A stretch of 63,839 nucleotides of DNA, counting the filler, from Candidatus Zhuqueibacterota bacterium (lineage in GTDB: Bacteria > BS750m-G25), in the NCBI GenBank assembly GCA_016783505.1. It is 3 parts of 3 records of this genome, joined end to end, with 100 filler letters (N's around TTAATTAATTAA, not from the genome) between each part and the next. Parts side by side here need not be neighbours in the genome. Positions count along the whole stretch, not along the records: positions 29,041 to 57,727 come from JADHWK010000029.1; 2 more parts are not named here. The stretch is one strand, 5' to 3'. Positions 1 through 63,839 of the stretch are shown piece by piece. The notes under the pieces were generated by a model. It was not told where the DNA came from, did not search any database, and saw only the letters and a list, made by a program, of their open reading frames with translations. The position numbers were made by a program, and so were the translations under genes. Within the stretch, counting starts at the first letter, position 1, and each line of letters starts with the position of its first letter.

Positions 1-1842
1 TCCAGCCAGTCCGACGCCGTGGCCAAGCTGATTGAAGAGAAGATCAAATCCAATGAATATACTTATAAGGATTTTGCTATCTTAGTGCGGGCCAACGCCG
101 ACGCCGACCCCTTCCTCCGGTCGCTGAACATGCGGGAGATCCCCTATCGCTTCTCCGGCAGCCGGGGGCTTTATGCCCGGGAAGAGGTGCGGCTGATGAT
201 CTCCTTCCTAAAGACGATCTCCGATTTTGACGATTCCCTCAGTCTCTACCACCTGGCCAGCTCCGACATCTATCAGCTCAAAATGAAAGACCTCACCCGC
301 TGCATGAACCTGGCCCATCGGCAGAACCGGGGTTTACATTACATCTTTGAACATTTTGCCGATTATTCGGAGAACCTTGGAGATCTGACCGACGAGAGCC
401 GGGCCACCATTGACAAACTGATGAAGGATATGGAGAAATACCTGGAGATGTCGAGGGATCATCCCACCGGGGTTGTTCTCTATCAGTTTTTGCAGGGAAG
501 CGGTTATTTAAAGAGATTAACCCACCAGGACAGCATAGAAGCCGAATCCAAGGTTCAAAATCTGGCCAAATTCTTCGAGATCGTGAAGAACTTCGGCTCC
601 TTAGCCGTGCAGGACCGGGTGTCCCAGTTCGTCTCATATCTGGACCTGTTAATCCAGGCCGGGGATGATCCCCCCTCTGCTGAGGCCGACTTCGACGTGG
701 ATGCAGTGAATGTGCTCACCGTACACAAGGCCAAGGGACTGGAGTTTCCGGTGGTGTTCATGGTCAGCTTGGTGGGCCGGAAGTTCCCCTCCCCCCACCG
801 TTCCGACCCCTTAGAGCTTCCCGAACCTTTGGTTAAAGATATTCTGCCCAGCGGGGATTTCCATCTTCAGGAGGAGAGGCGGCTGTTTTATGTGGGGATG
901 ACCCGGGCCAAAAAAGAGCTTTTTTTGACCAGCGCCCGTGACTATGGGGGCGTTCGGCCCCGGAAGGTGAGCCCGTTTGTGCTGGAGGCCGTGGATAAAC
1001 CCCAGGCTGATGAGACTTATTTAAAAGCTTCAGCCTTAGAGGCCATTAAGAGGTTTGCTCCACCGTCCAAAGAGGGACCCCGGGCCCCAGCGGCCATTCC
1101 TGAAGATCAGGTGCTGAACCTCTCCCACTTTCAGGTAGATGACTACCTCACCTGTCCGTTGAAATATAAATTTGTCCACATCCTGCGGGTGCCCCTGCTT
1201 CCCCATCATTCGATCATCTACGGCAAGGCCCTGCACGAGGCGGTCAAAGAATATCACCTGCGGAAGGTGAACGGTCAACCCGTTTCCTTAGAGAATCTGA
1301 TTGATGTTTTCGAGAGAACATGGAGATCGGAGGGCTTCCTCACCAGGGAGCACGAAGAGCAGCGGCTTCAGGCTGGTCGTGAAACCCTGCGGCTTTTCTA
1401 CCAGGAGCAGGAGAGATCGGGTCTAATTCCCACCCTCATAGAGCAGGACTTTAGTTTCATACTGGAGAATAACCGGCTGGTGGGTCGCTGGGATCGGGTG
1501 GACGTTAAGGACGGGTCGGCTACCATTATTGATTTCAAGTCCTCTGAGATCAGGCAGCAAAAGGATGCAGACAGAAGGGTCAGGGAAAGCCTTCAGCTCT
1601 CCATCTACGCCTTGGCTTACAGAGAGGCTTACGGCCAGGTTCCAGAGTCAGTGGAGCTGCACTTTCTGGATTCGGGGCTGGTGGGGAGAGCCCCGGTGAC
1701 CCAAAAGATGCTGGAGAAGACGGTGGGAAAAATCAACGAGGCGGCCCGGGGCATCCGTGCCCGGGACTATACCCCCAAACCTGGATACATGGCCTGCCAG
1801 TATTGCCCCTATTCTGGGATTTGCCCCAGTACGGTAACTTAG
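1..1842 (+). CDS. UvrD/PcrA-family helicase with C-terminal PD-(D/E)XK nuclease and 4-Cys Fe-S motif (AdnA/B- or AddA/B-like); 5' partial
   Basis: Helicase motifs AILVRAN, LTVHKAKGLEF, EERRLFYVGMTRAK; nuclease GRWDRVD..IIDFKS, QLSIYALA; TCP plus CQYCPYSGIC. The frame is open to the window edge. Confidence 0.9.
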   Translation, partial: SSQSDAVAKLIEEKIKSNEYTYKDFAILVRANADADPFLRSLNMREIPYRFSGSRGLYAREEVRLMISFLKTISDFDDSLSLYHLASSDIYQLKMKDLTRCMNLAHRQNRGLHYIFEHFADYSENLGDLTDESRATIDKLMKDMEKYLEMSRDHPTGVVLYQFLQGSGYLKRLTHQDSIEAESKVQNLAKFFEIVKNFGSLAVQDRVSQFVSYLDLLIQAGDDPPSAEADFDVDAVNVLTVHKAKGLEFPVVFMVSLVGRKFPSPHRSDPLELPEPLVKDILPSGDFHLQEERRLFYVGMTRAKKELFLTSARDYGGVRPRKVSPFVLEAVDKPQADETYLKASALEAIKRFAPPSKEGPRAPAAIPEDQVLNLSHFQVDDYLTCPLKYKFVHILRVPLLPHHSIIYGKALHEAVKEYHLRKVNGQPVSLENLIDVFERTWRSEGFLTREHEEQRLQAGRETLRLFYQEQERSGLIPTLIEQDFSFILENNRLVGRWDRVDVKDGSATIIDFKSSEIRQQKDADRRVRESLQLSIYALAYREAYGQVPESVELHFLDSGLVGRAPVTQKMLEKTVGKINEAARGIRARDYTPKPGYMACQYCPYSGICPSTVT

Positions 1843-1873
1843 TAGGGGTTAGAATTTAAGTATCAGAATGAAA

Positions 1874-1908
1874 GAGCAGGGGAGCAAGGGGGCAGAGGAG
1901 CAAGGGAG
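1874..1908 (+). repeat. Purine-rich degenerate octamer tract (GAGCAGGG-type)
   Basis: gagcaggg gagcaagg gggcagag gagcaagg; related tracts at ~14780-14845, 17478-17508 and (reverse) 55803-55843, 60345-60381. Confidence 0.7.
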
Positions 1909-1924
1909 AATCGGTCAAGTTATT

Positions 1925-1948
1925 CGGGTCGATCAGGCGCCCGACTGA
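1925..1948. repeat. Palindromic element, homologue of the palindrome interrupted at 15004-15188
   Basis: cgggtcgatcaggcgcccgactga matches 21/24 to the reverse complement of the reconstructed 15004-15188 empty site. Confidence 0.6.
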
Positions 1949-1959
1949 AAGGTTTTTTG

Positions 1960-2025
1960 GTTTAGGGCATTGGGATTTTGGTCATTGGAATTTGTTTAGG
2001 ATTTCGATATTTGAATTTCGGATTT
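1960..2025. repeat. Degenerate heptamer tract (ttggtca/ttggaat/ttcgata/ttcggat type)
   Basis: 7-nt periodicity; related tracts at ~60097-60275 and inside thiL (34193-34224). Confidence 0.65.
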
Positions 2026-2212
2026 TCTTACTGATATTGTGTCTCGTCGGTTTGCCTGCCCGGCCAGGGAGGCGTGGCTGCGATAGCTAAAAATTGCAAG
2101 ATCTCCCTTAACTGTCAGGTCAAGACAATGAACTCTAAGAGGAGTCGCTCCGAATATAAACCCGTCCATATGGTCTTCCTGAAAAGATAGTGAGGGAAAC
2201 AAAGGTCTCATT

Positions 2213-2491
2213 TTATTCAAGAAATATGGGATAATTATAAATTTTGTTATGATGCCCAATAAAACGGAATTCGGCTATGTCTTTTTCGGTGAACTTGAAT
2301 ACAATACGATAGTTTATATCAACCCGAAAGCTCCAGATATCGTGTCCCTTGGGATGCAATTTTTCGGTTCTGAGAATGGGATCGAAAGGATTTTCTTTAA
2401 AAAGTTCTGTTTTTTCAGCCGCTTTCTTTTAAATTCTGGGGTCGAGTTTTTCAAACAGCTTATCAAATGTTTTGGTGGTTACTATTCTCAT
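2213..2491 (-). pseudogene. RelE/ParE-superfamily toxin with premature stop at codon 21 (not in ORF track)
   Basis: Manual translation MRIVTTKTFDKLFEKLDPRI*KKAAEKTELFKENPFDPILRTEKLHPKGHDIWSFRVDINYRIVFKFTEKDIAEFRFIGHHNKIYNYPIFLE; TAA at 2431-2429; TAATG coupling to the upstream gene. Confidence 0.85.
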
Positions 2492-2709
2492 TATTTCTTA
2501 AGAAGTTCATAGAGTGAATTTCTTTCGGTGATCCGACCTTCCCGGTGCTCTTTCTCAGAAGCATCCAAAAGTTTTATGAATTCCTTTTTAAAAAGCCCGC
2601 AGGCGTTACAAAAGGTTTCAAAATCCTCTCTGTCAATTTCGATGGTAATCTTGTGCGAGCTGGTTTTTTTAACTCTCATGTTCAGACCTGTGCTCATTTT
2701 ATACTCCAA
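2491..2709 (-). CDS. Putative antitoxin of the RelE-like toxin
   Basis: Small charged protein translationally coupled upstream of the toxin; start may be a downstream ATG. Confidence 0.7.
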   Translation of the reverse strand: MEYKMSTGLNMRVKKTSSHKITIEIDREDFETFCNACGLFKKEFIKLLDASEKEHREGRITERNSLYELLKK

Positions 2710-2778
2710 ATATTTTCTGTATGTACCCTTTTGTTTGTAAAGTTAATAAATTAATGGATAAAAATCAAATAAAATAAT

Positions 2779-3018
2779 ATGATGATCCAAAACTTCGACC
2801 AAAATTTTTATTGGTTTGTCCTGAGCCGAACGAACGGCGTGGGGAATAAAACGCTGTTGGAGATCTTCAAACGAAACCGAGAACTGGACATGAGCATCGG
2901 GGATTTCTGGAAACTGCCGGAATCGGAAATGACGATGTTGTATGGACTAAAACCCCCGGTAATTCAGTCCATTCTGAATCTAAAGGGTAGTCTTAAAGAG
3001 ATAAAAAGTCTATACTAA
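2779..3018 (+). pseudogene. N-terminal SAM/HhH-like fragment resembling DprA
   Basis: YWFVLSRTNGVGNKTLLEIF resembles the DprA N-terminus; no Rossmann domain follows. Confidence 0.55.
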
Positions 3019-3066
3019 GTGAAGTAATGGATAGGGTTAAAGAGGGATAAAACAAAGGGTTTTTTA

Positions 3067-3777
3067 ATGCATGAAACGACGCTAATCGTTCTTCTGGGCA
3101 CGGCGTTGTCCATCGGGTTTATCCATACCTTGATCGGCCCCGACCATTACCTGCCCTTCATTCTGTTGGCAAAGGCCCGTGGCTGGCGGCTGGGCAGGAC
3201 GCTGGCCATTACCCTCTGGTGCGGGTTAGGCCACGTGTTAAGCTCCGTTCTTATCGGATTGGTGGGGATTGCGGCAGGAATCGCCATCAGCAAATTGGAG
3301 GGAATCGAGTCGGTACGGGGTGGATTGGCCTCATGGCTCTTGATCGGCTTTGGGTTAGCCTACGGGATCTGGGGGCTACGGCGGGGGCTCAGGGGTAAAG
3401 TCCATACCCATCGTCACTTTCACGATGACGGCATCTCCCATGCCCATGATCACGCTCACATTAAGGAACACAGTCACATTCACGAAGACAAGGGAAAAAT
3501 TACTCCGTGGGCCCTGTTCATCATCTTCGCTTTTGGTCCCTGCGAACCTCTGATCCCCCTGGTCATGGTTCCGGCTTCCCAGCATTCCTGGTGGGGGGTA
3601 GCCTTGGTGGCCTTGGTATTCGGGGTGGCTACCATCGGCACAATGATGGTCATCGTTGGTTTGAGCTCTTATGGCCTGTTACGCTTGCAGGTCAGGCCGT
3701 TGGAACGTTATGTCCATGCCCTGGCTGGAGGGATGATCGCCCTTTCAGGAATGGCGATTATGGTGCTGGGGGTTTGA
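3067..3777 (+). CDS. His-rich Ni/Co transporter-like membrane protein (NicO/UreH-like)
   Basis: HTLIGPDHYLP, GLGHVLSS, His-rich loop, PCEPLIP; about 6 TM. Confidence 0.8.
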   Translation: MHETTLIVLLGTALSIGFIHTLIGPDHYLPFILLAKARGWRLGRTLAITLWCGLGHVLSSVLIGLVGIAAGIAISKLEGIESVRGGLASWLLIGFGLAYGIWGLRRGLRGKVHTHRHFHDDGISHAHDHAHIKEHSHIHEDKGKITPWALFIIFAFGPCEPLIPLVMVPASQHSWWGVALVALVFGVATIGTMMVIVGLSSYGLLRLQVRPLERYVHALAGGMIALSGMAIMVLGV

Positions 3778-4253
3778 CAAGTCAAGTTTTACCAATAAAA
3801 CCTTTTTTTGTGTAGTAAATTATATGAATTACAGTTCGGCTCCTTTAATTCGAATAAAAAATTTCCGCCACAAAGATACGAAAACACCAAAATTTTTTGT
3901 GATCAATAAAATTTTACATTATTTAAGTGGGTAATCAAATATTCGTTAACTGTACTTATAAGGTCTCAAAAGTTCTTTCTTCTTAATGAAACTTGGAAAG
4001 TTTCCTATTCCTGGATGGTGAGGGGTGGAATGGTTGTCCCTCCTTAATAGGGGGGACTTGTAGAAATGATGACAGTATATGCTTAGTGATAATCACCCCT
4101 TCATAGGGGGTTAATCAAATTATAAAATAATTCATATGAATATTGCTATCCGCACTGATCCGGGAAGAGCCTAATTTTTAAAATTCTGGCAATCTTTGAA
4201 CTCTTTGAAATTTAAACAATTCGGTGTATCTTTTAAGTTTAGGGTGACTAAAA

Positions 4254-5312
4254 ATGAATTTATTATATGCAGGCATTGCCGTCTTAATTGTCCTTCTCTT
4301 CGGCGGTCTGTGGCTGTTGGTTCGCAGGCAGGATAAACAGTGGAAGGAGTTTCTGGAGAGGCAAAGGGACGATCCGACGTTTAAGGTAATCACTGATTGG
4401 CTTAAAGATATGCGGGAGGGGCTGGATCGGAGCAGCGATTCCCTGCAAAAGCGGCTGGATGCTACCAACAAGGCCATTAGTGACAGATTGGACAGCGCCG
4501 CCCGGGTGATCGGGGCGGTGTCCAAAGAACTGGGTCAGGTGCAGGAGATCGGTCGGGCGATGAAGGATTTTCAGGATTTTCTAAGGTCACCTAAGCTGCG
4601 GGGAAACATCGGCGAGCAGATCTTAAGGGATCTGTTAACACAGGTGTTACCCAAGGAGAATTATCATATCCAGCACCGCTTCAAGGCCGGGGAGACGGTG
4701 GATGCCGTAATCTCCACGGACAAGGGTTTGATCCCCGTTGACGCCAAGTTCCCGATGGAGAACTTCCGCCGCATCCTGCAGGCGGAGTCCGAGGAGCAGA
4801 AGAATTCCCTGGTTCGTGAATTCACCCGGGACGTGAAAAAGCACATTGACGACATCAGCAAGAAATACATCCTGCCCCAGGAGGGGACGGTAGATTTTGC
4901 CATCATGTATATTCCTGCTGAGGCCGTTTATTACGAGATCGTAATGGGTGACGGGGCTCTTAACACCTACGCTTACGACAAGAAAGTGCTCTTGGTTTCC
5001 CCTAATTCGTTTTATTATTTTCTGAAGGTTATTCTGATCGGCCTTGAGGGCAAAAAGATTGAACAGGCAACCCGTTACATTCTGGAGACCCTGTCAGCCA
5101 TCCGCCAGGATTCGGTGAAGTTCGGGGAAAACCTGAGGGTATTGACCACCCATCTGACCAACGCCAAAAACACGTTGGACCGGGTGAACACCGACTTCTC
5201 CAGGCTCTCCAGCCGGATCGAGGACACCCGTCTCCTCAAAGCGGGGGCAGCAGGAGATATTGAAGGGGGGAAACAGGAGAGTCTTTTGGGGGTGGGGGAA
5301 GATAGTAAATAA
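4254..5312 (+). CDS. rmuC: DNA recombination protein RmuC
   Basis: N-terminal TM, coiled coil, RGNIGE, VDAKFP, KYI, DFAIMYIPAEAVY. Confidence 0.92.
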   Translation: MNLLYAGIAVLIVLLFGGLWLLVRRQDKQWKEFLERQRDDPTFKVITDWLKDMREGLDRSSDSLQKRLDATNKAISDRLDSAARVIGAVSKELGQVQEIGRAMKDFQDFLRSPKLRGNIGEQILRDLLTQVLPKENYHIQHRFKAGETVDAVISTDKGLIPVDAKFPMENFRRILQAESEEQKNSLVREFTRDVKKHIDDISKKYILPQEGTVDFAIMYIPAEAVYYEIVMGDGALNTYAYDKKVLLVSPNSFYYFLKVILIGLEGKKIEQATRYILETLSAIRQDSVKFGENLRVLTTHLTNAKNTLDRVNTDFSRLSSRIEDTRLLKAGAAGDIEGGKQESLLGVGEDSK

Positions 5313-5357
5313 ATATAATTCTCTTCAAACCTGTGTGGGTAATGTCAATTAATTTTT

Positions 5358-6905
5358 ATGAAGCAATCATTTGAAGAAACAATTTTAATCCTTGACTTCG
5401 GTTCCCAGTACACCCAGCTCATCGCCCGGAGGGTGCGGGGGATCGGGGTCTACTCCGAAATTTACCCCTTCAACGTGCCTACCGAAAAAGTTCAGGCATT
5501 AAATCCTAAGGGATTGATTCTTTCGGGAGGGCCGGCGTCAGTCTACGATAAAGGGGCCCCTTTGCCGGACCTGGAAATTTTCGAACTGGGAATTCCCGTC
5601 CTGGGAATCTGCTATGGGCTGCAGGTATTGGCCTACCTGATGGGGGGGGAGGTCAGTCGGGCGGCCCGCAGGGAATACGGCCATGCTGAGCTTTCCATTT
5701 TAAGGGATGATGACCTCTTTGCGGGACTTTCCGGAAAAACCCCGGTCTGGATGAGCCACGGGGATCTTCTGACGAAGCCCCCGGAGGGATTTGGGGTCAT
5801 CGCCCGAACGGATAATTCCGCCGTTGCCGCTATTAGGCATCCCAAGAAAAAATTCTATGGAGTGCAGTTTCATCCCGAGGTCGTCCACACCCCGAAGGGA
5901 GAAGAAATCCTGAAGAACTTTGCTTATCTGGTCTGTAAATGTCAGGGAGGATGGACGGCACGGTCATTCGTTCAGCGTGCGGTCGCAGCCATTAAAAATC
6001 AAGTAGGCCGGGGCCGGGTGATCTGCGCCCTGTCGGGAGGGGTGGATTCTTCGGTTGTCGCCATGCTCGTGCAGCGAGCGATCGGGGATCGGCTGACCTG
6101 CATCTTTGTGGACAATGGACTTCTGAGAAAGGGCGAATTTAAGCAGGTTATTCAGACCTTCGGGGACCATTTTCATTTGAACTTGGTGGCCGTGGATGCC
6201 TCCCAGCGTTTTCTACAAAAGCTGCAAGGAGTGGTTGATCCCGAGGAGAAAAGAAAAATCATCGGCGGGGAGTTTATCTCTATTTTTGAGGAGGAAGCCA
6301 GAAAGCTGGGTCGGGTGGACTTTCTGGCCCAGGGAACCCTGTATCCAGACCTGATTGAAAGCACCCCATTTAAGGGCCCGTCGGCCACCATCAAGTCCCA
6401 CCACAACGTGGGGGGGCTGCCGGAAAAGATGGGGTTGACGTTAATCGAGCCCTTAAAAGAGCTATTCAAGGACGAGGCGCGGGAGGTAGGTCGGGAGTTG
6501 GGTTTGCCGGAAGAAATCATTGGTAGGCATCCCTTTCCGGGTCCAGGGCTGGGTGTTAGGGTGGTGGGCGAAGTAACTGAAGATCAGTTGAATGTACTCC
6601 GGGAAGCGGATGCCATTTTTACCGAAGAACTGAAAAAATCAGGCTGGTACGGAAAGGTCTGGCAGGCACTGTCCTTGCTTTTGCCCGTCCAGTCAGTGGG
6701 GGTTATGGGTGACGAGCGGACCTATGAAAATGTGATTGCCTTACGGGCGGTGGACTCGATGGACGGGATGACCGCCGACTTTTCCCCCCTGCCCCATGAC
6801 CTGTTGAGTCGGATTTCTAACCGGATCATCAACGAGGTAAAAGGGGTCAATCGGGTGGTCTACGATATCTCGTCCAAGCCGCCCAGCACTATTGAGTGGG
6901 AATGA
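5358..6905 (+). CDS. guaA: GMP synthase (glutamine-hydrolysing)
   Basis: [46 protein letters not shown]. Confidence 0.99.
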
Positions 6906-6940
6906 AATTTATTAGGTCCGATATCATTTAATATTTATTA

Positions 6941-7110
6941 AAACTATTGTAAAAATCCTAAACCGTTAGCCATTTGAATAAAACCTGTCATTCCTGTCCC
7001 GAAACTTCGGGATTATCAGGAATCCATAGGTTTGGAAATAGATTCCCGCTTAAAGATTGCGGGAATGACATTGGGTATAAAACACAACAAACTGAAAAAT
7101 ACAATAGTTT
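6941..7110. mobile_element. MITE-like element with nested GTCATTCC..GGGAATGAC repeat (6986-7070) and TCCCGA-N4-TCGGGA palindrome (6997-7012)
   Basis: 11-bp inverted repeat aaactattgta (6941-6951)/tacaatagttt (7100-7110); aatatttat on both flanks (6930-6938, 7111-7119). Confidence 0.55.
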
Positions 7111-7132
7111 AATATTTATATAAGAAAAGGAC

Positions 7133-8959
7133 ATGTGCGGCATTATCGGTTACGTTGGGGACAGGCCCGCCCTGCCCATTCTGATTGAGGGGTTGAAGCG
7201 GATGGAGTACCGGGGTTATGATTCGGCGGGGGTGGCCCTTTTAGAAGACGGTAGGATGAAGGTTGTCAAACGGGCTGGTAAGATTCGGGAGCTGGAGCTT
7301 AAGCTGTCGGGGATGTCCCTTTCCGGAACCGTGGGGATCGGGCATACCCGCTGGGCCACCCATGGTGAACCCAATGAGACCAACGCCCACCCCCATTGGG
7401 ATTGCGGGGGGGAAATTGCTGTTATCCACAACGGGATAATCGAGAATTACGTCTCGCTGAAGGAGGAGCTGGTCAAGAAAGGTCATTCCCTCCGAACGGA
7501 GACGGATACGGAAATCCTGGCCCATCTGATCGAGGAATTTTACGAGGGCGACCTCGAGCAAGCGGTCCGTTATGCCCTGCAGGAAGTTGAAGGGACGTAT
7601 GGGATTGCCGTGCTCTGCCGCAAAGAGCCCGATCGGATTCTGGCCGCCCGGATGGGTAGCCCTTTGATCGTGGGACGGGGGAAAGGGGAAAACTTTGTGG
7701 CTTCGGATGCCGCTGCGGTAATCGGACACACCCGGAACGTCACCTATTTAGACGACGGGGAGATGGTCACCATCACCCGGGGGGAAGCCATCCATAAGAC
7801 CCTGGCTAACGAGCGGATTCCCAAGAAGGTGGAAGAAATCGGTTTTGACATCGAGCAAATTGAAAAAGGTGGGTACTCCCACTTTATGTTGAAGGAGATC
7901 TTCGAGCAGCCGAGGACGGTAGCCGATGCCATGAGGGGACGTCTTTTAGAGGAGGAGGGAATAGCCCGGCTGGGGGGGGTCCGGGACTACATACAAAGGC
8001 TCAGCCAGGCGCGGAAAATTTTTATCACCGCCTGCGGCACCTCCTGGCATGCCGGGTTGATAGGGGAATACATGCTGGAGGAGTACGCCAGGATCCCGGT
8101 GGAAGTGGAATATGCCTCGGAATTTCGGTATCGGAACCCGGTCATCCGGGACAACACCTTCGTTATTGCCATAAGCCAGTCCGGGGAGACTATTGATACC
8201 TTAGCGGCGGTGAGGGAGGGAAAGCGCAAGGGGGCGACGACCCTGGGCATCTGCAATGTTGTGGGATCTACCATTGCCCGGGAGACGGATGGAGGGGTTT
8301 ACATCCATGCCGGCCCCGAGATCGGGGTGGCATCAACCAAGGCCTTCACCGCCCAGGTGACCGCGCTGGCCCTCTTAACCATGGCCCTGGCCCGGCAAGC
8401 GGAGATGGGCAGCTCCACCGGACGGTTTATCATCAATGCCCTCAAAAGCCTTCCCTCACAGGTGGAGAAAGTTCTGAGGACTGATGATCAGATTCTTGAG
8501 ATCGCCAGTGAATTTAAGGATATGAAGAATTTTCTTTATCTCGGTCGCGGTTATAACTTTCCCGTGGCCCTGGAGGGAGCCCTGAAATTGAAGGAAATCT
8601 CCTACATTCACGCCGAGGGGTATCCGGCCGCCGAGATGAAACACGGTCCCATCGCCTTGATTGATGAGAACATGCCGGTGGTGTTCATCGCTACCCAGGA
8701 CGGGACCTATGATAAGGTGATGAGTAACATTGAAGAGGTGAGAGCCCGCCGCGGGCGAGTAATTGCCATCGCTAACGAAGGGGATGTTGAGATTCGAAAA
8801 AAGGCGGAGCACGTTATTTATATCCCCAAGACGTTAAATCTATTGATGCCCATTCTGGCCGTCATCCCATTGCAACTTTTAGCCTATCATATCGCCGTAC
8901 TCAAGGAGCTGGACGTGGACCAACCCCGTAACCTGGCCAAGAGTGTAACCGTGGAGTGA
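7133..8959 (+). CDS. glmS: Glutamine--fructose-6-phosphate aminotransferase
   Basis: MCGIIGY, GHTRWATHG, SQSGET, PRNLAKSVTVE. Confidence 0.99.
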   Translation: MCGIIGYVGDRPALPILIEGLKRMEYRGYDSAGVALLEDGRMKVVKRAGKIRELELKLSGMSLSGTVGIGHTRWATHGEPNETNAHPHWDCGGEIAVIHNGIIENYVSLKEELVKKGHSLRTETDTEILAHLIEEFYEGDLEQAVRYALQEVEGTYGIAVLCRKEPDRILAARMGSPLIVGRGKGENFVASDAAAVIGHTRNVTYLDDGEMVTITRGEAIHKTLANERIPKKVEEIGFDIEQIEKGGYSHFMLKEIFEQPRTVADAMRGRLLEEEGIARLGGVRDYIQRLSQARKIFITACGTSWHAGLIGEYMLEEYARIPVEVEYASEFRYRNPVIRDNTFVIAISQSGETIDTLAAVREGKRKGATTLGICNVVGSTIARETDGGVYIHAGPEIGVASTKAFTAQVTALALLTMALARQAEMGSSTGRFIINALKSLPSQVEKVLRTDDQILEIASEFKDMKNFLYLGRGYNFPVALEGALKLKEISYIHAEGYPAAEMKHGPIALIDENMPVVFIATQDGTYDKVMSNIEEVRARRGRVIAIANEGDVEIRKKAEHVIYIPKTLNLLMPILAVIPLQLLAYHIAVLKELDVDQPRNLAKSVTVE

Positions 8960-9134
8960 TATCACACCGCGAAAACTTTTGGGAAGAAAGGGATGATTAA
9001 TGGATAAATGGATAGATGGATCCGACGTTTGCTGGACAATTATGCAACTGTTCTTTTTAACCAACATTCGGAATTCATTTTTCGCTAAAATCTTGCTTAT
9101 ACAGAAATCCTTTTATATTAGTCCCGTGAAATAA

Positions 9135-9392
9135 TTGTTAACTCAATCTTCTGACACCAATCCCAAAGCGGAGAAGGTCCAGATATCATTGATCCGTAGG
9201 GCAAGCGTAGCCAAAAGAATCTCACGAATGAGGTCCCTTTCTCAGACTACTATTCAGCTTTCACGGCGAGCGATCTTGCGAGCCAATCCAGGATTGAGCG
9301 ATCAAGAACTAAGCTTGATTTTCGCAGCGTATCATTATGGTGAAAACTTGTCGGATTCTCTACGCAAATACTTGAATCAGCGAAAACCATGA
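9135..9392 (+). CDS. Small helical protein, putative antitoxin of the downstream nucleotidyltransferase
   Basis: ATGA overlap with the NTase gene; size and arrangement as in MenA1/MenT1-type pairs. Confidence 0.6.
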   Translation: MLTQSSDTNPKAEKVQISLIRRASVAKRISRMRSLSQTTIQLSRRAILRANPGLSDQELSLIFAAYHYGENLSDSLRKYLNQRKP

Positions 9393-9973
9393 AAAATCCA
9401 GATATTTTAGCCGCATTAGAACCTGTGGTAAAAACCTTTGAGAAGCTAGGCGTGAAATATTATATTGGCGGCTCCGTAGCCAGTTCCGCCTATGGAATAG
9501 CTCGCGCAACTTTGGATGTTGATCTGGTCGCCGATTTAATACCCCAGCATGTTAGTTCCCTTGTAAAAGCTCTTAAATCAGAGTATTACATTGACAAAGA
9601 TATGATATTGGACGCAATTCATAGACGTTCTTCATTCAACCTGATTCACCTTGAAACTATGCTCAAGGTTGACGTTTTTATCGTTAAGGACGGGTCTTAT
9701 CATGTTGAAGCCTTTCGGAGGAGAAGAAAGGACACCCTGGATGAGGAGCGGGAAGACCTCAAATTTTACATTGCGTCCCCAGAAGATGTTATTCTCAACA
9801 AACTTGATTGGTTTCGCAAGGGAGGGGGCGTAGCAGATCGTCAATGGGGCGATGTTTTGGGGGTGTTGAAGGTTCAAGGAGATCAATTGGATATTGAATA
9901 CATTCGACGTTGGGCTTTAGAACTGGGCCTTGCCGATTTGTTGGATCAGGCGTTTCGGGAGGCGGGGATTTAA
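9389..9973 (+). CDS. Pol-beta-superfamily nucleotidyltransferase (AbiEii/MenT-like putative toxin)
   Basis: IGGSVA..RATLDVD, SPEDVILNKL, RQWGD. Confidence 0.75.
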   Translation: MKNPDILAALEPVVKTFEKLGVKYYIGGSVASSAYGIARATLDVDLVADLIPQHVSSLVKALKSEYYIDKDMILDAIHRRSSFNLIHLETMLKVDVFIVKDGSYHVEAFRRRRKDTLDEEREDLKFYIASPEDVILNKLDWFRKGGGVADRQWGDVLGVLKVQGDQLDIEYIRRWALELGLADLLDQAFREAGI

Positions 9974-10008
9974 ATATAAAAGTAGTTGTTTCAGTTTTTG
10001 GGGTTCAC

Positions 10009-11805
10009 ATGAACCGTTGGCACGGACGATTATGTGGGATCATCATTGCCCTTCAATTGGGTTTTAGCCCAGGGTTGACCCGGGCGGGTGAGTATTCCAC
10101 CAGCCAGGTGGAGGACCGTTTTAACCAGGCGCTGGACTTTTATCTTCAGGAAGATTATAAAGGGGCAGAAAAGGCATTCAAAAAGTTGATAAAGCTCTCC
10201 CTCCCGGAGCCCTGGGGTTCGGCCTGCTATTTTATGTTGGGTAAAGCCTATTACCGGCAAGGGCGCTATCGGAATACCCTTTCCGTTTTGAAGAAACTGG
10301 AGCGGTTGTTCCCCGGGTCTGACTACTATGACGATGCCCAATACCTGAGGGCGGGGGTTTCTTATCAGGAGGGCGACTATTTACGGGCCGCCACCGACTA
10401 TCTTCAAGTGATAGAAATTACCCCTGATCCCCGGTTAGAAGCCCGGGCAAAGGCAGTGGTGAGAAAACTGATTGAGGAAAGCCTTTCCCCTGGGGAGCTG
10501 AAGGAACTAGCCGGGCGAGCCGGGGAGAAAAGCGGCTCATTTTTGACTGAATATATAAGCTATCGGGATGCCATCCGAATTGGGGTAGTCCTGCCCTTAA
10601 GCGGGGAGCTTGAGGATGTGGGGGAAAGCCTTCTATACGGGATTGAATTTGCCGCGGGGGCCTTTAATCAGCACAGCGAAACCAAGGTTAAGGTGATCCC
10701 TGCGGACGGGCAGGGGGAGGTATTACAAACTGTTCTGGCCGTGCAGGGGCTGGTTGATAATGGGGTGGTAGCGTTGATCGGCCCTATTACGGGGGAGACT
10801 ACAGCAGCGGCGGCAGGGATGGCTTGCGCCTATGGGGTGCCGCTTTTGGCCCCGCTGGCGGCCGCTAGCGAGTTGGCCACCATTGGGGATTGGGTCGTTC
10901 AATTGAATCCGAACAGACACACCCGGGCGGCGGCCATCGCCGAATACGCCTTGAATAATTTAGGCCTTTCCACCTTTGCCATCCTGGCCCCGATGGACGA
11001 TTATGGCAAAGAAATGTCGGGGGTGTTTCGACAGACGATCAGCCAGGGGGGGGACACCGTGCTGGTCTGGGAATGGTATTACCAAGGGGCGATGAATTTT
11101 AGCAAGCAATTTAAAAAGCTGAGGGGGGCGGGCTTCCGAAAAGCCTTCTGGGATTTCCTCCGGACCGACAGCACCTTCTTTGATAGTCTTTGGATTGACA
11201 GCATGTACGTAAGCAGCCCCATACAGGACACTTTACTTAAGGCCCCCTGGGTGGATTCCCTGTGGGTGGCCTTTCAGGACTCCGCCCGATTAAAAGCCCA
11301 ACTAAAAGGGACTCAGATTGATTCGATAGAGATTCCACTTACCGTTTACGGTGGGATTTACCTGCCTGTCCGTACGGAAGACATTCAATATGTGGGCCGC
11401 CAATTTGCCTACTTTAACTTCCAGACCCAGGTGCTGGGTGATAAGTCCTGGGGGGACAGGGAAGCATTGGAAGAACATGGGAATTACGTGGACGGCATCA
11501 TCTTTACCACCGATTATTACCTGAATGAAGAGGATTCGACCTATGTCCATTTCCGGAATCGGTTCCGAGTGGCCCGGGGGAAGACCCCGGGAAAGATGGA
11601 GATCATCGGATATGATGCCATGAATTTTCTCCTCACCGCCATCCAGGAGGGGTGCTGCAGCCGTGAAGATGTCAGGAAATGGTTCTCTCAAGCCCATCAG
11701 TACCAGGGTATCGGGAGGAGGGTAGTGTTGGAAGATGGGGGCCGAACTAATAAGGCGGTGGGCATCCTGCGGTTTAAGGATGGGAAAATATACCGATTGG
11801 AATAG
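10009..11805 (+). CDS. Secreted TPR + periplasmic-binding-protein-fold protein (LpoA-like)
   Basis: Signal peptide from ATG 10009, TPRs, IGVVLPLSG, LIGPI, GYDAMNFL. Confidence 0.75.
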   Translation: MNRWHGRLCGIIIALQLGFSPGLTRAGEYSTSQVEDRFNQALDFYLQEDYKGAEKAFKKLIKLSLPEPWGSACYFMLGKAYYRQGRYRNTLSVLKKLERLFPGSDYYDDAQYLRAGVSYQEGDYLRAATDYLQVIEITPDPRLEARAKAVVRKLIEESLSPGELKELAGRAGEKSGSFLTEYISYRDAIRIGVVLPLSGELEDVGESLLYGIEFAAGAFNQHSETKVKVIPADGQGEVLQTVLAVQGLVDNGVVALIGPITGETTAAAAGMACAYGVPLLAPLAAASELATIGDWVVQLNPNRHTRAAAIAEYALNNLGLSTFAILAPMDDYGKEMSGVFRQTISQGGDTVLVWEWYYQGAMNFSKQFKKLRGAGFRKAFWDFLRTDSTFFDSLWIDSMYVSSPIQDTLLKAPWVDSLWVAFQDSARLKAQLKGTQIDSIEIPLTVYGGIYLPVRTEDIQYVGRQFAYFNFQTQVLGDKSWGDREALEEHGNYVDGIIFTTDYYLNEEDSTYVHFRNRFRVARGKTPGKMEIIGYDAMNFLLTAIQEGCCSREDVRKWFSQAHQYQGIGRRVVLEDGGRTNKAVGILRFKDGKIYRLE

Positions 11806-11920
11806 ACCTTATTTATAGTCAAGGGATGGACGAAGAGGAAAAATCCATCAACAGTTGCTGAAGCATTCCAGGTCATCAGAGTATGTCAAAAGTTGGTATG
11901 ATTTTCCAAAATAATTCGAC

Positions 11921-11957
11921 AAAGAGAGGCGGAAGGAAAAACTCTCCGCCTCTTTTT
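11921..11957 (+). terminator. Intrinsic terminator
   Basis: Stem agaggcgga/tccgcctct followed by a T tract. Confidence 0.75.
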
Positions 11958-11963
11958 ATTTTC

Positions 11964-11992
11964 TTGCAATTTTCTTTTAAAATAGTTATATT
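11964..11992 (+). promoter_or_regulatory. Sigma70-like promoter of uppP
   Basis: TTGCAA-17-TATATT, 11 nt before the ATG. Confidence 0.55.
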
Positions 11993-12003
11993 TTCTCCCA
12001 AAA

Positions 12004-12837
12004 ATGGGATCTGCTGTGGGACTTCTGGAATCGGTTGTGTTGGGGTTAGTACAGGGGTTGACTGAATTTCTGCCGGTGTCAAGCTCGGGGCATCTGGTAT
12101 TGGTAAAGGCGCTCTTCGGGGTAAACACCGGGGGGATTACCTTTGAAGTTTTCGTCCATTTCGGCACCTTCTTGGCAGTGGTGTCCGTCTTCTGGAAGGA
12201 CATACGGAACATGTTCAAATCCCTCTGGGGTCGGCTGTTGGCTTTGCCCAAAAAAGAGGGGGGTCGTTCGACCTTCCGTAACGATTATTATTTACGGTTA
12301 GCTATATTTATCCTATGGGGCTCTATCCCGGCGGCAGTGGTGGGACTGGTCTTTGAGGATTTATTCGTGTCCATATTTTCCAATCCTCTGTTAGTGGCCA
12401 TCATGTTGATGGTTACCGGGGGTGTTCTTTTCTTTACCCGGTTTTTTAAAACCCACAGAAAAGGCTTCGGCTGGGCGAACACCGGGTTCATTGGGGTAGC
12501 CCAGGCCCTGGCCATCATCCCTGGTATCTCCCGCTCGGGGACTACCATTGCTATGGGATTTTATCTGGGTATCACCCGGAAAGAGGCAGTGCGATTTTCC
12601 TTCCTGTTGGCCCTTCCCGCTATCCTCGGGGCCACCTTGCTCGAGGTGGGCCATATAGTGGAAACCCCCATCCCATCCTCCCAGATCTTAACCCTGCTGA
12701 TGGGCACCGCCGCCGCATATCTGAGCGGGTATGTGGCCATTCGGGTGCTGCTGGGGGTAGTTCAGCGGGGCAGGTTGGACCGCTTCGCCTATTATTGCTG
12801 GGCCGTTGGAATCCTGGCTCTTTTTTTCCTCCGATAA
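12004..12837 (+). CDS. uppP: Undecaprenyl-diphosphate phosphatase
   Basis: QGLTEFLPVSSSGHL, PGISRSGTTI. Confidence 0.97.
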   Translation: MGSAVGLLESVVLGLVQGLTEFLPVSSSGHLVLVKALFGVNTGGITFEVFVHFGTFLAVVSVFWKDIRNMFKSLWGRLLALPKKEGGRSTFRNDYYLRLAIFILWGSIPAAVVGLVFEDLFVSIFSNPLLVAIMLMVTGGVLFFTRFFKTHRKGFGWANTGFIGVAQALAIIPGISRSGTTIAMGFYLGITRKEAVRFSFLLALPAILGATLLEVGHIVETPIPSSQILTLLMGTAAAYLSGYVAIRVLLGVVQRGRLDRFAYYCWAVGILALFFLR

Positions 12838-12872
12838 AACCTCTCGTTTCGCTAAACAGGATATCAGACGTA

Positions 12873-13610
12873 ATGAACCGGAGACCCATTATTGGCATTA
12901 CCTGTAATCTGATGCCCGGGGAGGATGAACGGTCATTTTCCAGCGGAAGGGATGTTTTTTACAGTAACTTCGATTATCCCCTGGCCGTTGAGGAGGCTGG
13001 GGGGCTGCCGGTGCTGATTCCCCTATTGATTGACCGGTATCTATTGGATCAGATGGCAGGGGAGATCAACGGGCTGGTGGTCAGCGGGGGGGATGATGTG
13101 GACCCCTCCACCTATGGCGAGGAATTAATAGATCCCCGGTGGAAGAGGGATCGGCAGCGGGTGCTTTTTGAAATGGAATTGATAAAAAAATGTCTTTCTC
13201 AAAAAAAACCTATCTTGGGGATTTGTCGGGGAATGCAGGTGCTGAACGTGGCCTTTGGGGGAACCCTATTTCAAGATTTGCCCTCCCAGCGGGGGGGAGG
13301 GATTGACCATAGAATGTCCGCGGCGTTCCCCGCTAAGCGACACCTAATTTCTATACAAAAAGATACCAACCTGCGAAACATATTGGGGATGGATACCCTC
13401 GCAGTCAACAGCTTTCATCACCAGGCAATAAAGACCTTAGGGAATGGGCTGAAGGTGTCCGCCCTGGCTCCGGACGGGGTGTTGGAGGGGCTGGAAAGAA
13501 GGGGAGATCCCCTGATAATGGGGGTCCAATGGCATCCTGAAAGGATGATGGGGGAAGGGGTCCAGAAAAAGCTGTTGCGAGCCTTTGTGCAACAATGCGG
13601 CAACTCCTGA
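12873..13610 (+). CDS. Peptidase C26 / gamma-glutamyl-GABA hydrolase family amidotransferase
   Basis: RPIIGIT, SGGDDVDP, GICRGMQ, NSFHHQA, GVQWHPE. Confidence 0.93.
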   Translation: MNRRPIIGITCNLMPGEDERSFSSGRDVFYSNFDYPLAVEEAGGLPVLIPLLIDRYLLDQMAGEINGLVVSGGDDVDPSTYGEELIDPRWKRDRQRVLFEMELIKKCLSQKKPILGICRGMQVLNVAFGGTLFQDLPSQRGGGIDHRMSAAFPAKRHLISIQKDTNLRNILGMDTLAVNSFHHQAIKTLGNGLKVSALAPDGVLEGLERRGDPLIMGVQWHPERMMGEGVQKKLLRAFVQQCGNS

Positions 13611-13685
13611 AGCCTTAACCTTAGGGCTTTTTCGTTATTGGGTTTTAAGGATTAAAGGGATAATTTAGCCCTGTTGTTGGTTTCT

Positions 13686-14738
13686 ATGAATGCTAAATCC
13701 TTTGGGCTCTTAACATTTTTTGGTTTTTTAGGTGGTCTTTTCCTGGTCGTCGGTGCTACCTATCTGGGCGGGGTAATCTTTCTTCCCCCGGGAAAAGGAG
13801 TCGAAGAAGGCTTTCAGGTGGTGCGAGTAAAGCCGGGAATGACCGTATCTCAGACAGCTAGGATTTTGAAAGAAAAGGGGTTGGTTGAAAGCAAGGACCG
13901 GTTTATCCTTTCAGCGAAGCTGTTGGGATGGGAGGCCGACCTAAAGCCGGGGGATCATTCCATTCCCCATGGGCTTTCCCCCTATGGCGTGTTGTCCCTG
14001 CTTTTAGAGGAGGGGGCGGAGACTAAGGATATTACTTTACCTGAGGGGCTGATGGCTAGGGAGATAGCCTCACTCTTGAAGGCAGGGTTTGATGTGGATT
14101 CGGTTGAATTTATGCAACGAGTGCAGGACACCGCTTTGTGTCGGGACCTGGGGGTTAATGCCAAATCACTGGAGGGCTACCTATTCCCGGATACATACAA
14201 TTTTTATCGCCACATGGTACCAGGGGGGATCATCCGCCGGATGGTGGCCCGGTTTTGGCAGGTTTTTTCCGATACCCTAATTGCTCGGGCCCAGCTCATA
14301 GGCCTTGCCGTTCACGAAGCGGTGACCCTGGCCTCCATCATTCAGGGAGAGGTGATCGTTCCCGGGGAAGGATCTTTGGTCTCAGCGGTTTACCATAACC
14401 GGCTGAAGATGGGAATGCGGCTCCAGGCCGACCCCACCATACAGTATATCCTTAAGGACGGTCCCCGGAGGCTTTTGCAGGATGACCTTTGGATTCCCTC
14501 CCCCTACAATACCTATCGTCACCGGGGGCTGCCACCGGGTCCAATTAATAACCCTGGAGAAGCAGCGCTCCGAACGGCCCTGTTCCCCGCTGATGTGGAC
14601 TATCTGTATTTCGTTGCCCGGGGGGATGGCAGCCATGTTTTCAGCTGCACCAACCAGGAACACCTGCGGGCCAAACGCCGGCTCAACCGGCTGAGGAGGG
14701 AACTAAAAAGAAAGAAGTCGCAGGGGCTGATTGAGTAG
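13686..14738 (+). CDS. mltG: Endolytic transglycosylase MltG
   Basis: LEGYLFPDTY, LQADPT, SPYNTY, GLPPGPINNPG, YLYFVA. Confidence 0.95.
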   Translation: MNAKSFGLLTFFGFLGGLFLVVGATYLGGVIFLPPGKGVEEGFQVVRVKPGMTVSQTARILKEKGLVESKDRFILSAKLLGWEADLKPGDHSIPHGLSPYGVLSLLLEEGAETKDITLPEGLMAREIASLLKAGFDVDSVEFMQRVQDTALCRDLGVNAKSLEGYLFPDTYNFYRHMVPGGIIRRMVARFWQVFSDTLIARAQLIGLAVHEAVTLASIIQGEVIVPGEGSLVSAVYHNRLKMGMRLQADPTIQYILKDGPRRLLQDDLWIPSPYNTYRHRGLPPGPINNPGEAALRTALFPADVDYLYFVARGDGSHVFSCTNQEHLRAKRRLNRLRRELKRKKSQGLIE

Positions 14739-15017
14739 GGGGGGATGGGAGGATGGATGAATTGTGTATCATCTATTAAAAGCAAGGGAGAAACAGGGGA
14801 GAAGAGGAGCAGGGGAGCAATGGTGCAGAGGGGATGGGGGGACAAGATAAGACTTCAATTTCTTTTTGTAAAACTGGAGTGCAACGGCTCTGCTGTTGCA
14901 AGTGCAAAAGTAGGAATTTTTCACTCCACGGTTTGAATTGTTAAGTTATAGAATTCCTTAAACTTTTCGATAATGGAGGGACACTAGGTAAAAATATGGT
15001 TTTCGGATCGGTCGGGC

Positions 15018-15170
15018 GGGTCTGTGGCACAACTCTGAAATCGCTGGTTTCCCCTTTGGCTATCTCAAAGAAAGTCCCGAAACTTCGGGACTAATAACAG
15101 TATGTTTCAACATACTTTCTTAGAGTTAGTATAGTAATTTATTCCTATGCGATAGTTCTGCAACAGGCCC
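15018..15170. mobile_element. 153-bp MITE with 17-bp imperfect terminal inverted repeats and GGGC target duplication, inserted in a 28-bp palindrome
   Basis: Left gggtctgtggcacaact vs right (reverse complement) gggcctgttgcagaact, 14/17; gggc at 15014-15017 and 15171-15174. Confidence 0.75.
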
Positions 15171-15236
15171 GGGCGCCTGACCGATCCGTTATTAATTTCA
15201 CATAGCTAAACTGATACAAGGGAAATTTAATTCGTT

Positions 15237-17459
15237 ATGGCTTTATCGAGCGTTGAGGATATTCTGGGAAAATTGAACCCGGTTCAGCGGGAGGCGGTGG
15301 AATATAACGGAGGTCCCATCTTGATTCTGGCCGGGGCGGGCAGCGGTAAGACCCGGGTGATCACCCACAAGATCGCCTACATCATCGCCACCCGACAGGC
15401 CAAGCCATGGGAGATCCTGGCGCTGACCTTTACCAACAAGGCCGCTGGGGAGATGAAGGAACGTATCCGGACGCTGGTGGGCAAGGGGGCGGATCTGATT
15501 TGGATGGGGACCTTTCACTCCATCTTTGCCCGAATCCTGAGAAAGGAAGGGGAGCGGATCGGCCTTTCCCGGAACTTTACCATCTACGACGAAGAGGACC
15601 AGCAGGGGGTGATCAAGGGGGTGATGAAGGAACTGGACCTGTCAGCACAGGAGTTGACCCCGAGGACGGTTCGTTCCCGGATCAACCGGGCTAAGGATGC
15701 CCTATTGGGCCCAGGGGCTTATGCTGAGGGGGCCGAGGACTTCATCGCTCAACGGGTAGCCCAAATATATTCTGAGTATGAAAAACGCCTCCAGGCAGCC
15801 AACGCCTTAGACTTTGCCGACCTTCTGCTGAAGCCGGTTCGAATGTTTAGGTCCCACCCCGACTTGTTGGGGGTTTACCAAAAACAGTTTTCTGCTATCC
15901 TGGTGGACGAATACCAGGATACCAACCACGCCCAGTCCGTCCTTACGGACCTTTTAGCCGCCCGGCACCGGAACATCTGTGTGGTGGGTGACGATGACCA
16001 GTCCATCTATTCCTGGCGTGGGGCGGATGTGGGCAACATCCTCGGTTTTGAGCAGAATTACCCTAATTGCAAGATATTCCGTTTGGAACAGAACTACCGT
16101 TCTACGAAGACCATTCTGGGAGCCGCTGGGGCGGTGGTGAGCCACAATCGCCGCCGCAAGCCAAAAACGCTGTGGACGAGCCGGGGGGACGGCGAGGTGG
16201 TAACCCTGATGAAGATGCCCGACGAGCGGGAAGAGGTCCTTGGGGTCGTCCGTAAGATCGAAACCTTTATGGCGGAGGATAAGCGTCAGCCCCGGGATTT
16301 CGCCGTTCTTTATCGCACCAACGCCCAGTCACGGGGACTGGAGGAGGGGCTCAGACGGGCGGGGATTCCCTACACCATCGTGGGGGGGATCCGCTTTTAC
16401 GAACGCCGAGAGATTAAGGATGTCTTAGCCTACCTCCGGGTGGTGGTCAATCCCCAGGATGATTTCTCACTATTGCGGATCATCAACGTCCCCCCCCGGG
16501 GGATTGGGGCTGTCACCCTGTCCAGGCTTAAGGAGCTGGCCCGCCAGCAAGGTTTAAGTCTATTCGGAGCTTTGAAGTTGGCCGGAGAAGAGGTATCCAT
16601 CCTCCCGGAAAAAAGAAAACGATTAAAGCAACTTAACAGCGTTTTAAAGAAATATGGCTCTTCCCGAAAAAAAGTGTCCCCGGGGGAACTGGCCCGGGGC
16701 CTTCTGGATGATGTGGGCTACTGGGAATATCTGGAGCAGGATAGTACACCAAAAGGGGAGGATCGAGTCGAGAACGTGAAGGAGTTGCTGCGGGGGATGG
16801 AAGAATTTAGCACACTCCATGCGGAAGGGAACCTGGAGGCCTTTCTGGCCGAGGTCTCCTTATTGACCGATATTGATAGCTGGGATGATCGAAAGAACGG
16901 GGTGACCATGATGACCCTCCACGCTGCCAAGGGGTTGGAGTTTCCGGTGGTCTTCATCACCGGTTTAGAAGAGGGGCTTTTTCCCTTAGCCTCTAACCTG
17001 GATGATCCGGCCCAGTTGGAAGAGGAGAGGCGCCTTTTCTATGTGGGGGCCACCCGGGCCGAGGAAAGATTGCTTTTGTCCTGTGCCTTCAGGCGCAGGC
17101 GCTTCGGAGGCCAATATGGCATCCCCTCCCGCTTTATTGACGAGGTCCCCACGGAATACCTGGAGACAGAGGGAGAGGATGTCACCTGGGGGGCGGCCTT
17201 CAGCCCTGAAGATATAACCGGGACCGAAAAAACCTACCAGAGGATAGAAGACGAATATTCCATGGGGGAGGAGGGGGATTTTCGCTTGAAAGTAGGACAA
17301 ACGGTTCATCATTCCCGATTCGGCCGCGGTCGCATACTAGGAAAATCGGGCTTTGGGGAGATGACCCGGCTGGTTGTGGATTTTGAAAAGAGCGGGCGTA
17401 AACGCCTTCTGCTTAAATACGCTCATCTTCAGGTTTTGTATGAGGATGAAGATAGTTAA
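15237..17459 (+). CDS. pcrA: ATP-dependent DNA helicase PcrA/UvrD
   Basis: AGAGSGKT, VDEYQDTN, GDDDQSIYSWRGA, EQNYRST, C-terminal Tudor-like HSRFGRG. Confidence 0.97.
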   Translation: MALSSVEDILGKLNPVQREAVEYNGGPILILAGAGSGKTRVITHKIAYIIATRQAKPWEILALTFTNKAAGEMKERIRTLVGKGADLIWMGTFHSIFARILRKEGERIGLSRNFTIYDEEDQQGVIKGVMKELDLSAQELTPRTVRSRINRAKDALLGPGAYAEGAEDFIAQRVAQIYSEYEKRLQAANALDFADLLLKPVRMFRSHPDLLGVYQKQFSAILVDEYQDTNHAQSVLTDLLAARHRNICVVGDDDQSIYSWRGADVGNILGFEQNYPNCKIFRLEQNYRSTKTILGAAGAVVSHNRRRKPKTLWTSRGDGEVVTLMKMPDEREEVLGVVRKIETFMAEDKRQPRDFAVLYRTNAQSRGLEEGLRRAGIPYTIVGGIRFYERREIKDVLAYLRVVVNPQDDFSLLRIINVPPRGIGAVTLSRLKELARQQGLSLFGALKLAGEEVSILPEKRKRLKQLNSVLKKYGSSRKKVSPGELARGLLDDVGYWEYLEQDSTPKGEDRVENVKELLRGMEEFSTLHAEGNLEAFLAEVSLLTDIDSWDDRKNGVTMMTLHAAKGLEFPVVFITGLEEGLFPLASNLDDPAQLEEERRLFYVGATRAEERLLLSCAFRRRRFGGQYGIPSRFIDEVPTEYLETEGEDVTWGAAFSPEDITGTEKTYQRIEDEYSMGEEGDFRLKVGQTVHHSRFGRGRILGKSGFGEMTRLVVDFEKSGRKRLLLKYAHLQVLYEDEDS

Positions 17460-17782
17460 TTGTTTGGGCATTTAAAAGAGGGGCAGGGGGGCAGAGGGGG
17501 CGGGGAGGTAAGATAAAACTGTAATTTCTCTTTGTGCCCTTCGAAAGGGGGCGTTTTAACTTGACCATGGATTGCAAATTATCACACCTGAAGGTTCTTG
17601 TAGACTTAATAGGTTTTATAGTTTTGGGAAAATTTCTCTTTATTTTTTCTCCAAAGTTTCTTATAATGATAGATAGGATTAATAAAAGAGAAAAAACGGG
17701 AGTATTTTGTGTGAGGGCAAAAATATCAAATCCTGATATGGGGGCAAATTTATTCGCACAGTTTACCCCGTCAATCTCGGGG

Positions 17783-18238
17783 CCTGACACCCTGTGGACA
17801 AAGACCTTCGGGGGAAGTGATACTGATGTGGGACGCTCTGTCCAGCAGACCACTGATGGGGGATATATCATCACTGGATATACCAGGTCTTACGGTGCAG
17901 GTAATTATGATGTCTGGCTCATTAAACTCATGGCAGAAACAGGGATTATTGAGGAAGTTAATCCGCCCGCTCCAATGGCCTTTTCCCTTTCCCAGAACTA
18001 CCCCAATCCCTTCAACCAAGCGACCACCTTCCGCTATGGTCTGCCCAGGGCCTCTAAAGTGACACTTAAGATTTACAATCTAGTTGGCGAAGAAGTTGCC
18101 ACCCTTGGGGGTCAACATCAAGGGACCGGGTTTCATGAAATCCAGTGGGACGCTTCCGGGTTCTCCTCGGGCGTCTACTTCTACAGAATTGAAGCGGATG
18201 AATCTCAAACCATTAAAAAGATGGTTCTGCTGAAGTGA
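17783..18238 (+). pseudogene. Truncated T9SS-CTD protein: one beta-propeller-type repeat plus sorting domain
   Basis: [29 protein letters not shown] then [19 protein letters not shown]; no signal peptide, and upstream DNA is repeat-like. Confidence 0.65.
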
Positions 18239-18261
18239 GCCCCGTTAACCGGTAATTTTGG

Positions 18262-18298
18262 AAAAAGCCAGTCTCCTTAAGTATGGGGCTGGCTTTTT
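18262..18298 (+). terminator. Intrinsic terminator (homologue at 28205-28241)
   Basis: aaaaagccag..ctggcttttt. Confidence 0.8.
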
Positions 18299-18441
18299 CT
18301 TTTGGGGTTACCCCATAAATTTCCTTGTTTTTTTGTCTATATTATTGTATATTTATTCATTATGTTTTACTATAATTCTCGATAATTCTTGCTACCGGTG
18401 GATGTTGTCATCCGTCGGAATTCCGGGGTTTCAATATAATA

Positions 18442-18525
18442 GTCGAGGATGACCCGCCTGTCCCGAACCTTCGGGACGGGCAGGCAATATCCTCGACGAG
18501 CAGAAAATAACCGTTTCAACGGTTT
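18442..18525. repeat. Nested REP-like hairpin cluster
   Basis: gtcgaggat[..gcctg tcccga acct tcggga cgggcaggc..]atcctcgac plus aaccgtttcaacggttt; relatives at 30561-30600 and 58200-58290. Confidence 0.65.
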
Positions 18526-18541
18526 ATTGTCCGGAACATAA

Positions 18542-21500
18542 ATGAGAAATCATCTTAAATTGATGGTTCTTCTGGCTGCTGGTTTATTGGTGGAGCCATT
18601 GCTCTGTTTAGCCCAATCCCAGGGGGAGCAGGACTTCCTGTATGCCAAACGTCTCTACCAGGATGGTATGGACGATGCCTCCGTGGAACAGCTCAGTCGC
18701 TTTCTGGTCAATTTTCCCCGCAGCGTCTGGGTTCCGGAGGCTCAATTTCTTTTAGGTGAGACCTATTTCCGATTGGGGTCGTTTGAGGATGCCCGGCGGG
18801 CCTATCAACGGCTGGCCGGGGAGCATCCCCGCTCGGAATTTGCCGATCGGGCCCTGTACAAGGTTGGCCTCTGCTTCCAGCGAATGGACCGGCTGGCCGA
18901 TGGGGCCTTCGCCCTTATGCGGCTGAAGGATTTTTATCCTAACAGCGGGCTCACCTCAGGGGCCTTTCTGCTGGCGGCCACTTTCTTTGCCCAGAACGAC
19001 GATCTGGAAGAAGCCGAGCGAACCCTTCGGACGATGCTGGCCGAATACCCCCAGAGCGACCAGTACTTCCGGGCCCGCATCACCCTGGGTCAATTGCTGA
19101 GACGAATGGGAAAACCCAACCAGGCCCTGCGAGAGCTGGGAAAGGTGACCGATAACTGCGAGGACCCGACCGAGGTGGCCTGGGCCCACCTGCTGAAGGC
19201 GGAAATTTTCGCCCAGGAGTGGGAGATGGACCGGGCCAGACAGGAACTGACAAAGATAAGATCCGACTTCCCAAACACCCCGTATTACCATCCGGCCACG
19301 CTAAGATTGGGGGAGCTGGCCCTGCATCAGGGGGCCTTTTCCGAGGCGGAAAAGCTGTTCGACCAGCTCACCCGAGAAACGGATCAGGATTCCCTCCGCG
19401 GTCGGGCACACGAACGGAAAGGGGATGGCTTTTATCTGCAGGGCCGCTATCGCCCGGCAGGGTTGGAATATCAAAAGGTTAAGGAAAAATCCCCCCGGGT
19501 GCACTTCAAGCTGGGGTTGGTCTATGATCAACTGGGCCAGTTTGATCGGGCGGTAATGAGCTGGGATCAGGCTGCCCGCAGGGAAAACCCATGGAAGGAA
19601 TGGGCCCTTCTCCGGTTGACCGGCGGCTGTTCAGAAAAGGGGGACCGGGAACGATCCAACCAATATGGTAAGGCATACCTCAGCTCTTTTCACAATGGGG
19701 AGTCCCGGGATCGGGTCCGCTACCTGATGGGTGAAAATTTTCGGATGGCGGATCAATGGGATGCTGCCCTGAATTCCTTTCAACTCCTGCTTCAGGAGAC
19801 TTCGCTCAGTTCCTTAGCCGACGATGCCGCCTTCGCCCTGGCTCAGGTCTATGAGGAAATGGGGGATGTGGACCATGCTCTGACATTTTACCTAACCGTG
19901 GTGGATAGCTTCGGCGCCGGGGAATTCCGAAAGGCCTCCGAGGATAGAGTCCGTTATTTGAAAACGTTCGTCGTAAAGAGTCCAGATTCTGGACTTAAGA
20001 ATCTGAACTTATTGATCACCGAGACGGTGGAGGGGAGAGAGGGGGGAAAGCTGCTTTTTAACCTGGGAATGCTCTACTTTAAGGACCTTAAAGAGTATGA
20101 AAAGGCCATAGTCCAGTTCAAAAAATCCTTGACCTTCAGCCAGGACATTGAGACCGCCGTTGATGCCTGGTATTATCTGGCCAATTCATACCGATTGCTG
20201 GGTTTGAAAAAGGAATATGAAGGGGATCGTCGGAGGGCGCGTAAATTGAAGAAAAAGGCGGTCATCTACTACCAGGATCTGATCAAAAATTACCCCCGGA
20301 ACCGGTGGTCGGCCGATGCAGCCGCCCAACTGTACGGTGTCCAGTTGGAATTAAAAGGTGGCGAGAGGGTATCTCCCTCTGTAATAGAGGGGTTGGTTCG
20401 GCCTCTAAGGGAGCTGGATAAGCGGGGGAGGTTTAGTGACCTGATCTGGTTCCGGCTGGGGGAATCCTACTTTTACCTGGGGAGGAGAACTCGCAAGGAA
20501 TCGAATCGAAGGGAACATTTTCAGAACGCCGTGACCTATTTTGACAGCCTGATCGTTCAGCAACCGGGCAGTCGGTGGGGGGGGCATGCTGTCTATCAAC
20601 GGGGCTTATCCCATCTGGAACTGGGGGATACGGCGGCGGCAAAAAGTGATTTTGAGGGGGTCGTTTACCATCATCCCCGCAGCCAGTGGGTTCTTCCCAG
20701 CTATCTTGAACTGATCCGACTGGCACAATCCAATTTGGATGAACGGATTTCCTACTATAAGATTATTTCGGAAAAATTATATTACACTCCGGAAGCAAAG
20801 GAGGTCCCTCATAAATTGGCTGCCGCCTATGCGCAAGCAGGGCGCTTTCAGAAAGCGTTGGAAATTTACTTAACACTGGGGGCGGGAGAACCGGATCCGA
20901 TCTGGCCGGGGGAGGGTTACAGGTTCGACTACGAGATCGCCGGCTGTTATGAGGGGATGGGGGATAGCTACCAGGCGGAAAAATATTATAAAAAGGTTTT
21001 AAGCAAGGGTCCAGGAGGTCCTCACTACCATAGTGCACTGTATACGCTGGGTGATCTCTATTATGCTGGTTACCAGCTCGAATTAGCCATTAGAATGTTT
21101 TCGGAACTTCTGGGTTCGGTACCTGAAGCCTATGTAGGTCAGAAGGCCAGGGAGAAATTGGCCGATATCCATTTTCAACTACGGGATTATTCTAAGGCCC
21201 GTGCCCTTTACAGCGAGTTGGTCCAACGGGTCTCAAATCCGGAAATCCTGCGGCACTTAAGGACACGACTCATCATCTGCCTCTACCGAACCGGCGAGTT
21301 AAAAGAGGCCAAAAAGAGGGTGAAAGCCTTTAAGAAGGATTATCCTGACACAAAAGAGGAGATGGCCGGGTTTTATCTTGAAAAGGGGATTTTTCTGGGG
21401 GAAAACAAAGAGTTCGATGAAGCGGAAAAAGCGTTTTTAACCTTAGTTAAGCATTACCCCGAGACGGATGCGGTGGCCAAAGCCAAATATCAGATCGGTC

Positions 21501-22237
21501 GCCTTAAGATCATGAGGAACGATCTTGAAGGGGCGGTAAGCTGGCTAAGAGACATCCCCAAGGATCATCCCCACCATTCGGTGCTGCCCGAACTTTACCT
21601 GACCCTGGGGACTCTTTACTATCGCCTTGGGGATTATCCGGGGGCGGTGAAGGCTTACAAATGGGTTGTGGAGAATGGGGGGACGGGGGAAATGGTGCCC
21701 ATCGCCATGAATAATCTGATCGGAACTTACAAAGAGATGAAATACTGGGAAGCCGCTCTGGACCTGACCGAGGATTATCTGGCCCGCTTTCCGGAGTCTG
21801 AGGACGCTTTTCAGAAAAAGATGGAAATTGGGAGTCTCTACCGAAATATGAAGGACTATGACTTTGCCATTTCTACCTACCGGGACCTTTTGCCCGATGC
21901 CGGCAGCGAGGACGAAGCGGCTCTCCAATTCTACATTGGGGAATGTTACTATCATAAAGGCCAGTATGAACAGGCGGTGCTGGAGTTTTTAAAGGTGAAA
22001 TACCTGGGGAAACGGACCAAGCTGGACTGGGCGGTAACCGCTCTGTATAATGCCGGGATGTCCTACGAACGTCTACACAAATACGATCAGGCGGAGCGCA
22101 TCTACAATCAGATCATTGACCAGTACGGGGCCGAATCCAACTACGGCCGCGGAGCCAGGAAACGCCTTCAGGAAATGAAATCGTTGAGGGAAAAAAGGGG
22201 TAAAGATAGTCGGTTATTCCGCAATAAGAATCAGTAG
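18542..22237 (+). CDS. Large secreted tetratricopeptide-repeat protein
   Basis: Signal peptide; many YbgF/BamD-like TPR pairs (..YP.S..A..A). Confidence 0.9.
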   Translation: MRNHLKLMVLLAAGLLVEPLLCLAQSQGEQDFLYAKRLYQDGMDDASVEQLSRFLVNFPRSVWVPEAQFLLGETYFRLGSFEDARRAYQRLAGEHPRSEFADRALYKVGLCFQRMDRLADGAFALMRLKDFYPNSGLTSGAFLLAATFFAQNDDLEEAERTLRTMLAEYPQSDQYFRARITLGQLLRRMGKPNQALRELGKVTDNCEDPTEVAWAHLLKAEIFAQEWEMDRARQELTKIRSDFPNTPYYHPATLRLGELALHQGAFSEAEKLFDQLTRETDQDSLRGRAHERKGDGFYLQGRYRPAGLEYQKVKEKSPRVHFKLGLVYDQLGQFDRAVMSWDQAARRENPWKEWALLRLTGGCSEKGDRERSNQYGKAYLSSFHNGESRDRVRYLMGENFRMADQWDAALNSFQLLLQETSLSSLADDAAFALAQVYEEMGDVDHALTFYLTVVDSFGAGEFRKASEDRVRYLKTFVVKSPDSGLKNLNLLITETVEGREGGKLLFNLGMLYFKDLKEYEKAIVQFKKSLTFSQDIETAVDAWYYLANSYRLLGLKKEYEGDRRRARKLKKKAVIYYQDLIKNYPRNRWSADAAAQLYGVQLELKGGERVSPSVIEGLVRPLRELDKRGRFSDLIWFRLGESYFYLGRRTRKESNRREHFQNAVTYFDSLIVQQPGSRWGGHAVYQRGLSHLELGDTAAAKSDFEGVVYHHPRSQWVLPSYLELIRLAQSNLDERISYYKIISEKLYYTPEAKEVPHKLAAAYAQAGRFQKALEIYLTLGAGEPDPIWPGEGYRFDYEIAGCYEGMGDSYQAEKYYKKVLSKGPGGPHYHSALYTLGDLYYAGYQLELAIRMFSELLGSVPEAYVGQKAREKLADIHFQLRDYSKARALYSELVQRVSNPEILRHLRTRLIICLYRTGELKEAKKRVKAFKKDYPDTKEEMAGFYLEKGIFLGENKEFDEAEKAFLTLVKHYPETDAVAKAKYQIGRLKIMRNDLEGAVSWLRDIPKDHPHHSVLPELYLTLGTLYYRLGDYPGAVKAYKWVVENGGTGEMVPIAMNNLIGTYKEMKYWEAALDLTEDYLARFPESEDAFQKKMEIGSLYRNMKDYDFAISTYRDLLPDAGSEDEAALQFYIGECYYHKGQYEQAVLEFLKVKYLGKRTKLDWAVTALYNAGMSYERLHKYDQAERIYNQIIDQYGAESNYGRGARKRLQEMKSLREKRGKDSRLFRNKNQ

Positions 22238-22372
22238 TTTTACGGATTGACATGGACAACTAAAAATTGCATTTAACAAAATGCCTGTTTATTTTTCCCT
22301 TGATTATGATTCGTAAATTCAATATATTTATGATAGAATGCAAAACAGAAATATAATAACCAGGGGTTTCCA

Positions 22373-22609
22373 ATGAAAGAGAATTCAACAATTACAAAAG
22401 TCATTTTAGAGGAAGTTAAGGGGCTTTCCGAAGAGGAAGGAAAGAAGATTTTAGATTTTATTCAAAGGTTTAAGTACAGTACAAAATTGAAAAAATCACC
22501 CCTTAAACCAAATAGACAGGATCCATTGGAGAATGTGATTGGATGCTGTGATGGTCCCACAGACCTTTCAAAGAAACATGACCTCTATATTTATGGCAAC
22601 AGTTTATGA
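22373..22609 (+). CDS. Putative antitoxin (VapB role)
   Basis: ATGA overlap with PIN gene; C-terminal DLSKKHDLYIYG. Confidence 0.75.
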   Translation: MKENSTITKVILEEVKGLSEEEGKKILDFIQRFKYSTKLKKSPLKPNRQDPLENVIGCCDGPTDLSKKHDLYIYGNSL

Positions 22610-23025
22610 TATTCATTGATACTTGGGCATGGCTGGGGATGGCTGATAAAAATGACAGTTATCACCAAAAGGCCACTGCTTTATACCGTCGACTCAAAAG
22701 TGAAGCCGTTCAATATGTGACCTCAGATTATGTGTTGGATGAGGTGATTACCGCTTTATTTCGGGCAGTTCCGTTTGAACAGGCTGTTCGATTTATTGAG
22801 GCTATCGTTAAATTGAGAGACGGTAATAAGCTCATCATAGAGCCGGTAACCCCCATTATATTTGATGATGCTTGGACATTACGTAAGAAATATCAGGATA
22901 AACCGGTTATTTCCTCCACTGATTTTACCTCCTTTTCCATCATGCGCAAGCTTAATATTAGCCGGGTTTTTACGGGGGATGTTCATTTTGAGTCGGTGAA
23001 TCTGGGATTTGTATTGGAAAAATAA
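22606..23025 (+). CDS. vapC: PIN-domain VapC toxin
   Basis: IFIDTWAW, SDYVLDE, STDFTSF, FTGDVHF. Confidence 0.9.
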   Translation: MIFIDTWAWLGMADKNDSYHQKATALYRRLKSEAVQYVTSDYVLDEVITALFRAVPFEQAVRFIEAIVKLRDGNKLIIEPVTPIIFDDAWTLRKKYQDKPVISSTDFTSFSIMRKLNISRVFTGDVHFESVNLGFVLEK

Positions 23026-23026
23026 G

Positions 23027-23200
23027 TCATTGACCAATATGGGCCGAATCCAACTATGGCCGCGGGGTCAGGAAACGCCTTCAAGAAATGAAGTCTTCAA
23101 GGGAAAAAGGGGGTGAAGATAACCGGTGAGTCCGAAATAAAAATTACCAGTTTTGCGGATTGACATTAATGACGAAAAATTGTATTAAAAAAAGGCCTAT
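23027..23200 (+). pseudogene. Diverged second copy of the TPR gene 3' end and downstream spacer (22113-22289)
   Basis: Direct alignment by eye; 1-nt deletion; many third-position differences. Confidence 0.9.
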
Positions 23201-23229
23201 TCATTCATCTTGAGTAGGCCTTTTTTTTT
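23183..23229. terminator. Bidirectional-type terminator, duplicated at 25840-25879
   Basis: aaaaggccta.tcattcatcttgag.taggcctttt; the copies differ by 1 nt in the core. Confidence 0.85.
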
Positions 23230-23433
23230 GGAAACTGTTAACTTAACTGTCGCTAATTTGTATATATAGGAATCTCAACTCCAAGCTCCAGATGGTTTTT
23301 GATATACTCCAGGAACACCGCAAACCGAGCAAATCTAAATAGCCTCCAAAATAACCAGCCCATAATCTCCGCAGGTAAAACCACATAAAAACTAATTATA
23401 TACGGTAGACCCCCAAAAAAATTAATTTTTTTC

Positions 23434-23462
23434 TTGACAATATCCAAATAAATTGTTATCTT
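23434..23462 (+). promoter_or_regulatory. Sigma70-like promoter
   Basis: TTGACA-17-TATCTT with extended TG. Confidence 0.6.
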
Positions 23463-23877
23463 ACATCGAAAGATATTACTTAAGATATGAATCTGACCCG
23501 ATTAGCCTCTCAAAAAATATCCCTGTTAAACAATGATGCTTGAAAAGCTATCATTGGTTTGCCTATCAAAATATCTACCCAAGATGAGGCTTTCAAGGGT
23601 TTATTTATTATCTGCCCTTAAATCTTAACTTGATATTACGAACCCCTAACGGTTGTATTGAAACTGGATGGGGTTTCTTCTTAAAGTATTTTCTTTGAAG
23701 AGATTCTGGATATTTTCGTCTCCTCAACTTCAAAAGAGTTTCTGCCTAACCAGTTTCATCCATCTGTAAAATTAGCGAAAAAATTCTTGTTTTTCTCAGT
23801 GTAATTCATTATTACATCCAATACTGAACGTTTATTCGTGGAACATTCCTAATGGGATCAACCTGAAGGAGGTTTGT

Positions 23878-24432
23878 ATGTATATAATTGCAATTTTGGG
23901 TGCTACAACGCTCTTGTTTTCCATATGGATAATTCAGGGAGAACTAAGATTTAATAAAGTCATTAAAAAAGATGACGGAAATAATGTTAAAAGTTTTTTA
24001 GGAGAAAGTATAATTAAGTTCATTAATAAAGCACATACGGAATTATTAGCTATGTCAGGTCCGACATGCATAAATATTTTGGAGAGAAATGCTAATTTAG
24101 TAAAAAAAGCTCTCTTGTCGAATCCGGAATTGAAAATGAAGATAATTACGAGATCAGACTCAGATTTTGAAAATTCAAACGAACTCAGTGAAATTTTCAA
24201 GCTACCCGAAATAGAAAAAAGGGTCGAAATTTTTAGATTGAAGGAAGGGATAATACCGACTCAACACTTTGTATTGATTGACAAAAAGCACCTTCTGGTT
24301 TCCAATGTTGATAAAAAAGGGGAACCGTTGATAGCATTTTCTATGTTTAGAAATAAGGCGAAAGCTAAACAGTTTCGGGATCAATTTTCCCGATTACATA
24401 AGACACTTGATTTAGTTAAACTCGAGTTCTGA
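23878..24432 (+). CDS. Membrane-anchored protein with degenerate phospholipase D-like fold
   Basis: RBS aggagg; N-terminal TM; INKAHTELLAMS..MKIITR..QHFVLIDKKHLLVS (no intact HxK). Confidence 0.5.
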   Translation: MYIIAILGATTLLFSIWIIQGELRFNKVIKKDDGNNVKSFLGESIIKFINKAHTELLAMSGPTCINILERNANLVKKALLSNPELKMKIITRSDSDFENSNELSEIFKLPEIEKRVEIFRLKEGIIPTQHFVLIDKKHLLVSNVDKKGEPLIAFSMFRNKAKAKQFRDQFSRLHKTLDLVKLEF

Positions 24433-24458
24433 ATAAATATCCAAAACATGAGGGATAA

Positions 24459-24815
24459 ATGGAAGAAGTGATTGAGAAAATTGGTTTTCAATTAAGTAAT
24501 TTAATTAATTGGGTTTTGGCCGCAATAGGTGCAGTTGTAATAAACCTGAAAATCCTTACATCAAGAAGAGATGTATATTTGGAGCGGCACTTAATATTGC
24601 TATTCTGGATTGGGACATTTTTTGTCATTACCTTATTTATTTTAGGATTATATTTAATCTTCTCACACAATATAAATAATATTATGGTTTTAATTGTATG
24701 TATTCCTCTCTTTTTATTCATAATAACCTGGTTTGCTTATAAACATTATCCTATAAAGCAAGGAGAAAAAGAAGTTTCACCTAAAGATCCAGAAGAAGCC
24801 CTCCAAACAAATTAA
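24459..24815 (+). CDS. Small 3-TM membrane protein
   Basis: RBS gagg; three hydrophobic segments; AT-rich. Confidence 0.7.
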   Translation: MEEVIEKIGFQLSNLINWVLAAIGAVVINLKILTSRRDVYLERHLILLFWIGTFFVITLFILGLYLIFSHNINNIMVLIVCIPLFLFIITWFAYKHYPIKQGEKEVSPKDPEEALQTN

Positions 24816-24897
24816 TTCCTAATGTGAAAATAGTTCTTTTAATTAATCTGTATTATATTGCAACCAAAAGTATCATTGTTTGGGTTGAAATTTAAGA

Positions 24898-25602
24898 TTG
24901 TCGAGAGACGAAATGTATTTTACTGAATTTACAATACGTATATTATTTTTATTTTTACCGGGAATAATTACATATTTAATAATTGAATCTTTAACAGTTA
25001 TTAAAGAACGGAAGGTTTTTTACTTCATTATTTATTCATTTGTTTTAGGATTTATTGCATATTTTACTTTCTATCTCGTTCTCCTTTTATCTACAGTATT
25101 TTATGACTTCTGTATTGAAAGCAAGTTTAAATTTTTTAAAGCTCTTTTAGATCCAAAGGTAAGTTTAGATATTACTGAAATATTTTTTGTTAGTATAATT
25201 GCAATAATTAATGGCTTTATTTTGTCATATATGATAAATAGAAAATCATTACATCGAACCGCACAAAGTCTTCGTATAACAAAAAAATTTGCAGAAATTG
25301 ACGTTTGGGATTTATTGTTTAATTCATCTGACGATGAGATGAAATGGGTTTTAATTAGAGATATTAAAAATGATTTAATTTATGAAGGGTGGATTGAAGC
25401 TTTTTCAGATACTGTGAAAGAAAACGAGTTATTTATTAGAGACGTAATCGTATATCAAAATTCCACTGATCAAGAATTGTATAAAGTCCCAGGCCTATAT
25501 TTAGCACGTAATAGAGATGAAATAACAATTGAATTTCCAGCATTACCGTTTAGCAATGGTTCAATGAGTTCTCATACTAATCAAAAAGAGGGAGTATCCT
25601 AA
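24898..25602 (+). CDS. DUF6338-like membrane protein (3 TM + C-terminal beta domain); start may be ATG 24913
   Basis: LFLPG near the N-terminus; VWDLLF..WVLIRD...IYEGW..FSD....ELFIRDV..GLYL. Confidence 0.65.
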   Translation: MSRDEMYFTEFTIRILFLFLPGIITYLIIESLTVIKERKVFYFIIYSFVLGFIAYFTFYLVLLLSTVFYDFCIESKFKFFKALLDPKVSLDITEIFFVSIIAIINGFILSYMINRKSLHRTAQSLRITKKFAEIDVWDLLFNSSDDEMKWVLIRDIKNDLIYEGWIEAFSDTVKENELFIRDVIVYQNSTDQELYKVPGLYLARNRDEITIEFPALPFSNGSMSSHTNQKEGVS

Positions 25603-25603
25603 A

Positions 25604-25711
25604 ATGATTAAAAAAAGACTTACCGAAGGTAAAATTGTAAAGGGAGGTAAAAATAAACCGCCTTCAACACCAAGACCTTCGCATCCCAAAAAACAAGAAC
25701 GCAAAGAATAG
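25604..25711 (+). CDS. 35-aa basic Pro-rich micropeptide (not in ORF track)
   Basis: MIKKRLTEGKIVKGGKNKPPSTPRPSHPKKQERKE; RBS gagggag 9 nt upstream; starts 1 nt after the previous stop. Confidence 0.65.
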   Translation: MIKKRLTEGKIVKGGKNKPPSTPRPSHPKKQERKE

Positions 25712-25897
25712 AGAAAAAGCGCATAACAGATTTATGGTTTCGCTAACTCTTTCTTACTGAATCCAAATGCAGTTGATCCCAATAGTAGAAGTAGTTGAAC
25801 AAACCAATTAAAAGATTCTCAAATAATTCATCCCGATTTTATTAAAAAGGCCTATCCATTCATCTTGAGTAGGCCTTTTGTTTTTTAAGTTTTTCTC

Positions 25898-25926
25898 TTG
25901 ATTCTTTCCCATTAATTTTGTAATAT
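25898..25926 (+). promoter_or_regulatory. Sigma70-like promoter of the LVIVD gene
   Basis: TTGATT-17-TAATAT. Confidence 0.5.
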
Positions 25927-26071
25927 AAAGACAAGACAAACCAATTCCTATAGATCTGATTCTGGACTGGATAGCCTCTTAAAATTACCCCTGTTAAACT
26001 ACTGATCCTGGTAGGGCTATATTTGGTTAGACCCGCCCTACAAAATTAAACTAACAAATGAGGAGGTCATA

Positions 26072-28180
26072 ATGTTATTGAAAAATGGTAAAATCTTAGG
26101 GACAGTAATGATTGCAATCTTATTTTGCAGTCTTGCTTTTGGTCAGAATAACAGACCAGCAAATGTGCCCCCGGAACAGCTCCCATCAAGGGATATTCGC
26201 CACCATATAAATTTCACACCGCAGGAGACTTTTCAAGCCTTAGACGATAGTAATACTACACTAATAGGACGGTGGGCAAATGGTCCCTGTTATGCCGTGG
26301 ATGTATCGGGTAACATTGCCTATTTTGGTAATGGGGGCTATCTTGAAGTTGTGGATATTTCTAATCCGGCAAATCCCGTTGAATTAGGAAATATAGTAAC
26401 TCCGTCATTAGTTAGCGGTGTTGCCGTCAGCGACAGTTATGCCTATGTGGCCGATGGGGAGGATGGTTTACGCATCATTGACGTCACCGCCCCTTCCTCC
26501 CCGCAAGAAGTGGGCTTCTTTGACACGGGTGACTATGCTAAAGGCGTTGCCTTCAGCGGCAGTTACGCCTATGTGGCCGATTGGGATGATGGTTTACGCA
26601 TCATTGACGTCTCCACCCCTTCCTCTCCGCAAGAAGTGGGCTTCTTTGATACGGGTGGCGATGCTTTTGGCGTTGCCGTCAGCGGCAGTTACGCCTATGT
26701 GGCCGATGGGGGGGATGGTTTACGCATCATTGACGTCTCCACCCCTTCCTCTCCGCAAGAAGTGGGCTTCTTTGATACGGGTAGCTATGCTTATGGTGTT
26801 GCCGTCAGCGGCAGTTACGCCTATGTGGCCGATGGGTCTGCTGGTTTACGCATCATTGACGTCTCCGCCACTTCCTCTCCGCAAGAAGTGGGCTTCTTTG
26901 ATACGGGTAGCATAGCTAAAGGTGTTGCCGTCAGCGGCAGTTACGCCTATGTGGCTGATGTGTTTGCTGGTTTACGCATCATTGATGTCTCCACCCCGTC
27001 CTCGCCGCAAGAGGTGGGCTTCTTTGATACGGGTGGCAGTCCTAATGACGTTGCCGTCAGCGGCAGTTACGCCTATGTGGCTGATGTGTTTGCTGGTTTA
27101 CGCATCATTGATGTCTCCACCCCGTCCTCGCCGCAAGAGGTGGGCTTCTTTGATACGGGTGGCAGTGCTAATGACGTTGCCATCAGCGGCAGTTACACCT
27201 ATGTGGCCGATGGGTGGGATGGTTTACGCATCATTGACGTCACCATCCCGTCCTCGCCGCAAGAAGTGGGCTTTTTTGATACGGGGTATGACGATGCTGT
27301 AGGCGTTGCGGTCAGCGACAGTTACGCCTATGTGGCCTATGGGTATGATGGTTTACGCATCATTGACGTCTCCAACCCTTCCGCTCCGGGAGAAGTGGTC
27401 TTCTTTGATACGGGTGGCTGGGCTTATGGCGTTGCGGTGAGTGTCAGTTACGCCTATGTGGCCGATGGGTCTGCTGGTTTACGCATCATCGACGTCTCCA
27501 CCCCTTCCTCGCCGCAGGAAGTGGGTTTCTTTGATACGGGTGGCTCTGCTCGCGGTGTTGCCGTCAGCGGCAGTTACGCCTATGTGGCTGATGGGGAGGA
27601 TGGTTTACGCATCATTGACGTCTCCACCCCTTCCTCTCCGCAAGAGGTGGGTTTCTTTGATACGGGTGGCTATGCTTTGGGCGTTGCCGTCAGCGGCAGT
27701 TACGCCTATGTGGCCGATGGGTTGGATGGCTTACGCATCATTGACGTCTCCACCTCTTCCTCGCCGCAGGAAGTGGGTTTCTTTGATACGGGTGGCTATG
27801 CTAAAGGCGTTGCCGTCAGCGGCAGTTACGCCTATGTGGCCGATGGGGAGGATGGTATGTATATTATACAGAACGATCTACTATTAGTTATTAATGAAGA
27901 GTCCAGCTATTCCCCAGAGAGTTTCTTCTTAGCTCAAAATTATCCCAATCCATTCAATCCAATCACCACCATCAAATACGGCCTTCCCAAGGAATCAAAG
28001 GTAACCCTGAAGGTATTTGACATCCTCGGGCGTGAAGTGGCCACATTGGTTGATGAACATCAAACTGCCGGTTACCACCAGATAAATTGGGATGCATCGG
28101 GTCATTCATCTGGAATTTATTTTTATCAAATTAAAGCGGGGGAGTTTCAGAAGATCCGGAAGATGATTCTTTTGAAATAA
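26072..28180 (+). CDS. LVIVD-repeat beta-propeller protein with T9SS-type C-terminal domain
   Basis: Signal peptide; 42-aa repeats [41 protein letters not shown]. Confidence 0.92.
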   Translation: MLLKNGKILGTVMIAILFCSLAFGQNNRPANVPPEQLPSRDIRHHINFTPQETFQALDDSNTTLIGRWANGPCYAVDVSGNIAYFGNGGYLEVVDISNPANPVELGNIVTPSLVSGVAVSDSYAYVADGEDGLRIIDVTAPSSPQEVGFFDTGDYAKGVAFSGSYAYVADWDDGLRIIDVSTPSSPQEVGFFDTGGDAFGVAVSGSYAYVADGGDGLRIIDVSTPSSPQEVGFFDTGSYAYGVAVSGSYAYVADGSAGLRIIDVSATSSPQEVGFFDTGSIAKGVAVSGSYAYVADVFAGLRIIDVSTPSSPQEVGFFDTGGSPNDVAVSGSYAYVADVFAGLRIIDVSTPSSPQEVGFFDTGGSANDVAISGSYTYVADGWDGLRIIDVTIPSSPQEVGFFDTGYDDAVGVAVSDSYAYVAYGYDGLRIIDVSNPSAPGEVVFFDTGGWAYGVAVSVSYAYVADGSAGLRIIDVSTPSSPQEVGFFDTGGSARGVAVSGSYAYVADGEDGLRIIDVSTPSSPQEVGFFDTGGYALGVAVSGSYAYVADGLDGLRIIDVSTSSSPQEVGFFDTGGYAKGVAVSGSYAYVADGEDGMYIIQNDLLLVINEESSYSPESFFLAQNYPNPFNPITTIKYGLPKESKVTLKVFDILGREVATLVDEHQTAGYHQINWDASGHSSGIYFYQIKAGEFQKIRKMILLK
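26418..27860 (+). repeat. Intragenic tandem array of about 12 x 126-bp units
   Basis: Unit starts near 26420, 26546, 26672, 26798, 26924, 27050, 27176, 27305, 27431, 27557, 27683, 27809. Confidence 0.95.
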
Positions 28181-28204
28181 GCTCCTATTAGCCGGAAGTT
28201 TTGT

Positions 28205-28241
28205 AAAAAGCCAGTCCCTCTGAATTGGGGGCTGGCTTTTT
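28205..28241 (+). terminator. Intrinsic terminator
   Basis: aaaaagccagtccc..ggggctggcttttt. Confidence 0.8.
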
Positions 28242-28380
28242 CTTTGGGGGTTCACCCCAAAATTTATCCAATCTTTTCTTTGGATTCTCTGCGGAATTCT
28301 GCGTTCTCTGTGTTCAAAAAAGTTGTTGACATCCTTCATTTAAATTATTAAATTGTCTGGTGCAAAGTTTTGTCACATTT

Positions 28381-28425
28381 AGTTCACCACGGTCCCGAGC
28401 ATTCGGGATCACAGAACTACACAGA
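28381..28425. repeat. Dispersed 45-bp repeat (copy at 53929-53973) containing TCCCGA-N4-TCGGGA
   Basis: agttcaccacggtcccgagcattcgggatcacRgaactRcacaga. Confidence 0.85.
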
Positions 28426-28549
28426 CCTCTTTTATTAATGAATAGTGTTAATCCGATAATGGAGCAATGGAGTGATGGAGAAATGGAATAATTAATACAG
28501 CATTCCAATACTCTGTCTCACGTCTGCCATCTCAAGTATTTTATCTGTC

Positions 28550-28584
28550 TTTGTGTCTTGGTGCCTTAGTGGCTAAATCGTTAC
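28550..28584. repeat. Dispersed repeat end (copy at ~38718-38753)
   Basis: tttgtgYcttggtgYcttagtggctRaaYcgttac. Confidence 0.8.
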
Positions 28585-28596
28585 CATTTTTCTAAC

Positions 28597-28940
28597 ATGC
28601 TGGATTTTACAATCATTGATCCCATCATCAAGCGGGCGTTGGCGGAAGACCTGGGCACTATCGGTGACCTTACAACCCAGGCCATTATTGACAAGGGGAT
28701 GGGAGAAGGGAAAATTTTAGCCCGAGCATCCGGGGTGCTGGCCGGTCTGCCCGTAGCCCGAAGGGTTTTCGAAAAGGTTGATCCCCGGACCATCTTTGAG
28801 ACCCGCTTTCAGGACGGGGATAGGGTGGCTCAGGAAGATACCATCGCCGTTGTGAAAGGTCCACTGCCGGGTCTGTTGACGGCTGAACGAACGGTTCTCA
28901 ATTTCCTTCAGCGCCTGTCGGGCATCGCCACCCTGACGGC
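28597..28940 (+). CDS. nadC: Nicotinate-nucleotide pyrophosphorylase, 3' partial at contig end
   Basis: ALAEDLG..GDLTT, LLTAERTVLNFLQRLSGIATLT. Confidence 0.95.
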
Positions 28941-29040
28941 NNNNNNNNNNNNNNNNNNNNNNNNNNNNNNNNNNNNNNNNNNNNTTAATTAATTAANNNN
29001 NNNNNNNNNNNNNNNNNNNNNNNNNNNNNNNNNNNNNNNN
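28941..29040. other. Artificial contig linker
   Basis: N44-TTAATTAATTAA-N44, with stops in all six frames. Confidence 0.98.
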
Positions 29041-30536
29041 TTTGCCCCATCGTCGCTGCCCAAGCTCAGGGAAATCTCCTTTTCTTTGGGTGAGTAAACA
29101 TAGCTAAGGGCATAGGCCACAACGTGCTCATTTGGTTTAAAAGCCCTATCCAGATTGATAAACCCGTTTTCCTCAGCGACATATTTTTGCCAGGAAACCT
29201 TTTGTCCCATGCTTTTGTAGCTCTTCTTAAGATTGATCTTCTTTTCCGGTGGATATGCTTTATCAAAGCCTGGAGGGACCCCTTTGCTATCCGGGGTAAT
29301 TGTACCCAGTTCAAAGGGACCGACGACCATCCATTCCCTGATGAACCAGTCATTTTTCAATTGCAACTTGGAATGGTGAGAGACAAGCAACCCGTTATCA
29401 TCGGATACTTCACAATAGATTTCTGGTAAGGGAAAGGCCCTCTGGCCATTACCCGATAACTGAAAGCTCAGTTCAAGATTCTCCCCTTCATCCAAGGTGA
29501 ATTCACACCGGGAGGGGTTTGCCTTCCATGGACTTGCCCCGGGAATATTCCAATTAATCTCACCCTTAATGGGAGTTGCAAAAGGGTTGCTGAGTGAAAG
29601 GGTGACTTTCTCGCTAAACTCCCCCCCTGAGGTGATCAAAAGCCTTGGAGTGAGGCTCCTTTGGAACTTTTCTACCCTGACCACCATTTCTTCGGTAACC
29701 ACATCCGCCGGGTGCAGTCCTTCAGGTCTGACCACCGCATATTCTACTCCGTCCCCCACAGATACGTGCATAAAGTGGTAAAATCCACCCAAGGTTTCAG
29801 GGTCAACGATCTCAGCGCCCCCGCCACCGGTGATGAAGTACTTCACCCCGTCCCTTTCTTTTGACTTGGTGTAGACGTGCCAATGCCCGGCAAAAACGGC
29901 TCTGACTCCGTATCGGGCAAGAAGAGGGTGGACATCGGCGTTCCAATTGCTTTCCTCATACCTCCATAAGGGTTTGTGCACAAAAACGAACATGTGATTC
30001 ACTTCAGCATGGGCAGCAAGATCGCCTTCTAACCAACTTAGTTGTTCCCCCCCAATATTATTCATGGCATGGGTCTGTTCGGAGTCCAGGACGATGAAGT
30101 GGGAGCCGTTAAAATCGAAGGAATAATAGAGCTGACCGTAGCGCTCGTTATAAATCCGCTCGCTCTCTTCATTCCATACATCATGATTACCGACAACCAT
30201 ATGGAATGGCATCTTGAAGGCCGTGATGGTGTGGTCGAAATCCTCCCACTCCCGGATAATGAGGTTGGGATCATCCGTATATCCCCTGATAAGGTCCCCT
30301 ACATCAATCACGAAATCGGGCCTCAAAAGGTTAATAGCGCGGATATTTTCTTTGAACTGCGGGGGTTGGGTTATCGGGTCTTCACTATCCCCATGGGGCC
30401 GGGTATCACCCAATACCACGAAGCGAAATGTCCTGTCCTTAGGTTGGGGATAACTTAAATTAGCAAATAGGACAATTAAGACTGCACCGAATAAGAACAA
30501 CTTGTAATATTTTTTAAAGATTTTAAAGAAATTCAT
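29041..30536 (-). CDS. Secreted calcineurin-like metallophosphoesterase with C-terminal beta domains; 3' partial
   Basis: GDTR, GDLI, GNHD, GHWH motifs; signal peptide. Confidence 0.88.
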
Positions 30537-30690
30537 AGTATTCCCCTTATAATTTCTCATGCTCGTCGAGGATTTTGTCCCGAAGGTTCGGGACTATTAT
30601 AATAAGACATCAATCGTTTTGGTCTCAGTACCTCTGTTCTTTCCAGGTTGAACCTTGTCGGCCCCAGAGGTCTTGGGAAAAGAAATATTT

Positions 30691-30784
30691 ACCTTTAGGT
30701 TAACTACCTGACGGGATGTTTGATCTAAAGAAGGGTATTTCCAATATTTTATCACCCTACAGGTTTCGGTTATAAACTAAAGGT
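30691..30784. mobile_element. ~95-bp MITE-like element (copy at 62963-63058)
   Basis: Ends acctttaggtta / taaactaaaggt; interior aligns with the 62963 copy. Confidence 0.7.
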
Positions 30785-30792
30785 ATTTGGAA

Positions 30793-30824
30793 TGCTTCAA
30801 TCCCGAATATTCGGGATTGAAGCA
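30793..30824. repeat. Perfect palindrome tgcttcaa-TCCCGA-atat-TCGGGA-ttgaagca (copy at 52251-52282)
   Basis: Read directly. Confidence 0.85.
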
Positions 30825-30866
30825 ACAAGAAATAACATCTACCGGGAGCGAGGGAGCTCTGTTAGG

Positions 30867-31955
30867 CTAAGATATTAACCGCCGGGGTCTCAGTCCCATC
30901 TCCTCCATCTCCGTAAGCACCCTCCGGAGCAAAACGGTCTTGTCCTGATAGTGTAGAAAGGCGCTTTTGAAGCTGTTGATGATAAGGTTTTGGATGTCGT
31001 TCAGATCAAAACCCAGATGCACGGCCGCCAGATAGAGTTCCCTTGTCATGGTAGTCCCCGTCATGAGTCGGTTGTCGGTGTTCACCGTTACCCGGAGGCC
31101 GAAGTCATAGTAGAAACGAAGGGGATGGGACTGGTAGCTGTCCACCACTCCGGTCTGGAGGTTGCTGGTGAGGCAGATCTCCAGCGGGATGCGGTGGTCG
31201 TTGACGTAGTTTAGCAGGTCACCGTCCTCCTTTAAGCGAGTGCCGTGTCCCAGGCGGTGGGCATTCAGGTAGTGCAGGGCCTGGTGGATGGACTCGGGGC
31301 CGTAGTCCTCCCCGGCATGCACGGTGCAGTTAATATTATTGTTCAAAATAAGATAGAAGGCCTCCCGGTGGTCCTTGGCCGGGTATTGGTCCTCGGCCCC
31401 GGCCAGGTCAAACCCCACCACCCCCCGGTTCTTATAGGCTACCGTCAGATCCGCCAGCCTCAGGGATGTCTCTGGATTGATGTTCCGAATTCCACAGACA
31501 ATAACCCCGGTTTTTATTTCAAAATCCTTTTCTCCCCGTCCGAGACCATCCAGGACGGCGTCCATAACGGCGGTCAGACGGAGGCCCTTCTGGATGTGCA
31601 GGATGGGGGCGAACCGCACCTCCAGGTAGCGGACATTCTCGGAGGCAGCATCCTGGGCCAGCTCGTAGGCAACACGGGACAGGGCCTTCTCGGTCTGCAT
31701 CACGCTGATGGGAATCTCAAACAGCTTTAAATAATCAGTCAGCTTCTGGGACCCCCCGGGCTGAAGCAGGGCCTTAAGCTCTTCCAGACTTTCAGCCGGC
31801 AGTTTGACATTATTCTTTTGGGCCAAATCCCAAACGGTCTCCAACCGCAGACTGCCGTCTAAGTGACAGTGAAGGTCTGCTTTAGGTAAGCTCTTTATTA
31901 GATCTTCAGTTAGTTCCAATGTTAAATATGGTAATTTCTTATCGTTAGTATCCAT
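30867..31955 (-). CDS. add: Adenosine deaminase
   Basis: PKADLHCHLDGS, TVHAGE, RLGHG, NTDN. Confidence 0.95.
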   Translation of the reverse strand: MDTNDKKLPYLTLELTEDLIKSLPKADLHCHLDGSLRLETVWDLAQKNNVKLPAESLEELKALLQPGGSQKLTDYLKLFEIPISVMQTEKALSRVAYELAQDAASENVRYLEVRFAPILHIQKGLRLTAVMDAVLDGLGRGEKDFEIKTGVIVCGIRNINPETSLRLADLTVAYKNRGVVGFDLAGAEDQYPAKDHREAFYLILNNNINCTVHAGEDYGPESIHQALHYLNAHRLGHGTRLKEDGDLLNYVNDHRIPLEICLTSNLQTGVVDSYQSHPLRFYYDFGLRVTVNTDNRLMTGTTMTRELYLAAVHLGFDLNDIQNLIINSFKSAFLHYQDKTVLLRRVLTEMEEMGLRPRRLIS

Positions 31956-33678
31956 CCGCCTTACCATTCCCCCTGGGGTCAGTTACCCCGTAATAGGTTT
32001 GCCCCTTATCCTCAATCTGAATCCCATTCACCCGGCCCATATACCACCAGATCCTGATGCGATGACCCTTTTCTAATAGTCCTTCCAAGAACTCAGGCAG
32101 CAACTCCATAGGTTCGAAGCAGAGCTCATCCGGCAGCCACTGGTGGTGAAACCGGGGGGCGTGGATAGCATCATTCAAATCCATGCCGTAGTCAATTACG
32201 TTGATGATAACCTGAGTCACAGTGGTGATGATCCGGGCACCCCCAGGACTGCCCAGGATCAGGAAGGGTTTCTCATCTTTGACCACGATGGTAGGGGTCA
32301 TGGAGGAGAGCATTCGCTTGCCCGGTTCGATGGCGTTAGCGGAACCCCCCAGCAGGCCGAACTGGTTGGGCACCCCGGCTTTAATGCTAAAGTCGTCCAT
32401 CTCGTTGTTTAATAAAAATCCGGCTCCGGTAACCACCACCAAGGAGCCGAAGGATGAATTCAGGGTAGTGGTAACCGCCACCGCGTTCCCCCACCGGTCA
32501 ACGACGGAAAAGTGGGTGGTTGCCTTCCCCTCTGGCCCGGGCAGCCTGCCAGCATAAACTTCTTTGCTGGGGGTGGCGCGATTCAGGTCAATGGCCTTCC
32601 GTAGGGTGTCCGCATATGCTTTGGATGTTAATCCTTCAATGGGCATATTCGGGACAAAATCGGGATCCCCCAGAAAAGCGGCTCGATCGGCGTAGACCCT
32701 CTTTTCTGCTTCGGCGATCCGATGGACGGCCCCTACCGAATAAAAATCTAGGGATTTCAGATTATAGCCCTCGAGGATGTTCAACAGCTCGATCAAACAG
32801 ACACCCCCCGAGCTGGGGGGCGGCATGGATAGGATCCCGTAGCCCCGGTAGTCGCCCTGAATGACATTCCTTTCCACCGCTCTATAATCTGCCAGATCTT
32901 GTTCTGAAATAATTCCCCCGCCCCGCTTCATCTCGGCGACGATCAACCGGGCGGTCTCCCCCTGATAGAACTCGTCGGGCCCTTGTTCGGCGATCCGTTT
33001 TAGGGTTCTGGCTAAATCAGGCTGGACAAACCGGTCACCTGCCTGGTGAGTGCTGTCCCCTTTTAGGTAAATGGCAGCGGTTTGGGGATAGCGTTTAAAG
33101 TCATCGATGGCCCACTCCCAACCTTCCGTCTGCCAATCCTCAAGGATGAATCCTACTTCGGCCAGGGATATGGCCGGTAAGACCAACCCCTTCCATTCCA
33201 TGGTGCCGTATTTCTCTTGGGCCAGGGCCAGCCCGGCCACCGTTCCCGGCACCCCGGCGGCCAGATGGCCATAAAGGGAAAGGTCTGGTATTACATTCCC
33301 GAGACTATCCAGATACATATCCCTGAAAGCGGCCAAGGGGGCTTTTTCCCGGTAGTCAATCGCTGTCTCCCTTCCGTCGGCCATCCGGATCACCATAAAC
33401 CCCCCGCCCCCGATGTTGCCCGCCCGGGGAAGGACTACCACCAGGGCAAAGCTAACCGCTACCGCCGCGTCAACGGCGTTGCCCCCCTGCTTCAGGACCC
33501 CTAAACCCACCTCGGTGGCCAGGGGATGGGCGGAGACCACCATACCCTTCCGGCCCACTGCAACCCCGACCGGGTGTCGGGCACAGTTAAAAAACAAAAT
33601 AATTAGTGCCGCTGTGAGAACCAATGTGCTTAGACCGACCAACATGCCAACTTGCAACTTACCAAAAGTTTGTTTCAT
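31945..33678 (-). CDS. ggt: Gamma-glutamyltransferase
   Basis: GGNAVDAAVA, DYREKAP, TTHFSVVD, NNEMDDF, SSMTPT. Confidence 0.97.
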   Translation of the reverse strand: MKQTFGKLQVGMLVGLSTLVLTAALIILFFNCARHPVGVAVGRKGMVVSAHPLATEVGLGVLKQGGNAVDAAVAVSFALVVVLPRAGNIGGGGFMVIRMADGRETAIDYREKAPLAAFRDMYLDSLGNVIPDLSLYGHLAAGVPGTVAGLALAQEKYGTMEWKGLVLPAISLAEVGFILEDWQTEGWEWAIDDFKRYPQTAAIYLKGDSTHQAGDRFVQPDLARTLKRIAEQGPDEFYQGETARLIVAEMKRGGGIISEQDLADYRAVERNVIQGDYRGYGILSMPPPSSGGVCLIELLNILEGYNLKSLDFYSVGAVHRIAEAEKRVYADRAAFLGDPDFVPNMPIEGLTSKAYADTLRKAIDLNRATPSKEVYAGRLPGPEGKATTHFSVVDRWGNAVAVTTTLNSSFGSLVVVTGAGFLLNNEMDDFSIKAGVPNQFGLLGGSANAIEPGKRMLSSMTPTIVVKDEKPFLILGSPGGARIITTVTQVIINVIDYGMDLNDAIHAPRFHHQWLPDELCFEPMELLPEFLEGLLEKGHRIRIWWYMGRVNGIQIEDKGQTYYGVTDPRGNGKADGY

Positions 33679-33713
33679 TGTAAATCCTCACGATTAAGAA
33701 TATGAGAAAGATA

Positions 33714-34781
33714 TTATCTATCTAAACTAACACCTTTCTTGAAATGATCAAACCCCTTCTGGGTTAGCGGAACATGTTTTGTCCCCACCAATAATCGGAC
33801 CCCCTTCTCCTTGGGCACCATCTCTCCTATCTTGGTTAGTGCTGTCCCGGTATTATCAAACACCAGTTTCCCGGCCTTTGCAAAATCTTTATAATCCATA
33901 ACAAATAAGAGCTCGTAATCCTCACCCCCAGAAAGGGCATAGTCTAAGGGGCTGTTGCTAAATTTCCGGGCGGTTTGCTCCATTCCATTCATGAGCGGAA
34001 TGGCCTTAGCATAAATCTCCGCCCCGGTTCCGCTCTCCTGGCACAGATGGTTAACCTCGGAGGCCAGCCCGTCGCTGATGTCAATCATGGCATGAATCAT
34101 AAAATTTTCTACTAAAAGGCTGGCCTCTTCAATTCTGGGGAATGGCATCAGATGTTTCTTAATTAAATTTTGCCGATTTTTGCTACCCTCTGCTCGGCAT
34201 TCGGCATTCGACGTTCGATATTCCTTACTAGCCTTTTCCACCCTCTGTTTCGATTCCAGCAGCATCTGTCCCGCCTTGCTCCCCCCCAGGGTCCCCGTCA
34301 CCCCGATGATGTCCCCGGTCACCGCCCCGCTTCGGGTTGCTAGCCTTGCCTCCTCCACCCCACCGGTGATGGTAACGCAGAGAACAAAATCGTTCTTTGA
34401 ACCGGTGATGTCCCCCCCGACAATTTTCACATCAAATCTCTTGTTCAAATCTTCCATGCCCCGATAAAGCTCCTCAATGTCTGCCGATGAGATGCGATCG
34501 GGAATGCTTAGGGAAACAAGGGCATAATGGGGCTTTCCCCCCATAGCGGCGATGTCGCTCAAATTGACCGCCATGGCCTTCCAGCCCAACTGGTAGAAGG
34601 AGATGTAATCCAGGTTGAAATGGATCCCCTCAATCAGGGTATCCGATGTAACCAGCGTGAGCAGACCGGGTTGGGTTTGGAAGGCAGCGGCATCGTCCCC
34701 GGGGCCGACGACCACTCCCCGGTGCCTTTGGCCGACCCACCGCTTGATTTTCTCGATTAATTCAAGTTCGCTGAGTTCCAT
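33714..34781 (-). CDS. thiL: Thiamine-monophosphate kinase with an in-frame repeat-derived loop expansion
   Basis: GDDAA, NLSDIAAMGG, GGD, IDISDGL, GGEDYEL. Confidence 0.95.
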   Translation of the reverse strand: MELSELELIEKIKRWVGQRHRGVVVGPGDDAAAFQTQPGLLTLVTSDTLIEGIHFNLDYISFYQLGWKAMAVNLSDIAAMGGKPHYALVSLSIPDRISSADIEELYRGMEDLNKRFDVKIVGGDITGSKNDFVLCVTITGGVEEARLATRSGAVTGDIIGVTGTLGGSKAGQMLLESKQRVEKASKEYRTSNAECRAEGSKNRQNLIKKHLMPFPRIEEASLLVENFMIHAMIDISDGLASEVNHLCQESGTGAEIYAKAIPLMNGMEQTARKFSNSPLDYALSGGEDYELLFVMDYKDFAKAGKLVFDNTGTALTKIGEMVPKEKGVRLLVGTKHVPLTQKGFDHFKKGVSLDR

Positions 34782-35166
34782 GGGTTTTGATATAGACCTT
34801 TCGTTGTCTGGGTCCGTCGAACTCACAGAAGAACACCGCCTGCCAGGTTCCCAGGGCCAGCCGCCCACCCTCTATCAGAACGGCGACCGAAGAACCCATT
34901 AAGCTGGCCTTGATGTGAGCCGGGGAGTTGCCCTCGGCGTGATGGTAGAACCGTCCCTCGGGGACCATTTTCGCCAGGGTTTCCTGAATGTCCCGGACCA
35001 CGCTGGGATCGGCCCCCTCGTTGATGGTTACCCCGGCGGTGGTGTGGGGCACATACACCCAGCAAACCCCATCCTTGACATTGCTTTCTCTTACCGCCGC
35101 CCCAATTTCACGGGTAATATTGATGAATTCAACCCGGGAACGGGAGCTTACAGAAATCTCTATCAT
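34762..35166 (-). CDS. yjbQ: YjbQ/UPF0047 family protein
   Basis: PHTTAGVTINE, HAEGNSPAH, LGTWQ, EFDGPR. Confidence 0.95.
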   Translation of the reverse strand: MIEISVSSRSRVEFINITREIGAAVRESNVKDGVCWVYVPHTTAGVTINEGADPSVVRDIQETLAKMVPEGRFYHHAEGNSPAHIKASLMGSSVAVLIEGGRLALGTWQAVFFCEFDGPRQRKVYIKTHGTQRT

Positions 35167-35416
35167 TTCACAATCCCATTTCATAAACAGAAAACATTTA
35201 TTTTGATAAATATAAAGATTTTTGGGTTAATTGTCAAAGGAAAAATGTTTTGCCGGTTGCCTTCGCTTTAAAAAAAAATCTGAATGTTTCCTGTTTTTGT
35301 AAAAAATTATATCCCGAACATCTGAGAAAAAATTCCAATTCCGAATGCTCGAGACCACAATTCAAAACCTTATTTTTTGACTTTCGTGTTTACAAATAAA
35401 CTTAGACCTTGCCAAT

Positions 35417-35677
35417 ATTGAATTAAGGGATATTTTGTAACCGCAGAAATTTTCTCAATGCAAAAGCTTCTGAACCTCCGATGACTAATCCAAATACTGA
35501 ACAAATTCGTCTCACCATTCAAATTGAAATAATCCCCAGAACTTGTGAGGCCTTACCCTTTGGGGTTTAGCGGCCAATTTACCTTTTCGCGGTTACAAGT
35601 AAACCAACCCCCATTTCAATTAAATACTATTCCCAGGGCTTAATGAACTCGGGAAGCATTGAATTAAAGGATATTTT
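35417..35677. repeat. 20-bp direct repeats enclosing a ~165-bp element with inverted ends
   Basis: attgaattaaRggatatttt at 35417 and 35658; ttgtaaccgc (35435) / gcggttacaa (35589). Confidence 0.55.
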
Positions 35678-35702
35678 ATTTTCTCAGTAGTCAAAAAAAC
35701 CC

Positions 35703-35731
35703 TTGACTTTGGATAGATTTTCTATTAAATT
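35703..35731 (+). promoter_or_regulatory. ssrA promoter
   Basis: TTGACT-17-TAAATT. Confidence 0.7.
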
Positions 35732-35743
35732 ATCTGATGAGTT

Positions 35744-36092
35744 GGGGACGAAAAGGTTTCGACGGGAAAGCTGGGGGTAAGGACAGCATACCGGGGTCTC
35801 AGCTACCCCGTAAAACAGCTGAACCAAAACTAAGTGCCAACGATTATGCACTGGCTGCCTAACTGATTAGGTGGCCCGTCCCGAAGGCCTTGCTCGCTGG
35901 GTCTTCGTAGGGCGTCGGAAAGCGGGCTGGCCGGGTTTCATCGTCCGGGGGAATCCGGTGAGATCCTACGGACTGGCTTCCTTTAGATCGTGTCTGTTCG
36001 GGTCTTCAGGGGGCGAGATCAATAAACAGACTATGTATGTAGAACCCCTTGGTCCCCTTTTCCGGACCCGGGTTCGATTCCCGGCGTCTCCA
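35744..36092 (+). ncRNA. ssrA: tmRNA; tag reading frame ANDYALAA* at 35836-35862
   Basis: 5' GGGGACG..TTCGAC, 3' GACCCGGGTTCGATTCCCGGCGTCTCCA with G3-U pair; tag ends in ALAA. Confidence 0.97.
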
Positions 36093-36093
36093 C

Positions 36094-36128
36094 AAAAAAG
36101 TCCGCTCTAAGAAGGGGCGGATTTTTTT
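36094..36128 (+). terminator. ssrA terminator
   Basis: gtccgctct..ggggcggat plus T tract. Confidence 0.8.
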
Positions 36129-36350
36129 ATATATAAAAACTACAATTGTTAACTGATAAAAAATTATGGAGTGCGGTGACCGTGTTATCGCATAAAGAGA
36201 CCCGGAGGTTTTACTCAAAAACAAAATTATTGTTTTGGGACAAAAATTGCAAATCCGCTCAATCGCTTATGTATTCCCACCCATTAAAAATTCCCTTGCA
36301 TTTAATATATTATTTTTACATATTCATATGATTAATGGGAGAATATAGTA

Positions 36351-37271
36351 ATGTTTTCAAAAAGGATTCTTGTTTTTTACATTTACTCCGCTGTTGCTTG
36401 GTCTGTTGTGGCGATAAGCGGGTGTGAGAAGGGGATATCCATGGGCGAACTAGTGCCCCGCAGGATGCACGGGTGGAAGGCAGAGGGTAAGGACGAGATT
36501 TACAACCGGGACAGCATTTTCGATTACATTAACGGAGCCGGTGAGATTTATCGCGCCTATGGTTTTCGGGAGTTGTTGGTGCGCCTCTTTGTCAAGGCTG
36601 ACCAGCCGGACATTGTGGTTGAGCTGTTCGATATGGGATCAGCAGGGGACGCTTTTGGGGTCTTTACCCATGGGAGGGGGGGTGAGGGGGGAGACATCGG
36701 ACAGGGTTCAGAATACAGAGGGAGCCTATTGTGCTTCTGGAAGGGTAACTTCTTTGGGTGCGTCTTTGCCGAGCAGGAGACCGAGGCGGCAAAGGAGGCA
36801 GTACTGGATCTGGGCCGGGCCATTGCCGGGGCCATCAAGGTAATCGGGGAAAAACCGAGGCTGTTGGACTATCTACCGAAGGAGGGTTTAATGGAAAGAA
36901 GCGTCCATTACTTTCACACCTACCCTTCCCTGAACTATCATTACTACCTCGCCAGCGAAAACATTTTAAACCTTGACGAAAGCACCGAGGCGGTGTTGGC
37001 CGGATACCAGCCCGCCGAAGGCAAAAGCTATCTTCTCCTGGTGCGTTACCCTGATGGGAAGCGGGCAAAGGGGGCGTTTGAACGATTCATAGGGGCTTAT
37101 ATTCCCGAAGCAGCTCATACGGGTATTACCCAGCTCGAGAATGGTAAATGGACCGGGGCGAAGGTATATCAGGAATTTGTAATCGTGGCCTTCGATGCTC
37201 CTACCAGGAATTATGCAGAAGCTTGGCTTGAAGCGGTTAGAGAGAAGATAGCCACACAAGTCGAAGAATAG
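36351..37271 (+). CDS. DUF6599-like lipoprotein
   Basis: Lipobox ISGC; IFDYINGAGEIY..YGF, ELFDMGS..DAFGVF. Confidence 0.7.
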   Translation: MFSKRILVFYIYSAVAWSVVAISGCEKGISMGELVPRRMHGWKAEGKDEIYNRDSIFDYINGAGEIYRAYGFRELLVRLFVKADQPDIVVELFDMGSAGDAFGVFTHGRGGEGGDIGQGSEYRGSLLCFWKGNFFGCVFAEQETEAAKEAVLDLGRAIAGAIKVIGEKPRLLDYLPKEGLMERSVHYFHTYPSLNYHYYLASENILNLDESTEAVLAGYQPAEGKSYLLLVRYPDGKRAKGAFERFIGAYIPEAAHTGITQLENGKWTGAKVYQEFVIVAFDAPTRNYAEAWLEAVREKIATQVEE

Positions 37272-37392
37272 ATGCAGTGAAGCAAAAAGGGCAGGGGGTG
37301 AGGATGACGGTTTAACGTAGCCTCCTACCCTAGCCGGGCACGGCGGATTGGATAATCAATTGTTGTAACAGTTCACCCCCTATTGTATTGTT

Positions 37393-37489
37393 GTCATTCT
37401 GAGTGAAACAAAGAACATTTTTCGTGGCTGATACAGCCGGTAAAGTAAAAAAAGAGATTCTTCACCCGAATCCTCGGGGTCAGAATGAC
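37393..37489. repeat. GTCATTCTGA..TCAGAATGAC palindromic element with nested CCCGA-N4-TCGGG
   Basis: 10-bp inverted ends; gttcacccc/ggggtgtaaac flanks. Confidence 0.7.
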
Positions 37490-37560
37490 GGGGTGTAAAC
37501 TATTACACCAGAACCTTATCTTTAGATAGGTTTAATATAGAGGAAACGAGGAGAGTGCCC

Positions 37561-38460
37561 ATGAGAGAGTCCGTGAAGGTCATTACTCGTCGTGATTTTA
37601 TTCGGGGGACCGCCGGTGCCACTTTGGCATTGGCGATGGGCCTGGGGGCAGAAGGGCGAAAGGGGGTTAAGCCCGCCAGGAAGACAAGAGTGGTTCTGGT
37701 GCGGGATGCGGGGGCAATGGATGAGCAGGGACGCATCAACACCAGGGTGATTCAGCGGATGATGGATCAGGGGGTGGGGGCCCTGGTCGACAGGGAAGAC
37801 ACCGTCCAGGCCTGGAGGCTTCTGGTGAAACCCACCGATGTGGTGGGAATCAAAAGTAATGTTTGGGGCCCGCTTCCAACCCCCCCGGAGGTGGAGCAAG
37901 CCATCAAGGCACGGCTTATGGATGTGGGGGTGCCCGAGGGAAACATCGGTATTGACGACCGCGGGGTGCGGGGTAACCGCATCTTTAAGGACGCAACGGC
38001 ATTGATCAACGCCCGGCCCTTAAGAACTCATCATTGGTCGGGGGTGGGCGGATGCATCAAAAATTACATTATGTTCGTCCCCAGAGCCTGGGCCTACCAC
38101 GGCGACTCCTGTGCCGATTTAGGAGCCATATGGAACAAGCCCAATGTAAAAGGAAAAACGCGGTTGAATGTGCTAATCTTGCTGCGTCCCCTCTTTTATG
38201 GCATTGGTCCCCACCATTTTGACATGACATACTCCTGGTACTATAAAGGTGTTCTTTTAGGAACCGACCCGGTGGCGGTGGACGCGGTCGGTCTGCACCT
38301 TTTCCGGGCCAAGCGGCTTATCCACTTTGGCGAAGAGAAACCTTTCCGCCCGCCGCCCAAGCACATCGCTCTGGCCGATACCCGACACAAACTGGGTATC
38401 AGCAACTTAGAAGAGATTGAGTTGGTGAAGTTGGGTTGGGACGAGGACATCCTGATTTGA
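37561..38460 (+). CDS. DUF362-family protein with twin-arginine signal
   Basis: ITRRDFIRGT; VGIKSN, RTHHWSGVGGCIKN, DPVAVD. Confidence 0.82.
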   Translation: MRESVKVITRRDFIRGTAGATLALAMGLGAEGRKGVKPARKTRVVLVRDAGAMDEQGRINTRVIQRMMDQGVGALVDREDTVQAWRLLVKPTDVVGIKSNVWGPLPTPPEVEQAIKARLMDVGVPEGNIGIDDRGVRGNRIFKDATALINARPLRTHHWSGVGGCIKNYIMFVPRAWAYHGDSCADLGAIWNKPNVKGKTRLNVLILLRPLFYGIGPHHFDMTYSWYYKGVLLGTDPVAVDAVGLHLFRAKRLIHFGEEKPFRPPPKHIALADTRHKLGISNLEEIELVKLGWDEDILI

Positions 38461-38688
38461 CCCCCTGACCTGATTGTGGCGAACATCCCCGGTGATGTCA
38501 TACTATCTTTTGACCAGAAATTCCTACGTTTATTAAAACCCAGGGGTTTTCTGCTGCTGTCCGGGATTTTGGTTGAAAATCATTTCGAGGTGAAGAAAAG
38601 ATTGGGGATGATGGGACTGGAGGTGTTGAAGTCCAGGATACTGGAGGAATTCAGCACCCTGTTGTTTCAAGCGGAGAACCCGTCGTAA
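38461..38688 (+). pseudogene. C-terminal fragment of PrmA-like (L11) methyltransferase
   Basis: DLIVANI..LKPRGFLLLSGIL..EEFSTL; the SAM-binding N-terminal part is absent. Confidence 0.75.
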
Positions 38689-38830
38689 CCCGGACTTGTC
38701 CCTTGAAGGGGTTTTATTTTTGTGCCTTGGTGTCTTAGTGGCTGAACCGTTACTTATTTTTCATTCAATGTTTCGACAAAAGCAATTGATACAAAGAAAA
38801 CGATTGATATAAAGAGAAAATTCAAACAAG

Positions 38831-39340
38831 ATGTTCTCAATAATAAAATCGGTTGTCATAAAAAAGAGCCCCCGGCGGAAAAGAACGGTATCGGCGAAAC
38901 TGGTGGACGGGGTAATGGAGGTGTTAGCCCCGGCAAATATCAGTAAAGCCGACCTGGATAAGGTCATAGAAAACCTCAAGCGAAGAATTGAAAACAAAAA
39001 GAAAAAGGCCGAGATCAACCGAGACAGCCAGCTTCCTCGCAGGGCGGAGGAACTTAACAAAAAATACTTTAAAGGCCAGCTCAGATTCAATCGTATTGAG
39101 TATTCCGTGATCCAGCGAAAGAGATTCGGCACATGTGAGCTCCGGAACGGAACCATCTACATAAACGAGTGCCTGAGGAAAATGCCCCAGTGGGTGGAGG
39201 ATTACGTGATCATTCACGAGCTGACCCATCTGGTCTGCCCCGGCCACGACAGACGGTTCTGGCAACTGGTGAGGCGGTATCCAAAGGCGGAGAGGGCCAT
39301 CGGCTACCTGATGGCCAAGGGCATTAAAGAAACCACATGA
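38831..39340 (+). CDS. YgjP/DUF45 (M48-like) metal-dependent hydrolase
   Basis: RFGTC, DYVIIHELTHL..HDRRFW. Confidence 0.88.
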   Translation: MFSIIKSVVIKKSPRRKRTVSAKLVDGVMEVLAPANISKADLDKVIENLKRRIENKKKKAEINRDSQLPRRAEELNKKYFKGQLRFNRIEYSVIQRKRFGTCELRNGTIYINECLRKMPQWVEDYVIIHELTHLVCPGHDRRFWQLVRRYPKAERAIGYLMAKGIKETT

Positions 39341-39642
39341 ATCAAAGATCGGTGATAGGACTGATCGGAGGCTGATAGACTAATTAAAATGATTGGACCT
39401 TTTATTCAGCAAAATTGACATTAATTTCTTGTAAACTTTTGTCTTGGAAACAACATTGTTCCAATGCTTACTGTCACATATTTGAAATGTTAATGAGCTA
39501 TTGTTTAAGGGAGTTTTATATCACATTGTGTATTGTTTATTTTGGTATCATTCATTCTCATAGAAGGATGAATTACGCAATGCGGCTGACACTAATAGCT
39601 AAGCGAAAACGGGCAGCTAAAGTGTTTGTCTGACCAAATGTT

Positions 39643-40578
39643 ATGGAAAATCTAACAATGTTGAGTATGAAAAACGACTTAAGGTCTATAATTGATGATA
39701 ATATGGAGGAAATTATTAGAAAAGAGTATTGTGACCTATGTGAGAAACAAGGAGTGTTTTATGGAAAGAGGAAAAATTTTCGTATTCTAATATGTAAAAG
39801 ATGTGGTCTAATGTGGGCAAATCCCTTTAAATACTTTGTTGCTGGGAAATCAACAAATTTTGATTATTGGGGCGAAGAAATATATCTATCTCATGCTGAT
39901 TCTCAAAAAAAGAGATTCCACAAACAGTTAAAAACTTTCATTAAAAAAGCTAATGTTTGGGACCCAAGGTCTTTAAAAATATTAGAAGTAGGCCCTGGTT
40001 TAGGTTTCTTTTTAGACACCTGTGAAGGACTTGGGATAAAGGCGGAGGGTTGTGATATTTCGGAACGATCTGTTAAATACGCCAATCGGGAACGAGAACG
40101 CGTCCGCTTGGGAACCTTGGACGGTTATTACCAATATGAAAGTTTTCACGCGGTCTTTGCATTTAATTTGATAGAACATCTTCCTTACCCGAAAAAATTC
40201 TTTTCGGAAGCACATAGAGTATTAAAATCAGGCGGAACACTTGTCTTAGAAACACCTGTTCAAGAAAGTCTTTTTCACAGATTAGCAAGGATTGCTTATT
40301 TTTTTTCTAAAGGTAGGCTAAATTATCTTAGTGTAGAATCTGTGGGACACATTTATCAGTTCAGTAAAAAGACATTCAAATTAATTTGCCACGATATTGG
40401 GTTTAATTTTTTGTATCAGAAAAACATGAACTCCCCATTTGGTGAAATATGGAGTAAAAGCTCACTAGTATGTTTTGATTACAGACCTCTATATAGATTA
40501 TCACTCCCGATACTCTGGGCTTTGGGAAAATTGACATCGCAAGGAAACAGACTGTTTATTCTTCTTCAAAAGCCTTAA
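39643..40578 (+). CDS. Class I SAM-dependent methyltransferase with N-terminal Zn ribbon (AT-rich)
   Basis: CDLC..CKRCG, LEVGPGLG, IEHLPYP..LKSGG. Confidence 0.85.
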   Translation: MENLTMLSMKNDLRSIIDDNMEEIIRKEYCDLCEKQGVFYGKRKNFRILICKRCGLMWANPFKYFVAGKSTNFDYWGEEIYLSHADSQKKRFHKQLKTFIKKANVWDPRSLKILEVGPGLGFFLDTCEGLGIKAEGCDISERSVKYANRERERVRLGTLDGYYQYESFHAVFAFNLIEHLPYPKKFFSEAHRVLKSGGTLVLETPVQESLFHRLARIAYFFSKGRLNYLSVESVGHIYQFSKKTFKLICHDIGFNFLYQKNMNSPFGEIWSKSSLVCFDYRPLYRLSLPILWALGKLTSQGNRLFILLQKP

Positions 40579-40734
40579 AAGGCCACAACAAATGTTAAAG
40601 GGGAAAGGATTGGGTCCATATCTGGACGACTCGTTTTCGACTTATCAAGGGACCCTGCGTTTCTTTTTGATGGCCTCCCCCAGCGGAGGTCTTATTTTTT
40701 TCTTGCAATTTTTAAAATAATTGCTAAATTCTTG

Positions 40735-40777
40735 GGTGAGTAACCGCACCCGGAAGATTCGGGGTGCGGCTGCAATT
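40735..40777. repeat. REP-like hairpin (related copy at 44039-44098)
   Basis: ggtgagtaRccgcaccc..ggRtgcggctRcaatt. Confidence 0.7.
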
Positions 40778-40805
40778 GAACCAAAACCAAAAAAATGGAG
40801 TAAAA

Positions 40806-43800
40806 TTGAAGCTTAAAATTCTAGCAATTGGGTTTTTTGTTTTGTTCCCAGGAATATTTCACAAATGTTTTTCCTGGCAGCAAGAAGTCTCCTATAAAAT
40901 CACAGTTTCTCTGGATGATAACCAAGAATTATTAAACGGACATGAAGTTTTAACATATATCAATCGCTCTCCATTTACTCTTCACAAGATATATTTCCAT
41001 CTTTTTCAGAATGCTTTTCAAAAAGGGAGTTATTTCGATTTAAAGAGACGTTCCTACAACAATTATTCCTTAGCTAGCTTGAAAGAAGAGGAAGAGGCCT
41101 ACTGTAAAGTATCCAACGTAAGGGACAATCAGGGGAATGGGTTGTCATTTGAATTGGATAACACTATTCTTGCAGTTAGTTTGAATAAGCCATTACCGCC
41201 AGGTGAAAAGATAACCTTGGAAATGGATTTTATCACCAAATTTGGAAAAAAGGCTTATCGGATGAAAGCTAAAAACGGGCAGTTCGTGGCATCCCAATGG
41301 TACCCCAAGTTCTGTGTTTTCGATGATCACGGCGGCTGGCATTTAGATCAGCATTACGGACACGAATTTTACGGCGAATTCGGCACTTTTGATGTGGGAA
41401 TTACCCTGGCTGCGGATTTCATCGTTGGCGCCACCGGAGTATTAATGAATCGCCATGAAGTATTACCAGATAGTTTGATGCGTGAATTGGACATTGGCAA
41501 TTTCAGGGATAAACCCTTGGGTCAGATGCCCAGTAAGATTATCACGGCGAATCCCGGAGAGACCAAAACCTGGAAGTATCACGCCGAAAACGTTCATGAT
41601 TTTGCCTGGACGGCTGATCGAACCTTCCGCATCGGAATTGCTCATTGGGAAGATGTGGTGGTTTATTCCTTGGCCCGGGAATCGAAAGCGGCTAAATGGC
41701 AAGATGCAGCAGAGGTTGGTGCCGAGACCATTCAACTCTTCTCCGAACATTTTGGTCGCTATCCCTATCCCCAGATGACCATTGCTGATGTTGATCAGGG
41801 GATGGAATATCCAATGATTGTCATGTGCGGTGGGGAAAGTCCCACTTATAATGGTCTATTCTATCATGAAATCGGTCACAACTGGTTCTACGGCGTCTTA
41901 GGCAGTAATGAAACAGCTTTTCCATGTATGGATGAAGGATTCACCGTTTATCTTACCGATTTCGCCCTTGAAAATTTAGAAGACATTGAAGAATATAGCA
42001 GCCAAAGGGGAAGCTGGTATGCGCGCAAATTTTTTCGCACTGATCCTAATTTCTGGAACTCTACCTCTCGAAGGTATCTCCAATTAGCTAAAACAGGTTA
42101 TGAAAATAAAGTCCTTACACATTCAGATCACTGTATTGATTATTACAGCTATCGCAACACTGCTTACTCCAAACCCGCTACTACCTTGCGGATGTTACAG
42201 GGAATCTTGGGGGACGAGGTATTTTTTAATGTGATGCGCAGTTATTTTGAACGTTGGAAATTCCGTCATCCATATCCCGAAGATTTTAAGCGGGTAGCCG
42301 AAGAGGTGAGCGGTCGTAATCTGGAATGGTTCTTTGAACAATGGTGGAATAGTACCAAAACTTGTGACTACGCTGTGACTGGTCTACGGAATAAAAAGCT
42401 ACCCGATGGTCGTTACCAGGCCCAAATTGAACTGAAGAGGAAGGGCGAAATTTATATGCCCATTGATTTGGAACTAATTCTAACAGATGGTTCCAAACAA
42501 ATGTATACCATACCCATTGATGAATGGTGCAAACAGGTGGATACAATTCAGGTGCTGCCGAAATGGTACGGCTGGGATGGCCTGAATCGAAAATACAGGG
42601 CCCAAATCATCGTTCCTCAAAAGGTGAAGAAAGTGGTAATTGATCCCCGGTTAACCACAGCCGACATTAACTACCTCAACAATCGCAGTGGTCTTTTGCC
42701 TAAGATGGACCTCCACTGGGATAATTTAGCTCGGAACTTAGCACCGCTTGACGCTTACAATATTCTCTGGCGCCCTTCTTTCTGGTATAACGAAGTTGAC
42801 GGCTTAAAAACGGGCTTGCATCTGGAAGGAAGCTATCTGGCGGGATATTTACCAGGCGATTACGCCACCCAACTGGGTCTTTGGTACGGTCCCATGAGCA
42901 AAAAAGTTAATTACGATCTGAATTTTGAGACTCCACTTCGTCGTTGGGGTAAATTAACAAGCCTAACTTTTACCAGTTCATTTTTAGAAGGTCGTACAGA
43001 AAAAACTTTTGGCTTCAAGAAAACGGTGAGAAAGTCCCTATTCCGACAACCAGCATGGGATTTCGTTCTCAATTTCAGCCATTTTGATGTGTTGGATACT
43101 AATTACGTCCTAGATCCCTGGGAAAAAGGAAAAACCAATACCGTTCAAGTCTCGCTTTCATATCGAACCCAAGATCGGGCGTTAAAAAGACATTGGCATC
43201 TCCAATATAGATCTACCACATTTGCAAGCGATTTTAACTTTGACAAAGTCGAATTGACCCTTAAAGAAGAGGTTGGAAGCCGAAGTGATTGGGGTCTGGC
43301 TATAAGATTTTATGGGGGTTATAGTGGTGGTCAATTGCCTTTGCAAGAAAAATTCTATCTCGCCGCGGCGAGTCCCCTGGAAAACTTTTACGATCCCTGG
43401 TATCGTTCGCGGGGCACATTGCCCACGAAGTGGCATGAGCAAGGGCACCTGCAGAAAGGCGGTGGTGCCAATTTGCGGGGCTATCTTGATAAGAATCAAG
43501 TGGGGCAACGGCTTCTGGCGGCGAATCTGCAATTAGCATACCCTAATCCGCTTCGACCATTAATAAAAGCATTACCATTTGTAGGAAAGATTTTTTCCAG
43601 AATTAACACCTATGCATTTTTTGATGCCGGCGATGTGCGCGAGGACGATTTTGATTTTTCATTAAAATATGACGCCGGCCTGGGATTTTTATGGAAGTTT
43701 CCTTTTCTACCACCACGGCTGGATCCTGTATCAATCCGCGTAGATTTCCCAATCTATGTGAATAGACCTCGTTGGGATGAGAAGGCATTCGAATTCCGTT

Positions 43801-43829
43801 GGTTGGTGGGAACAGGGAAAAGCTTTTAG
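40806..43829 (+). CDS. M1-family metallopeptidase fused to an Omp85-like beta-barrel
   Basis: GMEYP, HEIGH-x18-E; GGGANLRGY, FFDAG, IRVDFP, terminal Phe; TTG start after ggag. Confidence 0.8.
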   Translation: MKLKILAIGFFVLFPGIFHKCFSWQQEVSYKITVSLDDNQELLNGHEVLTYINRSPFTLHKIYFHLFQNAFQKGSYFDLKRRSYNNYSLASLKEEEEAYCKVSNVRDNQGNGLSFELDNTILAVSLNKPLPPGEKITLEMDFITKFGKKAYRMKAKNGQFVASQWYPKFCVFDDHGGWHLDQHYGHEFYGEFGTFDVGITLAADFIVGATGVLMNRHEVLPDSLMRELDIGNFRDKPLGQMPSKIITANPGETKTWKYHAENVHDFAWTADRTFRIGIAHWEDVVVYSLARESKAAKWQDAAEVGAETIQLFSEHFGRYPYPQMTIADVDQGMEYPMIVMCGGESPTYNGLFYHEIGHNWFYGVLGSNETAFPCMDEGFTVYLTDFALENLEDIEEYSSQRGSWYARKFFRTDPNFWNSTSRRYLQLAKTGYENKVLTHSDHCIDYYSYRNTAYSKPATTLRMLQGILGDEVFFNVMRSYFERWKFRHPYPEDFKRVAEEVSGRNLEWFFEQWWNSTKTCDYAVTGLRNKKLPDGRYQAQIELKRKGEIYMPIDLELILTDGSKQMYTIPIDEWCKQVDTIQVLPKWYGWDGLNRKYRAQIIVPQKVKKVVIDPRLTTADINYLNNRSGLLPKMDLHWDNLARNLAPLDAYNILWRPSFWYNEVDGLKTGLHLEGSYLAGYLPGDYATQLGLWYGPMSKKVNYDLNFETPLRRWGKLTSLTFTSSFLEGRTEKTFGFKKTVRKSLFRQPAWDFVLNFSHFDVLDTNYVLDPWEKGKTNTVQVSLSYRTQDRALKRHWHLQYRSTTFASDFNFDKVELTLKEEVGSRSDWGLAIRFYGGYSGGQLPLQEKFYLAAASPLENFYDPWYRSRGTLPTKWHEQGHLQKGGGANLRGYLDKNQVGQRLLAANLQLAYPNPLRPLIKALPFVGKIFSRINTYAFFDAGDVREDDFDFSLKYDAGLGFLWKFPFLPPRLDPVSIRVDFPIYVNRPRWDEKAFEFRWLVGTGKSF

Positions 43830-43914
43830 AAAAAACAATTTAGAGTAGTTTTTCCAAAACAGCAATTTTCGCATTAAGGAGGTTTTCGCGGTTTAAAAGT
43901 AATCCCTTAACTCT

Positions 43915-43972
43915 AAAGCTCCCGGCGGATGTTGCCTGCCCGCCAATTTTTTGTGGCGGGTCATCCGCCGGA
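43915..43972. repeat. Nested hairpin repeat; first 31 bp repeated at 47222-47252
   Basis: aaagctcccggcRgatgttgcctgcccRcca. Confidence 0.8.
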
Positions 43973-44130
43973 ACACACCATCCATCGGAAATCTATTATG
44001 ACGTTTTGTCGGGGAAGACAACTTCCCCGACGAGCCGAGGTGAGTAGCCGCACCCCGTCGGAACTATCTTGGGAAAGGCTCGGGATGCGGCTACAATTTC
44101 TTCGGGAGAATTTAAAGAGAAAGGTACACT

Positions 44131-44715
44131 ATGAACGTTTACGAAGCCCTAACTAAAAGAAGAACGATCAGGAAATTTCTTCAGCAAAAGATCCCCCATC
44201 AAATCTTGACCAAACTGGTCAATGTGGGGAGACTTGCCCCTTCCGGATCCAATCTCCAGCCGATTGAGTATGTCATCATTGAAGACGACATGTTGCTCCC
44301 CGGGGTCTTCTCCACCCTGTCCTGGGCGGGCTACATCGCCCCGGCAGGAAACCCCCAGCCGGGGGAAGAACCGGTGGCTTACATCGCGGTTCTGGTAAAC
44401 AAAAAGATTAAAGAAAAGGATTACCAGCGAGATGTGGGTGCCGCTGTCCAGAACATCCTGCTTGCGGCTCTGGAGGAGGGGATCGGGAGCTGCTGGATCG
44501 GATCTGTGGCTAAGAACAAGCTTAGACTTCTATTGAACCTTCCCGGCCATCTGATAATTGATTCCGTCATCGCCCTGGGCTATCCCGCCGAAAGTCCTGT
44601 GGTGGAGGAGATGAATGACAGCATAAAATATTGGAAAGATGAACAGGGAACCCTACATGTCCCCAAAAGGGGACTTGAGGACATTTGTCACCTGAACCGC
44701 TATGGAGTTAAATAG
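44131..44715 (+). CDS. Nitroreductase family protein
   Basis: RRTIRKF, APSGSNLQP, GIGSCWIG, LGYP. Confidence 0.93.
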   Translation: MNVYEALTKRRTIRKFLQQKIPHQILTKLVNVGRLAPSGSNLQPIEYVIIEDDMLLPGVFSTLSWAGYIAPAGNPQPGEEPVAYIAVLVNKKIKEKDYQRDVGAAVQNILLAALEEGIGSCWIGSVAKNKLRLLLNLPGHLIIDSVIALGYPAESPVVEEMNDSIKYWKDEQGTLHVPKRGLEDICHLNRYGVK

Positions 44716-44737
44716 GTATTTGATTAAAGGAACTATT

Positions 44738-45220
44738 ATGCTAACAAAATTTGAAGATGATCTCAGAAGAGGAAAGGTGGGGGAAAGAATTTTTGTGGAA
44801 GATTTTCTGAAGTTTTTAGGATTTAAATATGAAGATGTTTCAGACCGTCAATCATTCCGAATAGAGGGGGCTGATTTTCTCCTGCCGACAGGATTGGTAG
44901 ATGTAAAAGCCAATTATAAAGATGATAAAAAAATAATCATAGAGGATTGGGCAAATATCTTGACAGAAAAGAAAGGTTGGTTTTATACAAGCAGCGCTAA
45001 GCTCTTTATTTTTATCAGCACAAAAACCAGAACTATGATTATACTACCCAATACGGGTGAACTTCACCATTGGTATGAAAGCTCTAAAGATAATTATGAA
45101 TTGAAGAAAAACAAGGTTAGCGTAGATCGCCGGGGCAACCGGTGGCAATCTGCATTCAGAATTGTCCCCATTAAAGATATACCAATGGGGGTGGCCATAT
45201 ATAAGTTGCAAAGAATTTAA
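44738..45220 (+). CDS. Putative PD-(D/E)XK restriction-endonuclease-fold protein, phage-like
   Basis: GKVGE..GADF..VDVK..IIE..GWFYTS; more AT-rich than its neighbours. Confidence 0.6.
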   Translation: MLTKFEDDLRRGKVGERIFVEDFLKFLGFKYEDVSDRQSFRIEGADFLLPTGLVDVKANYKDDKKIIIEDWANILTEKKGWFYTSSAKLFIFISTKTRTMIILPNTGELHHWYESSKDNYELKKNKVSVDRRGNRWQSAFRIVPIKDIPMGVAIYKLQRI

Positions 45221-45243
45221 TAATTTGTAACAGGAGTCCTATT

Positions 45244-45705
45244 ATGGGCAATAAGAACGATTTTGAGTTTATAAAAAGGTCCCCCTTGTTCAGGGGGCTT
45301 TCCGAAAAAAAACTGGCGCGCCTGATTCAAATCGCCGGGGTGGAAACCTACGACCCGGGTAAGACCATCATCTTTGAAGGGACCTCCAGCGACAGGCTTT
45401 TCTTTCTGTTAAGCGGAACAGTGGAAATCATCAAGTGGACCCCTGAGGGCAAGCTGAGGGTGTTGACCACCCTGGAAGAGAGAGGATTGTTTTTTGGCGA
45501 ATTGGCCATTGTAGATGTCCTGCCCCGGAGCGCCACGGTGAGGGCCAAGACGAGGGTGGAGCTTCTGGTGTTCCATAGGGATAAGATGGTAGAGTTGTTC
45601 CGATCGGATCGGGAGATATTGGTTACGTTGGCTTTGAATGTAATCCGAGTTTTAAACCAACGGATCAAGGAGCTGAATGAATCAGTGGCTTCGCTATCGG
45701 TGTAG
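45244..45705 (+). CDS. Stand-alone cyclic nucleotide-binding domain protein
   Basis: PLFRGL, IIFEG, FFGELAI..PRSATVRA; no HTH. Confidence 0.9.
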   Translation: MGNKNDFEFIKRSPLFRGLSEKKLARLIQIAGVETYDPGKTIIFEGTSSDRLFFLLSGTVEIIKWTPEGKLRVLTTLEERGLFFGELAIVDVLPRSATVRAKTRVELLVFHRDKMVELFRSDREILVTLALNVIRVLNQRIKELNESVASLSV

Positions 45706-45801
45706 AATGGTAAAAGAGGATGGGGTGGAAACTTGAAGGAGGTCTTTAACATTATGTTAACAAGGAAAATAATCCTGGGATAAACTTCGAAACGAGGAAG
45801 G

Positions 45802-47211
45802 ATGAAACTGAACAAAGAGAAAAAACAGTGGTTGACACCGTTCATTTTTTATCTTATTACATTGTTGTTGGCAATTAATGGATGTGGAAAAAAGGAGCCG
45901 AAAAAACAGGAGGAAGCCGGCCCAAAAATCCAATGGTTACACGACCCTAATGCCGCACTGGCGCTGGCCCAGGAAGAGTATAAACCACTGATGATTGATT
46001 TTATGGCCGAATGGTGCCCGCCATGCCGGAGAATGGAGGATTCCACTTTCAGCCATCACGACGTGATCCGGAAAGTTTCCTCTTTTATTCCCCTTAGAAT
46101 AGATGTGGATAAACAGGGGAAAATCGCCAACAAGTATAATGGCAACGCCCGGAAGTATGGTGGTGTGGGCATCCCCAACGTACTCTTCATGACCGGGGAT
46201 GAAGTGAAGCTCAAGCATGTAATCGGATACCGGGGACCGGAAGCGTTTCTTGCTGTAATGGACTCTGCACTGGCAATTTTGATTGCAGAATATTCCATTG
46301 GGGAAGAGAATAAAATATTCATCAAAACAGTTGAAGAGCTTAAGAATGTGCAGGTCTTATACCAATTACCAGACCTGAGACATCCATCACTCCGTATATA
46401 TGATAACGCTTCTTTTGATTCCGTTCTGAAGATAACAGATGCATCAGATCTAACTAAATTCTCAGCATTTAACAGATATATGCTTGAAAAATATACAAAA
46501 AAGAAATTTTTTAAAAATAAAACCTTAATAAAAAGAATTAGAGAATCAGTCATCCTAGACTCTTTGGTATTATCCCTTACAGCAATCTATAATAAGAATA
46601 GTCTTGCTTATGGACGTTTTAGGGCTGATTTAATTCTATGGAGAAAGAGTTCATGGGGATACTCACTTGTGGCAATATATCCTGAAGCGGTTGGAGGTTC
46701 CTTATATTGTACACCAAAATTTTCGTACCAATCTCAGGATACTGTGGTGGTTGATTATGTAGTATTTGATGACGGAGATATATGGGGCGGAAAAAGTTTT
46801 TTTATTGTTTCTGAGGATTCAATTCGTCCGTTTATGCATGAATCGATTGAGGGTTCTTATCCAGGCTCTGAAGGCCATAGTAATCCAGTTGATGATGCAA
46901 CCTCAAAGATCATAAAACGAAGTATCTATGATCAGAATGCTAGGGTTGTGGAAAGAAAGATATTATTTTACGCTAAGCATAAGGATGGTCGACCAGTTAT
47001 GATACCTGCTGTTGTAGACTCATTAAAACTTTTTCAAGTTCCTGATAATTATCCATACGGTTCATCACCACCATTAAAGTATTTTAAAACAGTATTTGTA
47101 GGGGGAAAATCTGTGAGAGTTGGCCCAATCAGGGGGGGAAGCATAGCGGTATTCTGGGATAATAAATGGTATTTAGTACATAGAGAGGACTTTGGTTTTT
47201 CAAAACGTTGA
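45802..47211 (+). CDS. Lipoprotein: thioredoxin-like domain fused to an unknown AT-rich C-terminal region
   Basis: Lipobox INGC; DFMAEWCPPC; GIPN. Confidence 0.75.
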   Translation: MKLNKEKKQWLTPFIFYLITLLLAINGCGKKEPKKQEEAGPKIQWLHDPNAALALAQEEYKPLMIDFMAEWCPPCRRMEDSTFSHHDVIRKVSSFIPLRIDVDKQGKIANKYNGNARKYGGVGIPNVLFMTGDEVKLKHVIGYRGPEAFLAVMDSALAILIAEYSIGEENKIFIKTVEELKNVQVLYQLPDLRHPSLRIYDNASFDSVLKITDASDLTKFSAFNRYMLEKYTKKKFFKNKTLIKRIRESVILDSLVLSLTAIYNKNSLAYGRFRADLILWRKSSWGYSLVAIYPEAVGGSLYCTPKFSYQSQDTVVVDYVVFDDGDIWGGKSFFIVSEDSIRPFMHESIEGSYPGSEGHSNPVDDATSKIIKRSIYDQNARVVERKILFYAKHKDGRPVMIPAVVDSLKLFQVPDNYPYGSSPPLKYFKTVFVGGKSVRVGPIRGGSIAVFWDNKWYLVHREDFGFSKR

Positions 47212-47423
47212 GTCAATAGCCAAAGCTCCCGGCAGATGTTGCCTGCCCACCATTGGCCAGGTCAGTCAGGTTCTCGATTAAATTGTTTGATGAGGGGCCT
47301 GAACGCTATTCAGAAGCTCTGGGATGGGCAGTTTATCCATGAAAGTCTTTGTAAGTTTTTTTACTTTTAACTTGATTTTATCTGAAAAAATCCATATTAT
47401 TAAATGAAATTTTTTGATGGGGG

Positions 47424-47891
47424 ATGATGGGATCGGAAACAAAAAAATCTCTCAGGCGGATAAAAAATAGTGTATATCAAAACCTGGACGTTGAGATAGC
47501 CTATCTGTTTGGGTCCGGGGCTTCCAACAGGGCGGTCCCTGAAAGTGATGTGGATGTTGCCATCCTCTTTAAAGGGGATCATAAATCCCTGGAATTGTTC
47601 AGGAATACTGCGGTTTTACAAAGAGAATTCGCCAAGGAAGTTGAACGGGATATTGATATCACCATCCTGAATTATGGTTCCCCCTTATTACGTTATGAAG
47701 TTATCCGAAACGGGATGCTTCTTTACTGCAGCGATGACCGGCTTCGGGTGGAATTTGAACTGCGGACTTATCGGGAATACGACGATTACTGTCACCAACA
47801 GGACATATATTTTGAGCGCCTCAGAAAGAAATTAGAAAAACTTAACTATGATAAACCAGCGAGTAATAAAAGAAAGGCTTATAGAAATTGA
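47424..47891 (+). CDS. MNT (MntA-like) adenylyltransferase antitoxin
   Basis: YLFGS..SDVDVAI. Confidence 0.88.
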   Translation: MMGSETKKSLRRIKNSVYQNLDVEIAYLFGSGASNRAVPESDVDVAILFKGDHKSLELFRNTAVLQREFAKEVERDIDITILNYGSPLLRYEVIRNGMLLYCSDDRLRVEFELRTYREYDDYCHQQDIYFERLRKKLEKLNYDKPASNKRKAYRN

Positions 47892-48282
47892 TGAGAATCT
47901 CAGGATTCTTGAGGGGATTCGATTGATTTCCAAAGAAGAATTTTGCCGGGAACCCAAGACATACAAGCTGGCTGAAAGATGCCTTCAACTCTGCATTGAA
48001 TGTTTAATTGATATCTGTCATTATTTAATATCACAGTCTGATTGGCAGAAGCCCGTCAATAATACGGAAGCAATTTTAAGATTAGGGGAACATGGGGTTA
48101 TTCCGATGGACTTCGCCGAGCGAATATCAGGAATGGTTAATTTTAGAAACATTCTCATCCATGCCTACTTGAAGATAGACGAGAATATCGTCTATGAGCA
48201 TCTTACAACTATAGAGGACTTTCGGGTTTTTCAAAAACACATTTTAGAATATTTAAAAAAGTTACCCGATTCTTTTAGTTAA
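47848..48282 (+). CDS. HEPN (DUF86/HepT-like) RNase toxin
   Basis: AERCLQ; FRNILIHAY (RX4HXY). Confidence 0.9.
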   Translation: MINQRVIKERLIEIDENLRILEGIRLISKEEFCREPKTYKLAERCLQLCIECLIDICHYLISQSDWQKPVNNTEAILRLGEHGVIPMDFAERISGMVNFRNILIHAYLKIDENIVYEHLTTIEDFRVFQKHILEYLKKLPDSFS

Positions 48283-48358
48283 TACTTTTTTGATAAATGC
48301 CGTTACCTAGTTATCATTCTTAATGCCCAATTTTCATTTGGCTTTTTTGTTTTATTCA

Positions 48359-48387
48359 TTGACAACAAATAAATTTTTAACTATATT
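48359..48387 (+). promoter_or_regulatory. Promoter, probably giving a leaderless mRNA
   Basis: TTGACA-17-TATATT, 5 nt before ATG 48393; no SD. Confidence 0.6.
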
Positions 48388-48392
48388 TTAAT

Positions 48393-50690
48393 ATGCGTCG
48401 CCCTATCCTCTTATCCATCGCCATTGTAGGGTTCTCTTCATTGATCGCCCAGGTGATCTTCCTCCGCCAGTTTACCGTTATCTTCTACGGCAATGAGCTT
48501 ACCCTGGGGGTCATTCTCGGAAACTGGCTTTTGTGGACGGCGGCCGGGAGCGGGCTGGCTACCCTGTTTCTGAAAAGGATCTCCTCCCCCCGCCGGCTAT
48601 TTTCCACCCTGCAGTTCCTCCTCGCCTTTATCCTGCCCGCCACCCTGTTTCTCCTGCGGGCCAACCGCCTTTTACTGGACAGATCCCTGGGAGAAATTGT
48701 GGGCCCCCTTCCCATCCTGTGGGTCTCGGCCATCACCCTTTTTCCCTACTGTCTCATAAACGGGATTCTGTTCGCCCTGGGGGTCCACATCCATGCCGCC
48801 GATACCGACGAGAAAGGACAATCGGTGGGCTGGGTTTACTTAGCTGAGGCGGCGGGGTCGGCCCTGGGGGGCGCCCTTCTGGGATTTTTCCTCATCCGGG
48901 TGCAGCCCCCCTTCCAGATCCTCTTTTTGACCTCCTGTCTTAATCTGCTGGGGGCCTTGACCCTCACTGGATTTTTCTGGCAGATAAAATCCGCCGGAAG
49001 ATGGCTCATCTTCGCCGTTTTCCTGATTCTGTTCCCGGCCCTCTCGCTGACCATCATTCCCCGGTTGGAAACCCTTTCCCAGCGGATCCTCTGGCAGGGG
49101 TATGAACTTCTGGAGACTAATGAGACCATCTACGGCAACATCGCCGTCACCCGGCTGGGGGAGAGCCGCAGCTTTTTCGAAAACGGCCTGTTGATGTTCA
49201 CCAATCCCGACCTATTCTACGCCGAAGAGTCGGTTCACTTTGCCTTACTGGAACACCCGCAGCCCCGAAGGGTGCTCCTGATCGGGGGGGGAATAGGGGG
49301 GGGACTGAAACAGGTGCTGGCCCATCCCAGCATTGAAAGGGTGGATTATGTGGAGCTCGATCCGGGCCTGATCGAATTGGGAAGGGAACATCTGCCGCCG
49401 GAAGAGACAAATGCCCTGTCCGATCCCCGGGTGGCCCTGCACCACCGTGACGGCCGGGCGTTCATCAAAGGGACCAGCCAGACCTACGACGTGGTTTTGG
49501 TCAACCTGCCCGACCCCCATACCGCCCAGTTAAATCGGTTTTATACCCTGACCTTTTTCCAATTGGTCAAAGAAAAGCTGAACCCCGGTGGAATTTTGGC
49601 CTTCAGTTTGACATCGGGCGAAAATTTCATAGGGAAAGACCTGGGGTATTTCCTGACCTGCATTCTTAATACCCTCAAACAGGTCTTCCCCGACATCGTA
49701 CTCATCCCGGGGGATACCAATTATTTTATTGCCTGCAAGAGCAAAGGGGTGCTGACTGAAGACCCCATGGTTCTGGTCCAGAGAATAAAAGAACGAGGTC
49801 TCCCCACCAAATTTGTGAGGGAGTATTACCTCCCTTACCGCATGTCCCCCGAAAGAATGAACTACCTTAAGACTAGATTGGCGGAATCTTCCAGTGAAGA
49901 GATAAATCAAGATTTCAGGCCGGTGGGCTATTTTTACGACATCGTCCTCTGGGACACCTACTTCCGAACCGGATTTAAGAATTTCTTCATGCTGATTTCA
50001 AAACTCAGTTTTGGGAGAATTGTACCTCTTCTCATCGGTCTTTTCCTGTTATATTTGGCCCTGTCTTATTTTCGCAGGAAAAAGAGGGGACTGGTCCTAC
50101 CGGGGATTCGGCTTTCCGTGGCGGTGGTGGGGTTCTCCGAGATCGCCCTGGAGGTGATCGTTATTCTGGGATTTCAGATCGTCTACGGCTATGCCTACTA
50201 CCTGTTGACCCTGATCATCGCCGGGTATATGGTGGGATTAAGCGGGGGGAGTTACCTGTGCACCCGGAAATTGGCGAAGATGGGAAGGCCCCTGCTTACC
50301 TTCAAAGCCCTGCAGGGAGCCATGGTGCTTTTGCCCCTGCTAATCATCGGCTTTCTGATGTTTAGTTCCCATCAGACGGGCATATTATCAACTATTTCTC
50401 TGGGTCTTTTCCCGGGATTGGCCATGTTGGCCGGGGGGCTGGGGGGATTCCAATTCCCATTGGCTAATCAACTCATTCAACGGGAAAATACTACCCAACG
50501 GGAAGCCGGGCAGACAGCGGGGCGGCTGTACGCCCTGGATCTGGTGGGCTCCTGTCTGGGAGCCTTTCTGGTGAGTGCCTTTCTGATTCCTATCATTGGA
50601 ATCAGTGAAACCTGTTTTTTGCTGGCCGTCTTGAATATTTTTCCCCTGATTTTGCTATGGTGGGGAACAAAAGAAACCCCCAAGGGTTGA
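48393..50690 (+). CDS. Fused MFS-like membrane / spermidine-synthase-fold protein
   Basis: Two TM bundles flanking VLLIGGGIG..VELDP..DGRAFI..NLPDP. Confidence 0.88.
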   Translation: MRRPILLSIAIVGFSSLIAQVIFLRQFTVIFYGNELTLGVILGNWLLWTAAGSGLATLFLKRISSPRRLFSTLQFLLAFILPATLFLLRANRLLLDRSLGEIVGPLPILWVSAITLFPYCLINGILFALGVHIHAADTDEKGQSVGWVYLAEAAGSALGGALLGFFLIRVQPPFQILFLTSCLNLLGALTLTGFFWQIKSAGRWLIFAVFLILFPALSLTIIPRLETLSQRILWQGYELLETNETIYGNIAVTRLGESRSFFENGLLMFTNPDLFYAEESVHFALLEHPQPRRVLLIGGGIGGGLKQVLAHPSIERVDYVELDPGLIELGREHLPPEETNALSDPRVALHHRDGRAFIKGTSQTYDVVLVNLPDPHTAQLNRFYTLTFFQLVKEKLNPGGILAFSLTSGENFIGKDLGYFLTCILNTLKQVFPDIVLIPGDTNYFIACKSKGVLTEDPMVLVQRIKERGLPTKFVREYYLPYRMSPERMNYLKTRLAESSSEEINQDFRPVGYFYDIVLWDTYFRTGFKNFFMLISKLSFGRIVPLLIGLFLLYLALSYFRRKKRGLVLPGIRLSVAVVGFSEIALEVIVILGFQIVYGYAYYLLTLIIAGYMVGLSGGSYLCTRKLAKMGRPLLTFKALQGAMVLLPLLIIGFLMFSSHQTGILSTISLGLFPGLAMLAGGLGGFQFPLANQLIQRENTTQREAGQTAGRLYALDLVGSCLGAFLVSAFLIPIIGISETCFLLAVLNIFPLILLWWGTKETPKG

Positions 50691-50708
50691 TACCCTGCGG
50701 GGGTTTTT
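50674..50708 (+). terminator. Intrinsic terminator overlapping the stop codon
   Basis: aaacccccaaggg..ccctgcgggggttttt. Confidence 0.65.
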
Positions 50709-50867
50709 ATCTTTTGGGGTTAGTCCCTGAGGGCCTTTGGCAAAAATAATCTCATGTTTTCATCTCCCGGGGCTATGCAGCGTTTAGCCCCGGGCGGATG
50801 CGTTAATGTTTGGACGTGATAACCAGAAACCAACTTTATTATAAAAAGTTGATTTCTAAATTAACAT

Positions 50868-50984
50868 CTACTCCAGTTCTTCCTCCCCAAACACCTCAGC
50901 GGTGGAGGTTTCGATCGCCGTGTCCTTATCCTTCCAGGCATCCGGGGGAAGTCCCGCCTTTGGGGGCACAGAGGTTGGATCGGA
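50868..50984 (-). pseudogene. Diverged second copy of the amrB-amrA fusion 3' end (52299-52414)
   Basis: Encodes SNLCA/KAGLPPDAWKDKDTAIETSTAEVFGEEELE* with a 1-nt insertion. Confidence 0.92.
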
Positions 50985-52160
50985 TCACGGCCCTCCCTCT
51001 TTTTCAAAATAGCTAATCATATCATAAAGGCTTTGCATGGCATAATCGTATCCCTTAGCTGCGTAATGGATGGTGTGGTTGAGCACACGGGCTAGCCATA
51101 GATGAAACAGCAGTTCTTGCCATGGTTTTTTAGCTTCAAGGAAGTTTGCCAGTAAAATCTTATAGGCTTCATACCAGGCTTCAGGGCTTATGAAACGTAC
51201 GTCGGGACGAGAGCTATTCTCACTGCAGGCTAGCATACCCTCACGGATATTGGTGGGGAACAGGTCTAATAATTCCACCTCTTCTTTAGTCCAGTTCTCT
51301 CGCAATAGGGGTATTGTGCCCTCAAGGTCAAATGCTTTTTTCTCCCTTATAGCTTTAGGGACATTGGCCACTGCATCTTTTTTATAGACCATACCAGCAG
51401 TATCTATTTTTAGCGATTGGTTTTCCTTTATGATCGAGAAACATTCTATTAGCATTGTGTAAAGGTCGGTTAGCTTACCGTAGAGCTTGTGAAGTTTACC
51501 CTCCTCTATGTAAGATTCGTAAAGCGGGACTTTGTATCTACAAAAGCCAAGCGTATAAGCAGTGTCAACAGCCCAATCGCTATAATTTAGTACCAGACTA
51601 TCGTTCGCAAGCCTCAGCGCCACTTCTCTTTTTATGGCTAGTTCGCCGCCAAGTGGCTGCTCAACATTAGCCAGTATAGTATGCGGCCAACAAGAGGCAA
51701 GCCCACATTTGGTGATGTTCCAGGTGATCATGGCATCTGTTGAGACCCGTGGAAAGAAGAACCGTACCACATCAAAGCCATCTTTGAGCTTTTTCTCTGC
51801 ACACGTAATCCAATCCTGACTAAAAGTTAGAATGTCAGCATCATAAAAATGGATCGTCTGATAGGGGGTGCGGCTAATGAAGAAATTCAATGCAGTATTC
51901 ATGCCATCACCTTTGCCGGCCCGTCGTTTGGTGCCCAGCCGAGTCTGAAGCATCAAATGCACCTTTTTGCTGTTTTCGTGTTCGATGGAAGGGATCGTTG
52001 CCTCAATCTCTTTGAAACAATCGTTCTTCTCATAACCGACACAGATTACAGCACCCACTTTAGGGTGCTTTATAACCTCCTTGATATTCTTGGTGAAGAC
52101 TTGTACGTCTTCTTTTTTGAAGGGGAAACAAACTGCGCTTTTCGGATCTTCTCGGCTCAT
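50985..52160 (-). CDS. mgs: Mannosylglycerate synthase (GT78)
   Basis: FPFK, GKGDGMNTAL, HFYDADI, PR.STDAMITW, EQPLGGEL, DW..DT, GK.H.LYG: motifs I recognise from Rhodothermus MGS. Confidence 0.88.
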   Translation of the reverse strand: MSREDPKSAVCFPFKKEDVQVFTKNIKEVIKHPKVGAVICVGYEKNDCFKEIEATIPSIEHENSKKVHLMLQTRLGTKRRAGKGDGMNTALNFFISRTPYQTIHFYDADILTFSQDWITCAEKKLKDGFDVVRFFFPRVSTDAMITWNITKCGLASCWPHTILANVEQPLGGELAIKREVALRLANDSLVLNYSDWAVDTAYTLGFCRYKVPLYESYIEEGKLHKLYGKLTDLYTMLIECFSIIKENQSLKIDTAGMVYKKDAVANVPKAIREKKAFDLEGTIPLLRENWTKEEVELLDLFPTNIREGMLACSENSSRPDVRFISPEAWYEAYKILLANFLEAKKPWQELLFHLWLARVLNHTIHYAAKGYDYAMQSLYDMISYFEKEGGP

Positions 52161-52298
52161 ATGATAAAACAGTTGCCTCTCCCTATTTATCACAGAATGT
52201 CTTTAAAGAGAGGCAACCAGGGTCATAAAATTTAGACATTAGTCAACAGTTGCTTCAATCCCGAATGTTCGGCATTGAAGCATTACAGTAGGGTAAGA

Positions 52299-53897
52299 TC
52301 ACTCTAGCTCTTCCTCTCCGAACACCTCAGCGGTGAAGGTTTCGATCACCGTATTCTCATCCTTCCAGGCATCCGGGGGAAGTCCCGCCTTGTGGGCGCA
52401 GAGGTTGGACAGGAAGGTCTCCCGATCCCACCCCGTCTCATCAGCAACCTGGGGCAAAAATACCCCCTGGTTTGGTCCCCGCTTTACGATCACCCCATGC
52501 TTGCCCATCACGATTTTAGCCACGTCCGTAACCCTCTGAGGGACCGACAGAACGGATATTTCAATCGAGATGTCCTTCAGTTCCTCCGGGCTGACCGGGG
52601 GGAAGCGGTAGTCGTTAAGGGCGGATGATTCGGCCATCTCGCGTACCGTTAAGCCGAGGGGCTTGACCGGCAGGATGTAACCGATGCAGCCCCGGAGCTG
52701 CCCGTGTTTGTGGATGGTCACAAACGCCCCCCGATCTTCCTTCAACACGCCAGAACTGACCTTAAATTCGGGCACCTTCTCCCCCTGGACCACCTTTTCG
52801 ATGGTGGTGCGGGCGATGTGGAGAAGCTCCCGTTTTTCCTCTCTGGAAAGCCCCATAGTTTCTCCCTGATTTTTTTCTTCGTCTGAGTTACCACCCCTCT
52901 CTCCTTGGCTTGGGGGGGGCTGCGGCCATTGACCGGTGAAGCAGATAGAGGCGTAGCTCACCGAGCTGGAATAATCCCCGGTGAGGTCAATGGAGGTGTA
53001 ATAGTCCAGCAGCTTCCCCTTGGCTCCCTCAGGCAGGAGCTTTAAAAGAACGGCGATGGGCATGCGGCCGCAGATGGTGATGCCGGTATTGGTTAGATAG
53101 TCCAGAAGCCCATCGAAATCTCCGGCAATAATCAGGTCAATGGCCCCCTGATCCAGCTCCCCCAGACGGGCTTTCGTTCCCACCTCGGTGTCTTCCACAA
53201 AAGGCATGTAACCGAACCGCCGGCCGTAATGGGTAAAATCCGAGCTGGCAACCACCAGGGTTCTGGAATTCAGATGTTTAGCTATTGCCCCTGCGATCTT
53301 TCCATAGTCCTCATTAGTTAAAAATCCAATAAGAACCGGCACGATCTTAAAATCACTCAGGACTTCCTGCAGGAAGGGGAGCTGAACCTCGATGGAATGT
53401 TCCGGGCCATGAGCCTGGGGGACGGTGGAAAAAAGCTCCTTCTTTAAAAGCGCTTTACAAATTTCAAGGTCAAGGGGAACTCTTCCCAGGGGGGTTTCAT
53501 AATAATCAACTGCGGGAATGGAGGCTCCCCGGAAGCTGGCGTAATGAGTGGGCCCGAGGATGATAACCCGATTGAATTCTCGCCCCCCCAACAATTTGTA
53601 ACCGTATGCTGCCGCCCGGCCCGAATAGGTGTAGCCGGCGTGGGGGGAGATCAGGGCGATGATATCCCCGGCGATGGAGGGGATCTCCACCCTCTTTAGA
53701 TAGGAGTTCACTTGGCCTTTGAGGATTACTGGATCGGAGGGATAAAAGCCCCCCGCCTGAGCGGGAGGCCTGACCCTTTCAGTTATGATGGACTGGGTCG
53801 CCGTTTCTCCCCCCCCTTTTTCCGGGGATGGTTTTTGGCCCTTGCATCCGATAAGAACGGATGCGGACAGCAAAATCATTATTATGGATCTGATCAT
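52299..53897 (-). CDS. amrB: AmmeMemoRadiSam protein B (MEMO) - protein A (AMMECR1) fusion with lipoprotein signal
   Basis: Lipobox LIGC; PHAGY, EHSIEVQLPFLQ, SSDFTHYG, TICG; GAFVT..LRGCIG, FLPQVA. Confidence 0.93.
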   Translation of the reverse strand: MIRSIIMILLSASVLIGCKGQKPSPEKGGGETATQSIITERVRPPAQAGGFYPSDPVILKGQVNSYLKRVEIPSIAGDIIALISPHAGYTYSGRAAAYGYKLLGGREFNRVIILGPTHYASFRGASIPAVDYYETPLGRVPLDLEICKALLKKELFSTVPQAHGPEHSIEVQLPFLQEVLSDFKIVPVLIGFLTNEDYGKIAGAIAKHLNSRTLVVASSDFTHYGRRFGYMPFVEDTEVGTKARLGELDQGAIDLIIAGDFDGLLDYLTNTGITICGRMPIAVLLKLLPEGAKGKLLDYYTSIDLTGDYSSSVSYASICFTGQWPQPPPSQGERGGNSDEEKNQGETMGLSREEKRELLHIARTTIEKVVQGEKVPEFKVSSGVLKEDRGAFVTIHKHGQLRGCIGYILPVKPLGLTVREMAESSALNDYRFPPVSPEELKDISIEISVLSVPQRVTDVAKIVMGKHGVIVKRGPNQGVFLPQVADETGWDRETFLSNLCAHKAGLPPDAWKDENTVIETFTAEVFGEEELE

Positions 53898-54058
53898 TTT
53901 GATCCCCAATGCTAAATTTCAGTGTAAAAGTTCACCACGGTCCCGAGCATTCGGGATCACGGAACTGCACAGAAATCCTTTGCCCATTTCTAATCTTTTC
54001 CTGTGTTATTCTGTGGTGAAATATTGCATTTCAGCAAAATTTCTTGTTGCCTCGAAAT

Positions 54059-55711
54059 TTACTCCAGTTTCAGGCTACGCAGGTAAGCTGATGAGCCCAG
54101 GGGTCGGCCGGTGGCCTTTTCTATCCGCCGGGTCCACTCCTCTGTTTCCCCCGCTTCGTACAGGTTCTTCACCAGCCACTGGCCCACGCCGACGGAGTCC
54201 ACTACCCCCTCCCCAAACTTTGCCACCATGGTTTCATGAACCTGGGCGGAGATCAACGAGGACAGGAGATAATTTTGGAAATAAACCGGATAGGTGGTTA
54301 ACAGGGTGTTGGCTGCCCAACTGGCCGGTTCGTCCTCGGAAATTTCCAAGAACAGGAATTGACGGATAAAGGCCTTATGGAGGCTGTCAAGATCGGCCCC
54401 TAAATTTCCATAGGCCTCTAGTTCAAAAGTAATAGTAGCCAATAGTGACCGGAGACCGTAGATTTTGGATTGGATTTTCGCCCTTTGGTAAACCGAGATC
54501 AAGCTATCCGGCACCTGAGTATAGGTTGTCAACCACAGGGGATCCTGGGTGTAATCAGCGATGATGTCGGCCAGTCCCTCGGAATAGCCGGGGCTAGTGT
54601 TGCCCAGCAGCCATTCGTACCCCTTGAGGATGGGCGGTTTCACCCGGGTATAGACCGCCTGGAGACCGTGCCCGTATTCGTGAAAGAGGATCCCGTAGAA
54701 GCGGTGGCCCTGCACCGGGCCGACCAAAAGCCGGTCATCTTCAGGGATGCGGACGGCCAGGTTGAGCCCTCCATAAGGGATGTCCTTGAACACCACCCTA
54801 ATGGGGAGGGTTTCAATCGGGAAGCCGATGGCGTTCAAAAAACGGGTGAGGATGGGGAGGGCCTCTTGGGTAGTGAAATAGCTGTCGGGCAAGGAGGCCG
54901 TTTTATGTAAAAGATAATCCATATCCCAGGGATGGAGGGTCTCTACTTCCCATTGCCGCTTAAGGCTGTCCAGTAAGGTTTGGTAAGGCCGGCGGGTCTT
55001 TTCCTCCAACCCGGCCATAAGCTCCTCCAACCATTTCCGATCAACCCCCTGCAGGCTTAAGCAGAGGCTGGCGTAATCGGGGAAACCCAGCGCCCGGGCC
55101 TTTTGGTTCCGCATGGCCATTAGCCTTAATAGATCCCCTTCCACCACCGATGAAAGCTGGGCGGCAACACCCCAGGCCCGGTGTCTTTTTCCCGGATCGT
55201 CCTCCAGACGCAGGATTTGGGAAATTTGGGCCCTGGATATCGCTTCACTGTTTAAACGATAACTAAAATCAGCGATTATCTTCTCCAGTTTATTTTCCAG
55301 GGAGTAGATTTCCGGGTTATTATCCACCGTCGCCCCCAGGAAGCAGCGGTGCCAGAGCTCCAGCCGGCGGGCCAGGAGGGGGTTGTCCTGGGTCCCGATG
55401 CGACCCTGCCAAGTATCCACCGTCTTTTGGTACTCTTCGTTCAAAAGGATTTCGGCGAATTCCTTTTTTACCGAATCCAAGTCCGCCGGACCCTCACCTG
55501 TGTAGATATTCCAATTGGCCTCGCCCATATGAACAGAGGCCATCTCCAACTTAAGCTCGAGACTGTCAAGCATAGTGATCAACGCTTCAACTTGGTTGAT
55601 ATCAGTCCCGAAAAAGCCCTTTTCCCTCATGGTTCCGCAGCCGAGGATCATTATAATGATAAGAATAAAGATGAAATGGCTAAAAGGAAAATAATTAATT
55701 TTTTTATACAT
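54059..55711 (-). CDS. M3/M2-like zinc oligopeptidase, lipoprotein
   Basis: Lipobox ILGC; RNQKARALGFPDY, PWD, FHEYGH..SE, YFQNY. Confidence 0.82.
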   Translation of the reverse strand: MYKKINYFPFSHFIFILIIIMILGCGTMREKGFFGTDINQVEALITMLDSLELKLEMASVHMGEANWNIYTGEGPADLDSVKKEFAEILLNEEYQKTVDTWQGRIGTQDNPLLARRLELWHRCFLGATVDNNPEIYSLENKLEKIIADFSYRLNSEAISRAQISQILRLEDDPGKRHRAWGVAAQLSSVVEGDLLRLMAMRNQKARALGFPDYASLCLSLQGVDRKWLEELMAGLEEKTRRPYQTLLDSLKRQWEVETLHPWDMDYLLHKTASLPDSYFTTQEALPILTRFLNAIGFPIETLPIRVVFKDIPYGGLNLAVRIPEDDRLLVGPVQGHRFYGILFHEYGHGLQAVYTRVKPPILKGYEWLLGNTSPGYSEGLADIIADYTQDPLWLTTYTQVPDSLISVYQRAKIQSKIYGLRSLLATITFELEAYGNLGADLDSLHKAFIRQFLFLEISEDEPASWAANTLLTTYPVYFQNYLLSSLISAQVHETMVAKFGEGVVDSVGVGQWLVKNLYEAGETEEWTRRIEKATGRPLGSSAYLRSLKLE

Positions 55712-55891
55712 CCTATAAATTCCCGGCCTTAAATTATTCTCAATTCCTCCTGCCATTTAAACGAATTTAGCCCCTTTTCGACAGAAAGGAAAATCGCCTT
55801 ACCCTTGTCCCCCCCTCTCCTCCGCCTCCCTGCTCCTTTTGCTTTAATTTGAAACATCAGGGCCATTTCTTATCTTTACCAATCTGAGGCC

Positions 55892-57043
55892 CTATTTCCA
55901 CACCCCGGGAATGACTTCCCCGCAAGAGGAACATTTTCCCCCGTTGAGCTTTACATCCAAAATGGTATACCCAATGCGGTGGATGATGGTTTCCCCGCAC
56001 GATGGACAGGTGGTGCTCTCGCCGGGGTGGCCGGGAACGTTCCCGATGTAGACATAATGCAGCCCGGCCTCCAGGGCGATGTCCCTAGTTCTCTCTAAGG
56101 TGGATACTGGGGTAGGGGGGATGTTCTTTAGCTGATACTGGGGATAGAATCGGGAGAAGTGAAGGGGCACCCCAGGGCCCAGCTCAGAGGCGATCCAGCG
56201 GCACATGGCCTTCAGATCCCCCGGCTGGTCGTTCAGGGTGGGGATGATGAGATAGACGATCTCCGTCCACATACCCATATCCTTGAGAAGTACCAACGTA
56301 TCCAGCACCGGTTTCAGTCCCCCCACCACGAATTCCCGGTAGAATTTCTCAGTGTAGGCTTTAAGATCTATCTTGACGGCGTCCAGCACCCGGCACAGCT
56401 TTTTCATGGGCTCCTTGCTGATGTAGCCGTTGGTGATCATCACTGACTTTATCCCCTGTTCCCGCCCCAACTCGGCGGTATCGTACATGTATTCGTAGAA
56501 GATCACCGGTTCGGTGTAGGTGTAGGCGATGGTGGGGCATTTTCGTTGGACGGCGAGGCGAACGATGGCTTCCGGGGGGCCGTCCAACCCCGGCTCTTGC
56601 TCGGGCCGGACCTGGGAGATCTGCCAGTTCTGACAGAATTTGCAGTTGACGTTGCAGCCCACGGTGGCGATAGAGAGCGCTTCGGTGCCCGGAAGAAAAT
56701 GAAACAGGGGTTTCTTTTCAATGGGGTCGAGGTGGAGGGAGCAGGGTCGGGAATGGACCAGCGTCCAGTAGATTCCCCCCCGGTTCTCACGGACCCCGCA
56801 GTAGCCCCGCTCCTGGTCGTCAATGACGCACTCCCGGGGGCAGAGGGTGCACCGGATCTTCCGATGGGGTAATCTTTCGTAGTAGCGTGCTTCCACCAGA
56901 AATTCTTCGGCGGCGGATTCAAAATAGGGGGGGCGGGAGGCCAAGGCCTTTCTGGCTAAAGGAAAGACCCCGGCCCCTACGGCGCAAAAGGCCGCCGAGG
57001 TCTTTAGAAACTTCCGTCGGGATATGTGACCGGGTTTCATCAT
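55892..57043 (-). CDS. amrS: AmmeMemoRadiSam radical SAM enzyme with twin-arginine signal
   Basis: ISRRKFLK..ALA; CTLCPREC, DPIEKKPLFHF, CNVNCKFC, YTYTEP, YVYIGNV. Confidence 0.95.
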   Translation of the reverse strand: MMKPGHISRRKFLKTSAAFCAVGAGVFPLARKALASRPPYFESAAEEFLVEARYYERLPHRKIRCTLCPRECVIDDQERGYCGVRENRGGIYWTLVHSRPCSLHLDPIEKKPLFHFLPGTEALSIATVGCNVNCKFCQNWQISQVRPEQEPGLDGPPEAIVRLAVQRKCPTIAYTYTEPVIFYEYMYDTAELGREQGIKSVMITNGYISKEPMKKLCRVLDAVKIDLKAYTEKFYREFVVGGLKPVLDTLVLLKDMGMWTEIVYLIIPTLNDQPGDLKAMCRWIASELGPGVPLHFSRFYPQYQLKNIPPTPVSTLERTRDIALEAGLHYVYIGNVPGHPGESTTCPSCGETIIHRIGYTILDVKLNGGKCSSCGEVIPGVWK

Positions 57044-57174
57044 TATCAACACATCACAATAAATCAAGGCTATATGGAATTGACTGAAATTCAGAGAGCT
57101 TAAAAATTATTGTATCAGTTCATTACTACATTCTATTTTCTGAATCTTTTTGCCCTTCTGAAAGTCCCCATTTG

Positions 57175-57221
57175 ACCCCCCCTTTTATTCCCCCCTTTAA
57201 TAAAGGGGGGCTAGGGGGGTT
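57175..57221. repeat. ccccctttaataaagggggg-type hairpin repeat
   Basis: Related hairpins at ~4036-4058 and ~4095-4110. Confidence 0.55.
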
Positions 57222-57362
57222 AGTGGGTGGTAACCACCTTTAAAAAAAGAGGGGGAAACGAAACAGAATTAAAACAAAAGATCATCATATTAACTTTTTT
57301 TTACTTTGGTGATTTATCGCCAAGTGACCCCGATACGTCGGGGGTGGCTGAACTGTTACAGA

Positions 57363-57727
57363 TTATTTAATAAGCAGGATCTTTCTGATAGATATAAATT
57401 GGTTCGCCTGGAGTCGGGCGAAGTAGACCCCGGAAGGGAGGTCCCTAGCATCCCATTGGATGCGATAGTCCCCGGGGTTCTGAACATTATTGACCAAACT
57501 AGATACCCTTTGACCCCTGAGATTGTAAATCCACAAGGTCACCTTAGCTTTTTCTGGGAGTCGGTAACGAATTATGGTTGTTGCGTTGAAGGGATTGGGG
57601 ACGTTTTGAAATAGCGTAAAAGATTTTGGGCTGAACTCATTTCTCCCTTGGTCACTAATCCCGACGACCACACAGGTGAACAGGCCATCCTCAGTTACCG
57701 CTGAGGGGTTTCCCCCGTTGAACACAA
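57363..57727 (-). CDS. T9SS-type C-terminal domain; 5' partial at contig end
   Basis: FTLFQNVPNPFNATT..SGVYF..RKILLIK. Confidence 0.85.
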
Positions 57728-57827
57728 NNNNNNNNNNNNNNNNNNNNNNNNNNNNNNNNNNNNNNNNNNNNTTAATTAATTAANNNNNNNNNNNNNNNNN
57801 NNNNNNNNNNNNNNNNNNNNNNNNNNN
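57728..57827. other. Artificial contig linker
   Basis: N44-TTAATTAATTAA-N44. Confidence 0.98.
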
Positions 57828-58072
57828 GCCCGGCTGGCCACATACAGTAGAAGCTCGGTAAAATCCTCCATCCTTTCGTTTTCCCGGTCCAGAAGGATGC
57901 GGCGGATCCCCTCGGATATCTTCGTCCCCCCGGGCTCCCGAACCAGAACTACCTGATGACCCTCGCGTTTCAACCTTTCCTTAAGCAGTTGGACCTGGGT
58001 CGTCTTGCCCGAAAAGTCAACCCCCTCAAAGGTAATCAATGATCCCTTCTGCCCACCTATCCTTTCAGTCAA
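57828..58072 (-). CDS. tmk: Thymidylate kinase, 3' partial
   Basis: [30 protein letters not shown] start after ggaggag. Confidence 0.93.
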
Positions 58073-58401
58073 GCCAGTTCCTCCTCCGACTTTTGAAATA
58101 TAATAATGTTTCCCGCAAAAAGCAAGAAATAAAAAAGACAATCAACGTAAGATCAATTGCCTACATTTATCTAATATCCCTAATTCGGAATTTCATTTTT
58201 AGCCCACGAATTTATTCGTGGGCCTTTAAGGCGCATTGAGAATTTTAACCGTTTTAACGGTTTAATTTGATACCCACGATTAAAATTGTGGTTTTCCTCT
58301 TTCAGATCGTCAGTGAAGTTGTCGTCCCCGACAAAACCGCTGTCAAAGATTTCCGATGAATGAGGTGGACTCCTAGAGCACAAACTTACAAAAGATAAGA
58401 T

Positions 58402-59232
58402 TTACCGTGACTTTTTCAGTTTCAAACGAGAATCACTCTGATATCTCCGAACAACCACCAGGAGCATAAGGCCACCAATAAACAACAAAAGACTGAAAAA
58501 CTGAGACACCGTCACTCCCCAATCCCCAATGAAGAACAGCTTCATGCTTTCCTTATACCAGCGGAAGAATTCGATAAAAAACCGAAAGGAAGAATAAAGT
58601 ATTAAAAAGAGGATAGTTGTAAAGCCATCAAAGGTTTTGTAACGTTCTGAATAGAGAAGTGATAGAAAGATGATGAATCCCCCCAGGGAAGAGTAAATTT
58701 GGGTGGGATGAATGTGCCTGCTGGGAAAGATATACCCCGCCGCACTGTCGGGGGGAAAGACCATCGCCCACGGGGCTGATGAGGCTATCCCGAAACAACA
58801 GCCGTTGAAAAAACAACCCACCCGGGTGATAGCAATACCAAGTGCCAGCGAGGGTATCAAGATGTCGGCTATTTTGTGGACGGGGAGCTTCCTCTTCTTC
58901 AGAAACCATACCGAAGCGCCTGCAGCCAGTATCCCACCGCCCAGAAAAACCAGCCCGGCGATGCCAATGGTGCCGTCACTCTGGAAGGGGTTTACCACGT
59001 CCAGCCAGTGACCCCGGAATTCGTCCATGTGGAAGAGGACATAGGTGATACGGGCCCCGACCAGGGAGGCAATTACGATGACCACCGACAGGTCTATAAT
59101 ATGGTTGGGATCAACACCGGCCCTTTTTGCCCTCCGCATGGCCAGATAAATCCCAACAAAAAAGGCCGTCGCCAGCATAAGCCCATAGGTATGTAGCTCA
59201 AACCGTCCGATGGAAAACAGCGTACGATGCAT
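58402..59232 (-). CDS. lgt: Prolipoprotein diacylglyceryl transferase
   Basis: YGLM, GARITYV, RVGCFFNGCC, HPTQIY, RFFIEF.R. Confidence 0.95.
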   Translation of the reverse strand: MHRTLFSIGRFELHTYGLMLATAFFVGIYLAMRRAKRAGVDPNHIIDLSVVIVIASLVGARITYVLFHMDEFRGHWLDVVNPFQSDGTIGIAGLVFLGGGILAAGASVWFLKKRKLPVHKIADILIPSLALGIAITRVGCFFNGCCFGIASSAPWAMVFPPDSAAGYIFPSRHIHPTQIYSSLGGFIIFLSLLYSERYKTFDGFTTILFLILYSSFRFFIEFFRWYKESMKLFFIGDWGVTVSQFFSLLLFIGGLMLLVVVRRYQSDSRLKLKKSR

Positions 59233-59354
59233 GTTCAGATAAAAGGTTATTGGGTCATTAAGTTATTAGGTTATTGCAAATTGAGAGTTGTGACCGGGGA
59301 TAAATTCACCCCCATTCTTCCAATCATCTATCCTTCCACTACGGGTTTGGGACA

Positions 59355-60092
59355 TCATTCCGTTTTGGCTCCCTCGGTCACGATAACGAATTCCCCCTTT
59401 GGTTTTTTTGTCCGAAAATATTCCAGAGCCCCGAACAGGTTAGATCGAACGACCTCTTCGTGAAGTTTAGTTAACTCCCGAGCCACCGCCACCCGCCGAT
59501 TGCCCAGGACTGCCAAAAGGTCTTCCAGCGTTCTCACCAGCCGGTGGGGGGCCTCGTAGAAGATCAGGGTCCGCTCTTCATTCCGCAGACGCTCTAATCT
59601 TTTATTCCGTCCCTTCTTGGCCGGCAGGAAGCCCTCAAAGACGAACCTATCGGTGGGGAGCCCGGATACCACCAGGGCCGAAAGGGCGGCGTTGGCCCCG
59701 GGCACAGGAACCACGGTAACATCATTGGCTAAGGCCCGGGTGACCAGATAATAAGCCGGGTCGCTGATCCCCGGCAGCCCGGCATCGGAGATGACGGCCA
59801 CCGATTGACCATCAGTTAAGGATTTGATCAGCATGGGTGTCCGCTGAGTCTTATTGAAGTCATGGTAGCTGACCAGCCGGGTTTTGAACCCGAAGCGCTT
59901 CATCAAAAGCCCCGCCCGGCGGGTATCCTCGGCTGCCACCCAATCAACCCCTTTAAGCACCTCCACCGCCCGGTGGGTCATGTCCCCTAAGTTGCCTATG
60001 GGGGTTCCCACCACAAATAATTGACCTTTACCTTTTCTCGCTGGTTGATGATTTATCTGTTTTCCCCTTTCCCGGGTTTTAGTGGTTTTCAT
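59355..60092 (-). CDS. rsmI: 16S rRNA C1402 2'-O-methyltransferase
   Basis: GTPIGNL.D, AEDTR, SDAGLPGISDP, YEAPHR, RELTKLHEE. Confidence 0.96.
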   Translation of the reverse strand: MKTTKTRERGKQINHQPARKGKGQLFVVGTPIGNLGDMTHRAVEVLKGVDWVAAEDTRRAGLLMKRFGFKTRLVSYHDFNKTQRTPMLIKSLTDGQSVAVISDAGLPGISDPAYYLVTRALANDVTVVPVPGANAALSALVVSGLPTDRFVFEGFLPAKKGRNKRLERLRNEERTLIFYEAPHRLVRTLEDLLAVLGNRRVAVARELTKLHEEVVRSNLFGALEYFRTKKPKGEFVIVTEGAKTE

Positions 60093-60435
60093 TAATAAAT
60101 CCGAAATTCGAATACCTGCCCGCCATCCCGAATACTCGGGACAAATATCAAATTTTCAAAACGCTATTCGCTTAAATTATATTTTCGGATTTTGTCCCGA
60201 AGCATCAGGATCGGTCATTTATCGTGCCTAAGGCAGATCCCCCTTAGGCGGAAATTTGTTTCGTGCTTCGGATTTTTGTATGCATTTTATTCAGACATGG
60301 CTAAAATAATCAATAAGCCTGATGAGTTACAATCTTTACCCTATCCCCCCTTCACCTCTGCCCCCTTTCCCTCAAGCTCCCAAAAGAGGGCGCACCTTTC
60401 TTACAAAAGATGCGCCACAACAACTACCCAATTTT

Positions 60436-61257
60436 CTATCTCCCCCAATCCCGGACATACAGAAAATCGCTTCCCACCGTGCGGGAGGAAATCTTGGGGA
60501 TCAGCGGAAGCAGGCGTTTGAACTGGCTTCCCTTAATCTTGGCCCGAATGGCGTTGATAAACTCCCGGGAAAAACCGGCTTCCTCTAATTCGGGTTCAGA
60601 ATAGCGACCGTCTACCATCAACACCAGCAGGCGATCCATCTGGGGGTAGGAAAAGCCCAGTTCGCCCTCATCGGTCTGCCCGACCCACAGGTCGGCAGTA
60701 GGCACCTTATTTAGAATTTTCTGGGGTACCTTAAGGTGACGGGCCAACTGTCTCACCTGGGTTTTGTACAGATCACCCAGGGGCACCAGAGCCGCCGCCA
60801 TATCCCCGTGGAGGGTGCCGTAGCCCAACAGCAGCTCGGTCTTATTCGAGGTTCCGATAACCAGACCCTTTTCCCGGGCCGACAGGTCGTAAAGAACCAT
60901 CATCCGGGCTCGGGCCAGTAGGTTCCCTTTGCGGATAAGATCCAATCCCGGGGATTGGGTCAGATAGGCTTCAACCATGCCGGTGATGTCGAAGGTCTCG
61001 CACCGGATGCCCAGTTCATCACCAACTAACCGGGCATCTTCCAGACTGTCTTTCCGGCTCTCTGCATAGGGGAGGAGAACTCCGAGTATCTTCTCCTTCC
61101 CCAGGGCCTCTGCGGACAGATAGGCTGTGACGGTGGAATCCAGTCCCCCGGAAAGGCCGATTATCCCCCAAGAGAACCCGGCCTTCCCCACCTCCTGGCG
61201 GATAAAATCCACCAATAATTTTTTGACTAATTTTTCGTTAATATCGAGGGGAGACAT
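60436..61257 (-). CDS. nadE: NH3-dependent NAD+ synthetase
   Basis: GLSGGLDS, GN..AR.RM, GTSNKTE, DLYKTQV, PTADLW. Confidence 0.96.
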   Translation of the reverse strand: MSPLDINEKLVKKLLVDFIRQEVGKAGFSWGIIGLSGGLDSTVTAYLSAEALGKEKILGVLLPYAESRKDSLEDARLVGDELGIRCETFDITGMVEAYLTQSPGLDLIRKGNLLARARMMVLYDLSAREKGLVIGTSNKTELLLGYGTLHGDMAAALVPLGDLYKTQVRQLARHLKVPQKILNKVPTADLWVGQTDEGELGFSYPQMDRLLVLMVDGRYSEPELEEAGFSREFINAIRAKIKGSQFKRLLPLIPKISSRTVGSDFLYVRDWGR

Positions 61258-61272
61258 AACAAGTTCTGGGAG

Positions 61273-62595
61273 TTAAAATTCTTTCAAACTCTTACTTAAA
61301 ATCCTCATTGCCTCATCAATCTCGACGGCGGTGAGGTTCAGGGGGGGACGGAAGCGGATGGTCTGATCTCCACATTTGAGAACCACCAGTCCGTTATTTA
61401 GAATTCTCTTCAACAGTTCATCCCGTCCTTCCGTTCCTTCAATGACATCGAAGGCCGTCATCAATCCCCGACCCCGGGCGTTAGTAATCTTTGAGGAAAA
61501 TTGGGCTTGGACTTCTAAAAGCTTATTCAGAAGATAATCCCCCATCCGGGCGGCGTTCTCCACCAACCCCTCTTCGTGAATAATCTCCAGATATTTCTGA
61601 AACCGCACCATATCAATCAAGTTGCCCCCGAAGGTGGAGTTCAGCCGGTTGGGGACTTTAAAGACATTATCCTCGACCTCATCCACCCTCTCACCCACCA
61701 GGACTCCGCACACCTGGGTCTTCTTGCCGAAGGCCATGGCGTCCGGCTTGACGTCGAAGTGCTGATGGGCCCAGAACCTCCCTGTCAACCCCACCCCGGT
61801 CTGCACCTCATCGAAGATTAAAAAGAGATCCTCCTGGTCGGCGATCTCCCTTAAGGCTCTTAAGAATTCCCCCCGAAAGTGGTTATCCCCCCCCTCCCCC
61901 TGGATTGGTTCAATGATGATGGCGGCGATGTCGTCCCGGTTTTCCAAAATGGCCTGTTTAACCTGGGCCAGCGCCCTTCTTTCCGCTTCCTCAACTTTCT
62001 TTAGATTTTCCTCGTTTAAGGGAAAGGTAATCTTCGGATTGTCAACCCGGGGCCAGGTGAATTTGGGGTAGAGGTCGGTCTTCACCGGGAGGGTGTTGGT
62101 TAAAGACATGGTGTAGCCGGTGCGGCCGTGGAAGGCCTGGCGGAAGTGGATCACCTGGGTGCCCTTCTCCCCTTTAATTCCTTTTTTCCAATTCTTTTTA
62201 ATCTTCCAGTCAAAGGCCGTTTTCAGGGCATTTTCAATCCCCAGGGCTCCACCTGAGATCAGGAATAGGTGGGGAAGGTAATCGGGCATCCCCAGCCTGG
62301 CAAAGGTGTCCACGAACTCCGCCATCTCCACTGTAAATATATCGGAATTGGAGGGCTTATGAAGGGCCGCCCGGGCCAATCTATCGAGAAATTCCGGGGT
62401 CGTTAGCTTGGGGTGATTATACCCCACCGGTGAGGAGGCGAAGAAGGTGAAAAAATCCAAATACCACCTGCCCCCCCTGGCGTCATAGATGCGGGAACCC
62501 CGGCTCTTTTTGGGGTCGAACACGATGTCGAAACCGTCGAGCAGCATGTGTCGGCTCAGCGTTGAGTGCACATTTTCAGGCCCAATTCTGGTCAT
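61273..62595 (-). CDS. lat: L-lysine 6-transaminase
   Basis: KPSNSD, ENALKTAFDWK, AFHGRTGY, DEVQTG, FGKKTQVCG. Confidence 0.93.
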   Translation of the reverse strand: MTRIGPENVHSTLSRHMLLDGFDIVFDPKKSRGSRIYDARGGRWYLDFFTFFASSPVGYNHPKLTTPEFLDRLARAALHKPSNSDIFTVEMAEFVDTFARLGMPDYLPHLFLISGGALGIENALKTAFDWKIKKNWKKGIKGEKGTQVIHFRQAFHGRTGYTMSLTNTLPVKTDLYPKFTWPRVDNPKITFPLNEENLKKVEEAERRALAQVKQAILENRDDIAAIIIEPIQGEGGDNHFRGEFLRALREIADQEDLFLIFDEVQTGVGLTGRFWAHQHFDVKPDAMAFGKKTQVCGVLVGERVDEVEDNVFKVPNRLNSTFGGNLIDMVRFQKYLEIIHEEGLVENAARMGDYLLNKLLEVQAQFSSKITNARGRGLMTAFDVIEGTEGRDELLKRILNNGLVVLKCGDQTIRFRPPLNLTAVEIDEAMRILSKSLKEF

Positions 62596-62732
62596 AGTCT
62601 CTCCCTATCCAAAAATGGTAATAGTTCACCACTACCAAAAATACACCACAAAAATACGGATTTTTCCCAAAAAAGTCAAGGACAATTCCAGGGGTTAAGA
62701 AAGGCCCCTAAACATATTAGTGATGCCCATAT

Positions 62733-62764
62733 AAAAAGGGTCCGCAGGAATACGAGACCCTTTT
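62733..62764 (-). terminator. Intrinsic terminator
   Basis: aaaaagggtc..gaccctttt. Confidence 0.7.
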
Positions 62765-62962
62765 CCTTAAAGAATTATTGGCTTCAATTGCAAAAAGGTC
62801 AAAACCGGTCAGGAGTCCGACTTAAGCGATCAAACACGGTCTGTGACTGTGTTTAAGGCAACATATCTATGCTTTGAAATTACAGAACATTAACAAGACA
62901 TCCGTAGGATATCGAATCACACTTAGAATACTAGGGTAACTTTTGTTCTGAAAGAATTATTT

Positions 62963-63058
62963 ACCTTCAGGTTAATGACATGACCGGGCTGTTTAGTTCT
63001 TAAAAGAGGGCGTTTCCCTTATTTAATCACCACTACGGTTACGGTATAACCTGAAGGT
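62963..63058. mobile_element. 96-bp MITE-like element with perfect 12-bp terminal inverted repeats
   Basis: accttcaggtta / taacctgaaggt. Confidence 0.72.
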
Positions 63059-63102
63059 GTCTGCAATGCAACAAAGTATTTTCTTTCGGCTCCCTCTCCA
63101 TT

Positions 63103-63771
63103 TCAAAAATCATACCTTACATAAAGAGTCTGTGAAAATGACCACTTCCCCTTTTCGTAATTATAGGCCCCCGGAAAGCCCCTCGAAATCCTCATCTCGG
63201 TGCCCACCGATACTGACCCCCGGGTGAACATCAACTGTGGCTCAGCCCAAAGGGTCAGCTTTTCCGGGTATACTTCAGGGTCATTTCCGTTCAGGTCAAA
63301 ATATCCCAGGAAGAACATCCATGGTGTCATACCCCGGTTCCAGACCACCGTCAACTGGGCATTGGGACGGCTTCCCTTCTCCTTCCGTAGAAGGGTTTGA
63401 ACATCAACCTTTAAGAATTTCAAATCAATCTGATTGAACTGTATCCCCCCCAGCCACACGGGTTGGATCTCGGTCCGACCAAATTGCACCCCGTCGTTGT
63501 ACTGAACGGTAAGGTCCATAACTGGGATAAGGTGAAATTGTCGTGAAATTTCATAATAGGCATCCTGGGTACCTCCCTCTTTAAAGGTGAGGTCCAGAAA
63601 CCAGAAGGTGGATCCCCAGCCGTCAGCCCCGAAAAATTCATTGGTAGCCGTCCAGTTCACCTGCTGAAAATCCCGGTGGAGCTGCAGGTTTACCCCGGCC
63701 CACCCGGGGGACAAGAACAGAATGGTTACCAGCAGGGCAGCACGGATTGGGTTAAACAGGCTCTCTTTCAT
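63103..63771 (-). CDS. Outer-membrane protein, DUF5020/Tsx-like
   Basis: Signal peptide; NLQLHRDF, D.WGSTFWF.D, YYEISR, EPQL, terminal YDF. Confidence 0.7.
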   Translation of the reverse strand: MKESLFNPIRAALLVTILFLSPGWAGVNLQLHRDFQQVNWTATNEFFGADGWGSTFWFLDLTFKEGGTQDAYYEISRQFHLIPVMDLTVQYNDGVQFGRTEIQPVWLGGIQFNQIDLKFLKVDVQTLLRKEKGSRPNAQLTVVWNRGMTPWMFFLGYFDLNGNDPEVYPEKLTLWAEPQLMFTRGSVSVGTEMRISRGFPGAYNYEKGKWSFSQTLYVRYDF

Positions 63772-63839
63772 GATACTCCGATAAAAATGGTTCAAATCAT
63801 TACAATAAAATTCCTCCGACTTCCGTAATCGCTGGGTCC

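Follow-up and report, generated by a model that had tools for sequence, protein, structure and literature searches.

A putative extracytoplasmic AmmeMemoRadiSam system with a Tat-leader AmrS and a membrane partner carrying a spermidine-synthase-fold domain

The AmmeMemoRadiSam system brings together the AmrA/AMMECR1 (TIGR04335), AmrB/Memo (TIGR04336) and AmrS (TIGR04337) families. In its canonical form it is presumed to be cytoplasmic, though the NCBIfam definition does not require this location. Radical SAM enzymes in general are regarded as confined to the cytoplasm, since that compartment is where SAM and low-potential electrons are available and where clusters are assembled; we know of no description of radical SAM chemistry outside the cytoplasm. 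Sections of Balaji and Aravind (2007; PMC2034487) predict that the canonical system modifies an RNA base. The locus described here, from a Candidatus Zhuqueibacterota bacterium, resembles the canonical system in that all domains score above their cut-offs, the motifs are intact and the genes are clustered. It differs in the export signal on each part, in the fusion of AmrB with AmrA and in the additional presence of a 14-helix membrane partner, whereas the canonical system is without leaders. From the conserved Tat and Sec/lipoprotein signals it is predicted that the presumed cytoplasmic location does not hold here, and we estimate at roughly 0.7 the probability that the locus encodes a paralogue of the AmmeMemoRadiSam system that works outside the cytoplasm. 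No published description of an exported AmmeMemoRadiSam system was found in the literature.

The window, by which we mean the whole stretch of DNA analysed (63,839 nt), consists of three contigs joined by spacers of the form N44-TTAATTAATTAA-N44 at 28941-29040 and 57728-57827, the second of which means that just 684 nt of sequence lie upstream of AmrS. Intergenic gaps within the cluster measure 105-185 nt. The features that a sequence-only reading had described for AmrS, the AmrB-AmrA fusion, a peptidase and a polytopic protein were all found where it had placed them; it had overlooked the contig joins, these gaps, and a glycosyltransferase gene between AmrBA and the membrane gene. The AmrS open reading frame spans 55892-57067 on the minus strand and translation probably starts from the ATG at 57043, which yields a protein of 383 aa (55892-57043) that begins MMKPGHISRRKFLKTSAAFCAVGAGVFPLARKALA/SRPP. 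This protein matches TIGR04337 at 382.1 bits (cut-off 220) from residue 60 onwards, and its cysteines C130/C134/C137 (CX3CX2C), as well as C65/C68/C72/C82 and C346/C349/C371/C374, are invariant in 36 aligned orthologues. Residues 1-35 (56939-57043, minus strand) form a leader of Tat consensus, with an SRRKFLK motif, a hydrophobic h-region and an AxA site (ARKALA/S), which scores above the TIGR01409 cut-off (19.2 versus 16.7). R9, R10 and F12 are invariant in all 36 aligned orthologues, an RR motif is found in 110 of 120 AmrS homologues, and the signals are kept across phyla, far beyond chance; the other ten homologues are without a signal by the criteria used, and short records explain some of these, not all. 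The leader region is coding, and together with the invariant residues and with tblastn matches that begin at about residue 7 in most of 80 loci this indicates that the leader is genuine and that the start does not lie downstream of it. We infer that AmrS is exported via Tat.

The Pfam TAT_signal profile scores the leader at 19.6, under its cut-off of 22.7, which counts against the export reading and favours an AmrS that stays in the cytoplasm, with a leader that is vestigial or serves chaperone binding or attachment to the membrane, and with AmrBA alone exported. SAM and low-potential reductants are cytoplasmic, and some cytoplasm-facing enzymes bear vestigial Tat leaders. A cytoplasmic AmrS is nevertheless highly improbable in our view, as the RR pair and the F are invariant over several phyla and basic residues are present in the c-region.

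The fusion of AmrB and AmrA (Memo-AMMECR1) is a protein of 532 aa encoded at 52299-53897 on the minus strand, 1.99 kb downstream of AmrS and beyond the peptidase gene. It scores 247.8 bits against TIGR04336 (cut-off 26) and 181.8 bits against TIGR04335 (cut-off 99), and the AMMECR1 RGCIG motif and the Memo metal-site motifs can be read intact in its sequence. The N-terminus, MIRSIIMILLSASVLIGC, contains a hydrophobic segment followed by a lipobox (SVLIGC; lipoprotein signal LIGC, Cys18), which confirms the lipobox-bearing fusion first read from the DNA. A hydrophobic N-terminus is found in 103 of 120 AmrBA homologues; 17 are without a signal by the criteria used, short records again accounting for some and not all. 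All 42 evaluable AmrB-AmrA fusions adjoining Tat-AmrS bear a signal, and a lipobox was found by regular expression in 12 of those 42. With the AmrS RR in 36/36 and these fusions in 42/42, the signals are conserved in close orthologues. In five Aminicenantes/Zixibacteria genomes the fused AmrBA carries a signal (5/5) and an unfused AmrB does not (5/5), and a leaderless second copy of AmrS is present in 5/5 genomes; the putatively exported and the canonical forms therefore coexist in the same genomes. This pairing of signal-bearing AmrBA with Tat-AmrS, and of signal-less AmrB with leaderless AmrS, is a further argument against a cytoplasmic location for the leader-bearing AmrS.

In a quick tree of AmrS, 33/33 Tat rows and 12/13 TM/SP rows fell into one 52-row group (SH-aLRT 94), a group that was defined only after this tree was seen. 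In a careful tree, with a poorly supported backbone, the Tat rows come apart into a group of 36 (support 88/81), one of 5 and others smaller still; this and the late definition of the 52-row group count against the export reading. When the 52 rows were constrained together the likelihood was 15.5 units above that of the free careful tree (p-AU 0.605). The signal-bearing AmrS do cluster on the tree, and a single clade is favoured and not rejected. Within the 52-row group are fusions in which one N-terminal helix is followed by FMN_bind and the radical SAM domain with no intervening helix (P0265, P0268), others in which a signal is followed by CBM_11 or by a beta-propeller and then the radical SAM domain, and others again with DsbD_2 and Fer4_5 modules; NapH-like fusions occur among sister forms. 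Where one N-terminal helix is followed by a radical SAM domain joined to FMN_bind, CBM_11 or a propeller, a cytoplasmic location is difficult to picture, and FMN_bind domains of such systems are extracytosolic, as stated in parts of PMC8238504. Two sequences count against the export reading. Group member P0253 has positive charges after its helix, which could mean a cytoplasm-facing anchor, while P0284, which lies outside the 52-row group, is a Memo-AMMECR1-rSAM triple fusion with a Sec-type signal, a route of export that sits uneasily with the insertion of clusters.

The polytopic SAM-fold protein that had been said to converge on the cluster is indeed present at 48393-50690 on the plus strand (765 aa), and matches PF01564 at 107.6 bits and NF037959, "fused MFS/spermidine synthase", at 73.4 bits (cut-off 40). 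Its AlphaFold2 model (pLDDT 90.1, pTM 0.91) consists of seven helices, a domain and seven further helices, the spermidine-synthase-fold domain (about residues 235-525) being inserted between two extra helices. An internal repeat (residues 5-185 and 572-749; 27% identity, E 4e-11) defines two six-helix lobes, which are MFS-like; no Pfam MFS match was found at E<=0.01, and Foldseek matches were limited to the soluble domain. Loops rich in K/R lie on the side of the termini, a bias averaged over 43 sequences, and the domain is predicted to face outward. The membrane gene was found in 38 of 55 loci having at least 6 kb downstream of AmrS, and its start overlaps the AmrS stop or is at most 25 nt away in 10 of 11 same-strand loci. 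One full-length copy is present in each of the five genomes, in every case no more than 4 kb from Tat-AmrS. On these figures the membrane protein is a core partner of the Tat-leader AmrS, although both AmrBA and the membrane gene are missing from nine of the 55 adequately flanked loci, which counts against the extracytoplasmic reading.

Residues G300, E321, D323 and D353, which belong to the nucleotide-binding site of the domain, are invariant, and its best solved relative is Thermus SpeE (1uir; 110 bits, Foldseek TM-score 0.75 on target). The acidic residue of GGG(D/E)G, which we take to bind the dcSAM amine in spermidine synthase, is replaced by I in the window (GGGIGG) and most commonly by V (19), A (9), L (7) or I (3) in 43 relatives, while the first Asp of D-x-x-D-P, presumably catalytic, is Asn in the window (NLPDP) and in 33 of the 43, six having D. 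We reject a spermidine synthase as not credible: the acidic residue specific for dcSAM is lost, as is the first catalytic Asp, and the corresponding equivalogs score far under their cut-offs (NF002956, 205.3 versus 472; NF002010, 129.6 versus 260; TIGR00417, 114.7 versus 249.55). The PF01564 score and the likeness to 1uir would suit neighbours without a common function, the membrane protein being an ordinary membrane-bound polyamine aminopropyltransferase or a transporter. We regard this as improbable in the extreme given the equivalog scores, the lost residues, the one-to-one linkage to Tat-AmrS in 5/5 genomes, and a docking score that beats its controls.

That score, for a predicted complex of AmrS with the SAM-fold domain, was 0.75 (runs 0.77, 0.75 and 0.75), while the best of three controls reached 0.01. 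Of 80 solved complexes 58 attained this docking mark, as did 2 of 110 mismatched pairs; these counts are rough, self-made alignments having been used here. The runs have at least 76% of their contacts in common, with a partner pLDDT of at least 90. It is predicted that the active-site face of AmrS docks on the domain, which, being itself predicted to lie outside, again disfavours a cytoplasmic AmrS. The AmrS interface residues of the model are conserved in cytoplasmic AmrS too; this lack of a clade-specific signal counts against the proposal. In the model the conserved domain loop 409-417, in which E410 is invariant and 412-413 almost so, is placed against Y176 and residues 101-104 of AmrS, next to the cluster motif, and the SAM-pocket residues 298-303, 321-323, 353 and 371-375 are absent from the interface. 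This arrangement would also fit an extracytoplasmic system in which the membrane protein does not supply SAM. It would instead present or flip a membrane-borne substrate (e.g. an isoprenoid lipid), or serve as the protein substrate of AmrS, much as pyruvate formate-lyase does for its activase, and AmrS would bring one SAM through Tat as a regenerated cofactor. Among characterised enzymes AmrS is nearest to the glycyl-radical activases, whose substrates are proteins (TIGR02493, 51.2 bits), and Memo contexts were reportedly linked to isoprenoid modification by Burroughs et al. in 2019. However, the invariant G300, E321, D323 and D353 suggest that the domain binds an adenosyl ligand and is more than a scaffold, and no lipid-related gene is conserved across the 80 loci, and we consider a membrane protein without a role in SAM supply rather unlikely.

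The lipoprotein zinc peptidase (54059-55711, minus strand; M2/M3/M32-like) lies between AmrS and AmrBA as claimed, with a lipobox (IIMILGC) and an HEYGH motif. It matches Pfam M3 (PF01432) at 36.1 bits (cut-off 27) over just 84 of 457 profile positions and M32 at 24.3 bits, under the cut-off of 25.1; no solved relative was found at E<=0.1, and its Atlas features gave 0.97-0.98 against M2/M3 clusters. The peptidase gene was found in 0/80 related loci, and a metagenome scan gave one near-identical contig only, which places it outside the conserved system. The glycosyltransferase gene (50985-52193, minus strand), likewise found in 0/80 related loci, encodes a mannosylglycerate-synthase-like protein of 402 aa without a signal, with GT and C-terminal domains of GT78 type (PF21969, 296.9 bits; PF21967, 101 bits). 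A 96-nt repeat of the AmrA 3' end (repeat family D1) flanks it; the remnant copy, at 50870-50965 on the minus strand, corresponds to the final ~31 codons of AmrBA plus its stop codon, is 89% identical to 52301-52396 and has a 1-nt indel at its 5' end. The duplication appears to mark the insertion of the glycosyltransferase gene and, as far as the sequences indicate, both this gene and that of the peptidase are later, lineage-specific inserts.

A Tat-signal DUF362 protein is encoded at 37555-38460 (plus strand; PF04015, 33.5 bits; TIGR01409, 20.4), adjoining the gene of a DUF6599 lipoprotein at 36351-37271 (plus strand; PF20244, 110.9 bits). It has at most 30-32% identity to AmrS-adjacent DUF362 proteins and sits on a long branch, and it is a distant paralogue of the DUF362 protein preceding AmrS in relatives; its link to the system is uncertain. 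DUF6599 homologues were found by tblastn near DUF362-AmrS in 11/80 loci, and NapH-like (PF12801), FMN_bind and DsbD-type modules are fused to clade AmrS or lie beside AmrS in 21/80 loci. The expected co-occurrence of the fused MFS/spermidine-synthase protein, DUF362 and DUF6599 with Tat-AmrS is borne out, with the correction that the DUF362 gene of the window does not adjoin AmrS. An adjacent DUF362 gene and any NapH-like gene are absent at the window AmrS, which together with the 105-185 nt gaps counts against the proposed system.

Read from the domain identities, signal conservation, gene linkage and fusions, AmrS would acquire its iron-sulfur clusters in the cytoplasm and then be exported folded by Tat, while the Memo-AMMECR1 fusion would be exported by Sec and anchored by a lipid. 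The membrane protein, with its two MFS-like six-helix lobes and two extra helices, would display a SAM-type nucleotide-binding domain outside, on which the active-site face of AmrS would dock, and would most likely deliver SAM or a membrane-borne substrate to AmrS. In relatives, the DUF362 protein together with NapH-like, FMN_bind or DsbD_2 modules, fused or encoded nearby, would carry electrons across the membrane, and the substrate would be an envelope or external molecule. It counts against the proposal that we know of no SAM source in the periplasm and of no SAM transporter in this membrane-protein family. A more tentative and rather doubtful possibility is periplasmic radical SAM chemistry fed by a SAM conduit, in which the MFS-like lobes would pass SAM to the outward domain docked on AmrS, NapH-like/FMN/DsbD-type wires would give electrons, and the Memo-AMMECR1 lipoprotein would complete an oxygen-independent change of an envelope lipid or of an external, perhaps aromatic or glycan-bound, substrate.

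If the extracytoplasmic reading is true, a large multi-phylum clade, with every part targeted outside and with its own membrane partner and electron wires, would overturn the cytoplasm-only assumption and raise the question of how SAM crosses the membrane. The long unexplained Memo/AMMECR1/radical-SAM trio would gain a testable setting, with exported components and a defined binding partner, and the hunt for a substrate could concentrate on the cell envelope, or on the surroundings, of anaerobic sediment and peat bacteria. Were the SAM conduit also real, AmrS would be the first radical SAM enzyme to act outside the cytoplasm, and its membrane partner the first device for SAM export.

Among known systems, the membrane partner is comparable to SpeE and membrane-fused aminopropyltransferases (PF01564; 1uir), with which its domain has the whole fold in common, including the N-terminal beta-hairpin part, and the nucleotide-binding Glu/Asp are kept. 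Unlike in SpeE, two extra helices place the domain between two MFS-like lobes, its predicted orientation is outward, and the dcSAM acidic residue and the first Asp are lost. The PflA-family activases dock a protein partner on their active-site face, as the AmrS model suggests for AmrS, but they are cytoplasmic and without the N-terminal and C-terminal four-cysteine motifs of AmrS, which falls far under the family cut-off of 231.75 for TIGR02493. The relatives of the locus resemble the NapGH-, NosR- and ApbE-flavinylated extracytosolic electron-transfer systems, as described in parts of Meheust et al. (2021; PMC8238504), in having NapH-like, FMN_bind and DsbD-type modules, none of which occurs within the window; the main text of that paper contains no relevant mention of radical SAM, Memo, AMMECR1, DUF362 or spermidine synthase. 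The transmembrane acyltransferases AT3/TmAT, as presented in parts of PMC12423673, are unrelated in fold and cofactor to the membrane protein described here, for which such a pore is hypothetical, but they offer a conceptual precedent in which acyl-CoA reaches an extracytosolic acceptor through a membrane protein.

The AmrS cluster occupies the end of the second of the three contigs in the window. AmrS itself (55892-57043, minus strand) matches the radical SAM family TIGR04337 with 382.1 bits, the match starting only at residue 60. On the same strand it is followed by an M2/M3/M32-like lipoprotein peptidase (54059-55711) with an HEYGH motif and an IMILGC lipobox, a lipobox-bearing AmrB-AmrA (Memo-AMMECR1) fusion, here called AmrBA (52299-53897), and a mannosylglycerate-synthase-like glycosyltransferase without a signal (50985-52193). 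Convergent with these genes is that of a polytopic 765-aa protein with a spermidine-synthase-fold domain, referred to below as the membrane protein (48393-50690, plus strand). The sequence-only reading had proposed an exported AmmeMemoRadiSam system, and its four elements, namely the Tat leader of AmrS, the AmrBA lipobox, the lipoprotein peptidase between the two and the convergent SAM-fold protein, were all confirmed in the sequence. Its description omitted the glycosyltransferase gene, as well as the contig joint 684 nt upstream of AmrS. The joints in the window (spacers N44-TTAATTAATTAA-N44 at 28941-29040 and 57728-57827) are artificial, so genes across a spacer are not genomic neighbours.

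The leader of AmrS is MMKPGHISRRKFLKTSAAFCAVGAGVFPLARKALA, the next residue being S, and it contains a consensus twin-arginine motif, a weakly hydrophobic stretch, basic residues and an AxA site. It passes the NCBIfam Tat model (19.2 against a cut-off of 16.7) and falls below the Pfam Tat model (19.6 against 22.7). An RR motif is present within the first 40 residues of 110 of the 120 best AmrS homologues, the other ten including shorter records and one protein whose motif lies farther into the sequence. Across 36 aligned orthologues, taken from loci of Acidobacteriota, Calditrichota, Latescibacterota, Zixibacteria, Aminicenantes and others, R9, R10 and F12 never vary, and neither do three cysteine sets, which suggests that AmrS is a multi-cluster protein of the kind needing Tat. 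AmrBA begins with MIRSIIMILLSASVLIGC in the window, and a strongly hydrophobic N-terminus occurs in 103 of its 120 best homologues. Where AmrBA fusions adjoin Tat-AmrS, all 42 that were evaluable have a hydrophobic N-terminus, 12 of them with a lipobox; nine more such ORFs could not be evaluated and are outside this count. Signals also co-vary with partners, being present on fused AmrBA (5/5) and absent from unfused AmrB (0/5) in five Aminicenantes and Zixibacteria genomes. A leaderless second AmrS copy was found in 5/5 genomes having Tat-AmrS, so that canonical and exported sets exist side by side; none of six loci of this second copy had AmrA, AmrB or the membrane gene within about 4 kb.

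The comparison of loci covered 80, each from a genome that represents its species. As a rule the genes run DUF362, AmrS, AmrBA and then the membrane protein gene on the opposite strand, and the window has this order except for two inserts. Co-occurrence with the fused MFS/spermidine synthase, DUF362 and DUF6599, which had been put forward as a check, was borne out. In the 55 loci that extend 6 kb or more beyond AmrS on its downstream side, the membrane protein was found in 38, AmrBA in 37, both in 29 and neither in 9; a DUF362 gene lies immediately upstream of AmrS in 75/80 loci, and DUF6599 is present in 11/80. A NapH-like polyferredoxin occurs in 21/80. In Aminicenantes and Zixibacteria the membrane gene comes directly after AmrS, and in 10 of 11 such loci the start of its longest ORF overlaps the AmrS stop or is no more than 25 nt away. 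In each of five genomes (5/5) the membrane protein has a single full-length orthologue, always encoded less than 4 kb from Tat-AmrS.

A Tat leader was detected by a strict test in 58 of 83 ORFs of the AmrS-adjacent DUF362 family. The AmrS-adjacent DUF362 of Aminicenantes and Zixibacteria has no signal (loci L008, L045, L046, L050, L054 and L056, and further L059, L066, L068, L073 and L076), and since these copies lack a signal of their own they may be co-exported with AmrS as Tat hitchhikers. The window has a Tat-DUF362 (37555-38460) and a lipoprotein DUF6599 (36351-37271) 17 kb away from the AmrS cluster. This DUF362 was considered as the orthologue of the AmrS-adjacent one and rejected; with an identity of at most 30-32% and a long branch, it is a distant paralogue. 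A further DUF362 paralogue, whose leader or anchor is of the RREALxxLLRLGG type, is often found beyond the membrane protein gene (for example L009 9470-10453, L024 14920-15903 and L060 15069-16055), and DUF362 genes thus bracket the cluster.

The peculiarities of the window are the AmrBA lipobox, the two inserted genes, one of them with an insertion scar, and the lack of an adjacent DUF362 gene. Neither the peptidase nor the glycosyltransferase was found in any of the 80 related loci; the peptidase between AmrS and AmrBA is therefore a feature of the window that does not extend to the compared loci. A metagenome scan with the peptidase gave five loci, one being a 98% identical 4.2-kb contig and the others four weak partial matches, and these add no context for it. 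A direct repeat of 96 nt (50870-50965 and 52301-52396, 89% identical) brackets the glycosyltransferase gene, and its copy at 50870-50965 is what remains of a duplicate of the last 31 codons and stop codon of AmrBA. The glycosyltransferase gene is therefore, to judge by its scar, an insertion into the ancestral AmrBA/membrane-gene junction.

Three intergenic stretches of about 40 nt (52248-52287, 53934-53973 and 57178-57218) are break points of Logan contigs, show depth spikes of up to 896 versus about 74, and are matched with two mismatches by contigs from elsewhere, suggesting a multi-copy intergenic repeat that flanks the cluster genes. No Logan piece listed covers the stretch from end to end, and none of the runs listed as containing it is an RNA run; the two that match best may be the samples from which the sequence came. 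Promoter-like sites number 7 (6.5 expected) and terminator-like sites 6 (9.3 expected), and such predictions are thus uninformative on transcription units. Directly upstream of AmrS, at the position taken by DUF362 in relatives, is the C-terminal sorting domain of T9SS type A (57363-57725, minus strand; TIGR04183, 42.6 bits, cut-off 23) of a protein truncated by the contig end. On the other side, 1.2 kb from the membrane protein gene, is a 469-aa lipoprotein (45802-47211, plus strand) that begins with a thioredoxin-like domain (CPPC) and continues in a long C-terminal part of uncharacterised kind; the 80 loci yielded no homologue of it. Two small overlapping genes at 47424-48282 (plus strand) look, from their translations by eye, like a nucleotidyltransferase/HEPN-type toxin-antitoxin pair.

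A tree had been put forward as a check on whether signal-bearing AmrS forms a clade. Trees were built from 144 of the 150 best cluster representatives and the window's AmrS, seven fragments being dropped. A quick tree placed all 33 Tat rows and 12 of 13 other rows with an N-terminal helix or signal in one 52-row group (SH-aLRT 94). A careful tree, in which the backbone is unresolved, did not recover one signal-bearing clade at 80% support or more, and the Tat rows were split among one group of 36 (support 88/81), one of 5 and some smaller ones. Holding the 52 rows together, a group defined only after the quick tree was seen, gave a log-likelihood 15.5 units above the free tree and was not rejected (p-AU 0.605). 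A single origin of signal-bearing AmrS is therefore favoured, though not proven.

Fusions within the 52-row group place further modules next to the radical SAM domain. The AmrS-type proteins P0265 and P0268 have a single N-terminal helix followed by FMN_bind and radical SAM domains that no helix separates; in others a signal and then CBM_11 or a beta-propeller precede the radical SAM domain, or DsbD_2 or FMN_bind plus NapH-like Fer4_5 modules do so. Meheust et al. 2021 (PMC8238504) place the FMN_bind domains of NapH-like systems outside the cytosol. Two AmrS-type proteins cut against the export reading. P0253, a triple fusion, has positive charges after its N-terminal helix, and P0284, outside the 52-row group, is a Memo-AMMECR1-rSAM triple fusion that starts with a Sec-type signal; simple Tat export would account for neither protein. 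The AmrS-type enzyme P0304, noted together with a five-row sister group in the tree, is interrupted by an intein with a LAGLIDADG endonuclease domain (PF14890, PF14528).

An AlphaFold2 model of the membrane protein from 43 sequences (pLDDT 90.1, pTM 0.91) has a domain of about 290 residues set between two runs of seven helices each. Residues 5-185 and 572-749 are 27% identical (E 4e-11), an internal repeat which indicates two homologous six-helix lobes, with helices 7 and 8 as extras flanking the inserted domain. Parallel lobes join on the side of their ends, so the domain between the two extra helices would be on the opposite face. Family means of 3.1-3.8 K/R per loop at 59-73, 193-207, 559-576 and 618-642, against 0-0.7 in the opposite short loops, mark the side of the termini as probably cytoplasmic, and from this bias and the lobe geometry the domain is predicted to be outward-facing. 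The domain shows the complete fold of spermidine synthase (TM-score 0.75 on 1uir), with invariant nucleotide-binding residues. It has lost the acidic position in GGG(D/E)G as well as the leading Asp in D-x-x-D-P, and the protein scores far below every aminopropyltransferase equivalog cut-off; for these reasons it was not filed as a spermidine synthase. A Foldseek search with the 765-aa model gave only aminopropyltransferases among the matches shown and no informative match for the membrane part, and a sequence search of solved structures gave only stand-alone aminopropyltransferases.

We also predicted a complex of mature AmrS (residues 46-383) with the membrane-protein domain (residues 232-530). 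The score was 0.75 (runs 0.77, 0.75 and 0.75) versus 0.01 for the best of three controls, with at least 76% of contacts common to the runs and partner pLDDT of at least 90. The benchmark for this score, whose mark is met by 58 of 80 solved complexes and 2 of 110 mismatched pairs, holds only roughly, since our own alignments were used. The modelled interface joins a conserved AmrS face round the cluster motif (residues 101-110, 138-142, Y176 and 300-315) to a conserved loop of the domain (409-417). Identity to the window at interface positions is 0.52 for exported and 0.43 for cytoplasmic AmrS, and at other AmrS positions 0.45 and 0.42; the same residues are conserved in cytoplasmic AmrS, so there is no clade-specific conservation at the AmrS interface. 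The model supports, but does not show, binding of AmrS to the domain.

Alongside the domain identities, signal conservation, gene linkage and fusions, which are observed, we give a probability of about 0.7 to an extracytoplasmic system with a 14-helix membrane partner. In such a system Tat would export AmrS in its folded state, perhaps along with a DUF362 partner, AmrBA would leave by Sec and be lipidated, and AmrS would dock on the outward-facing domain of the membrane protein, with electrons supplied via NapH-like, FMN or DsbD-type modules where these are present. In our preferred reading SAM or a membrane-borne substrate would become accessible to the outward-facing domain through the MFS-like lobes; that the membrane protein is specifically a SAM conduit seems to us rather doubtful. 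Alternatively, AmrS could carry one SAM molecule through Tat and regenerate it, or the domain could itself be the substrate of AmrS.

Judged from sequence, the variant is real and conserved, and its localisation and mechanism are predicted. In our literature searches neither an exported radical SAM enzyme nor the membrane partner seen here was found described. Further contexts of the AMMECR1/Memo/radical SAM association were reportedly covered by Burroughs et al. in 2019. The association of AMMECR1, dioxygenase-like and radical SAM proteins has been known since Balaji and Aravind 2007 (PMC2034487), whose proposal for its role was RNA base modification. Set beside that association, the cluster apparently represents an extracytoplasmic form, conserved and undescribed, of a system that is known but has no explanation.
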